Shown in pieces: positions 1 to 64,000 of a stretch of DNA of 64,000 nt. The notes beneath the pieces were generated by a model that saw only the letters and a program-made list of their open reading frames with translations, did no database searches and was not told the DNA's origin. This DNA comes from Octopus vulgaris (lineage: Eukaryota): NCBI GenBank assembly GCA_951406725.2, contig OX597825.1:64542001-64606000 (forward strand), in the 5' to 3' direction. Position 1 is the first letter of the stretch; the number at the start of each line of letters is the position of its first letter. Position numbers and translations under genes: made by a program.

Positions 1-570
1 AATGTTAATATGTGTTAATATGCAAGAGAAACTAGATAGAATCACTTCTGTTGTTGGGATCAGAGACTGAATGAAGTAATATAGCGAACGGATTGGGGGC
101 TGGCTTTTGAAATATATTTCACTAGAATTGACATGAGTTTAACATATATATGATCATTTCACATGCTAAAAGTAGCAGCCAAATATGTTTTCTACAACAC
201 CGCGCCGTTTTACAGAGATTACAACAGGAAATTTAACTGGATTTTAAATGGAATAAGAATTCTGTTGAATCGTTAATAAGAATGCTGTTGTTGATCACGA
301 GGAACAACACTGATTCCGTTTTCCTGTGGTCGAAAGATGTGCTTTTAGAAGTGTCAGATACTAAATTGGTCAATTTATACTTTCCTGTTTATAACAGATC
401 AAGTAGTCATGACTCGTTTCAGTCCCGGTCAAAGAAGGCCATTCTTGCTATATTTTAGCTTTTGTTTTCATTTTTTAATTGTTTCACTCAGTTGACCATG
501 TTGGGGCATTGCCGTGAAGGCTTTTAATCCGAACGAGTCCTTTTTTTAAAGCCTGATAATTATTATCTGG

Positions 571-835
571 TGGAGGCACATGGCTTATTGGTTAAGATGT
601 CAGCATCATGATCATAAAATTGTGGTTTCGATTCCTGGACTGGCCGACGCGTTGTGTTCTTGAGCAAAACACTTCATTTCCCGTTGCTCCAGTCCACTCA
701 GCTGGCAAAAATAAGTAACGCCGCGATGGACTGGTGTCCCGTCCAGCTGGGGAACACCTAAGCCATATAGAGACCGGGAAACGGGGCCCATGAGCCTGGT
801 TGGGCTTTAAAAGGGTGCATTTATTTAATTTATTT
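571..835 (+). mobile_element. tRNA-derived SINE, family D
   Basis: Head with A-box-like TGGCTTATTGGTT and B-box-like GGTTTCGATTCC, then TGTGTTCTTGAGCAAAACACTT...TTGCTCCAGTCCACTCAGCTG. A closely similar copy lies at 3324-3548. Confidence 0.85.
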
Positions 836-1140
836 CATTATTCCCTCGGTCTCTTTTACAGAACAGCTAATATACGAGGACCTATAAATACTAACGCTGG
901 TTATATATATATACATACGTCGGGCTTCTTTCAGTTTCCATCTTCGAAATCCGCTCAGAAAACTTTGGTAGGCTGTAATTAGTTTTTGCTCACTATGAAA
1001 TTGATATGAATAACAGGGAAACTTGATTAAAACAAAAGTAAAAACTGTAAAAGCACAGCAAACCAAAGATAACATTTAATAATGTTAATGCATTGTACAT
1101 GAGTGATATGGTTTAATATTACAGGAAAATTGATTACTCT

Positions 1141-1573
1141 TACTCTTTTACTCTTTTACTTGTTTCAGTCATTTGACTGCGGCCATGCTGGAGCACCGCC
1201 TTTAATCGAGCAACTCGACCCCGGGACTTATTCTTTGTAAGCCCGGTATTTATTCTATCAGTCTCTTTTGCCGAACAGCTAAGGTGACGGGGACATAAAC
1301 ACGCCAGCATCGGTTGTCAAGCGATGTTGGATGGGACAAATACAGACACAAAAACATATACAGACACACAAACATATACACACACATACATATATATATA
1401 TACATATATATGACGGGCTTCTTTCATTTTCCGTCTACCAAATCCACTCACAAGGCTTTGGTCGGCCCGAGGCTATAGTTGAAGACACTTACCCAAGGTG
1501 CCCCGCAGTGGGACTGAACCCGGAACAATGTGGTTCGTAAGCAAGCTACTTACCACACAGCCACTCCTACGCC
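1141..1573 (-). mobile_element. tRNA-derived SINE, family A (internal CA/TA microsatellite)
   Basis: Reverse complement of the head GGCGYAGGAGTGGCTGTGTGGTAAG..GGTTCAGTCCC, central microsatellite and (GTAAAAGA)n tail. More than 10 copies or fragments occur in the window. Confidence 0.9.
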
Positions 1574-2582
1574 TATATTCTGATTGCTACAGAATAATAT
1601 TTTTAGGCAGAGGTTTCACATTTCTCCGCTCCTCTTTCAGTGGGACTGAACCAGGAACCACGTGGTTAGGAAGCGAACTTCTTACCACACAGCCACGTCT
1701 GTGTCTTTTCATTGTACCTGGTATTTGTTTTTTAGAGACTGCATCAAGTTCTACTCCGAGAGATGTATTTCTTTCTTAACGACATTCAGATTTATATCTT
1801 AAAAGACATTTGATACAAGAAATCTGTATCCCTTCGTCTTTTACATATAGCATGCAAGAATTCTTCCTCTATCATTTGAATGTATTTCTTCTTTTTATTT
1901 TTTTTTATAGTCTGTACAGCGAATGACAGTAACCTTGTGTACTATCTTTCCTTATTATTTGAAATTCTATCCAATATTTTTCTGTTGCACTTTGTGGAAA
2001 CAATAATGGATTTTAGTGAAATTAGGGGTTATTTCGCTAACTCCATTCTCTCAAGAATGATAATGATACAAAAGAATTAGTAACGATCCAGCGTTCTATT
2101 CTAAACCAGTACATTAGATCGAACGATATTTTTTATCGTAAAGTAAGGCTGCTTTTAAGAACATACAGTAGAATGCGTTGTGGTGATTGCTGAAAGGAAA
2201 AGTGAGCATAGTTTTACATTCTCTGGCCAGATCTTGGAAATACTTTAAGAGTAAAGTGGCATCCATTTCAACTAAAAGTCATTCAGCTGATAATATATTG
2301 GTAAAAGATATGTTTATTCCCAATTTGAGACAAATTAGGGTTCACAATCGAAGGATATGATGTGAGTAACATTATTATTGACAGGAATTTGGTTTTACTT
2401 CCATTTTTTTCCCAAAGTATTGTTGAAAATATCGATACCAAAATGGGATTACTTGTCCATTTCGATTATTAAGAAGCGGTGATATATTTTTCAATACACT
2501 GAAGAATTTTCAGTAAATGTTTTGTCATAGGTAATTTATTTAATCATTTTATCATTTTTTTTGTATTGTGGTGGCTATTGTC

Positions 2583-2807
2583 GTCTTCTTCTTCTTCTTC
2601 TTCTTCTTCTTCTTCTTCTTCTTCTTCTTCTTCTTCTTCTTCTTCTTCTTCTTCTTCTTCTTCTTCTTCTTCTTCTTCATCATCTTCTTCTTCTTCTCCT
2701 TCTTCTTCTTCTTTTTCGTTTTCTTCTTCTTCTTCTTCTTCTTTTTCTTCTTGTTCTTGTTCTTGTTCTTCTTCTTCTTCTTCTTCTTATTCTTATTCTT
2801 CTTCTTC
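2583..2807. repeat. (TTC)n microsatellite, partly degenerate
   Basis: Read directly; explains the poly-K/F/S/L ORFs. Confidence 0.98.
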
Positions 2808-3084
2808 CAATCAGGACTCATGCCATTACCCACAAGTAATAATCTCTAATTCGAGCCTACTCTAAGCTACTAAGAATGCGTGTGGCAAATTGAAGATCCA
2901 CCCACCACAGGCGATAGACTGGCGGTTGCACGGGCGCGAAAGCTACGTTGTTATCCTCATTCCGTAAACGGTGGCTTTTAACGGGTGAAGAGCTGAAACA
3001 TCCTGGGATACAGAAGATTCGCAATCTGGACTAGGGTCTGAAAGTTTACCACACCATAGTGGGTTACATCATGGTTCCTCTGCT

Positions 3085-3275
3085 TTGTGGCAGAAGTAGG
3101 AAGAAAGAGTTAGAGGAAGTTGTGGTGAAAGAGTACGGCGGAGTTCACCATCAACCCCCGCCGGAACCTCGTGGAGCTTAGGCGTTTTTGCTCAATATAC
3201 ACTGACAATGCCCGATCTGGGAATCGAAACCGTGTTCTTACGCTGCCCTAACCACTGGGCCATTCCGCCTCCACT
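3085..3275 (-). mobile_element. SINE family C, 5' part
   Basis: Reverse complement of GGAGGCG.AATGGCCCAGTGGTTAGGG...GGTTTCGATTCCCAGA; matches 36111-36499. Confidence 0.8.
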
Positions 3276-3323
3276 GGTGGCTGTTGTTTAGCCACAGCGG
3301 TATCCCTAGCTATTGTTCGCAAC

Positions 3324-3548
3324 AGTGAAGGCGCGTGGCTTAGTGGTTAGTGTGTCAGCATCATGATCGTAAGATTGTGGTTTCGATTCCTGGACCGGGC
3401 GACGCGTTGTTTTCTTGAGCAAAACACTTCACGTTGCTCCAGTCCACTCAGTTGGCAAAAATGAGTAACACCGCGATGGACTGACGTCCCGTCCAGCTGG
3501 GGAGGACATACGCCATAGGCTTTAAAAGGGCGCATTGATTTTATTTTT
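3324..3548 (+). mobile_element. SINE family D with 13-bp target-site duplication (TSD)
   Basis: TATTGTTCGCAAC at 3311-3323 and 3549-3561 flanks the element. Confidence 0.9.
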
Positions 3549-3599
3549 TATTGTTCGCAACTGAACCTGATCAATCTGTGGAAATGCGCCCCATTCTGT

Positions 3600-3805
3600 T
3601 GCAGGATTAAGAAGACTTGTCAAAAGACTTCATACTGTGACACCAGTCCCTTCTGGCAGGCAGTACAACAGTGTATTATGCAATAAAATGTGCAAATCTT
3701 TGTCGGGGATCAAGTCATATAAGAGCTTCACATTGCATCATCAATGACTCATTTCAATGATTCTTTCTAGCAATGGCTTTGCTTGTATACAAGAAAGCAG
3801 CCACT
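3600..3805 (+). mobile_element. Decayed 3' end of an RTE/Bov-B-type LINE
   Basis: Translates to CNKMCKSLSGIKS, like the C-terminal zinc finger CxxCxKxCxSxxGLxSH of RTE ORFs. The tail ends at a (TATG)n tract. Confidence 0.5.
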
Positions 3806-3847
3806 ATATATGTATGTATTATGTATGTACGTATGTATGTATGTATT

Positions 3848-4248
3848 TAAGGCGGATTAACTGTTGAGAGTCAACGGCCATCCAATAAATGTCTTAAGGA
3901 TGTATCATGCGCGGGGACATATAAATAATCGGACTGAATACCCGATCGCGCTGTTAAACCATTGGGAGTGAAGGACTCCTAGCCTTTGTTAGGGCATCCT
4001 TCTAGGAGATGGTAACTCAAGTAACTGGGATAACTCCGACATAAAACCTGCGGCTCAGTGGTTACCGATGATGTTGACTTGTTCTTCTTTTCGGATTATG
4101 GCTGCTGTTGCTTAGTGAGTGGGATTGATTCAGTACACAGCCTTTCCTCACTTTAAAAACAAAATCTTCTTGCACAGGCGTTGCACAATAACAACATTGA
4201 TTAAGATTCGTGCAATGGCCATATTCGATAACGAGGGGGCAGCCACCA
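3848..4248 (+). mobile_element. Short retroposon with RTE-like 5'UTR and tail between (TATG)n tracts
   Basis: GGGCATCCTTCTAGGAGATGGTAACTC resembles an RTE 5'UTR motif. The 3' end GAGGGGGCAGCCACC resembles the end at about 3800. Confidence 0.45.
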
Positions 4249-5766
4249 TGTATGTATGTATGTATGTATGTATGTATGTATGTATGTATGCATGCATGCA
4301 TGTATCTATCTATCTATGAAAGTGTGCTGCGGAACAGATTTAGTTGCCATTTCTCGTTGGACGAACAATAACATAGAGTCACTCACATTCGTTTGACATT
4401 ATTACTATAAAATGCTGGCGTAAATTTTGGTACCGAGGTAGCCATTCCCACTCTGTCTCTGCCTATTTGATCAAAGCGTTTATTTATTTATATTTCCACA
4501 GCTCAGAGAGTAATTTAGATTAACTTTCATCTGATATGCACAAACAAATATTTTAATGATTACTAAGCTTTTATGTCGTTTTTTGTTTTTATGTAAATTA
4601 GTTTTCACCTTTTATCTGTTCAGACTTGGTATTTTATCTTTTGAATATTCAGTAGAAATTGAGAGCCTTGAGGTAATATTTTATGCTATTTATTTTTTTT
4701 TTTTTTATTTCATTATATCTTTTTTTTTCAGGATATATGCTACTGATTTATTAGTTGTATTTCATTCCCTGTATCGTTGGAAGAGATTTTAGCTTTGTTT
4801 TAAGTAGGCTTAGATTTTGCGGACCCCACCTATTCTATAGAAGGGCTGTACCAGTAAGAAAAATGTGGTATGTATGTTTTCAAGCGATCTTGACTACTAT
4901 TACAGTTTAGTAGAATTTTCGACGGCCATTGTATTTGTAGTTGTTTATTGTGTTGTTGCTATTATTACTGCTGCTACCGCTGTTATTGTTGTTGTTGATG
5001 TTTTTGTTGATGTTGTTGTTCTTCTTCTTTATTCAAAGAACTTAAGGAATCGATCATAGTTACAATCAAAAATTGTATTCCTTTCGGACAAGGCCGTTAC
5101 TGGAAGACCGTATACACAGTATTCCTCTTTTAAGACAATAATGCATTATACGATTGTAATTTCTTGCTGGGCGATCTATCAAGCGCCCGAGCGAACTCCG
5201 TCTATGACCATCGTGTATGTAGTTCATTTATAATATACACTAAAACACATTATATAATGTGTTGTTTCATAATACAGTTGAGTTATACGGTGCTGTTATT
5301 TCTAGCATGCCATGCAACTGTGTATATTTTCTGTTCTTGCTTTCCTCATGCATTGGGAGTTTGTTTACAGCTAATGATTTTATCAATATTTATCAATATC
5401 ATTAATGTTTTGCAATAGGGATGCTGATAACCTTTTTCGAAATGGCAAAACGTGACGGGAGATTAATCCTGCGGAGTTGATTTCAAATATCCCAGATAAG
5501 ACAATAAAATGCATCCGATGGTGAAGCTCCAGCTAGGTCATCCTCGTGTTACAGAGAGTATGGAACTACTGCTTAGCTATCTCTACTCCCAAATTTACTC
5601 TGCCTGGTACAATAATTACATGTTAGGAATCTCTTTTACCAGAAGAGTGACACTACGGGTAAAGTATAGAAGACACGAGGCGAAGCTTAGTCTAGGCGTA
5701 TCATACTTGCTGGTGGGTAGACCTACCCTGATGTCGCTGAGCTAGATGCCTGACTAAGGATTGGAT

Positions 5767-5997
5767 CAATAGTTCTCAACCGGGGTCCATATAAGATTCT
5801 GTTGTTAAAAATTGTGCAACAAATCGGTTATGCCCCTACAACACACAAAATGTTCATTTTTGCTTATATCATTCCTAATATTTAATTATAAAAATACAAT
5901 AAGGCTTTCTTTTTAAACAACGAAATGCTAAGGGGTTCTACCCGTGTGAAATAAGAATCAAAGGAGATCATAAGAAAAAAATGATTGAGGCCCACAG
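5767..5997. mobile_element. Decayed hAT (Charlie-like) MITE
   Basis: Ends CAATAGTTCTCAACC and GATTGAGGCCCACAG are degenerate forms of CAGTGGTTCTCAACC and GGTTGAGAACCACTG. Confidence 0.55.
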
Positions 5998-6799
5998 TTT
6001 ATACAATCATTGTAACTTCAAATTAAGCTCGGGAGAGCTACAGGCTAGCATAGTAATCTCAGTAAACTGGTGGAAGGGAAAGTGAAACTTTTCCTGTATC
6101 CCTTTCCTCGTCTCATCTCTCCACATCTCTATGTATGTATGTATGTATGTATGTATGTATGTATGTATGTATGTATGTATGTATGTACGTATGTATGTAC
6201 GTATGTATGTATGTATGTATGTATGTATGTATGTATGTATGTACGCACGTACGTTTGTATGTATGTATGTGTGTATATATGTATGTGTGTATGTATGTGT
6301 ATAGCAATGTATGTATGTATTATGTATCCATTTATCTATCTATTTCTCTCTCTGACCAATTTAGTCTCCTGATGGCTGGAAATATGCAGTTAGCTTGGTA
6401 TGAAAAAAAAAATTACAAAACAAATAGTCGTGAAATACGAATGTTATATAAGCACGTTCGTTGTGATTGTACAGGTATGTTGTTCTTAATGGTACTTTTA
6501 TTTTTATTTATGGGATTCAAGGTGGAGTACACAAATTATTTATGGCTCTGAGATATGTACGGTAAATTACGGCCGGCTTTCATGTACGTGCTACTGCTGT
6601 CTTGCAGCGGTGAGTATAGAGATATATGTTGCGGATAATTTGTGAGAAAGAAACCCAAATATGTAGATTAGAAAGAAATATATTTTTGTTTGGGTTATGC
6701 TTCAGTATTTTATTTTTATTTTCTATTATCTTTTTCTTTTCCCGGCTTCGTTGGTTTTTCTGAATATATAAACTTGCTGGTAGTAAATTTGCTCATTAT

Positions 6800-6849
<50 letters not shown>

Positions 6850-6890
6850 AGAGTGCGAGTATGTAGGTATATGTATATATATTTATGTAT

Positions 6891-6940
<50 letters not shown>

Positions 6941-7542
6941 TGAGGTGAAGGATTATGTATATGTAAGTATACTCATGTACATACATATATGCATATATAC
7001 ATATATATGTATGTATGTGTTTACATGTATAGGTAGGTAGGTAGGTAGGTAGGTAGGTAGGTATGTGTGTGTGTGCGTGTGTGTATGTATGTTCATGCAA
7101 ACACGTAAATATCCATATATGTACCTTTGCGTATATATTCCTCATGCAAAACTTTCCACTACCATTATTTTGAATTATGTGATCAGTGAATTATTGATCC
7201 ACAAAGCACTATATCTAATAGTCATACTAACGTCTTTGCAGCTGTATGTGGACACTGCTTCACTGAGAACATACAAGACTAAAAGCTATCAGGAATCTTC
7301 ACCAAACTTCCTAAATACCATACTAAATGCCCTTTTCATATCTTCATTTAACTTTTGGTCGATTGATATCTCGAAAAAAACCTCCACTAGTTTTAGCTGA
7401 ATTTTTTTCTCACTATACCTATAAATTCAGCTGAGGAACTATTGTTATTGACTTTCTGTACAATATGTGGTTGCCTATATTTAACTATATACAGTCTATC
7501 TCAAGCCAATCATAGGAGATTTTCCAATACATTTATTTGGAC

Positions 7543-7591
<49 letters not shown>

Positions 7592-7595
<4 letters not shown>

Positions 7596-7737
7596 CCCCT
7601 GCTTTATTTTTGTGTTGCTTTCTGTCGATGATCGTTGGCTGGAAACGTAAACGACTTTCCCAGTTCCCGAGCGTTAAACTAATGCATCTATTTCCTGTTT
7701 ACACACCTATCTTCGTCTTTTGTTTTTCGTATATTCT

Positions 7738-7740
<3 letters not shown>
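7592..7740 (+). mobile_element. Short hammerhead-motif element (degenerate copy) within (TA)n
   Basis: CTTT-CTGTCGA-TGATCGTTGGCTG-GAAACGT-A-AACG at 7618-7653, then TTCCCGAGCGTT. Homologous to 15092-15260 and 60769-60980. Confidence 0.6.
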
Positions 7741-7818
<78 letters not shown>

Positions 7819-8039
7819 TGTATGTATGTATGTATGTATGTATGTATGTATGTATGTATGTATGCATGCATGCATGTATGTATGTATATATATTACTTGT
7901 TTCAGTCTGTTTAAAGAGAACTAAAATATGAATAATTACTGAGCAAACAACTTACAGTTTTGAAATTACATTCACTTAAAACGTGATTAAAATATTGTGT
8001 TTGACAAAAGTGAAGATAGAGACATTTGCTGTAACTGCT

Positions 8040-9110
8040 GGAGATTTTAATTGGTTTCATTTTTACATAGTGTTTGTTTATTAGTTTGTAGTACATGTGT
8101 TTGGGGTTGAAGGGTTTTCTGAAATAATTTGGCTACTGTTATAGGGACTTGTATGTTGGAGGGTGGATTAAACCAGAAGGTTATTCTTTTTCTATAGTTA
8201 TGTATGTTCATATTTGTGCGAGATTTGTTGTTCATACATTGCACTTTTTCCCTGTAACCTCTGTTGTTGACAGCTTCGCTATATGGGGTGTTATTTCTTT
8301 TTGTTTATTTTAATTTAAAGAAAAGAGGAAAAAGAAAAAGAAATGATCGTTACTAAGTTTTTAATAATGCTTTTGGGGTGGTTGTATTCTTTAGGTATAT
8401 ACTGAAATTTTTCGTTATCTTTCTTGTATGATTTATAGATACTGGATTCCAGGTCGATAGTAATGCCAAGAAAGTTGACTGTAATTTATTTGTGCTTCTA
8501 CAGTAATAGTGAAGCTCAATTTTTTTAAGAAGAGACATAGTGTCTTCCCAAATTTATCGAGGATTGTTTGTAGGTTTTAGTTCCTTAGCAGGAGTACACC
8601 ATCGTCCGTATAAAGACCATCTGTGACGGATGGATATTTATTGTGTAAAAAAACAACGATGTGGCTTACCTCTACCGAGTCTTTTGATCCCATACTTACA
8701 TAAAATGATTTATTAGTGATTTATTTAATTCTTAATTCAGAAAACATTGCTACGGTTTCTGAAAAGGAGCGGTTTCCTTGCAGATAAAATTGTTTTTATT
8801 TCGGTGTCGTTTCTTGTGGTTATGGTTTTAGCGAAGTTCAAAGCAGCTATGAGAATACTATTGAAGCATAATAATCTCTTATGTGAAACTGGTAGAAATG
8901 TTATTCATTTTTGTTTGGGATTTTGTTGAGCCAATCTATTACTTCGAAGTGTTACTCCATAGAGTTAATATCGATTTTAAATATATTTTGGTGAACATTT
9001 GTCTATGATTTTTTTCTATTATTGATAACTATGACCGTTTTCAAAGGATTTACAAGTCTGACGGATGGGTTGCACTTGAAATTTGGTTGTTGGCCTTTCA
9101 TAGATGTATA
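8040..9110 (-). pseudogene. Penelope-like element (Neptune-type) reverse transcriptase, decayed
   Basis: Minus-strand motifs occur in the expected order: [20 protein letters not shown] (about TLKDHKxNFxxNPxCRLINP), ALNFAK..ILSARKPLLF, FYVSMGSKDSVEV (about FDVTMGSxDGAEV), GLYTDDGVL (about GLYRDDGL), RKRITFWFNPP, KLINK..IKIS. Stops and frameshifts are present. Confidence 0.85.
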
Positions 9111-9183
9111 CAAACACTTATGTGTGTGTGGGCTTGCGTGAGTATATAGATACATATATATATATACATATATATATATATAG

Positions 9184-9244
<61 letters not shown>

Positions 9245-9569
9245 GCGGACAATTTAAACTGGTCGTGTTGCATACGTGCATATATATGTATGTATACGTT
9301 CGTATATGTAAGTATTTGTATGCTGTATGTATATACATGTTTGTATTTATGTTACTTTCTGCGTATATTCCACTGTAGAGGCAACGCATTTCTTATGCAA
9401 AGCCAGAAATCCAGGATCTGGAATTATCCAGTAATCTTTTGCTAGTTTATCTTGTCTTTTTGTCTTATCTTCTGGTGCAGTATGAACATTTAATGTGGTT
9501 TTAGAGTCAGGTTTTGGCTGCTACTTCCAGTGTGGCGGTATCTTTTAGATACCCTAATTATAATTTATA

Positions 9570-10002
9570 TATATATATATATATATAAACGGCAGTTTGT
9601 CTGTCTGTGTGTCTGTGTGGCTGTCAGGTTGTACCCTCACCCTGACCATGGCTTTCAACCGATTCTGATGAAACTTGACACACACATAGCCCAATGTCAT
9701 AATTCGAAACTAACGCAGCGAAAATTTTGAAAAGTTCCCCCAGTTCTGAAAACAATCGATAAATTCGACATGGGGTCGAGAATCTAAACTCTTTATATGC
9801 AACACATTTTCTGTTGTAGTTTTCGCAACTTGCAATCGGGAGACAGCTTGGAACATCGTATACATAGAAGTATTCGAATGAAGAGAAGACATTGCAACCT
9901 ACACATGCGCCTTCGTTCCCTAGAGGGAAAGAACTAGATTGGGATTAGTCGTTGCCTACTAGGGGCTCTTACATACCCGGGCAACGCCGGCCTATGCTGC
10001 TA

Positions 10003-10003
<1 letters not shown>
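9570..10003 (+). mobile_element. Non-autonomous Helitron-type element
   Basis: 5' TATATAAA..(TGTC)n..CAACCGATTCTGATGAAACTTG. The 3' end has hairpin CCGGGCAACGCCGG followed by CTAG|T. Confidence 0.8.
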
Positions 10004-10061
<58 letters not shown>

Positions 10062-11476
10062 ATTCGTATCACAATAGCTCGTTTACTTCATGCCTCCCTT
10101 TCCTCCATCCAAGTTTCTAACCTCCAGCTGATTTTGTACATGTTTGACAAGTTCGATCATTTCTTTGTTTACTATGTTCTGTGGCCCATGACAATAGAAA
10201 TCCATCTTTCTTTCACCGGCAATGTTTCACAAACACCGTCGCAATGAAGAATATAGTTATATAAACTGATAGTCATACCATTAATCGATCAGGAATACTA
10301 TCCACACAATTACAGTATTTTGGGAAATGGTTCCCACAAAGTTGAGATATACAAAGAGGAAAACGTTTCTGATTTTTAAAAAATCACAACGATACAAGTA
10401 AACACAATATCGGTGCTTCATTAAATTTCACAGATAAATATATTATCTATAATTGTCCTCGTTGGCATCGATGCTGATATGAAACTGCAGAGCTGAACAC
10501 CCAAATCAAAGACCCGAATTAAATTTCATGGGGCATTTCATGCAGCTTAAAATTAAATAGTAACTGTACACTTGGACACTTTATTTTTCTTGTGATACCA
10601 TACTTTGTGTAATATATCATCAAGAAATGGCTTATGGCATTATATTTGGTAAAGAACCAATAGTGTGTAAAACTGTTTCAAAATATTAAAAGTTAGCATA
10701 AAACTATTTTAAATTTCTTTTTAAATTGTTTTGTTTAGAAGTCAAATTTGTATGATTGCTCTGTTCAGTTCATATCGAAAGTGATACACAAAATAATTTT
10801 TGGTGATTGAATTACAGTTATATAACCTGCCTACTAACACTACACATGATTCATAATTACCTTCTATCGTTGTAACTCATTACCAAGTAGAGAGGAAGGA
10901 TACCATTTTGCAACTTGAAAACCGTATATAGGTTAAAATTTAATGTAATATCCTGTCTTCTGCATCTCTCCATATTTATTCGTTGTTCTGCTCTACAAGA
11001 CATTTGTTTTCTTAATCTTAATTTTTGGTTTTTAGCCAACTGTTCAAATCCTTGTTTTCTATTCTTTTGTAGTTTCATCTATTTGCTTTCATTTTTGTCA
11101 TTTTATATGTCTATCATTTTCCCTCCCACTCTATTATTTTATTTCTCTGCCTTTATCACTTTCCTGCTCTCAGTTCTTCATCTGATACTCCCTCACATTT
11201 TACAATTGTTATTGTCTTTCTCACTTTCTGATAGTTTCTTTCTATTACACCGTCATTTCTTGAACTTTGATTCTTTCCTGCTGTTTCCCAGTCTTCTTTG
11301 ATGTTTCTTTTATGCCTACATTTCTCCCCTCCTCGCGACTGTTTATACAAAAATAACAACTTAATGGTTACACTCATTTTGATCGCTAATACAGTTATAT
11401 TACTTTCCGGAAGCCATCGATTGCTAATGTAAAACCGAAGTACAATAATTTCCTCTACAATTTTTCGTTAAATACC

Positions 11477-11677
11477 TATTTCTTTATTACCCACAAGGGG
11501 CTAAACACAGAGGGGACAAGCAAGGACAAACATAGGTATTAAGTCGATTACATCGACCCCAGTGCGTAACTGGTACTTAATTTATCTACCCCGAAAGGAT
11601 AAAAGGCAAAGTCGACCTCGCCGGAATTTGAACTCACAACGAAACGCAGACGAAATACCGCTAAGCATTTCGTCCGG
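11477..11677 (-). mobile_element. SINE family B (tail type 1), 5'-truncated, 11-bp TSD
   Basis: CGTTAAATACC at 11466-11476 and 11678-11688. Contains the family core, consensus CCTTTCATCCTTTCGGGGTCGATAAATTAAGTACCAG. Confidence 0.9.
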
Positions 11678-11859
11678 CGTTAAATACCAATTTCTACATT
11701 GTGCAACTCGCTAATAGAAACCAGTGAAATATTAAGACGTTTGTCCCATTCCTATACTTGTAGATTATCTAATCTACTTAGTAATGCTAAGAATACAAGT
11801 ACAACATATTACATGCATAGTACGACTTCTTCCTCATCATTACTAGTATATGAGTTTCA

Positions 11860-12688
11860 AATTTTGGCACAAGGCCAGAAAGTTCGGGATCGGGGTTAAC
11901 TCAATTACATCGACCCCAATGTTCAACTGGTACTTATTTTATCGAGCTCGAAAGGATAAAAGGCAAAACTAACTTTGGCAGATTTTGATTTCAAAACGTA
12001 ATAACGGACAAAATGCCGCTTAGCATTTTGCGCAGCGTGCTAAAGATTCAGCTAGCTCAGCACTTTAATACCAGAATAGATATTCTTTTCTACTCTAGGC
12101 ACAAGGCCCGAAATTTTGGCGGAGTGGGGTCAGTCGATTAGATCGACCCCGGTGCAGAACTGGTAATTAATTTATCATTCCTGAAAAGATGAAAGGCAAA
12201 GTCGACCTCGGCAGAATTTGAACTCAGAACGTAAAGACAGACGAAATACCTCAAAGCATTTCGTCCGGCGTGCTAACGTTTCTTATTTATATTTATACAC
12301 AAAGAGGGGACAAACAAGGACAGACAAACGGATTAAGTCGATTATATCGACCACATTGTGTAACTGATACTTATTTAATCGACCGCGAAAGGATGAAAGG
12401 CAAATTCGACCTCGGCGGATTTTGAACTCAGAACGTAGTAGCAGAAGAAATACTTATTTCTTTACTACGCACAAGGGGATAAACACAGAAAGGACAAACA
12501 AGGACAGACAAACGGATTCAGTCGATTATATTGACCACAATGCGTAACTGGTACTTATTTAATCGACCCCGAAAGGATGAAAAGCAAAGTCGACCTCGGC
12601 GGAATTTGAACTCAGAATGTAGTGGCAGACGAAATACTGTTAAGCATTTCGCCCGGCGTGCTAACATTTCTGCCAGCTCGCCGCCTTA
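11860..12688 (-). mobile_element. Cluster of SINE B copies: one old monomer plus a head-to-tail trimer at 12080-12688
   Basis: Four cores related to AAAGGATGAAAGGCAAAGTCGACCTCGGCGGAATTTGAACTC. Confidence 0.9.
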
Positions 12689-13152
12689 CCAAAATTAATA
12701 TTGATGCCAAGAGAGAGTTGGAGAGCTATAACCATTTACTGCCACCACCTATGTGAGACTGAAAATGAAATTCAACTTTGAAATAAGTTAATTTGATAAA
12801 TATATTTCTAGGATTTTAACAATCAAAGTTTATATTCGAGGGAGCAATAACAAACCAAGGAACAGTCCATCAGGCCTTCTCTACTGATTTTCTGTTCATC
12901 AGTGGAAATGATATTTGGCAGTTATGCGGTCACTGTACACCTACAACTGATGTAACACTTTATGCTGAAATCACGTGATCCATGATATCCGGCACCTATG
13001 CCTAACGAATCTCGTTTGCTACAATGCGGGTTTGTGCTTTTAAGCAACTTGCATCAACACCATTTGGCCTATATGTATTAATATTAAATTACACACACAC
13101 TTATATATACATATTTGTGTCTGTGTATATGTATATATATATATATATATAT

Positions 13153-14007
13153 ATTCAAAGGTGTCAAATTGTTGGTGCTCGTATGTCAGGCGCTAGCGTA
13201 ACGAAAACAGTCGAAATGTTTGGTATATCAACAAGTACTGATAGTATTTGAATGTAATGACAGCCTTTGAGAAAGGGAAAAAACCTCTTCGTCGAAACGA
13301 AACTCTGGAAGACAACCAAAACTTTCAGATAGGGCTGTTCATACTCTTACGTGAATTCTTAGAAAGGATCACAAAATTACAGCACGCAAAATTACTACAG
13401 AGCTTAATGACCACCTCATGAACCCAGTTTCCACAAAAACTGTTCACCGGGAGCAGCACAAAGCCGGATTTCACGCGAGGGCTGCAATCAGAAAACCACT
13501 ACTTTCAAAAACAAAAGTTGAAAAGCGTTTAGAGTGAGTAAACACCTACAGAAGTGGAATAATGTTATTTTCTCAGACGAGTCATCCTTTACCTTATTTC
13601 TGATCACCGGCTGAATATACGTGTCGATGCAGCCAAAAGAACCATTTGAACCTGACTGACTTCTTCCACATATTAGACATGGAGGAGGATCTGTGATGAT
13701 CTGGGGTGGGATCTATATCTTGGAAATCCGAGGGCCCAATGGTTTCCCTTCATGGAAGAATTAATAGTCAAGTCTATTTTAAAACTTTATCTGATCAAAT
13801 TTATCCTATGTTTGCGGAACTGTTTCCGGAGGGAAACGCAATCTTTCAGGATGATAATGCACCAATTCACACAGCTAAAGTTGTTATTGAATGGCACGCG
13901 GAACATTCTAGTAAAGTTGAACATCTTATCTGGTCACCACAGTCCCCAGATCTCAATATTATTGAACATTTATGGTGCATTTTAGAAAAGCATGTAAGGT
14001 GGCAATA

Positions 14008-14008
<1 letters not shown>
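13153..14008 (+). pseudogene. Tc1-family transposase, disrupted
   Basis: N-terminal HTH QRCQIVGARMSGASVTKT, VIFSDESSF at about 13565, GGGSVMIWG, FQDDNAPIHTAK and [15 protein letters not shown] (DD34E type). Several stops and frameshifts; both ends run into (TA)n. Confidence 0.92.
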
Positions 14009-14011
<3 letters not shown>

Positions 14012-14078
<67 letters not shown>

Positions 14079-14114
14079 ATATATATATGTATATATATAT
14101 ATATATATATATGC

Positions 14115-14146
<32 letters not shown>

Positions 14147-14150
14147 GTGT

Positions 14151-14235
<85 letters not shown>

Positions 14236-14258
14236 GTATGTATATATATATATGTAAG

Positions 14259-14293
<35 letters not shown>

Positions 14294-14344
14294 GTATATA
14301 TGTATATATATATATATGTATATATATGTATATATATATATATG

Positions 14345-14379
<35 letters not shown>

Positions 14380-14385
14380 CTGTGT
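14012..14385. repeat. (TA)n/(TG)n compound microsatellite
   Basis: Read directly. Confidence 0.97.
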
Positions 14386-14806
14386 ATAAATATCTGCGTG
14401 GAGTCGAGTATAAATGCGAAGCAGGAAGCGATATAAAATTTATAAGTAGACAAATATATAAATTATATAGATAACGAATAAGTTCATTGACCTTATGCAA
14501 GAGAATAAGTATCGAAGAGCAAGGGCTAATCTTGCGCTGTAACTTAACAGCGATGGAATGTTTAACTCCGTTAAAATTGTTTTATCTTCGTCTCTCTCGC
14601 TGTCAGTGCCCTTCCATGTAATTTCAGTTTTCACATGCCTAAAATTGTATGACATTTAGCGACACAAAAATAATACCTATCTAGCTAACATGATTATCAA
14701 ATATAAGTGAATATATGAGATGTATAAATATAGCGATATATGTGCGTTATGTGTGTGTGTGTGTATGACTGTCTATGTGTCTGTCTGTCTGTGTGCGTGC
14801 GTGTGT

Positions 14807-14863
<57 letters not shown>

Positions 14864-15023
14864 ATGGGCTTCATTCACTTTCCGTTTACTATACCCACTC
14901 ACAAGGTTTTGGACGACCAAGCTAGAGCAGAAAACATTTGTTCAAGATGCCAGTCAGTAGAGCTGAACCCGGAACCATGAGGCTGGGAAAGCTAACTTCT
15001 TACCACGCGCAGCGCTGCGCCCA

Positions 15024-15091
<68 letters not shown>

Positions 15092-15098
<7 letters not shown>

Positions 15099-15260
15099 AA
15101 ACACGAAGACAAGTGCTGCAGACAATAAACAAATGTATTGGTATAACGCTCAGGAATTGAAAAATGCCTTTAACTTTTCGAGCCTGCGCTCTTCCACAGA
15201 AAGGAACACAGAAAGAAACAAGGAGAGAAAATAAAGCATGTGTAGTTGTCGGTAAATGAT
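15092..15260 (-). mobile_element. Short hammerhead-motif element beside (TA)n
   Basis: Carries the hammerhead fold at 15167-15204 and the family motif TTCCTGAGCGTT on the minus strand. Confidence 0.7.
15167..15204 (-). ncRNA. Minimal type-I hammerhead ribozyme-like motif (variant core)
   Basis: Minus strand CCUUU CUGUGGA A GAGC-GCAG-GCUC GAA AAGU U AAAGG: 5-bp stem I and 4-bp stem II. The core has A6U and the stem III palindrome is mutated (AAGU for ACGU). Confidence 0.6.
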
Positions 15261-15449
15261 AAATCATAAATCCGCATAAGAGGCATTCGATATATTCAAA
15301 CATAATTCTTCACGACTGTTAAATAAGTATATTGAGGCCCTAGGTGCATGCAACCACTGTTTCTTTCATACCTTCAGATTTTACCACACATCTAAATGCA
15401 ACCTAAATTACTATACAGTACATATACCGAATCTCCCTAGGTAACCTCG

Positions 15450-16435
15450 AACAACCTTATTTGACATTCCAATTTCTTAATTTTTAAAACTTTGTTAAAT
15501 TTCCCAGTAGTAGATTGGATTTGGAGGATCCTCGTCAGTTTCATTTTCCCCTTTTTTTTCGTGAAACCGGACATACCTAGGTTTTTGTGCAAATTTGTTT
15601 GCACATAACCTAATGCCCCTGTGAATGTAGGTACAAATGAGAATTCAAAGTCAGGGTACATAAGATGTACGGTCCGCATTAATTCGCCATAAATATTCTT
15701 TTTTTATGGATTGTTGACGGTACACTAACGTCTGTTGGGCAGCTGGCCTCTATAACAGTGCATTACTTTTATACCCTGTCCCAAAGAACAGTAAAGGTTC
15801 GTTATTTTTTAATTGGGGTATCTCGCCAGTATTCCTTGTTTTAAAGGCGTGCATACCCGCTGGTTCTGACATGTCTTCGATGTATACCTCATAGCAGTCC
15901 TTCCTGCGGGTAGAACTGTAAATATATTTCTTTACTGCCCTCAAGAGGCTAAACATAGAGGGGACAAACAAGGGCAGACAAAGGGATTAAGTCGATTACA
16001 TCGACCCAGTGCGAAACTGGTACTTTATTTATCGACCCCGAGAGGATGAAAGGCAAAGTCGACCTCGGCGGAATTTGAACACAGAACATAACGGCAGACG
16101 AAATACGGCTAGGCATTTCGCCCGGCGTGCTAACGATTCTGCCTAGCCTTTGCAGCTACGTTACATCAGGGACTGCTAGTACATCTTGGATATTTTGGTA
16201 CAGCTGATGATGGGTGGTCATGTATATCACGCCAGTATAGCAGGAACGTCATTTTCTGTCAAAATGTGTTGTTTTGGTGCTATCTTAATCCGTGTTGCTT
16301 ATTCTGTATTTAGTAGCTATCTCATGTTCCTCGATGGCGAAGGTATATTCATTAAGAAGGGAAGTATTAATATCTACCGCAGACCCCAGAGAAGCTACTC
16401 TTCCTATCAATGCCGTTGTTCTCCTAAGCTTCCGA
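15450..16435 (-). pseudogene. R4/NeSL-type non-LTR retrotransposon C-terminus (decayed zinc knuckle plus restriction-like endonuclease), split by a SINE B
   Basis: EYTFAIEEHEIATKY upstream. Downstream: WDRV.K.CTVIEASCPTD...KKNIYGELMRTVHLMYP...VPTFTGALG, matching the RLE signature PDxxxxD...IExxxPxD..K..KY..VPxxxGALG. Confidence 0.75.
15925..16142 (-). mobile_element. SINE family B (tail 1) inserted in the R4-like fragment
   Basis: Full core and tail GTCTGCCCTTGTTTGTCCCCTCTATGTTTAGCC on the minus strand. Confidence 0.9.
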
Positions 16436-16461
16436 TGTATGCACGTATGTATGCATGTATG

Positions 16462-16492
<31 letters not shown>

Positions 16493-16713
16493 TAAGGCGG
16501 CAAGCTGGCAGAAACGTTAGAACGCCGGGCGAAATACGTAGCCGTATTTCGTCTACCGTTACGTTCTGGGTTCAAATTCCGCCGAGGTCGACTTTGCCTT
16601 TCATCCTCTCGGGGCCGATAAATTAAGTACCAGTTACGGACTGGGGTGGATGTAATCGACTGAATCCGTTTCTCTGTCCGTCTGTGTTTAGCCCCTTGTG
16701 GGTAGTAAAGAAA
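16493..16713 (+). mobile_element. SINE family B (tail 1), full length
   Basis: Runs from TAAGGCGGCAAGCTGGCAGAAACGTTAG to CCCCTTGTGGGTAGTAAAGAAATA. Confidence 0.9.
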
Positions 16714-16717
16714 TATA

Positions 16718-17286
16718 TATGTATGTGTGTATGTATGTATGTACGTATGTACGTATGAATGTATGTATGAATGTATGTATGCATGTATGTATGCATGTAT
16801 GTATGTATGAATGTATGTATGTACGTATTTACGTATGAATGTATGTATGTACGTATGTATGTATGTATGTATGTATGTACGTATGTATGTATGTACGTAT
16901 GTAGGTATGAATGTATGTATGTATGTATGCACGTATGTATGTATGAATGTATGTACGTATGTAGGTATGAATGTATGTATGTATGTATGCACGTATGTAC
17001 GTATGTATGTATGTACGTATGTAGGTATGAATGTATGCATGTATGTATGCATGTATGTATGTATGAATGTATGTATGTACGTATGTATGTATGTATGTAT
17101 GTATGTACGTATGTATGTATGTATGTATGTATGTATGTACGTATGTATGTATGTACGTATGTAGGTATGAATGTATGTATGTATGTATGCACGTATGTAT
17201 GCATGTATGTATGCATGTATGTATGTATGTATTCATGTATGTATGTATGTATGATTGTATGTATGCATCTATGCATGTATGTATGT
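16718..17286. repeat. Degenerate (TATG)n array with local 60-bp higher-order period
   Basis: GTAGGTATGAATGTATG recurs at 16901, 16961, 17021 and 17161. Confidence 0.9.
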
Positions 17287-17503
17287 GGGATGGGATGTAT
17301 GCGATTCTTTTCCTGACAATTCCAAAGGAATGTGTAAAATTTTGAGGTTTCTTTCAAAACACTGCTAATATTTCATTGCTGAATTATAATGAAAGTTACA
17401 GCAATTCACGTTATATTTCTTGCTTTTACTTACATTCTGACGCAAGTATACATACATAGATACATGCATAGATACATGCATAGATACATGCATAGATACA
17501 TGC

Positions 17504-17539
<36 letters not shown>

Positions 17540-17840
17540 GAATGTATATGCGCACACAAACGTACGTGATCGCTCAGACATATAGGTATATGTGTGTGTG
17601 TGTGTGTGTGCTTGTGTGTGTATGTGCGCCTGTGTGTATTTACATACATATATATGTATATCAATATATATATACGCATACATAAACACATATAGACATG
17701 CACGCACAAAGATATATATATATATAGATAGATATATATATATTATATATGTCCGCAGTCAATTGACTGAATCAAGTAAAAGAGTAAAAGAGAATATATA
17801 TAATATAATATAACACACACACGCGCCTATATGCACACAT

Positions 17841-17951
<111 letters not shown>

Positions 17952-18097
17952 TCCGTGTGTTATTTTTACACAATGCTTTTGAAAGTTATATATACGTTTT
18001 CATTCATCTACAACGTGATCAGAGGCAATATGTACATATTCACAGATAGCGACACAGAGGAAGAGAAACACCCATACAGACACAGATATTACTTCTC

Positions 18098-18213
<116 letters not shown>

Positions 18214-18779
18214 CATATATATATATATATATATGTGCATATACGTATATGCGTATTTATGTATGAGTGCGAATGTATTGTGTGTTTAATATATATATAC
18301 ATACATATATATGCGTGTGCATGTCTGTGTCTATGTATGTATAATATAATGGAGAGATAGAGAGGAAGAGAAAGACAGACATAATGTGAAAAACTCGTTG
18401 AAAAGTAAGTCGAACACTCACAAAACTAAAATGGTATATATGGAAATCAATATAAGTCTAGCCCCGAGCTAAATCTTGGTAACATCATAGTAAAGTGTAT
18501 GAGTATAAAAGAAATATTTACACGCTGGTTAGACAATATTTTTAACAAACACTTAATTGATAATTTCATTTAGTTTGATATAATATATTAATGTGAATGA
18601 CTCTTTCTACAACATATGAAAGTAAAGAATCGCATCTCCTAATCAATAAGGATGTATATATATGTATGTGTGTATATGTGTATATATATGCATACAGATA
18701 TATGTATGTATGCATATATATATATATATTTATATAATGTATGCATGTATATACATATATAGATATATAAATATATATG

Positions 18780-18829
<50 letters not shown>

Positions 18830-19639
18830 TATGTATGTATATATATATATATATATATAATATATATGTATGTATATATATATATAAGTATATATATGTA
18901 GTATATATATATATATATATATATATAAATATATATATGTATGTATGTACATGTGTGTGTGAGTGCGTGTGTGTACCCGTGTGCAACTGTGTACACATTT
19001 ATGGTTGAACTTATATAATTCAAATATCTACAAAGTGCGTTTCAGAAGTTATGAGACTTTTTTAGGAGAAGCGTTTTAAACTGTCCAAGATTATTTTAAA
19101 TCTAGTATATCATTATTATGTATGTATTCAACTAACCTTCCTAAATTCAATTCCAGATTGAAGGATGAGTTCAAAATACTGTAAAAATACTTTGAACACG
19201 CTTACTAAATAATACTGCTTATCACAACTGACTAGTTTGTAGAACTCATTCGAGTCTTGAAGGGTGTTCGGAAGCTCGATATACAATAAAATTTCTATTA
19301 AACTGTATGGCAAAAACTACATATAGATGTAAAATGCTCTACACTGTTTACGATTAAGTTGTGTGAACAGTTCATCTGTTGTTCTCGGGCACAAGAGTTT
19401 CGAAAAAAGTAGAGAACACGCGAGAAATGATGTTAATTGTTGAAAGGAGAGGAACTTCAAAACATCTGAGCTGGTTGAAAAATTGCACACTTCTTTGGAT
19501 GAAGACCGCCATGCGTCTATATTGACAATAAGTGTACTAAATCATAAAAAGATCAGATCCTATTTGCTATAGATCTGGACACAATGCAGCTATGAGTTAC
19601 TGACTGACAATTCAAGCTAGCTGGGAACAAGTGCGACTC

Positions 19640-20049
19640 CTTTACTCTTTCACTCATTTACTTGTTTCAGTCATTTGACTGTGGCCATGCTGGAGCACCG
19701 CCTTTAGTCGAGCAAATCGCTCCCAGGACTTATTTTTTGTAAGCCTAGTACTTATTCTATCGATCTCTTTTGCCGGACCGCTAAGTTACAGGGACTTAAA
19801 CACACGAGCATCGGTCGGTTGTCAAGCGATGTTGTGGGGGGACAAACATATACACACACATGCATATGTACATATACATATATACGACGGGCTTCTTTAA
19901 GTTTTCGTCAACCAAATCCACTCACAAAGGCTTTGGTCAGTCCGAGGCAATAGTAGAAAACATTTGTCCAAGGTGCCATGCTGTCTGACTGAACCCGGAA
20001 CTATGTGGTTGGTAAGCAAGCTACGTACCACACAGCCACTCCTACGCCT
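19640..20049 (-). mobile_element. SINE family A
   Basis: Full-length match to the 1141-1573 family. Confidence 0.9.
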
Positions 20050-20059
20050 ATTTTGGGGG

Positions 20060-20730
20060 AGAAAAAAGACATCTTTTCCATAACAACACCAATCTTAAGA
20101 AGTATGTCAGTGAACGTGACGTGGGTATTATTGTAAGCACCGATCTGCTCTGGAAAGAAACTACAACTCTAATATTGTCAAGAAGGCTGAGGCTCTCTCA
20201 GCATCACTCAGGCAAACATTTGTCAGCCGCTCTCCTGCTATCTATTTAAAACTGTGGTGTGACTATGTTACGTACACATTTAGAGTTTGCATCACCAGTC
20301 TGGAACCCCTATATTGCGCTGCATATCAATCCCCTGGAAACTGTTCAGAAACGTGCAACCAAACGAATACCTGAGCATAGACACATTAAAATTCCGACAT
20401 CTGGCCACTGACTTGGCAGACACTCACAAGATTATCCACCATCTTTCCACCAACAACCTTGAGCACCTTTTTGAATTCCACATGTCAAAATCTCAATTCC
20501 ACATTTCAACATCAAAAAGCAATACACCGCCCAAGACTTTCGGAAACATTTTTTCACGCTCTGAATTGCTGAAGCAAGGAATAAACTATCTGTATCAGTT
20601 GTTAGCTGCCGAGACAATACATTCTTCAACATTTCCATGCTTCCTGAATTTCGCCAGCAGTACATCTGATGACAACTTTTTTTTAAAGTTTTAGTGTACC
20701 TGAGCACTGTATATAACAATTCCAGCATAT
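20060..20730 (+). pseudogene. CR1/L2-type LINE 3' fragment (post-RT region)
   Basis: ERDVGIIVSTDLLW, IVKKA, HLEFASPVWNPY, LETVQKRATKRIP and DLADTHKIIH are typical CR1-group C-terminal motifs. Confidence 0.8.
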
Positions 20731-21405
20731 AATTACAATCTGGAGTTGGTGTAGCAAATACACACAGAATTATTCATAAATATCTGAGCAGATGCAAAAT
20801 CTGTGCAAAATTTGTACCTTGGTGTTCAGTGACGAACAGAAGGGAAGACATGTTGGTGACAGCAGGGAAATATTCGGGCTTATTACCTGCAATCCAAGAA
20901 TACTTGAGTCTCTGGTGACCTGCGACGAAATTTGGACCTACTGTTATGATTGAGAGACCAAGGGACAGTGTCTCGAGGGTAAGTATCCTGGCATATCTAC
21001 CATGAAACTTATGGTGAACCGCTTTTACGACATCAAGGGCATCATCTACATCTATGGCAAAGTGGTCAACAAAGAATAGTTTGTGGAGATTTCGAGGGTA
21101 TTCAGGAAGAGATTTCGTTGCAAAAGGCCAGATCCCTTCCTTGCCGGTCGGTGGCATCTACACACGGATAATGTACCATTCTACAATTCTGTCCTAGTAT
21201 CTAAATATTGAATAGATGGGTGTCAAAACTGTCCCTCAACCTTAACCCTCAACCTCGTCTGGTTGTACACTCAGTATACGTTTACTATTTTTATCTGTCG
21301 TTTATTTACAATGCATTTTTTTCATTTATTAACGGTACGCAACGCAGATCCGACTTTTACTAACAGTAAGTTTATAAATGTGTGTGTATGGTATCGTAGA
21401 ATATG

Positions 21406-21442
<37 letters not shown>

Positions 21443-24400
21443 TGTGCATGCTTTCTATTTTACAGCAGTTTCATGCAGGTGAGATCATATTTGATAGAAC
21501 TGGGAGTATTTCCTCTCTACATATATTTGCGTTGAAACACGTGTTTTTTTTTTTCTCACTTTTTTATTGTTTCTATTCATAGGATTTGTATATTGTTTTG
21601 AATACAGAGTCTTTCTTTTAGCCCTCGCTTGCAATGTCTAGCGTTCGATCTCGATTTCTTGTTGTTTGCCTTATTTCAGGACAATTCTTTATGGCTCTGT
21701 CTATCAATAGTTGATTTTAAACACTTTTCTATTAGGTTTCTGGAAAGGGCAATGCAAATTCTTGCCATAATTTGTTTCCTTAACCTGTTGATTGTACTGA
21801 ACACGCATTGATTTTGCTTTTTATTTGGTCTTCCTTTGTTTGTTTGTTTTTACTCCTCTGTGAGTAATGTTGTTACTTTCAATTTGTCTGGCTTTGGTTC
21901 GTCATAATTCCCAGTTTGCTATTCCTCACCTCTCTTCCACGTGGTTTCGGTTCTATTCTTTCGTATTTACTCTACATAAAAAACTTATTTAATTACCACG
22001 TAAATTGTTTTACCGAATTTTTTATCGCTTTAGCGATGATTCGATGAATTCTTGTATAATTTTTTTTAGATATTGCTCTATGTATTTGCAAACGAATTTG
22101 TTCGTATACATCTATGCATGTAACTGTGAGTAAACGCGAATGGGAGAACGTGCGTAGGTGTTTAGTTCGTATATGTATATATGTGTATGTGTATAAGCGA
22201 ATATATGCATTCATGTATGAAAGTACGGGCTTGTATGCGTGCGTCTCTATCGCATATATTTTCATATATTGACGTATCTATACAAATTTACGGAAAGTAA
22301 TCATTTCAACAAGATATGAAACCACCAAACAGTAATTAATAAACACCAAAACGTAGCTAACAAAATCTAACTGGATCTCTCACAAAATTCTTGTGATAAA
22401 AGTTGACTAAAAAAACCAAGCTTTGTAATTCTGACCTTAATTACTCTTCCTATTTTGATAAGTATTTTTGCAATTGCCGATTTATTTAAGCACTGATATA
22501 TCATATCACTATTAGGGATCTCCTAACGGCTGCCCAACTACGAGAAAATAAGGTGCTGGGGTTTTTATATATCAGTGAGATACTTCCAGCCTTCAAAAGA
22601 ATACGAAATCAAATTAACCAATTTCTAAACATTGAGTATTTCATGTTCTATGTATGAAGCAATAATTTGTAGGGATTTCCATCGATCGAATCATAGTTTT
22701 TGTATCAAGTATACATTGATATATCTCTGATTGTTATAACTGTAACATATTCAATGCATGTTTTCAGTCATTCCTTTAAAATTACGTTTACTATAGGGAT
22801 ATTGAAACATAGACCCATTGCATTTGCTAATCGTAATTGTATCTACTAAGGTTAACTATAGATCAGAAAAGAAATCTAACGACCAATGAGATGAGAAGGC
22901 AACTGAAATCCTGGGTTGAGGTTAAGTTCTGTATTGGACGGAAACGTAGCTGCTATTTTAGTACTTGTAAAATACCATCTATCACTGCGTTAATAAATTT
23001 TAGTCAGCAGAACTGCCGAATACCGTGTATTTTCCAGATCTAGTTAAGGTTTCATAATTATAAATTATGATTAGATTTACTCCTATACTTGCTAAGATCA
23101 ATCTAAGTGTATTTTATTACTCCAGCTAATGTTTTCGGCTCTCCAGTGCATTGGTAATTAAAATAATCACCAAAATCTCATCCCTTTCTCTTGACTAGAT
23201 TTAATTAACATTTGCTGCTAAGCCTATATTTCCCTCTGATCATTGCGAAGGAAATTTTAATTAATTGAAATATTTTGGATTGTTTCATTAACGGCGTTTT
23301 CCATTTCCATTTCATCTGTATTGATCTACCGCTGGATTAAACCCTGAAATACTCTTGTAGGTTTATCTTTGTTGATTGTAAGCTTACATGCCAACTGACC
23401 ACTTGAGTGTTAGACATGATGTTTTTGTGACTGTATGAACAACCCTGTCCTTGAGTATCTAGTTTGTGTTTGAACTCAGAATATAAAGGACTGGTACATA
23501 TGTTGCATACTATCTTGTGTGACGCTCTAACAATTTCATTGATCTTTCACCCCTGAATATCCATTTATTATTGCCGAACGAAAAATACGAAGTCACGTTA
23601 TCTAACGCTAACCGGTATATCTTACGTAACAAAGCATGAGGGCTAAAACCTGAATGTTAAGGGGTCTGTAAATGTCTCCAGGTTTTCCACAATTAAGAGC
23701 TAATTGTCGTTCAAACCGTAGAATCTTAAGAAAAATAATACATTGGGTAATGCAATTGTGATAGTCTATCTTTTAAAAATTAGCAGAAAACAAAGGCGGC
23801 ATGATTGTGGATTAATCACATTTGACCGAAGGACAAATCACATTTGTCCTTGGGCAAAATAATAACTTTAGCTGATTTAAGCAACATTTCGTTTGGTATG
23901 AACATACTTGTTACTCTATGAGACACATAAAATTATTTTGATATAAGCTAGATATAGCAACCAAATTTCCAAACCACAGGGGTATTGCAAAGAAAGGATA
24001 CATGAGATAATATGTACCTGGATAATATAAACCTCATTACAAGGGAAGATGGCCACATCTCGAATGTCTATAGATTTGTTCGATTAATGCTGATCAATTT
24101 AGAACAAAAGGAGACTACAATCTCCTTGCACATTACGACATTTCAGATTGATAATAACTTAATTATTTAATCATTTAATTGTCTAATGAAGAGAACTAAT
24201 ACTCAGTTCCCAAATCTGTAACATTAAATAAGATTCACATATCTCATCAGGAATAGCATAAATGTGTATTGGAGGTAATTCTCTCACATACATTAACTAT
24301 CTCTTCTCCACACAAACACAATAGACTGAGAGCAATGTAGAGTTAAGGTTTTTCTTTAAAGGTGAAGGAATAATACAATTGATGTAGCGAGCTGAGAAGT

Positions 24401-24859
24401 ATTTCTAATTAAAGTTTATAATCGTTGGTAGAAAAAAAAAATGTTTTCTTTAACGATTAGTTCTGGAGGGTAATGGGAGATAACTCTGAAATCTAAATTC
24501 ATAAAAAATTGAATATGGCCAAGTAACAGATGTGCGTTTTGATCTTTAATATGTTGTGCGTTAAAGAATAATAAACGCTACACAGACTTTCTACTTGGTC
24601 ATTTTGCTTCATATTTAAGTGTTAGAAGAATTCGCATACCAGCCTTTCAGTTGAATACACTCTAGTATATAAAATCACCCACCATTTCCTATATCTGTCT
24701 AACTGTCTCTCCTTTCTCTCCCTCTTCCTCTCTCTCTCTCTCTCTCTCTCTCGCTTTCTATCTATCTACCTCTCAGTCTGTCTATCATTCTATCTATTGA
24801 ACTGTTTCACTCCATAATATATTACATAGAATGTTAGTGCATATTACTCCGTAAGAGGC

Positions 24860-25077
24860 ATAAGGCCGGTTACCCGTTCTCTCCAACGTATATATTCCTC
24901 CCAGGACAGGACGCTGGTCCGTTGCATGATTATTCATTTTCGCCAACTGGTCAAATGCAGCAACGCGAAATGAAATGTTTTGCTCAAGAACACAACCCAT
25001 TGCCTAGTACAGGAGTCGAAACAATAATTTTAGGATCATGAGTCCAACACACTAACCACTAAGCTATACGCCTCCAC
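24860..25077 (-). mobile_element. SINE family D, diverged
   Basis: TTTTGCTCAAGAACACAAC...CTAACCACTAAGC...CGCCTCC. Confidence 0.75.
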
Positions 25078-25494
25078 ATATTACATAGATACAAAGCTCT
25101 TAATGTAACCGAAACCTCGAGTGGTATGTAAGATACTCTAATTCATGATACCTCCAGCTAGGTAACTTATTGGCGAAATGTTCCACTTTCTGAGAAGACA
25201 TGTTACCTAGACTACTAGTTAAGCAACTGGGATTTCGACCATAAGATCATGGGATTAATTACTGCACCGGGCGGATAAGTGTTTGATCGGGTAAAGCACT
25301 TTTCTTCGTCTTATCATAAACCACTCAGCTGACAAATATGCGCATTAAAGTTGACAAACATCCGATCAACGTCAGCTTAGGTTGAAAGCTTTAGAGTCAG
25401 TGGCCTAACGCAAATTATTTCCACATGGGTTGAGGTGTGTCAAATGAAGCATCCATCTTAAAGTAGGATAGTCAGAATTTAATGATAGAATATT

Positions 25495-25817
25495 CCACAT
25501 GGCTCAGTGGTAAGAGCGTCGAGCTTACTATTGAGGGGTTGTGAGTTCGATTTCCGACTGAGCTGAGTGTTGTGTTCTTAAACAAGACACGTTGCTCCAG
25601 TTCACTCAGCTGTAGAAATGAGTTGTGACGTCACTGGTGCCATGCTCTATCGGCCTTTGCCTTTCCCTTGGAAAACATCGGTGGAGAAGGGATGGGAGGC
25701 TGGTATGCATGGGCGACTACTGGTCTTCCATAAACAACTTTGCCCGAACTTGTGCCTCAGAGGATAACTTTCTAGGTGCAACTCCATGGTCATTTCATGA
25801 CCGTAAAGAGTCACCTT
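25495..25817 (+). mobile_element. SINE, D-type head with alternative long tail
   Basis: Head TGGCTCAGTGGT..GAGTTCGATT. The tail is shared with 37615-37949 and 54415-54752. Confidence 0.8.
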
Positions 25818-26506
25818 TTTTTTATTCCACATGAAGTGGTACGAAATTCTACTGTCAAATTTTGGTACAAGGCCAGCAATTATGAGATAGGGGCTAAGTC
25901 GATTAAATCGGCCGCAGTACTCAACTGGTATTTATTTTATCGACACCGAAAGAGTAAAAGGCACAGTCGATCCTGGCGGCATTTGAACCCTGAACGTGAA
26001 GAGAGACGAAATGCCGCTCAAGCATTCTGCCCGACGTGCAAACGATTCTGCCAGCTCGCCGTCTTAACCTATCATTAAATTTTGCCAGTGAAGAAGCAAA
26101 ACGAACTTGTAGAAAACGGTCCCATGGTAGAACAACCACGTTCGACTTGTGTTAGTGGCGCTATGTATATGCACTTGACTGGGATAATTAGAATTCAGTG
26201 TTGCACGTCTTCTTAGCTTTAATAAAAAATAAATTGAGATAAAGAAGTAAAGTTCAACGATGAATTCAATGTGGGTAATTGTTTTTAATTTACGTGTTAA
26301 ATTTTTTTCACTTGCTCTAGGGAAACGGAAAGAGTTTTCCATTGTACTCAGTAGATCAGGATAAACTGCTTGAAGAGACGGGCAAGAACAATCCAATATG
26401 TTACATGACCTACCACCATTTTAATTCTTTAATCTAAATGCTGCGTTAAGATATTAATAAACAAAAGAAATATAGCGGTCACCCAAGAGATCTCAGACAG
26501 AAGGAA

Positions 26507-26537
<31 letters not shown>

Positions 26538-27809
26538 TGGAGAAGAAAGAATGAAATGGAGAAGTGAGGAGATATAGAAGAGGTGAAAAGATATCTGGTT
26601 AGAGAGGGGGAGGAAAGGACAGAGTGGAGAGGATGACATCAACGAATGAATGAAATTAAATGGAGAGCGTAAGAATTGTGGACAGAAGAGTAGTTAACCA
26701 CTGAAGTTGTGAAGGTGATAGACAGAATGCTGGAGCCTGTTCAACGAAGAAATATGAGATTGATAAATAAGAATCAATCTTGGTGAATGGATTGATAGGA
26801 GAGATGTAGCTGTTGTGCCGTAGACGGCCGGAATGTGAGTTTATACATAAACGCATACGTACAACAACGGATGCAAACATACGTACACACACACACACAC
26901 ACACACATAGACTTAGATGTGTGTGTCTTAGTATGCGTGTATATGCATACATATATGTATATGTGAATATAAATACACACACACACACATTCATATGCAG
27001 ATAGAGAGAGAGAGAGATATTGAAGGAGAGAAGGGGAGGGAAGTAGGATGAGGACAAGAGAGAAGATGGTGAGAGTGAGTGACAGAGAGGAGAGAGACAG
27101 TAGAAGAGAGTAGAGGAACAATAGTTGGATGAATAGATTTACACACAGATAGATTGATTTATCGGTTCATTGATTGATTTAGAGGAGAAGAAAAAGACAA
27201 AAGTTAGAGAGTGGAATAGTTATTCGCCATTCCATAATGTCGCTTCGGGTAAGAGATGGAGAGAAAAAAGAGGAGATAGAGAGAAAGACAGAAGGAACTA
27301 ACATCTATAGATGATGATCATGATGGTCATGATGATCATGAGGATGATGACCAGACAGATCCATATATATTTGCTTGAATGTGTTGCTAGTGTGTTCACG
27401 TGCGTTTTTGAATGTGTGTGTGTGTGTGTATGTATGTGTATGTGTGCGTGTGTGTGAAAGAGAGAGAGAGAGAGAGAGAGAGCGTGTGTGTTCGGTTTGG
27501 TGTTCTTATTTTAAAAGAATTTTAAGAGTATTAACAGAACCTTCTACTGATGTGGGACCTTAAAACTATAAATTCTAAATATATTTGTTATGTAATTTGT
27601 TTCCAGTGGAACATCAAATTCACCAGACGAATTATTCAACCTGTGCCAGTTGAATAAACTATGAGGCGAAACTTCAAGGCCTATATACCTCAAAAATAAA
27701 ACACACATACATACACACATATGTAGGTATATATATTTATGTGAGTGTATGTGTGTTAATTGAAAATCATAGGCAAACATAGATGAATTGATACAACAAA
27801 CAACGTACT

Positions 27810-28041
27810 TATACAAGGTGGGGAAGTTTTCTGGCTTTAAGGATATCAGTAAATTCCTGGTTAGAGGCCCAAACTTCCGAGTTACTTTACAGGGCTTAGA
27901 AAAACTGAAGGACCGCTGCAATAAGTGCGGAAATCTGATGGGAGTGGGGGTGGGGTGGAATATGCTGAATAAAGTCATAATTAACTGATCTTCTTGTATT
28001 TACTTTTACCCAAAGCCAGGAACTTTTCTGTACCCCTTGTA
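27810..28041 (+). mobile_element. Mariner-derived MITE
   Basis: TA-flanked degenerate TIRs. Internal GLEKLKDRCNKC matches the mariner C-terminus GIxKLxxRWxKC. A second copy lies at 58684-58903. Confidence 0.8.
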
Positions 28042-28189
28042 TTATTTGGACATGTTTACATGCGTTTGTGTTTACATGTGTGTGTGTGTGGGGGGGGGGG
28101 GGAATTATAGTAAGAAATTAGGTTGTGCGGTAATTGGTAATATATTGAGTCTACAGTACAAATAAGTGTCTTACGAAAATGTCCGTGGA

Positions 28190-29479
28190 ACTTAAATGAT
28201 AAATTTAATTTCAGAAATTTTCTCAGAGAGAAAGCTGCCACTGAATGGTCGTGCAGAGGTGGGGAATTCATACATATCTTCCGTCATCAACTACCGCCTT
28301 ACTGTCGTCCCTCGCCCAGCATCCAAGCTGATGAAGCTGAAGTGCTTGCTTTTCCGTTTTCTCTGTTCCGCTCGGCACACGATTCATCTGCTGTTAGCAG
28401 CCGCTGAGCGGAGGACTAGATATGCTGTGACTACTGATCTTTAAAAAAAATTCGACAGGTGTTGAGGCTACCACATCTCCAGCATTTCGTTAATGGTGAG
28501 CAGGTGTGGTTAACGTTTATCAGACAGAGTTTTCCACAGCTGCTCCCATTGACAGAACTTCTGTCCTGGATTAACCGTATAGACCGAGAAGAGCGTATCA
28601 CACCTGGAGTGTCAGCAAGCGCTCACAGCTTTCTGCTAGTCGGGCTATGTGCTCGGTAAAACTTCCACATTTGAATTCTATAGGGTATTAGTAGCGTGCA
28701 AGAACGATAATGTTCTCAAGGAAACTCTGGGCGTCGGGAAGGATTAATCAGCTGCTCATTTCCGTATGACTTTCGAGCTGGGACCCTTGAATAATTTTCA
28801 GAAATGCCTCACCTGACAGTGATACCAGTGAGTTCTATTCGAGACAAGCTATACAGGCACGGAGTTACTGCTCTGTCCCAGATTTTCCCGGGGCGTTGAA
28901 ACCGTTCTGCAGTGAGCTTTATCGAACAGCTGCTGACGCAGGTAGGACGGATCCAGTTATCAATGAGAGCATCGTGAGGATGGTCCCGCCGCCTTCTTTT
29001 GACCAGGAAGGGAAAACAGTTTTCTTCTGTCTGGTGGCTATGATTAACCAAGAGGTAGTGTGGTGAACGAGATCGAAAGGGCTGAAGACAGATATTTTCC
29101 TCTTCAGCCATGCTCTCATTGACTTTTTCAAATTCAATTCTAAAAGGAAAGTGAGGGTAAAGAAGGAATTGCCACCCCTCAGTAACTTTGTTATAGGGTG
29201 GGTGAAAATGGCGAAGATGGCCCGTGTGAATACGCTTATTCTGAACATATGCTTGTAAACCAGAAGACTTGGGAAAGATAGGTGTGCCTGCTGAGTTGTC
29301 CAGGATGAGTGGAGTTCCCAGATGGACCTTCCTCCGTTTGGAAAATTTTATTGTTGAATTTTTATGGTTAAATGTTATTAACTGTTTACTCTTTACACAC
29401 ACTATATGTACATCTACTGTCCTTTGTGTTGAATCGTCCCTTCTTTTTGTGTGCGGCCCTTGTGGCAAATTAAGAAATA
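28190..29479 (+). pseudogene. Tx1/L1-clade LINE, 5'-truncated (ORF2 C-terminal region plus 3'UTR)
   Basis: ERKLPLNGRAEVGNSYISSVINYRLTVVP...LLFRFL, then RDKLYRHG (zf-RVT region) and FFKF..KGK..V. Ends in GGCCCTTGTGGCAAATTAAGAAATA followed by (TAT)n. Confidence 0.75.
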
Positions 29480-29541
29480 ATTATTATTATTATTGTTATT
29501 GTTATTATTGTTGTTGTTGTTATTGTTGTTGTTGTTATTGC

Positions 29542-29614
<73 letters not shown>
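29480..29614. repeat. (TAT/TGT)n microsatellite
   Basis: Read directly. Confidence 0.95.
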
Positions 29615-29616
<2 letters not shown>

Positions 29617-30624
29617 GGCGGTGAGCTTGTAAAATGCTTTGCGACGTTTCATTCGTCTACGTTTTGAGGTCAATACCCGCCGAGTTAGACTTTGCCTTTC
29701 ATCTTTTCGGAGTCGAAAAACACATACAAGTTGAACACTGGGCTCGATGTAATCGATTTACCCACCTCTTTGGAAATTGCTGGCATTGTGCCGAAATTTG
29801 AAATCATTATTATAGTTATTTCTAATCCTCACTACCACCACAACCACCACCATCATCATCATCATCATTATCTCATCACCGTCATTATTGTCCCTGCTGT
29901 TGTTTTTGTCGACTTTTTGTTTCTTGTAATTAAACAGTGAAAGGTTTCTAATAGGAATTCAATTACTTCCAATAATTAGAAGCAAATTATTTTAGAATCT
30001 AAGAAAATAATCTATAGTTCATTCACTTTACGATAATTAACATATATTCTAAAACAACAGCAAAAAGAAATGCTTTGGCCTTTTACTTTGCTACCTACCA
30101 TTCACACAAAATATAAACACATTTAAATCCGAGAAAAGCGGATTCCATACTCTCACACATTCATGATATAGAACTAATATGAAAATGAGATATCATTTCT
30201 ACTAAAGGCACAAGGTCTGAAATTGGGGCGCGGGGGAAAACTAGTCGATTACAGCTACTCCCAGTGTTTCGCTGGTACTTAATTTAACGACCCCGAAAAC
30301 ATGTTTTACAATGTTTAGTTACATAAATTCTTGAAATTTTTGAAAATGAGTCATAACGTTGACAACCTAGATCTGTCGAGTAGATAGAATGGGGACAAAA
30401 ATGAAGACAAATCAGCCAATAAAATGACAGTAGTAGCAGCTGCCGGAAGTGCTACACAGTAGGACTGAAACCGATACCATGTGGCCCAGAAGGAAGCATC
30501 CTACTGCATAGCCACACCTCAATACACAAAAAGCCTGTGAAATGGGATACGTATAATTAGATCAATTTTTATCTTAGGTTTGCTCGACCACAAGCGACTT
30601 AGATTTAAACAACAACAATTTTTC

Positions 30625-31050
30625 CTACTATGGGTAGAAGGCCTGAAACTGTTGGAGAGGGCCTCGTTAGGTTTTATCGACTCCAGCACATGGATGGTAC
30701 GTTTTTATCGACATCGAAATGATGAAAGGCGAAGTGGAACTCGGCGAAATTTGAACTCTTACAATCAAGACGGACATAATGCCATTGTGCATATAGTCCG
30801 GCGTGCTAACTATTCTTCTTTCGTTATTCCTCACAAGGGGCTAAACATAGAGGAGACAAACAAGGACAGACAAAGGGATTAACTCGATTACATCGACCCC
30901 AGTGCGTAACTGGTACTTATTTAATCGACCCCGAAAGGAGGAAAGGCAAAGTCGACCTCGGCGGAATTTGAACTCAGAACATAACGGCAGACGAAATACG
31001 GCTACGCATTTCGCCCGGCGTGCTAACGATTCTGCCAGCTCACCGCCTTA
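30625..31050 (-). mobile_element. SINE B dimer (young tail-1 unit joined to an old tail-2 unit)
   Basis: Junction at about 30816, at the GCTAAC...TTCT site. Confidence 0.85.
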
Positions 31051-31866
31051 ACAATCGCAATAATAATTGCTTCAGATTTTGACAAAAGGTCAGCAATTTC
31101 GAGATATGGAGGAAGTCGAGTACAACGACCCCAGTGCTCAACTGGTACTTATTTCATCGACCCAGAACGGACGAATGACAAAGGCGATTTCGGCGGAATA
31201 ATACCAATAATAAAAATGAAAAATATTTTAATAAGATATATTCCTTACACGAAACACTGCTTCTACATTTTTAATAAAACACCAAATTCTGTTTTCAGTA
31301 CGTGATCCTTCCGCTGGATGGTTGTGAAAATTTTCTACATATTTCGAAATAACAATATATTAGTTAAACTATTATCTAATTCGTCTTAATATAATTAATT
31401 GTACGAAAAATAACCTTACTAATTAAGGAGAAAATTAATATTCCTATTCTGTGAGTTAGGTAAATTCCCTTCGCAATATGCACGATGAATTGTTAATTTC
31501 CGAGTATCTAATCTACATGCAGTCTCATACACATACATTTGTATACAGGAGTAGCTTTGTGGTAAGAAGTTTGTTTCCCAAACGTAAAAGGCATAGAGAG
31601 ACAGACAGACAGACAGATGGAGAGACAGACAGCAACTCACAGAAAGATTTTGCGACCTAAAACTTAAGCTATTTCTCGCTTGAAATTATATTTTTTGATT
31701 ATTATTTATCAAAAACGTTCTCTTTGGGAAGCAGATTTCGAAAACCGAATTTTTTTTTTTAGGATACACCATGCCAAAGCCTTTGAGGGCTATGTACACA
31801 TACATATATACATACATGCATACATGCATACACACATACATTCTCATATATATATATATATATATA

Positions 31867-32247
31867 CGAGCAAAACGCCCCCCGTCCAATGGACGGTGGT
31901 GAGTTGTCAAACATTTAAACTAACTTTTCTCAAAAGAACTTCTCCGACCGTCCCATAGGCCTCCCCTTTGAGAAACACTGATTTAACCTAAATTTGAGAC
32001 ACCAGCAGAAGAAATAAAGATACATCTTTTTTCTATTCCAAAGATAAACAATTTCCCATGGCTTTATCGATCGTATTCTCACCTGGAATCGATTTTTGTA
32101 ATTTTTTCAAGACTTATGCACGCCCTGATACCGTCGGTATCCACATATCAAATTTAAGCGCAATTGGATGGAGGATGCCCGAGATCCTAGAAGCCACACA
32201 CACCCACATACAAACACACACAGACAGCACGGATTTTATATAAGAGA
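31867..32247 (-). mobile_element. Non-autonomous Helitron-type element
   Basis: The minus strand begins A|TCTCTTATATAAAA..(TG)n and ends with hairpin CCGTCCATTGGACGG then CTCG|T. Confidence 0.7.
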
Positions 32248-32494
32248 TATATAATCCATATTAAATTGCGAGGAGAAAATGGTGAGTTAGTGGTTAATAT
32301 TTATTTATTAATAAACTAATAATCATTTCTTTCTACAGCTGTTTACATTTGTACTCATTGAATAAATTACAAATTTATGCATTACTTTGGATTTATACGT
32401 TATGAGGGAAATATCATAAGGGTAAAGTTAGACATTAAAAAGTTACATGTTAACCTATCTGTTCATTCCAACAGACTAAATATATGGAATTCTT

Positions 32495-32880
32495 TTATTC
32501 TTTATTATTTTACTTGTTTCAGTCATTTGACTGCGGCCATGTTGGAGCACCGCCTTTAGTCGATCAAATCGACCCCGGGACTTATTCTATCGCTCTCTTT
32601 TGCCGAACCGCTAAGTGACAGGGACGTAAACACACCAGCATCGGTTGTCAAGCAATGCCAGGGGGACAAACACAGACACACAAACACATACACAAACACA
32701 CGCACACATATATACATATATACGACAGGCTTCTTTCAGTTTCCGTCTACCAAATCCACTCACAAGGCATTGGTCGGCCCGAGGCTATGGCAGAAGACAC
32801 TTGCCCAAGATGCCACGCAGTGGGACTGAACCCGGAACCATGTGGTTGGTTAGCAAGCTACTTACCACACAGCCACTCCT
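32495..32880 (-). mobile_element. SINE family A
   Basis: Near full-length match to the family. Confidence 0.9.
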
Positions 32881-33135
32881 TGTATTTTTTTTTATTCATG
32901 TATGTGCGTGAGGATTAACGGATTAATTTGACTATTACAGTAAAATAAAAGTGTAAGATAAAACAAAAAATTAAAACGAAAATATTTTAATTTTCTAATT
33001 TTATGTTGAGTAATTATATTTCCCAAAGACATAAGGTGTTTTCTTGGGGATAATGATCCGTTTAAGAGTTTAATATGTCCACTAATTAAGTTATATTTAT
33101 ATGTGTGTGTGTATGTATATATGTATGCATGTATG

Positions 33136-33183
<48 letters not shown>

Positions 33184-33238
33184 ATATACCTATGTATATA
33201 TTTTTGTGTGTGTGCGACATATGTGTGTGAAGTGTGTG

Positions 33239-33281
<43 letters not shown>

Positions 33282-33284
<3 letters not shown>

Positions 33285-33447
33285 CGCAGGAGTGGCTGTG
33301 TGGTAAGTAGCTCGCTTACCAAACACATGGTTCCGGGTTCATTACCACTGCGTGGCATCTTGGGCAAGTGTCTTCTGCTATAGCCTCGGGCCGACCAATG
33401 CCTTGTGAGTGGATTTGGTAGACGGAAACTGAAAGAAGCCTGTCGTA

Positions 33448-33498
<51 letters not shown>

Positions 33499-33720
33499 AT
33501 GTTTGTGTGTCTGTGTTTGCCCCCCCCCCCACCATCGCTTGACGACCGATGCTGGTGTGTTTACGTCTCCGTAACTTAGCGGTTCGGCAAAAGAGACCGA
33601 TAGAATAAGTACTGGGCTTAGAAAGAATAAGTCCCGGGGTCGATTTGCTCGACTAAAGGTGGTGCTCCAGCATGGCCGCAGTCACATGACTGAAACAAGT
33701 AAAAGAGTGTAAAAGAGAGT
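33282..33720 (+). mobile_element. SINE family A, full length
   Basis: Runs from GGCGCAGGAGTGGCTGTGTGG to GAAACAAGTAAAAGAG. Confidence 0.93.
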
Positions 33721-34395
33721 AATATATATATATTATAGATATTATATATATACATATATATTCCACATATTATTATCTATTAATGTGTGTGTATATATAT
33801 GTGTGTATATATATATATGTATGAGCAAACACATGTACATATATTTAGGTATGTATATGTACGCAGATGTACAGACTCATTTATATACACATACGCACTC
33901 ACATAGAGTCGATTTTAAACTATTATAAGCACATAAAATTGAATCAATAGGGACATCTTCATTGCGGTTATCGCTGTTTATGAGCTCATAATTTTATATC
34001 TCATTGACTGACATCAGTACGCATCAGCAAAAACAAAATGCATTCTAACAACAGAATCCAAAATACTTGTCTAGATTCAGTGATGTTAAAGGAGAGCAAT
34101 TATTGTACAAGCAAAATGAGGTAGAAACAACAGTGTCTCAAAGACCCTACCCTCCACCCTACTACTTCGTTGAATCAACTGTATTTGTAACATATCGTTT
34201 GAATAGGAAATCTGTTCACCGGATGTGAAATACAATGACTGGCGTATTCATGCTCCAAACTGACAGAACGTATAAGAATGAACATTGACAGAGACAGTTT
34301 GATTCTCGCTGTTTTAGGCTCTCATAAACATTTACTACACACTCATATTTATGTATACATACTTACAAATATACATACGTACGTATATATATATA

Positions 34396-35235
34396 TAGGG
34401 TGGCCCAAAAGTCACTGAGGCGTTTCAATCTTTAATAACTTACTCAACTTTACAAATAAATGCATGAAATTTTGATACATTATAAAGGACCTAATGGAAA
34501 TTCATATGCACGAGTCAAATTTTACAGCACCACTACATCACATATGAAAAAGGAAATTGCTTAAATGGCAACCATTTTCGGATTCGCACGGCCGTACACT
34601 TTCCAGAACTTGCACCATAACATCCTCAAGAAATTCGTACCCCAATTCGCTGATATCTCTATTGATATTCTCCTTCAGTTGCACCAGGGTCCCCGGTTTG
34701 TTGACGTGAACGCTCTCTTTCAGGTATCTCCACAAGAAAAATCCCAGCTAGTCAAGTCAGGGGAACGTGGAGGCCGGTTGACATTGCCGTGGCAGATTAT
34801 TCTCTCTCCAAAGCATCGTCATAGCAAGCAACTGCATTGTTTCTCTTGTGGTATGAGCATTTGCCCCATCTTGCTGGAACAATGTGTGAGGTCTACTTTG
34901 AATGGCCGGGCGCAAAACTTTCTCAGTCTTGGATACCTGAAAGAGATACCCTGCAACTGAAGGGGAACATCAATTCAGAAATCAGCGAATTGGGGTCTGA
35001 AATTCTTGAGGGTGTTATGGAGCAAATTTTGGAGCACGGGCGTGCGAAGCCGAAAATGGCTGCCATTTAAGCGATATAATTTTTTATATGTGATGTAGCG
35101 GTGTTGCAAAATTTGATTCGTGCATATTAATTTCCATTATATCCTTTATATTGTATCAAGTTTTCATGCATATATTGGTATAGTTAAAGAAGTTGTTAAA
35201 AACTGAAACCCATCAGTTACTTTTGGGACACACTG
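34396..35235. mobile_element. Fold-back Tc1/mariner derivative (rosa/DD41D-like) with about 300-bp inverted arms
   Basis: TA-flanked ends AGGGTGGCCCAAAAGT and ACTTTTGGGACACACTG. The left arm encodes, on the minus strand, FQQDG...PPRSPDLT..GFFLWRYLKE...LVQLKENI..CESENGCHL. The right arm repeats the same C-terminus on the plus strand. Confidence 0.8.
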
Positions 35236-35273
<38 letters not shown>

Positions 35274-35292
35274 AACTCGTGGACGACGGGAC

Positions 35293-35336
<44 letters not shown>

Positions 35337-35597
35337 GTCCCGTCGTCCACGAGCTCCTATAGGGCCTCGATGAAGACCGTAGACCAACGGGTATGCCAGG
35401 GACATGCAGCGTCGAGGAAGCGATCCTTCCACTCTGAACAAGACTGAGGTCTTCCCTCGACATGTGGCTGGGAATCGGCCACGGACCGCCCTGACACTTG
35501 ATGACTCTCACGAGTCCTTTTGGCCAGGGCCACCTTCTTGGATCCTACCTGTTTGACTGTTTGTCCGGTAGGAACCGTGCAATGGCTACATTGATTC

Positions 35598-35727
35598 ACA
35601 AAATTTGACTAGTGCACATTAGTTTCCGTTATGTCCTTTATATTGTATCAAATTTTCATGCATTTATTTGTATAGCTAAGGAAGTTGTTGAAAATTGAAA
35701 CCTATCCGGTACTTTTGGGACACTCTG
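35598..35727 (+). mobile_element. Third copy of the same transposon end
   Basis: AAAATTTGACTAGTGCAC...ACTTTTGGGACACTCTG|TA parallels 35108-35235. Confidence 0.8.
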
Positions 35728-35795
<68 letters not shown>

Positions 35796-36110
35796 CATAC
35801 GTGTGATTGTGTCTCTGTGTTTGTGTGTGTTAGCGTTTTCTGTGTCAGTTATGAAGCGGTGACGAGAGAAAATTCTGTAAATATAATTAGCTAAATCTTA
35901 TAGGCGTACACCGTAAATTGGTTGTAGAAAATATCTAATACTGAAACATATGAGCCCTTGACAAAAAAAAATCATGGGTATTATATTATCGAAAGATGTA
36001 AATATCAGTTTCGATGTTAGCAATATTATTCTTCCGAAGAAATTCTCACATTATTTTTTTCCACCCAAGTCTCACAGATAGTCCGTTGCCTTAATAGTCA
36101 TTGCGTATGT

Positions 36111-36499
36111 GTGGAGGCGCAATGGCCTAGTGGTTAGGGCAGCGGACTCGCGGTCGTAGGATCGCGGTTTCGATTCCCAGACCGGGCGTTGTGAGTGTTT
36201 ATTGAGCGAAAACACCTAAAGCTCCACGAGGCTCCGGCAGGGATGGTGGTGATCCCTGCTGTACTCTTTCACCACAACTTTCTCTCGCTCTTACTTACTG
36301 TTTCTGTTGTACCTGTATTTCAAAGGGCCGGCCTTGTCACTCTCTGTGTCACGCTGAATATCCCCGAGAACTACGTTAAGGGTACACGTGTCAGTGGAAT
36401 ACTCAGCCACTTACACGTTAATTTCACGAGCAGGCTGTTCCGTTGATCGGATCAACCGGAACGCTCGTCGTCGTAACCGACGGAGTGCTTCCATCCATC
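36111..36499 (+). mobile_element. SINE family C, full length, 12-bp TSD
   Basis: tRNA-like head GGAGGCGCAATGGCCTAGTGGTTAGGG..GGTTTCGATTCCC. CATTGCGTATGT occurs at 36099-36110 and 36500-36511. Confidence 0.93.
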
Positions 36500-37614
36500 C
36501 ATTGCGTATGTAAATGTTACGCACTCGGGAGAGCCTTGCTGGAAACTTCTAAAAAATGAGGTCGTTGTTTACAAACTATTATATTATGCTTTGAAAGTGC
36601 TGGTTATTTATGTTTCATCTTTCCTGTTAACATGCTTTTTATCTTTTTCCTTTCTTTCTGTTATTTGGCCTCGACCATCCAGGAGCACTGTTTTGAAGGT
36701 CTTTAGTTGAACAAATTCACCGTAGGACATTTTTGTAAGTCTAATACTTATTCTATTAGTGTCTTTTGCCGAACCGCTAGATTACGGGGACGCAAACACA
36801 TCAATATTAGTTGTCATGCGGTGACGGGGACAAATACAGACACGAATTCACATGCACACATACACACACATTCATACATGCATACATACATATACACACA
36901 GACAAACGCGCGCACACACACATATATTTATTTATTTATATATACACTCGATGAGTTTCGTTCAGTTTCCTGCTTCCAGATCAACTGACAAGACTTTGGT
37001 GCCCAAGGTGCCACGAAATGGGACTGAACCCGGAACTATGGGACTGGAAAGCAAGCTTCTTACCAGACAACCACCTCTGTGCCCATAGTTACTTTTCATT
37101 TTTGTGCTTCCCTACAACAGGAGAAAGCTAATTCTTCAATGCCCAGACTCTAGACATTGCTTTAAATTGTAAAAATGCATAGAGGGAATTTTACTGCTGC
37201 AAATTGTGAAAGGATTGAGACCGAAAGTCCCGCGTTCGATAACCCACATTCTGTAATTAGAGCATAACCTTTTACCATAACCTCGAGTAGTATTGAGCCT
37301 TATGTTGTTAGGGGATAAAAACTGTCTTAATCTAGGAAGATGGGTTGTTGGTGTATTACAAAATGCCTGCTTTGTCATACATTGTCTCACGCTGATTCTT
37401 TCCGAGAATTACGTTCGGAAAAACGCGTTTGCGTGATACTCTTCCATTAAATCCTTCGGAAGAGTATTGAGCAAACCCGTTTTGATGGAACTATTGAAAC
37501 CTTGATCGTCGAAACCGAACAAGGTCCTTGTATTTCTCATCGTGTAAAGGTGTACTAGAATCACTAGATTGCTTATCCAGCTAAGCAGATGAAATTGTAG
37601 AACTGGCAGAATAG

Positions 37615-37949
37615 TGACACCCTTCGGTCAGACACTGAACATGGGTTTGCACCTAGAGAGTTACTCTCTGAGGCACAAGTCTGGGCAAGGTTGTTTCATG
37701 GAAGACCAGCAGTCGCCCATGCATACCGGCCTCCCCTCTCCACGTCACCGATGTTGTCCAAGGGAAAGGCAAGGGCCGATACAGCTTGACACCTGTGACG
37801 TCGCAACTCATTTCTACAGCTGAGTGAACTGGAGCAACGTGAAATAAAGTGTCTTGCTCAAGAACACAACACGCAGCCCGGTCAAGGATTCGAGCTCACA
37901 ACCTCACGATCGTAAGCTCGACGCTCTAACCACTGAGTCACGCGCCTTC
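37615..37949 (-). mobile_element. SINE, D-type head with long tail, 13-bp TSD
   Basis: ACTGGCAGAATAG at 37602-37614 and 37950-37962. Confidence 0.9.
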
Positions 37950-38264
37950 ACTGGCAGAATAGCTGAATAAAATAAGATGTTTCCTACGCTTTCATCACTC
38001 ACATATCAATAACAACGCTTACCAGACAGGAAAGGATAAGAGTCAGACATTTTTAACGTAAGTACAGGCCAGATAATGAGGTTAACAGAACTTAACACCA
38101 TTACTTCATATGACCTTCTGTCAAAGTCAAATGTGAAAACTTTACGTTCTATGTTCAAGCACAAGTATGGACTTCATGACTATCGTCTCTCCTGTGATTT
38201 CTGTTAGATACAGAAACAAAAGATATATACTGAAATATATTCGATTAACTGTATTACTCGATTT

Positions 38265-38463
38265 CTGAAATCCGCCGAGGTCGACTTTGCCTTTCATCCT
38301 TTCGGGGTCGATAAATAAAGTACCAGTTTCGCACTGGTATTGCCACAATATAAGGAATCAGATATAGCAAGAAATCGAGTGTGCACTTGGTACATGCAAA
38401 CTTAATCCCCTTGTCTGTTCTTGTTTGTCCCCTCTATGTTTAGCCCCTTGTGGCAGTAAAGAA

Positions 38464-38466
<3 letters not shown>
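38265..38466 (+). mobile_element. SINE B, truncated, carrying a 60-bp foreign insert
   Basis: The core and tail 1 are separated by 38338-38397, which also occurs at 39285-39344. Confidence 0.85.
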
Positions 38467-38530
<64 letters not shown>

Positions 38531-38838
38531 CTTTACTAACGCTCTGTGCATCTAGAATTAACAAAGGCGTCCCACTGATGAATCTGGCCTTAGCAAACAT
38601 ATTCTGTCTGTTTTGCTAGAAAGAGATAGAAACTGATCAGTCCGGGATATATCGTTAATGGTAAATGTTTTTGATTTTCACTCTCGATGAATTTATCCCT
38701 TTTTGTGTCCCTAGCACTAGGTTTCCTTATTTGGGAGCCCTTAATTATATTTCTATATGAATAATATTTTGTCAAATGACTAATTCGCCTTTTGTGCTAG
38801 GCCACTGGTAATAACAATCTATATTATTACCCTTTTTG

Positions 38839-38871
<33 letters not shown>

Positions 38872-39991
38872 CTCGATCTCTTTAATTTGTGATCCTGTGC
38901 AGACCTCATTCTTTAGTTTGTACTTTCCATTTTGCAATTCATCACAACGAGGTCATGTAAACAAACGGACCAATCTTGTACTATATTATTAGTCTTCAGT
39001 TATATTTCCTTTCCTATCTAAAATGTTTTATAGGATGTTAAATTATAGATATCTGAATCATCCTCAATATTTACTTCCCTTATACATTATTTTTACCAAA
39101 CCCGGAAGAATGAAAGCTAGATTGACCTCGGTGGCATTTGAAGTCAGGAAGTGGAGGAGTGTTATGAAAGAAGTGTAGGTATTTCTTCCGACTTTCTAAT
39201 GATTCTGCCAGTCCACTGCTCAAAGGTACTGGCATTGATTCAATCAACTACAAACCCTCCCACGTCTCTAATTAATTTTTGGCCTATTGCCACAATATAA
39301 GGAATCAGATATAGCAAGAAATCGAGTGTGCAGTTGGTACATGCGAAATTTTGGCGAGCCTACAGTGCAGTTTCAATTCTTAGACGACAGAAACTTCGCC
39401 AACTCCTTTAATGCTTTTTCCAGCTGGAATGAATATCCTTCTCTACTCTAGGTACAAGGCCCGAAATTTGGGGGAAGGGTGCCAGACGATTAGATCTATC
39501 CTAGTACGCATCTGGTACTTAATTTATCGACACCGAAAGGATGAAAGGCAAAGTCTACCTCGGTGGAATAGCTGGAATGAATATCGTAACATAATATTTA
39601 ACCTAAGCTAGTAGAATATAAGGACTGGGAATCCGAAAGATGGTGGCACGATGTTGATTCTAGGAGCCCCAGAAATAACCATCAAATCACCTTCAAAATA
39701 CGGGTGATGAGCGCACATTAAGTAAAGCACTCTGTGATATATTTGCTGATTACAAAATAAAAAGTGGGGTGTCATGGCTGGAACACCTTCGGCTATAGGT
39801 TTGCTGCATCAGAACCGGTTTAGTCGAAAGAATCTACCCGAATCTACCCCCAATACTTATACTTTTAAACCTGGTTCTTACTACCTGTCCTTTTGCCAAA
39901 CCACTTATCAAGCGATGGTGGAGGACAAACTCAGATACAAAGACACACCTGCATATATGTCTGTATGTATACATACATACATATATATATA

Positions 39992-39992
39992 T

Positions 39993-40075
<83 letters not shown>
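39992..40075. repeat. (GATA)n microsatellite
   Basis: Read directly. Confidence 0.97.
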
Positions 40076-40135
40076 TAGATATATATGTATATACACACAT
40101 ATATATATATATATATACACGCACACACACACACG

Positions 40136-42247
40136 CTAGCAATGCATCCCGGTGTTGCCCAGGTGTTATGACATACTGCCATATTGTATTATTTGTTCCT
40201 TTCTTATAGGCAGAATCAGCACAGCTGATATATAGTGAACTAGATTACTGGGGTAATGGAAGTTATCGTTTGTTTAAAAGTGAAGTGGGGGTACAAATTG
40301 CATGGGTTTCCATGAAAGTGCTTTCTGTTTTCAAGAAGGATCACAAATTATGTATTATTTTATCGTAAAATAGGGGATAATACGATTTTGCGCAGAAATC
40401 ACGTTCTCAAACTTTTAGCCTCTCCGCATCCCCACCGCAATTTTTTAATTTGTAACTTATTACGAACTGTTTTTTTTTAAATCCATGTATAAAAATACAG
40501 AGATTAAGATTCTGGGAAATATATACGTATTTTTTTAAAGCTTAATTTTTCTCCAAGAAACACTCAAAGCCTCTTCCTCCACCTCCCACTCCAATCACCT
40601 ACCCGCTTTCAAAAAGCTAAAAATACCTAATGTTTCACTTTCGTCTGATGTTTCACGCATGCGTAAAATTGTACTAAAATAGCATATGTAAAAATATTAG
40701 AGCACCATCAGAAAACCCGACATGCTAGAAACAAAAGGTAAATTACATTATTTCTGAAGAAACCTCTCCGCTTTTCAAAGGGCTAAAAGTTAAACATTTG
40801 GAGTTTGTAGCTTTTGAAAGAGGTGAGGTGACGGGTGGATGTTTGGGGGGGAGATTTTAGTGTTTCTTTAAGAAAACACAAAGAAGATCATTCTTAAGGG
40901 TTCGTACTCTCTTTTTTTTTCTCCGTGCATTAACAAGAAAATAATTCAAAAAGGTAAAACAACGAAGAAATTGAGATGGGGAAGGAGAAAATTTTTTGGG
41001 CGAAATCCTAATCTCTTGTATTAGAAACATAGAAGTCGGAAGAAATTTAGGAAAAAAAACAGGGGTGAGGGCGCAAATGTCACCTCGGATATGCTAGAAA
41101 CAACAGGTAAAGGACAGTGTTTCTGGGAGAATTTCTTTTAAATTTATATTGAAAATCAGGTTTTAAAATACACTCCTCGCAAACATGAATTACAGCAGAG
41201 AACACAGTGATTTCAATTGGATTTGAGCCGTAATTTTGCGCGTGCATATAGCAATTGCTTAAATGGCAACCATTTTCGGATTCGCACGGCCGTACACTTT
41301 CCAGAACTTGCACCATAACATCCTCAAGAAATTCGTACCCCACTTCGCTGATTTCTCTATTGATGTTCTCCTTCAGTTGCACCAGGGTCCCCGGTTTGTT
41401 GACGTGAACGCTCTCTTTCAGGTATCTCCACAAGAAAAATCCCAGCAAGTCAAGTCAGGGGAACGTGGAGGCCAGTTGACATTGCCGTAGCAGGAGATTA
41501 TTCTCTCTCCAAAGCATCATCATAGCAACTGCGTTATTTCCCTTGTGGTATGAGAAGTTGCCCCATCTTGCTGGAACAATGTGTGAGGTCTACTTTGAAA
41601 GTCATAGCTAGAGAGAGTGTCTGTATGTGTGTATGTGTGCGTATGTATGGGTGCGCGCACCCATGTAAGCCGAAGGAAGATGGAAAGTTGTCAACTCGAT
41701 CATATGGTCGATCATATAGGATCATATGACTACCCGTTAATTTCCGTAAAATTTCTTTATGCTTTGAAGAGAGCACAAATTGAAAGAGAAGAGAAAATGA
41801 AAAGGTAACATTTGCTTTGAAGTAACAGCAGAAAGTGAAAGAGAGGAGAAAGTGAAAGATGTATGTACGTGTATATGAAATGGACGTAGTGTGTTTCTGC
41901 GCGTGTGTGTGCGAGAGAATGAGTGAAGATGTGTGCTATCATATATGTATATTTTTCTCATGTATGTGTAACTAGCACGCACCCGCTCTCTCTCTCACTC
42001 TCTCTCACACACACACTCACACACACGCCCGCACACACATTAAATTTCATATACACGTACATAAATACATATTCCTCTTTCGCAGGTATGTGCACGTGTG
42101 CATCTGAGAGATAAAGGAAATTACTGTATTTCCTCATAACTTATAGACAAATGGATGTTTTGTAAGGTACAAACTCATATACAATATGTGACGTCGTCGT
42201 CGTCGTCATATGAAATGTTGTTTAAGATAGTTGAATTATAGAAAGAT
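40136..42247 (-). mobile_element. Probable long non-autonomous Helitron (5' boundary uncertain)
   Basis: Minus-strand 3' end CCTGGGCAACACCGGGATGCATTGCTAG resembles that of 9570-10003. A possible 5' end ATCTTTCTATAA lies at about 42247. There is an internal imperfect inverted repeat at about 40545-40640 and 40785-40875. Confidence 0.45.
41253..41599 (-). pseudogene. Tc1/mariner (rosa-like) transposase C-terminal fragment
   Basis: FQQDGATSHT...WPPRSPDLT..GFFLWRYLKE; nearly identical to 34555-34902. Confidence 0.85.
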
Positions 42248-42926
42248 TATAGTGTTAAATGTTTGTAAATTTTTGCGAATATGTAAATGAAAATAAAGTT
42301 TATTTGTTAGCTGAAAGATTGATGAATCTTTTGATAACCCATACTTCGAAATCAGCAACTCAGTTTTCGAATGTATTCGTTATAATTTCCGAAAAATTGT
42401 TTATTTCCTTATGCTTTGAAGAGAACAGACACTGAAAGAGAAGATTACTAAGTGTTGGATTTGCAACTTTGCTATAATGCCAATGTAGTTTCTTCAGGGT
42501 CTTCGCTGTAATATCCTTTCAGAGTGAACTGGTTAGAGTAGTTTTACTCTTACTCAAGCAGACCTATCAAAAAGCTTTCCAGCTGCGGACATCCCAGATG
42601 TTTCCTATGTACATGGAATCAACCACCACAATATCCAGCATGCAATTTCAGTAAGATCTGTTTACTATATGTGACCGATTGAACGAGCACTTAGTATTAC
42701 CCCTATTGGTAGTTACAGTCTTATATACAATAGAGATAGTGCATAGGAGGTAGTATGGTAGTGGTAGCCATGCAGTTGTAGATTATTGGTAATAGTGTGC
42801 TAAGTGAAAGCGCTGGGGCTAGTATGTTGTTAATGGTGGGATGTTGTGATGTTCATGCGGTAGCTGCAGTGGAGTGGTAGTGGACACTTATGGTGAGGTA
42901 GTAGTTTAGGCTAATATTACTGTTTA

Positions 42927-43547
42927 ATAAGGCGGTGAGCTGGCAGAAACGTTAGCACGCCGGGCGAAATGCTTATCGGTATTTCGTCTGCCGTTACATT
43001 CTGAGTTCAAATTCCGCCGAAGTCGACTTTGCCTTTCATCCTTTCGGAGTCGATAAATTAAATACCAGTTACGCACTGGGGTTGATGTAATCGACTTAAT
43101 ACCTATGTCTGTCCTTGTTTGTCCCCTCTGTGTTTAGTCCCTTGTGGGTAATTAAGAAATAGGTATTTCGTCTGACGTTACGTTCTGAGTTCAAATTCCG
43201 CCAAGGTCGACTTTGCCTTTCATCCTTTTGGGGTCGATTAAATGAGTACCAGTTACGCACTGGGGTCGATATAATCGACTTAATCCGTCTGTCTGTCCTT
43301 GTGTGTCCCCTCTGTGTGTAGCCTCTTGTAGGCAGTAAAGAAATAAGAAACGTTAGCACGCCGGGCGAAATACTTAGCGGGATTTCGTCTGTCTTTACGT
43401 TGTGAGTTCAAATTCTGCCGAGGCGAACTTTGCCTTTCATCCTTTCGCCGTCGATAAATTAAGTACCATTTGCGTACTGGGATCGATCTAATTGACTGGT
43501 CCCCTCCCCCAAAATTTCGGGCCTTGTGCCTAGAGTAGAAAAGAATA
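42927..43547 (+). mobile_element. SINE B head-to-tail trimer
   Basis: Units restart at 43162 (GGTATTTCG) and 43346 (AGAAACGTTAG). The last unit ends in tail 2, GGGCCTTGTGCCTAGAGTAGAAAAGAATA. Confidence 0.92.
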
Positions 43548-43599
43548 CTACTGCTCATTAAAACGAAGTAGAAAATGAAGGTCGTGTTGGAGGTGGTAA

Positions 43600-43921
43600 T
43601 GACTGTTATGAAGTGCGTCGTAGTTTGGGTTGTAGTAGTAGTGGCGATTGTGTTGCACATGGTAGCGGTGTGGTGGTGGAGATTGTAGTAGTGGTGGAGT
43701 GGAGTGGTTTTGTTGGGGTAATGTGGTGGTGGTGGTAGTTATAATAGTGGCGGTTGTAGCGTTCCTGTAGATGATGGTGGCGGTGATGCTGGTAGTGGTG
43801 ATGGTGCTGATGCTGTAGATAGTAGTGGTAGTACTGTTACTGACGGTTATAGTAGTAGTAGTGGTGGTGATGGTGTTGGTGGTAGTAGAAGCAGAATCAG
43901 TTGTAGTAGTAGTAGTAGAGC

Positions 43922-43996
<75 letters not shown>

Positions 43997-44131
43997 TCGC
44001 AGCAGAAGCAGCAGCAGCAGTAGTAGTGGTAGTAGTAAGAGCAGCAGTGTTACTACTATTAGTTGTAATATTAGCAGCATTAGTAGTAGGAATAGTAGTA
44101 ATAGTAGTAGGAGTAGTAATAGTAGTAGTAA

Positions 44132-44167
<36 letters not shown>

Positions 44168-44344
44168 CAGCAGTAGTAGTGGTAGTAGTAGTATCAGCAG
44201 CAGTAAAAGTAGGAGTGGTAGTAGTAGTAGTAGAAGCAACAGTATTAGTAGTAGTAGTAGCAGAAGCAGTAGGAGTAATAGTAGTAATAGTAGTAGTAGT
44301 AGTAGGTAGCAGTAGTAGTAGCAGTAGTAGTAGCAGTAGTGGTG

Positions 44345-44390
<46 letters not shown>

Positions 44391-44496
44391 CAGCAGCAGC
44401 AGCAACAGTATTAGTAGCAGAAGCAGTAGTAGTAATAGTAGTAGTAGTAGGCTGCAGAAGTAGTAGTAATAGGCTGCAGAAGTAGTAGTAGTAGTT

Positions 44497-44552
<56 letters not shown>

Positions 44553-44932
44553 TAGGACCTATTCGGTTTGAACGGCAGTTTTTTAAAATAATTTCCACGT
44601 AACTAAACACTTTTAAACTTCGTATAAAACATTTTTTTCTCTTGGCCTTATTGAGAAAAGGTATTTGTTGTTGTTTTTTCTTCAATTTCTGCAATTTCAA
44701 CCAATCAATGACGTCTATTGAGATGAAAAACATTCTGTGCCGTATGAATAAGTCCCTCGTTTAAGAAACAGATTGGGTTTATTTACATTTCTGAAAAAAA
44801 AAAGATACCCTTCCCCCACCCCTAACCCTAAAACAGATTGAAATGCAATAGATCGATACTAGGGTCATAATTATGGGTGACAATTTCATATGACACCGCT
44901 AGAAAAAACTGCCTTTCAAACCGAAAAGATCC

Positions 44933-44963
<31 letters not shown>

Positions 44964-44996
44964 ATAGTAGTAGTAGTAGTAGCAGCAGTACTAGGC

Positions 44997-45069
<73 letters not shown>

Positions 45070-45162
45070 TGGTAGTTGTAGTTGTAGTTGTAGTAGTAGT
45101 AGTAGTAGCAGCACTATTAGTAGTAGCAGCAGCAGTAGTAGTGGTAATAGTTGTAGTAGTAT
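43600..45162. repeat. Long degenerate (GTA/GCA/GTG)n trinucleotide region, interrupted by a MITE
   Basis: Read directly; source of the poly-T/V/L/S ORFs. Confidence 0.95.
44555..44932. mobile_element. MITE with GG-starting TIRs and 8-bp TSD (Merlin-like)
   Basis: Ends GGACCTATTCGGTTTGAACGGCAGTTTTT and AAAAACTGCCTTTCAAACCGAAAAGATCC. Flanks are AGTAGTTA and AGTAGTAG. Confidence 0.8.
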
Positions 45163-45636
45163 CAGGATGAAAGGCAAAGTCGACCTTGGCGGGTGATGGC
45201 TTGGGTTTGTATCTTCTGTCATACCCCAGGCCGACCAAAGATTTACCAGTGGATTTGGTTGACGAAGCCTGTCGCATAAGGTGTGTGTGTGTGTGTGTGT
45301 GTGTCTTCGTCTTTGTCCACCAACACCATGTGAAAAACCGATACTGGTTTTTTATCGTACCCGTAACTTAACGGTTCGGCTAAAAGTGTCCGACAGAATA
45401 AATACCAAGCTTTTGAAAAGTGTTGTGGACCAGCACGACCACAGTCCAATGTCTTTGTAACAAGTAAAGGATTTAGATTAAAACAGCTTTTTTTCTTATT
45501 TCGTCTATTAAATCATAAAGACATACGTAATATGATGGATTGAGAGAGAGAGAGAAGCGATGAGATACAGAGAATAAGACGCAAAAAAGAAGATAAGTAG
45601 AAAGAAGAGATAGATAGACAGATAGATAGATAGATA

Positions 45637-45910
45637 AGTTTCTTTATTGGCCACACAGGGCTGCACACAGATGGGACAAGTTACAAGGTAGAGCTTTTCT
45701 TTTGGGGGATGAAAAAAACAAAAACAAAGATAGATAGAAAAAAAGGGGTGGCGTAGGTTTTCGATCAGAGGGATCGTAAAGGAAGAAAAGAACAAAAAAA
45801 AGAAGAAAAGATAGAAAAAAGAAGAAGAAGGAAAAGGAACAAAGAAAAGAGAAAGAAAAAGAAGAAAAATAGAAGAGGAAAAAAGATCAATAGATCGTGT
45901 ATCACAGTGT
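45637..45910 (-). mobile_element. 3'UTR fragment of a Tx1-like LINE inserted in (GATA)n
   Basis: The minus strand ends GTCCCATCTGTGTGCAGCCCTGTGTGGCCAATAAAGAAA, similar to the LINE end at 29435-29479. Confidence 0.55.
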
Positions 45911-45937
45911 TATAGATATGATGATAGAAGGGAAAGC

Positions 45938-46014
<77 letters not shown>

Positions 46015-46034
46015 GGATAGATAGATAGACACAG

Positions 46035-46096
<62 letters not shown>

Positions 46097-46396
46097 AGGG
46101 TATAAGAGAGAGGGTGAGAAGGAAGGATTAAGTGAGACGCAGTTTTATAGATATGGGATGAATAAGGGATGACTTTTACATTAACCAAGTCGTTATATAC
46201 ACCCGTTAATGTATTCATTGTATACACACACGCACACATAAAATGACATGTGTCTATGACGTCGTATAATGTCGATCTAGCTCTCCCTTTGACGAACACA
46301 GTTATGCACACACACACACGTCACGTAAACATAAACACTTCTTAGATTCTATACTCACACATACGCAGTAGATATATGTCTGTATTGGAAAAACAA

Positions 46397-46428
<32 letters not shown>

Positions 46429-46439
46429 CACCGTGATCA

Positions 46440-46724
46440 CTGTGCTGCACATCGCTGGTCACAATGCGCTTCGCATTGTTATAGCCTTCGAATGACGCCA
46501 CCCCGCTGGCTAAGCGAGCAGGCCAACAGAAGAGAGAGAGTGAGAGAAAGTCGTAGCGAAAGAATACGGCAGGGATCACCACTAACCCCTGCCGGAGACC
46601 TCGTGGAGCTTTTTAGGTGTTTTCGCTCAATAAACACTCACAACGCCCGGTCTGGGAATCGAAACCACGGTCCTACAACCGCAAGTCCGCTTCCCTAACC
46701 ACTGGGCCATTGCCATTGCACCTC

Positions 46725-46726
<2 letters not shown>
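46440..46726 (-). mobile_element. SINE family C variant
   Basis: The head matches the 36111 family; the 3' part differs. Confidence 0.8.
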
Positions 46727-46773
<47 letters not shown>

Positions 46774-46850
46774 AGTAAAGGAAAGAAAGGTTATCTTTCG
46801 AATTACCCGTAATAAGATAATTCATTTATCTACTTTTATATATATATATG

Positions 46851-46897
<47 letters not shown>

Positions 46898-47851
46898 GTG
46901 TGTGTATGTATATATACATATATATATACATACACACATATATATGTGTGTGTGTACATACACAGAGTAGGCAGTAGTTTTTGATAAAATTGTTTCAAAA
47001 TGACTTAATATATATTTACATATTAAATATGTTTGAGTCTGCGTGTGTGCATATGTGCGTGTGCACGCCTGTATGCGTGTGTGTATGTGTGTGTATACAC
47101 ATGCCATTGACATTTTCAATTTCATATATATACGTGAACGTGTATCCTCTACACGCATTCGGTATTATAATATTATCTTACGCGCTACATAACAAACGTA
47201 GAACGAAACTGAAAACGGTCACTGGAGACAAACACACACGCAAAGTAGCTCAGCCGCGCTTATATTCCACTAAACGGCGACAGATCGTAAGAAATGCTTA
47301 GGTGTTTTCTCCGATATATTAAACACACTCTCTCTCTCTCTCTCTCGTTTTCTCCTTCTCTCTCTTCGTCTCTCTCACTCTCCACTCCTCCTTTCTTCTC
47401 TCCCTACATTCTATTCCCCCACTATCTGTTGCCTCCCACTCACTGGTTCTCCAACTCTCTCGGCCGTAGCATTATCAAAACAGACACGCATACACACACA
47501 CACACACTACACGCATAGTAACACGTTCTAAGCCGCTGGAATAAGTTTCGTAAGGTGGGAGACCAAGGCCTCTGACGATACCCTAAAAGTTCAAAGGGGC
47601 TACGAGGTTGTATTAGTCATTGGAATGTTTATCTGTTTATGTTATTAAAAGGAGGAGTCAGGATCCTGACACGAAGGTACGGCCCCACTCCTTCGGTATC
47701 AGAACTAAACCGATTCACTAACAAAACACTCCTCTTTGAGGGGGGGTTAAGAGAATTCGCGAATGCACGCGCAAGCAAAACACACCATCGGGCTGGCGAA
47801 TGTGCATGTACGCACTATATATGTACATACACATGTGTGTATATACATGTT

Positions 47852-47900
<49 letters not shown>

Positions 47901-48265
47901 AGGCGCAGGAATGGCTGTGTGGTAAGTAGCTTGCTTACCAGCCACATGGTTCCGGGTTCAGTCGCATTGCGTGGCACCTTGGGCAAGTGTCTTCTACTAT
48001 AGTCTTGGGCCGACCAAAGCCTTGTGAGTGGATTTGGTAGACGGAAACTGAAAGAAGCCCGTCGTATATATGTATATATGTATGTGTATGTGTGTATTTG
48101 TGTTTATGTATCTGTTTTTGCCCCCCCCCCACCTCAACAACGCTTGACAACCGATCCTGGTGTGTTTACGTGCCCGTAACTTAGCGGTTCGGCATAAGAA
48201 ACCGATAGAATAAGTACTAGGTTTCCAAAGAAATAGTCCTGGGGTCGATTTGCTCGACTAAAGGC
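47901..48265 (+). mobile_element. SINE family A
   Basis: Matches the family from the head to TCGACTAAAGGCG. Confidence 0.9.
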
Positions 48266-48847
48266 GTGTGCGTGCATCTCTGTGTGTGCCTGTGTCTGTA
48301 TGTGTGTATGAGTGTGTGCGTGCGTATGTCTGTGTGTGTGCGTGTGTGTGTCTGTCTGTGTTACGGGGATGTAAGCACACCCGCACCAGGTGTCATGCGG
48401 GGGTGAGGGACAGGTACAGACACAAACATACACAATGCTTGACCATTAACTTATGGAAATTGAAAGTGTGTTTGCGTGTGTGTGTGTATCTGTGTGTGCA
48501 TGTATGTGCCTGTGTGTGCGCGCGTGTGTGTATCTGTGTATGTGTGTTCTGTATGTGCATCTGTCTGTGTGCGTGTGCGTGCATCTGTGTGTGTGCCTCT
48601 GTGTGTGCGTTAATCTCTATGTGTGTATGAGTGCGTGCGTGCGTATGTCTGTGTGTGTGTGCTTATGTGTGTGTGTCTGTCCGTGTTTGCATGTATGTAT
48701 GTGCGCGTGTGTGTGTGTGTGTGCTTGTGCATGTATGTGCGTGTGTCTGTCTCTGTGTGTGTGCGCGCGCACGTGTATGTGTGTGCGTGTGTGTGCGCGT
48801 GTGTGTGTGTGTGTGTTTTTTCGCTCTTGTACTTTAACAGTTCGGCG

Positions 48848-49065
48848 CAAGGCGGCGACCTGGCAGAAACGTTAGCACGCCCAGCGAAATGTTTGTCGGT
48901 ATTTCTTCTGCCGTTGCGTTCTCAGTTAAAATTCCGCCGAGGTCGACTTTGCCTTTCATCTTTTCGGGGTCGATAAATTAAGTACCATTAACGTACTGGG
49001 GTCGATCTAATTAACTAACACCCTCCTACTGAAGATTCGGGGCTTGTGCTTAGCGTAGAAAAGAA
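48848..49065 (+). mobile_element. SINE family B (tail 2)
   Basis: AAGGCGGCGACCTGGCAGAAACGTTAGCACG ... GTAGAAAAGAAT. Confidence 0.88.
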
Positions 49066-49489
49066 TTTAACGGTTCGGCAAAAATCCGGTATAATATCAA
49101 GCTTTGAAAATTAAGTACTGGGTTCGAATTGTTCAACTGAAACGCTTCAAGGGATGGCCCAGCATGATCACTGTCTTATGACTGAAACATGTAGAAAATA
49201 AAAGGCAGAGTTATCTCCCACTGTTGCTCAGGAATTTCTCATGTATGAAAACCGGCAGTGTTCGCGACACCATATGCATCTCGCTACATGCATTGTCATC
49301 AGAACTTAAAGACTGGCTTGTGATACATCAAAGAATATTCTCCAACGCTCTAACAATACTCAATGCCTGATGTTGGTTCTCTATTTATCGATCTCCAACA
49401 CTGAAAGGGGAAATTTCCAATGCGAGAAGTTGGATTTATAACCAGAAAGCAGATTGGCCATTGTAACGCTGTTGCTATATATACACTCA

Positions 49490-50065
49490 CTTATTTCTTT
49501 ATTGCCCACAGTGCGGTAAACATATAGGGGACAAACGAGGACAGAAAAAAGGAATAAGTCAATTACATCGACCCCAGTACGTAACCGGTACTTATTTAAT
49601 CGACTCCGAAAGAATGAATCACAAAATCGATTTCGGTGGAATTTGAACAAAGAACGTAACGGCAGACGAAATACCTATTTATTTACTACCCACAAGGGGC
49701 TAAACACAGAGGGGACAAACAAGGACAGACAAACTGATTAAGTCGATTTTATCGACCCCAGTGCGTAACTGGTACTTAATTTATCGACCCCGAAAGGATG
49801 AAAGGCAAAGACGACCTCGGCGGGATTTGAACTCAGAACGTAACGGCAGACGAAATACCTATTTCTTTATTACCCACAAGGGGCTAAACACAGAGGGGAC
49901 AAACAAGGACAGACATAGGTATTAAGTCGATTACATCGACCCCAGTGCGTAACTGGTACTTAAAGGATGAAAGGCAAAGTCGACCTCGGCGGAATTTGAA
50001 CTCACAACGTAACGGCAGACGAAATACCGCTAAGCATTTCGCCCGGCGTGCTAACGATTCTGCAA
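49490..50065 (-). mobile_element. SINE B head-to-tail trimer (all tail 1)
   Basis: Junctions GAAATACC|TATTT at 49675 and 49859. Confidence 0.9.
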
Positions 50066-51589
50066 TTTCGTCGCTCTTTCAAAATTTTGCCAGAAGAGCA
50101 GCAATTTTCGGGAATCGGTTGGGTCGATTACTCCAATATTCAAGAGGTACTTATTTAATCGATCCTGACAAGATGAAGGGCAAATATACCTCAATATAAA
50201 CACACAGTTATTGCAGCGGTCCTTTTTTTTTTCTTTTTTTTTTGAGCTCTTTAAAAGACCTTGGTTTGGCCTCCAGCTAGACCTTACCCGAGACCTTAAA
50301 GTAATCAAGTTCACAGGGACTCAAGTTCAGATTCACATATTTATACAGATATAAAATATATACCTTTTATCTTTTATCTTCTACTTGTTTCAGTCATTAG
50401 ACTGCGACCATGCTGGGCAACCGTCTGGAAGAATTTTTACTCGACCCCAGTATTTATATTTTTCCAAAGCCTGCTACTTATTTTATCGGGCTCTTTAGCG
50501 ATTTGCCAAGTTACAGGGACGTATACAAATCAACTCCAATATTCAAGCGGTGGTGGGGGACAAAGAGACACAAAGACATACACATACGCACAAGCACACA
50601 CACACACACACACACACATACATATATGACGGGATTTTTCCAGTTTCCGTCTATCTAATCCACTCATAAGTCTTTTGTTGGTCCAAGGCTGTACTAAAAG
50701 ACGCATGCCTTAAATGACACGCAGTGGGATTGAACCCAGAACGGTGTGTTGGGGAGGTAAGCTTCTTGCAACTCAGCCACGCCTGCTTTATTAAATGCAC
50801 ATATATATGCATATAATAGATATGTATGTATTTATATAATCTGCTTATGTGCGCATATCTATGTGCGCGTGTGTGTGTGTTTGTATGTCTGTGTTTGTAC
50901 CCCAAACATCGCTCGACAACCGATGTTGGTGTGTTTACGTCCCCGTAACTTAGCGGTTCGGCGAAAGAGACCGATAGAATAAGTACTAGGCTTACAAAGA
51001 ATAAGTCCTGGGTTCGATTTGCTCGACTGAAAGGCAGTGCTCCAGCGTGGCCACATTCAAATGACTGAAACAAGTAAACGAGTAAAGAGTAAGAGTATAC
51101 GTATGTATGTATGTATGTATGTATGTATGTATGTATGTATGTATGTATGTATGTATGCATGCATATATATATATATATATATATATGTCTATATATAGAT
51201 ATACATGCATACATACAAACATACATACATACATACATGCATGCATTCATGTATTCATGTATGCATAAAACTACATGCACAGTTTAGATTTTACAGCATG
51301 CATAAGCTACAACTTACATATACGCGTAGAGGTCAATTAATGTGTTCTTTATTTCACGTGGGCGGCTTTGCGATGTATTTCTCTATTGTTTCTTCCCGCT
51401 TCTTATTTCTCTTAATCAGTCTCTTCTCCAGTATTTCTATCACTATTTTCTTTCCCTTAGTCTTGGTAAAAAGTGATACAAGAAATGTATAGAAAACACA
51501 CACACACACAAATACATGTAAACACATTCATTCATACGCATGCAGATATATACATACACCTGTATATATCTTTCATTTTTTTATAGTTT

Positions 51590-52724
51590 ACTCCATCAGT
51601 CATCGAACTGCAGCCATGATGGTTCACCGCTTTGACGATGTTTTTTAATCGAGCGAATCGACCTCTACTTTTCTGGTACTTGTTCTATATTCCTCCTTTA
51701 TCGAACCGCTAGGTTACAGGGTCGTAAAAGAACCAACACTGATTGTCAAGCGGTAGTAAGAGACAAACACAGACACAAAGACAAGCACACATAATGTATG
51801 TGTGGGTATATATATATGTGCGTATATATATGTGCGTGTGTGTATATATATGTGTGTGTGTGTATGTGTATATGTGTGTAAGTGTGTGTGTGTGTGTGTG
51901 TAAGTGTGTGTATATATATATGTGTGTGTGTATGTGTGTAAGTGTGTGTGTGTCTTAGATAAAATAAGATAAAATAAGGCCAAGGCAATATGGTATCCCT
52001 AGGACATTTATAAATAGAAAGAGAGATGGGTTAAAAGAGCTTCAGTATAAGGAATTAGTAGAGTCCATTTGCTTAGAAGAAGTTATTCTGGAGAGGGAGA
52101 GATATACAAGAACTTAGATTTAACGCAGAAAGTATAAAAGAAAAATACGAAAATAAAACTACATGTTGGATGTTATAGTTGCTGTTTCCTTATCCAAGAA
52201 ATGTGGTGCGCACAATGGGTAAAGCGTCTTCGTGTCCATGATGTGTAAAGTCCGATAAGAATTCAGCAACATACGAATTCTTATCGGACTTTACACATCT
52301 TGGACAGGAAGACGCTTTACTCATTCTGCACAACACATTTCTTGGATAACAAAACACCAACTTTAACATCCAACATGTATTATTATTCTCGTATTTTCCT
52401 TTATACTTGCTGCATCATATCTAATTTCTTGAATTCTGCTTATTCCTTCTATTGAAGCTCTTTTAACTCGCCTCTGATGATGGGATATCATTTACATCCC
52501 TGAAACAAATGCAAGATCACCTTTCTATCTATAAATGTCCTAGGGATATCAAATTGCCTTCACCTTGTTATCTTATTCTATTTAACATATACAAACTCAC
52601 ACACGACCTACATTAGACTCCACAATCATGTTTTATTGAACCGGGAGCTTAACAGAGGTCCTTCTGTAGCACTTACATAGACTTGCCAGCCTTTTGGGTC
52701 TTCTGGTTACCAAAATATCTCATG

Positions 52725-52791
<67 letters not shown>

Positions 52792-52995
52792 TTGGAAGTC
52801 GGCTCCCTCAGTGGAAGATTTATAATAATTAAAAAATAGAACATACATATATGCACATACGACGGGCTTCTTTCATTTTCCGTCTACCAAATACACTCAC
52901 AAGGTTTTGGTTGGCCCGAGAGCATAATGGAAACGCAGTGGGACTCAATCTGGAAGCTTGTGTTTGAGAAGCAAAATTTTACCACAGGATCACGC
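51590..52995 (-). mobile_element. Old SINE A split by an insertion of about 0.9 kb in its internal microsatellite
   Basis: Tail half at 51590-51790 and head half at 52859-52995. Confidence 0.75.
51955..52590. repeat. About 630-bp imperfect palindrome (Penelope-like inverted pseudo-LTR) with hammerhead-like core on the right arm
   Basis: Perfect 25-bp inner arms at 52240-52264 and 52275-52299. Outer arms align to CCCTAGGACATTTATA and TATAAATGTCCTAGGG and beyond. CTGATGA-TGGGAT..ATCCCT-GAAAC lies at 52474-52506. Confidence 0.88.
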
Positions 52996-53000
52996 CGTAC

Positions 53001-53046
<46 letters not shown>

Positions 53047-54229
53047 ATTTGCATCAATATCGTATTTCTATAGGTCATTTCTGAGTTGACAAATCTATAA
53101 TTAAATGCAATCCATCCATGACTACCCATTCTTTTTCATGTTGCTATACAATGCATCCTTCCATTTTATAAGACGATTGGGTGTTATTTAAGGAAACGTA
53201 GCTGTTACATGCGGCAATTCCAGCAGCCATTTATAGAGTCCGACTTTGGATCGGACTGGTGTACAAACTAAAGGAGCAAAGACAACAGTACTGTTATTAT
53301 ATCAAACGGTGTGTATATATTTATACATGCGTAAGAGGTGCGTATGTGTTTGTATTCCTGTGTATATGCTTGTCAATGTTTGGTAGTATATGCATTTGTG
53401 TATGGGTGCGTATATTTATGTGTGCGGTTGTTTTGCTGTACATGTAAATATGCATGTGTGTTTGTCTATACATGTGTTTGTGTATATGTTTGCATCAACA
53501 ATTGTATGTATATTTGAATCACCTGACATCTCAGACAATAACTTCCAAAGGATTCCCGCCAGTACACCTTTGACCTTACAGCCATTAGATGACCTTTTGA
53601 TTGACTTCTGGTCACTGATGTCAGGAAGAGGTCAGTCGTAGGAATGCAATGGTCATACTACCAAGTTGCAGTGGACACATGATGTCGAATCTAACTTCAC
53701 TTGGACTCGCCATCAATAAATTGCTCCCGCATCCAATCTTCCCCACCGATCTCCACATCGCTCCCACATATCTTTGTCATTTTCCTTTAAGATTCTCTTC
53801 CTCCTTTCTGCCATCATGTAGCCGTATCTGACACATTCTCTCTTTCTCTTTTCTGTGTACACTATCCACTTCTTTGCCATTTATGCTTACACACAGAGAG
53901 AAAGATAGAAACAGAGGCAGAAACAGAGAGAGCGAGATAGAGACAGGGAGACAGAGAAACAGTAGAATAGAAGGCTATCTAAGAGGAATACTTTTAGTAA
54001 GGTTTCACATTTATAACAGAATAAGTTGAAAATTGTTATAATCTAAGGGTTTCTATATGATAAGTAGACAAAATCTATCAAGATTATTAAAAATACAAAA
54101 GAAAAACAAATACGTCTCGAAAATCATCGGCCACTCGAAATAAGAGAGATTAGCGTTAATCCATGTAGGAATGAGACATGACTTTCAATCAAGAAAATGA
54201 AAGTAGATGACTTATAATAATAGTTTCAA

Positions 54230-55226
54230 AGTTTGCACAAGGCCAGCAATTTCGGTGACGTGTCAATTACAGCGACCCCAGCGATCTACTGGTACTTATT
54301 ATTTCGACTCCGAAATTTGAAATTTAAAAGTTTAAGGTGAACGAAATGCAGTTAACCATTTTAACCGGCGCGTCAAAGTTTCGGCCAGCTCGCTACGCTA
54401 AACTGACATAAAAAAACCACCTTCGGCCATGAATGACCATGGGATTACACCTAGAAACTTCTCATCCGATAGGACAAGTCCGACAAGGTTGTTTATAGAA
54501 GACCAGCTGTCGCCTATGTATGCCAGACTCCCCTCACTACACCTAGGATATTATCCAAGAGAAAGGGAAATACCGATAATGCTTGGCACCAGTGACATAG
54601 TATCTCGTTTCTACAGCTGCCTGAACTGGGGCAACGTGAAATAATGTGTCTTGCTTAGGAACACAACACATCACACAATCCGATTCGGGAATCGAACTCA
54701 CCACCTAATGATTGTGAGCCCGACTCTCTAACCACTGAGCCAAGCGCCTTCACCTGACATTTAACTGACATGTAAGGATTTCAAATTTTAGTACAAGGCC
54801 AGTAAGTTCGAGTGGGGTTGTAAGTCGATTACATCGATCTCAGTGCTCAACTGGTACTAATTTTATCGACCCAGAAAGGATGTAACGTAAAGTCTACCTC
54901 ACTGGAATTTGAAATTCAAAACGTAAAGACAAACGATGTGTTGCTAACCATTTTGCCCGGCGTGCTAACGTTTCTTTCTCTTGACAAACAAGGACAGACA
55001 AACGGATTAAGTCGATTATATCGACCCCAGTGCGTAACTGGTACTTAATTTATCGACCCCGAAAGGATGAAAGGCAAAGTTGACCTCGGCAGAATTTGAA
55101 CTCAGAACGTAACGGCAGACGAAATACTGCTACGCATTTCGACCGGCGTGCGAACGTAACGGCAGACGGAATACGGCTACGCATTTTGCCCGGCCTGCTA
55201 ACGTTTCTGTCCGCTCGCAGCCTTAA
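54230..55226 (-). mobile_element. Cluster of SINE B copies with a D-type long-tail SINE at 54415-54752
   Basis: Family matches; B-B junction at about 54975; a duplication of about 47 bp inside the head at 55106-55200. Confidence 0.85.
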
Positions 55227-55532
55227 GCTGACATGTAATAACAATAATAGAGTATGAAATTTTTGTGAGGAGCAGACTAGTAAAATACATCGATCTGTGC
55301 ACAACTGCCACTTATTTTATCGAACCCGAAGGGGCAGGAGACACTGTCGACCTCGGCAGAATTTGAACACAAACTATAAAGCTTTCACAACTTTCATCTT
55401 GTAGTGATAATTCCAGCGTGGAATAAATTATGCTTAGATGATTGCATTAAAACGCATGTACGGCATATAATTCGCAAATCACATCCGTAAGTGGAGCTTT
55501 CAATGGGAGCCACACGACTCTCTGAAGCAATA

Positions 55533-55622
<90 letters not shown>

Positions 55623-55626
<4 letters not shown>

Positions 55627-55820
55627 AGGCGCAATGGCCCAATGGTTAGGGCAGCAGACTCGCGGTCGTAGGATCACGGTTTCGATTCCCAGACCGGGCG
55701 TTGTGAGTTTTTATTGAGCGAAAATACTTAAAACACCTAAAACACGAGGCTGCAGCAGGGGGTGGTGGCGATCCCTGCTGTACTCTTTCGCCACAACTTT
55801 CTCTCATTCTTTCTTCTGTA
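55623..55820 (+). mobile_element. SINE family C, 5' half
   Basis: Matches 36111-36300. Confidence 0.88.
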
Positions 55821-55969
55821 TTTTTCTCTGGAATATTAATTCGCCTTTTTAATGTGTCATTGTATGTTTTATTACCCCACATTTTCAAGTTAACAAATTT
55901 ATACCAAGCTAGCACTATGACCCAGCAACGCCGAGTCATAATGCTAGTATATAATAAATACAGTACAAA

Positions 55970-56034
<65 letters not shown>

Positions 56035-57243
56035 CACACACATACATGTATACATACGGAATGAGAAAGAATGAATGAGAGAGAAATGTGTAATACAGTG
56101 TGTCCGTTTTGCTGAACCATTAATTTAAGGAGGCAAAAGAAAATAAAAATCCGACCAGCGGTGGGACGCGCGCGCATACACACTTCATACGTTTTCTACA
56201 ACAGTAGAAATAAAAATATCTTTTAATGTACCATGTGAAGGTACTACCTGCTATATATATTCTGTCGCTAAAATAATTCCACCCTTCATATGTGTGGTCA
56301 TACACTTCTGCATCCACCCGCCTGACGTTGTTATGTAAATTATTTCGTATATTTTATATTTTTAATTGCTGAAATACATTTTTGTTGATAATTTTTTTAA
56401 TTTAAACATTAATGCACAGATAGGATTATAAACGGTGCTAAATATTTACAAACTGAATTCTGCACGTAAATCGTACACATATCGCCTTATGTACAATGAC
56501 AAATATTTGCAAATCAATTTTTTTTTTTTTTTTAGATTCTGAAGGCGAATTTAATTTTCTTTTGTCATCTAAATAGCCTCTACTCAATTCTTATGTTTCG
56601 CTATATATTTCTTGTCAAAACAGTTTAGATTTTTGAGTATTTTTCTTCTTCAAATGACCGACGGGAATACATAAGTAATAGCAAAATTTCTTCTTTTCTT
56701 AGATGGGTGGTTTTACAAAATCGTTAGCACGCGGGGCAAAATGCTTAGCAGTATTTCATCCGTTTTTATTCTGAGTTCAAATACAACCCTGGACGAAATG
56801 CTTAGCGTTGTTTCGCCCGTCGCTCCATTCTGAGCTCAAATTCCACCGTGGTCGACTTTGCATTTCATCCTATCGGAGTCGATAAAATAAGTACCAGTTG
56901 AACGCTGGAGTCGATGCAATCCGTTTTTCCGCTTCCCCGAAATTGCTGGCTTTGTTCCAAAATTTGAAATCACTATTTCTTTTATGCATCATTTACAGCA
57001 TTGAACGTTTCGTCAAACTTATATGATTGAGAGGTATGTCAGCTTAGAATTCTCTTTTCTTTGTGATTTTAAACAGTTTGTGAAACTAATCTCCATACAC
57101 GTTTTTGTTTTAACAAATGTAAGGTTTATTAAACATTACTTGTGGCTGAGTATATATAGGAGTCAGGCTGTTGTACTTACGATCGCGAGATCGTGGATTC
57201 AATTCCTGGACCGACTGGTGGGTAGTGTTTTTGAACAAAACAT

Positions 57244-57462
57244 GGATCTTGTCCTTTTGAACGGCAGTTTTCAACACAATTTCTAGTTAACTAGACACTT
57301 TTAAATTTCGGATACTGATAGAATGTGTCAAATTACAATTTTCTCAAGAAAGCCAAGAGAGAAAAAATGTTTTTTTGACACATACTACCAGTATACGAAG
57401 TTTAAAAGTGTTCAGTTAACTAGAAATTGAGTTGAAAACTGCCGTTCAAAAGGAAAAGATCC
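57244..57462. mobile_element. Hairpin MITE with perfect 8-bp TSD (Merlin-like), inserted in an old SINE D
   Basis: About 85-bp imperfect inverted arms starting GGATCTT..CCTTTTGAACGGCAGTTTTCAAC. CAAAACAT occurs at 57236-57243 and 57463-57470. Confidence 0.9.
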
Positions 57463-57813
57463 CAAAACATTTCATCTCCCGTTGCTCAGCGATCACTTTG
57501 ATACGTAATACACCGTGCACCTCTTCAGGAAACGTCAAATTGATAGGGGAGTGAACTAATGTACAATATGTATATTTGGCCACTATAAAAAAAATCTTTA
57601 TGCAGATCTTACGTTGTTAAATACATTCAATCAAGCTGACCGATTTAGATACGAGTTGTACATGCTCCCGGTTAGGATGGTAGCATTGTACATTATTGAG
57701 CATTTCCAATCAAAGTTCAGTGAGGATACCGGAAAAGTTTTTAAAGATTATAGTGAGTAGAGCAGAACGGTGGACGTAATTCTCATTTCCAGAAAAAAAT
57801 ATTTATATATTCC

Positions 57814-57980
57814 TATTTCTTTACTACCCACAAGGGGCTAAACAAGAGGACAAACAAGGACAGACAAACGGAATAAGTCGATTACATTAACCCCAGTGCG
57901 TAACTGGTACTTAATTTATCGACCCCGAAAGGATGAAAGGCAAAGTCGACCTCGGCGGAATTTGAACTCAGAACGTACCA
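57814..57980 (-). mobile_element. SINE B (tail 1), 5'-truncated, 13-bp TSD
   Basis: ATTTATATATTCC at 57801-57813 and 57981-57993. Confidence 0.92.
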
Positions 57981-58081
57981 ATTTATATATTCCCTTGCTA
58001 CAACATACATTGAATGTCACAAATTATGGAGGTAGTTAGGTGTAGAGTTCAAATGACAGATATTTTGCGATCAAGATTTCC

Positions 58082-58240
58082 TGGCTGTGCGGTAAGTAGC
58101 TTGCTTACGAGCCACATGGTTCCGGGTTCAGTCCCACTTCGTGGCACCTTCGGTAGGTGTCTTCTACTATAGCCTCGGGCCGACCAAAGCCTTGTGAGTG
58201 GATTTGGTAGACGGAAACTGAAAGAAGCCCGTCGTTTATA

Positions 58241-58280
<40 letters not shown>

Positions 58281-58499
58281 CGTGTTTGTGTGTCTGTGTT
58301 TGTCCCCCCAACATCGCTTGACAACCGATGCTGGTGTGTTTACGTTCCCGTAACTTAGCGGTTTGGCAAAAAAGAGACCGATAAAATAAGTACTAGGCTT
58401 ACAAAGAATAAGTCCTGGGGTCGATTTGCTCGACTAAAGGTGGTGCTCCAGCATGGCCACAGTCACATGACTGAAACAAGTAAAAGAGTAAAAGAGAGT
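58082..58499 (+). mobile_element. SINE family A
   Basis: Near full-length match to the family. Confidence 0.92.
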
Positions 58500-58683
58500 T
58501 GTGAGTTGTCTGAATCGTCCAAAACAATTTACTTAGCGATAATTCTTCCGGCATTTTACGTTCCGAGTTTCAATCACACTGTGCTCAACATTAATTTTCT
58601 TTCCTTTAGGTACGATGAAATAAGTACTAGATGAGCACAGGAGACGGTGTAACCGATTCCCCACCACAACCTCTCACCTCTAA

Positions 58684-58903
58684 TATCCGAGGGTATGCTA
58701 AAAATTCCCTGGCTTTAAGGCTATCATCACAGGTCTGGTTGGAGGTTCAGGCTTCTGAGTTCTTTTACAGGTCTTAGAGAAACTGAAGGGTGCTACAATG
58801 AGTGAGTGAATCTGAGAGGGGAATATGATAAAGGAAATCATAATTAACTGATCCTCCTGTATTTTTTTTTACCCAGTCAGGAACTTTTCAGCACCCTCTT
58901 GTA
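58684..58903 (+). mobile_element. Mariner-derived MITE (second copy)
   Basis: Colinear with 27810-28041. Confidence 0.8.
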
Positions 58904-58961
58904 TAGCTGGGCCAGTTCCAAAACAATTATTAAGTTGTTTACTAAGCAAATATAGTACACG

Positions 58962-59471
58962 ATACATACATACGAACATACATACATACATACATACGAA
59001 CATACATACGAACATAGATACGAACATACATGCATACATACGAACATACATACATACATACATACGAACATACATACATACGAACATACATACATACATA
59101 CGAACATATATACATACATACATACGAACATACATACATACATACATACATACGAACATACATATATACATACAAACGAACATACATACATACATACATA
59201 CAAACATACGAACATACATACATACATACGAACATAGATATATACATACATACATACATACATACATACATACGAAACTACATACGAACATACATACACA
59301 CGAACATACATACATACATACGAACATACATACGAACATACATTCATACATACGAACAAACATACATACATACATACGTACATACATACATACATACGTA
59401 CATACATACATACGTACATACGAACATACATACATACATACATACATACGAACATACATACATACGAACAT
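58962..59471. repeat. (CATA)n array interspersed with CGAA variants
   Basis: Read directly. Confidence 0.95.
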
Positions 59472-60539
59472 ATATCTGTGTTGAAGTTGTACATTCTTTT
59501 GGTACCTTTTCTCTGAAACTCATTGATAGGACCGGATTTAAACCTTGCGGGGGAGGGGACAGGTGCACTTCAAATTCTCCTTTGGTAAGTTAGGTATTTG
59601 TTTATATAAATTTTCTTCATAATTTTTAATTTCCTGTACTAATTATGAAAATCGTACTCAGTTTCAGGATGAATAAATAAGAAAAAGAATTACGATCCTT
59701 CAAAGATGCTAAATTACACGATTCAAACGGAAAAAATTAATCATTCATTAACCGAAAAAGCGTAAATATGTAGACAAACTAAATATTGGTTTGAAATTAT
59801 TGGCACAAGCCGGCAAATTCGAGGAAGCGTGTAAGTCGATTACATCGCCTCTAATGTTCAACTCGTACTTATTTTACCGAGCCCGAAGGGATGAATGGCA
59901 AAGTGGAACTCGGTGGAATTTCAACTCAGAAAGTAAAGACGGACGAAATGCCGCAAAACATTTTGTTCGGCGTGCTAACTATTTTGCCAGCTCGCGCACT
60001 TCGACACAGTGGAAGATTCTGTTTAGTTTCGAAAGCGTTCTGTTCTATCTAAGGAGAAACCCATAAAAAACTTCAGCCATTGAAGTGCGACCTTGATCGA
60101 AGGGTTTTAGTTGAACAAATAGACTCCAGTGCCTATTTTTAAGTGTTATTTATTTGCTGAGAGATCCGCGAAGTAACGAAGACGTAAAAAAGCAAATCAA
60201 CTCCGGCTGTCAAGTGGTAGAAGTTTCACGCAGTAGCACACACGCATGCACACACGCGCGCACGCATATACACACACACATATACACAAGACGGGCTTCC
60301 GCACAATTTCCGTATATCAAATTTACTGACAAATCGGTCCGAGTGTACAGCACCCAATAATCCATATAGTAGGATTGAACCCGAAACCACATAGCCGCAA
60401 CACTAAATTCGCTTCTGAGACTGGATTTCTTTTCATATTTGCACAGCTTCAGTTATATCTTATAATACTCGGATATATACACAGCTAGGGTATATTTTGG
60501 CCTTTATTGGACCAGGTGATGTCCAACAAAAGACTACTA

Positions 60540-60726
60540 CTCTTTTACTTGTTTCAATCATTTGACTGTGGCCAAGCTGAAGCACCGCCTTTATTCGAGC
60601 AAATCGACCCCAGGACTTATTCTTTCTAAGCCTGGTATTTATTCTATCGGTCTCATTTGCCTAACTGCTAAGTTACGGGGACGTAAACACACCAGCATCG
60701 ATTGTCAAGCGATGTTGGGGGGACAG

Positions 60727-60768
<42 letters not shown>

Positions 60769-61146
60769 TAAGCACCACCAGCTCAAATATTCTCTCCTCT
60801 GTCTTCCCTCCTTGGGATCTTTCCTTCTCCTTGTTTCCGACGAAGAGCTCCGCTCGAAACGTTAAACCCTCCTTCCCTTCTTTCCTGAGCGTCAATAATA
60901 CTTTAATTGTTCCACGTCCTGCGTTGCTGTGTTTTTTCTTTTTTTCCCCTTTTTTTCTGTGTTTTCTTGTTTGGATCAACTATATATATACATACATATA
61001 TACGACGGGCTTCTTTCGGTTTCCGCCTACCAAATGCACTCACAAGGCTTTGGTCAGCCCGAGGCTATAGTAGAAGATACTTGCCAAAGGTGCCACGTAG
61101 TGGGACTGAACCCGGAACCATGTGGTTCGTAAGCAAGCTACTTACC
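60540..61146 (-). mobile_element. SINE A split by a hammerhead-motif element at 60769-60980
   Basis: The tail half at 60540-60730 and the head half at 61000-61146 flank a 210-bp insert set in the TA tract. Confidence 0.9.
60833..60867 (+). ncRNA. Minimal type-I hammerhead ribozyme motif (U4C variant)
   Basis: GUUU CCGACGA A GAGC-UCC-GCUC GAA ACGU U AAAC: 4-bp stem I, 4-bp stem II, palindromic ACGU stem III and a GUU cleavage triplet. Confidence 0.7.
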
Positions 61147-62784
61147 ACACAGCAACTCCTACGCCTACATTAAGTACTACATTAAGTTGTCTTCAAAGCT
61201 TGGTTTTGTGAGAGCATAAACCATTCGAGTAAGCAGACAGGAGGTTCTTTTACAAAAAAATATAGCCAAATGATGGTTATTTATCAGGTATTTCTAGAAG
61301 GAATTTTCCAGGTTTTATTTGAATTTTATTCACTAAATTCATGAGTATTTCTTTCAGAATAATATTGACGACAACAGGAACCGATTGTGGTACATGCAAA
61401 GTGTTATATCATACGATGCGATCCCGATTTTTTCAAAGAGGCATATGATATGGAAGTCTAAGTTTAGGTGAGGTGACTAGTTAACTTGATGCTAGTGTCG
61501 TTTGGAAAATATCGATAGAAAATTTTCCCAATTTGTACAAATATGGTGGCGTGACAAAGAACAGTGTCAAATGACGCATGCTTGCAATGCCTTATATTTC
61601 ATATACACAAGGCCAGCAATTTCGAAGGAGGGCGTTAGTCGATTACATCGACCCCACTGCTCCGTTGATACATATTTAGTCGACCCCGAAAGGATGAAAT
61701 GGGAAGTCAACCTCGGTGGAATTTGAACTTAGAACATCAAGACGGACGAAATGTCGCTAAGCTTTTTGCCACGTCGCCGCTTTATATTTCATATATTACA
61801 ATAATAATAATAATCGTCGTTTTGGTGCCTTCGGTCTAGTAACGCTTTGTATACAGAAGACGATGTCTAAACTGGTAAGTTTGAAGGAGCCATGAAACTG
61901 TTTTAGGGACCATATAAACTTATATAAAAACAAATGCGGTTTTCAGTGCATGTGTCTGCTTAGCATCCTGGCTTTTAGATTCAACCTTCTGGGGAACTAA
62001 CGCAATGAATGTTACATATTTGCAATCAGAGTAACCGTGAACATCCCCGCCGTTGCTTCTGTCCTCCTTTGGTCCCTAGGTCTGCGGCAAAAATTCGTAC
62101 CCAATGACCTGATAAGCAAAATGCAGATTAAGAAGTATAACAATGGACATAGGGGTATAAAGATCAAACAAGCACGATATTTGCACAAGAATTATTTTTA
62201 ATCTACCCAGAAATTGGATGATAAACACTCAGAATAATCAACATTTATCGAAATCCTTTAACTTTTGCATAACCTCCAAGAGTAAAGAATTCTTGCTGTT
62301 TTCGGTAAGGTGCCTTTGAGTAGCAATATTATCGATCAGTTACTTCCTCTGCAGACGAAATCCACGGAACAATTTCCTCTCATTCAATCGGTTCTCTATA
62401 AAGATTTTTTTGTATCATGAATCATCTTTCCTTTCAAATTGTTTTTAAGTCAGTTTAGAATTCACGAATGTATGGATTATGTTTATATCGTAACTTCATT
62501 AGAAAACTTGTACATTTCGATATCAAGAGAGAAAGGCAACCAAGCAAGAACGGAAATGAGAAGAAACGATAGATAAAAAAAACAAATTCACAAGTCATAG
62601 CCTAAGGTAAGAGAAGATCCAGTAAAGTTTTGACTGGAAATGCTAGAAGTTTTAAACTAGGCAAATCACAAAAAAATCCGTGATACTAAGGCTTCTGAAG
62701 ATAGGATGATGTTTTGATCTTATACATTTTAACATGATTAAATTTATCTTTGCAAATAATTATAAATATTCCTTCAGGTAAACG

Positions 62785-62985
62785 TAGTGAACTGGCAGAA
62801 TCGTTAGCACGCTGAGTCAAATGCTTAGCGGCATTTCGACCGTCTTTATGTTCAGAGTTCAAATTTCACCAAGGTCCATTTTTGCTTTTCATCCTTTCGG
62901 AAAGTAATACCAGTTGAACACTGGGACCGATGTAACCCGAACACTTACCCAAACTTACTGTCCTTGTGTCAGAATTTGAAACCAA
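62785..62985 (+). mobile_element. SINE family B, diverged (other old copies at about 25855, 29614, 39435, 56700, 59795 and 61605)
   Basis: Family core is recognisable. Confidence 0.8.
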
Positions 62986-63219
62986 CATGTATTCCTTTTT
63001 TCGTAGATTCTACAATTTAACGAACTTAATTTTTACCAAAGGCTATATATTTCTCTCCACCAGCCAAAAGAAAAATGCACCAGAGGGCAACTGCTTGGTT
63101 ACTCTCTCTCACTCTTTCAATATATAAACTGAATACAGTATATAACTATGAGCTAGTAATAGTTTCATGCATGAAGGTATTATCTAAGCAGGTTTTAAAA
63201 TACGCCTAGTGCCCTCAAG

Positions 63220-63265
<46 letters not shown>

Positions 63266-63289
63266 ATATATATATATATATATATAATA

Positions 63290-63539
63290 TATATTAAATT
63301 AGAGATAAAACCACTATTAGGCAAATCATACAAAGAAAAACTTAAGCCAATACATAAGATTAATTAATTTATATTATTTTAAATATATATCAAAATTATT
63401 AAAAAAAGATAATTAGTATAATTTTTTAAATAATGTTGATATATATTTAAAATAATATAAATTAATTAATCTTATGTATTGGCTTAAGTTTTTCTTTGTA
63501 TGATTTGCCTAATAGTGGTTTTATCTCTAATTTAATATA
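63290..63539. repeat. Perfect 104-bp inverted repeat with 42-bp spacer, between (TA)n tracts
   Basis: 63290-63393 is the exact reverse complement of 63436-63539, checked base by base. Confidence 0.95.
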
Positions 63540-63619
63540 ATATAATATTTTACTATAAAATTGGATTCAATCCTAAATCTGATTTTTCCCTGTAAGTTTG
63601 GATTTATTCCCTAATATTT

Positions 63620-63673
<54 letters not shown>

Positions 63674-63678
<5 letters not shown>

Positions 63679-63842
63679 GTCTGGGGAGAGTCATTTTCTT
63701 TTTGTGCTTTATAATTTAACACACTCACCGGTAAAATTTCCACTTATTTTTATTTTCCTAAAACTTTTGATGCGTCTTGCAACTTTTTCGATAATCTTGA
63801 CCCTTGAGACTCTTGAGAATCTTGACTCTCCCCAGGCACAAC
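63674..63842. repeat. Short element with 20-bp inverted termini next to (TA)n
   Basis: GTTGTGTCTGGGGAGAGTCA and TGACTCTCCCCAGGCACAAC pair at 19 of 20 positions. Confidence 0.8.
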
Positions 63843-63903
63843 AGAATATGCCTCAAGTCACGAACTCACATAAAGAATCTTGCAAACCAAATCCAAATAT
63901 GAA

Positions 63904-63966
<63 letters not shown>

Positions 63967-64000
63967 TGTATGTATATATGTATGTATGTCTGTATGTATG

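Follow-up and report, generated by a model that had tools for sequence, protein, structure and literature searches.

The window, that is, the whole stretch of 64,000 nucleotides that was analysed, contains three small related non-coding elements, each located beside (TA)n, which almost certainly represent 5'-truncated pLTRs of two protein-coding families of Penelope-like elements (PLEs), here called A and B (Table 1). The presence of three such elements had been described in an earlier sequence-only reading, and it holds: a profile made from 91 aligned copies has exactly three matches in the window (60782-60982 on the plus strand, 15091-15236 on the minus strand and 7592-7733 on the plus strand), and the conserved block TTCCYGAGCGT has exactly three exact occurrences in it. 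The grouping into a single dispersed family does not hold, as the 60769 copy belongs to family A and the other two to family B, and a direct BLAST comparison of the former with the latter aligned only 34 bp (E 0.1). When the inserts were compared by BLASTN with the whole 2.8-Gb animal genome, the best 40 matches to the 60769 copy showed 94-100% identity. A search of Rfam with a limit of E 10 found no hammerhead family at 60790-60930, and among the matches listed for the whole window (150 of 328) only simple-repeat artefacts or weak matches were found. The 60769 copy is flanked by SINE-like repeats (60650-60725 and 60985-61165), and others are found at 42978-43345, 49492-50028 and 55625-55790, two of them as 184-bp tandem arrays; these repeats may resemble octopus tRNA-derived SINEs. 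On the minus strand, just upstream of the 15092 copy, positions 15300-15750 contain a decayed C-terminus, which we take to resemble that of a non-LTR retrotransposon with a restriction-like endonuclease.

Table 1. Features of the three hammerhead-bearing elements and of a neighbouring reverse transcriptase remnant, in window coordinates.
Feature	Position	Strand	Remarks
5'-truncated pLTR (3' end), PLE family A, young U4C subfamily	60769..60980	+	97% identity over 212 bp to the downstream pLTR of L031
Minimal type I hammerhead motif	60833..60867	+	read from sequence; cleavage site predicted
Hammerhead stem I, 60769 copy (GTTT/AAAC)	60833-36/60864-67	+	
Hammerhead core C3-A9, CCGACGA	60837-43	+	C at position 4 = 60838
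Extra A after core	60844	+	
Stem II GAGC-TCC-GCTC, then GAA	60845-55	+	
Palindromic ACGT; H17 = U	60859-62; 60863	+	predicted cut between 60863 and 60864
TTCCYGAGCGT, conserved in both families	60882..60892	+	can pair with stem II 3' strand or ACGCTCA
5'-truncated decayed pLTR, PLE family B	15091..15250, 5' limit approximate	-	82-86% identity to pLTRs of ORF-linked B copies
Core CUGUGGA (A6U), 15092 copy	15199-15193	-	stem III palindrome broken
5'-truncated decayed pLTR, PLE family B, inside (TA)n	7592..7742	+	75-80% identity to pLTRs of ORF-linked B copies
Core CUGUCGA (A6U), 7592 copy	7622-7628	+	stem II broken
Old PLE RT remnant, separate family	about 8055..9240	-	excluded as mobiliser

Positions within 60833..60867 follow what we take to be the standard hammerhead numbering. 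This scheme was combined with the description of minimal hammerheads given in the available part of PMC4209133. The minimal layout is complete in the 60769 copy and in the families, and is broken in stem II of the 7592 copy, as had been noted, where the extra base is U, and in the palindrome of the 15092 copy, which reads AAGT; the motif proposed as common to all three copies stands in general, with GAA-AAGT-T in place of GAA-ACGT-H as the exception. The cores CCGACGA, CUGUGGA and CUGUCGA, with A6U in two copies, are read exactly where they had been reported, and none of the three is CUGANGA. Stem I does differ between copies while its pairing is kept, the outer pair being G-C in family A and C-G in family B, but the fifth stem I pair and the GCAG loop, also listed earlier, are specific to the 15092 copy, the usual state of family B being a GTAG loop and a CTTT/AAAG stem I. 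TTCCYGAGCGT has two possible pairing partners, the 3' strand of stem II and the ACGCTCA at the beginning of the parent's 5' UTR, and its predicted pairing probability is 0.6-0.95 in the 60769 copy.

The three elements are assigned to pLTRs because the same sequence closes ORF-bearing elements on their 3' side. The 30 closest copies of 60769-60980 have a common 3' end, single and sharp, followed by (TA)n at 30/30 loci, and staggered 5' ends; several family A copies extend upstream for varying distances through a CA-rich region. In family A, the L031 element is arranged as pLTR-ORF-pLTR, and the motif is present before as well as after the ORF, each time with C4, the hammerhead being located in the pLTR and in sense to the ORF. 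In family B, the L204 element has the same arrangement, with U6 in both pLTRs, and its protein is 59-65% identical to that of family A (65% over 551 aa); a tblastn match to the family A protein was found in the flank of 14 of 30 B-end loci. Since the Pfam scores of a 716-aa stretch of L031 are weak (RVT_1 at E 0.0013 and GIY-YIG at E 0.0066, both below the Pfam cut-offs), the reverse transcriptase (RT) and endonuclease were assigned by motifs described in the accessible part of PMC8557442. Read directly, the ORF encodes an RT followed by a C-terminal GIY-YIG endonuclease, with a CX4CxxC linker in both families and a DKG motif in the family A protein, of which one residue is changed in the translated B copy. 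In a tree computed after removal of the core columns, A and B form separate groups (SH-aLRT 99), and its support inside the families is weak, with 56 of 88 inner branches open, so that neither the order nor the number of origins of the core changes was drawn from it. These traits point to EN+ Penelope-like elements of the Neptune/Nematis type for both families, with Neptune as a tentative label suggested by an RT motif and by the linker. The earlier suggestion of a Neptune-type RT as mobiliser thus found its counterpart in RT-GIY-YIG ORFs with a CX2-5CxxC linker, DKG, pLTRs and a (TA)n target.

The untranslated regions of the two families are of different length and composition. The 3' UTR of family A, measured from the ORF stop to the pLTR in L031, L032 and L033, exceeds 2 kb and consists of degenerate CA/TACA repeats, so that this family spreads a microsatellite as it copies itself, while that of family B measures about 1 kb and is CT- and CA-rich. 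At the L032 insertion, the flank of the 3' end is found a second time, in inverted orientation, at the 5' junction (near 5700-5840), and among 72 short copies a minus-strand match between the flanks was observed in 5.

The same evidence makes it very unlikely that the elements belong to a non-autonomous retrozyme or mini-PLE copying in trans, as had been proposed from the sequence alone. Most copies are indeed short, with an ORF within 1.5 kb at only 2 of 60 flank-selected loci, the short copies have a common preferred 5' start, and a solo pLTR may hold an internal promoter according to a passage of PMC2377424. Nevertheless, identity between the short copies and ORF-linked pLTRs reaches 97-99%, the 5' ends form a ladder reaching into the 3' UTR and the ORF, no tandem array is present at the three elements, and among 100 places listed of 32,763 only 2 same-strand pairs lie closer than 1 kb, one of them a mix of A and B. 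That the sequence turned out to be the 3' end of ORF-bearing elements is an outcome that the proposal had itself counted against the idea. A non-LTR retrozyme was likewise rejected, the unit not being ORF-free, as longer copies run into RT-EN ORFs. Some solo pLTRs may, even so, be re-copied in trans.

The other partner of that proposal, the RT remnant at 8040-9110, does not qualify as mobiliser, since it belongs to an old low-copy family without a link to the hammerhead copies. Its relatives amount to 44 matches, mostly at 64-81% identity, no tblastn match was found between the remnant and the family A protein, and a hammerhead in sense orientation was found at the 3' end of the remnant family in 0 of 20 loci; the 7592 copy itself lies antisense to the remnant. 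In this family (L181-L199) the RT motif is unlike that of A and B, and the relatives seem to end in a cysteine linker and a YIG-like motif.

The unusual property of these pLTRs is the ribozyme core. The search frame TTTC-N-G-N-N-GAAGAGC-N3-5-GCTCGAAACGT has 32,763 exact matches in the genome against 0 for the reversed control, distributed among CUGUNGA (A6U, 17,941), CCGANGA (U4C, 8,985), canonical CUGANGA (4,721) and other cores (1,116, by subtraction); because matching was exact, the total and the core counts are lower bounds and cover only motifs with the searched frame. Freeing positions 3-8 raised the number of matches by only 3,413, to 36,176, and C3, G5 and G8 occur together in 32,763 of these (90.6%). 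To avoid choosing copies by their motif, the first 30 copies of each family were also selected by the 3' flank pattern only. Of the 30 from family B, 23 extend into the core, 22 of them with U6; 22 of 30 from family A could be aligned, 13 with C4, 6 with U4 and 3 with another state, one of them truncated inside the core. In contigs assembled from four runs of four organisms, C is the majority at 60838 and T accounts for 17-27% of depth. From the flank-selected counts and this C majority it follows that the core variants are states of the master elements.

Family-fixed core variants had been suspected in the sequence-only reading, and the genome-wide tabulation agrees, with A6U in family B and U4C in the young subfamily of A; a plain CUGANGA consensus, which would have made the variants mere decay, is not the majority core. 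CpG or random decay of the cores was likewise discarded, as A6U, the majority core, does not arise by CpG mutation and U4C produces a new CpG. No description of A6U in a natural hammerhead, or of families A and B, was found in the literature searched, outside which lies the work of Lunse et al. (PMC5785218); a CUGUUGA sequence in PMC2704196 was considered as a natural core and rejected, the sequence there being a target. U4C (in a viroid) and A6C (in a phage) are already known.

In the flank-selected A6U copies, the motif shows less variation than the sequence around it, and its changes fall at positions where a hammerhead tolerates them. In family B, N7 is A in 9, U in 9, G in 3 and C in 1 of the 22 U6 copies, and H17 is A in 15, U in 7 and C in 1 of 23, the other motif columns having scattered changes only; both positions vary by subfamily among the flank-selected copies. 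G at position 17 was seen in 0 of 45 flank-selected copies and in 430 of the 32,763 genome-wide matches (1.3%). In the 22 U6 copies of family B, from which the one canonical B copy had been removed, a minor letter in at least 3 copies was found in 1 of 30 constrained columns and in 20 of 62 flank columns (Fisher p 0.0013); 36 of 82 flank columns vary when a longer, poorly aligned upstream flank is taken. The same test in family A gave 2 of 30 against 21 of 116 (p 0.16, not significant), and in both families the copies are related and the columns are not independent. Such a pattern would be expected of a working hammerhead, but promoter function or protein binding could yield the same conservation.

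A very unlikely alternative is that the motif is a neutral passenger whose variants hitch-hiked with the masters, its conservation reflecting the short time elapsed and a purine-rich stretch that slips less than the neighbouring pyrimidine tracts. This would agree with the non-significant test in family A, with flank variation that includes slippage-prone tracts, and with the appearance of U4C at several places on the weakly resolved tree, with 7 changes at position 4. It fits poorly with the column test in family B, and with the fact that A and B barely align outside the motif and yet have it in common, including a compensatory swap in stem I. The A-to-U and U-to-C core changes may have arisen by drift, the sense strand being pyrimidine-rich, which counts against a ribozyme under selection.

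A rather unlikely, though weightier, explanation holds that the pLTR origin is the same and that the variant hammerheads no longer cleave, being kept as a promoter element, a protein-binding site or a structure of the priming tract. In its favour, copies run through the cut site, the variant subfamilies outnumber the canonical one about six to one, the motif is located 60-100 nt downstream of the likely RNA start, and the consulted part of PMC8557442 reports that Naiads spread without canonical hammerheads and calls the hammerhead role in EN+ PLEs unclear. A small subfamily with G17 also seems to exist: about 28 of the 100 G17 matches listed (of 430) have CUGAUGA together with a 3-nt loop, and may be a set that spread with a normally uncleavable site. 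Against it, after the fixation of A6U only N7 and H17 have varied, and H17 is A, U or C and almost never G, as catalysis predicts; moreover, a circle formed by cutting and re-ligation would likewise yield copies in which the motif is intact. Cleavage by the variant cores at a useful rate is a little more probable than its absence.

The 5' ends of the copies bear on how often cleavage might occur. In 38 distinct loci read by eye among the matches listed (100 of 510), the 5' end lies at the predicted cut in 4, one base further in 4, at the T-run in 15 and at the next TA in 5; no pile-up at the cut was found in these loci, and the idea that cleavage sets the 5' ends was discarded. In 44 of 83 motif-bearing copies (L034-L063 and L094-L179; the family labels in the script are imperfect, which leaves the total unaffected), the 5' end is found 60-100 nt upstream of C3, in canonical and variant subfamilies alike. 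In about 25 of 41 family A copies the 5' end, read by eye, is no more than about 10 nt away from an ATG that follows an initiator-like TCATTC. Most short copies extend past the predicted cut site, so that they were probably copied from uncut templates, and run-off copying to the RNA 5' end from such templates would be the simplest reading of the 5' starts. Alternatively, the RT may pause within the downstream pLTR, or the template may be a re-ligated circle. An intron ending in the hammerhead is also possible, as family B1 reads like a splice acceptor, but it does not fit subfamilies in which N7 is other than A. Contigs of the four runs compared with a family A copy showed no ends, and no joints such as a circular RNA would leave, but assembled contigs cannot show absence of these.

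Folding predictions do not favour a monomer. The stem II probability was 0-0.33 in four of five monomer folds and 0.62 in one, stem II may face competition in these models from the conserved GAGCG downstream of it, and co-folding of two cores did not return an ACGU dimer. Downstream of the pLTR, L031 (after its upstream pLTR) and L204 (at 2615-2640) both have a TA-rich 8-mer and, after it, a block with ACGCTCA. This block is the part that the two 5' UTR starts share best (18 nt, 89%), and its ACGCTCA is reverse-complementary to the conserved TGAGCGT of the pLTR. A TGAGCGT/ACGCTCA helix could close around the priming tract; the UGAGCGU/ACGCUCA helix was predicted at 0.78-1.0 in B and at 0.01 in A, and only 2 pLTR-5' UTR junctions, too few to show covariation, were found.

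Taken as a whole, it is probable that the pLTR copies were inserted by the RT and the GIY-YIG endonuclease which the two families encode, and that the hammerhead is a slow ribozyme still under selection, its core having changed in the master elements. The endonuclease would nick (TA)n, and the nick would prime on the TA-rich tract downstream of the pLTR in the element RNA, so that copies enter (TA)n. Copying would then run back through the hammerhead and mostly stop 60-100 nt upstream, probably at the RNA 5' end. The ribozyme would act only as a dimer of two pLTRs joined by the ACGU palindrome and would cut rarely, leaving most templates whole, and the masters would have changed the core by A6U in family B and by U4C in family A. 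The three window copies, being single, would be inert. A more speculative extension, which we hold only tentatively, is that A6U and U4C are working natural cores, fixed and kept by selection in the most successful PLE lineages of this genome because they lower self-cleavage and so spare whole RNA as template, with a UGAGCGU/ACGCUCA helix enclosing the priming tract and controlling the ribozyme.

The window elements themselves are ordinary transposon debris with one unusual and well-supported feature, the majority variants at positions 4 and 6. For a ribozyme whose part in EN+ PLEs is, as mentioned above, stated to be unclear (PMC8557442, in the part seen), canonical, U4C and A6U sister subfamilies, with thousands of copies each in a near-identical frame, offer a natural comparison of whether cleavage is needed and how slow it is allowed to be. 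A search with the standard CUGANGA descriptors would overlook about 85% of the motifs counted here, and if A6U and U4C are working cores, PLE hammerheads are far more numerous than CUGANGA-based counts indicate.

Compared with known systems, the elements resemble the minimal hammerheads of PLEs in all structural features compared other than the CUGANGA core, as far as these are covered by the consulted parts of Cervera and de la Pena 2014 (PMC4209133): both have a short stem I, a U-rich 5' flank, an extra base between 9 and 10.1, a G10.1-C11.1 pair and a palindromic ACGU replacing helix III, and both are located in pLTRs, mostly as single copies from truncated PLEs. According to the same source, PLE minimal hammerheads have no activity as monomers and cleave weakly as dimers only, their consensus is CUGANGAH, and a core variant U3-A8 is reported. 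The dominant cores here, CUGUNGA and CCGANGA, are different, no CUGU or CCGA core being present in the supplement passages of that paper that were searched, and the copy number is at least 32,763, against about 2,000-9,000 per genome there. As in the EN+ PLEs described in the consulted part of Craig et al. 2021 (PMC8557442), there is an RT with a C-terminal GIY-YIG, a CX2-5CxxC linker and DKG, together with partial tandems, heavy 5' truncation, inverted companions and (TA)n targets; unlike them, family A has a 3' UTR of more than 2 kb that is largely CA/TACA microsatellite.

Natural hammerheads altered at the same two core positions are known from the excerpts of Perreault et al. 2011 (PMC3088659) that were available, where A6C of phage Bcep176 has a kobs below 0.1 per min with detectable activity, and U4C of a viroid is impaired in vitro and supports infectivity. 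Those are rare single cases in full-length ribozymes, while here the variants are the majority state among minimal motifs that number in the tens of thousands, with U at position 6 where the phage has C. With metazoan non-LTR retrozymes, as presented in the parts consulted of Cervera and de la Pena 2020 (PMC7229834) and Li et al. 2026 (10.64898/2026.07.22.740005), the elements have in common a type I hammerhead, a small size and kinship with PLE pLTRs; retrozymes, however, are non-coding and tandemly repeated, and every unit bears a hammerhead, whereas the elements described here are dispersed truncations of coding elements.
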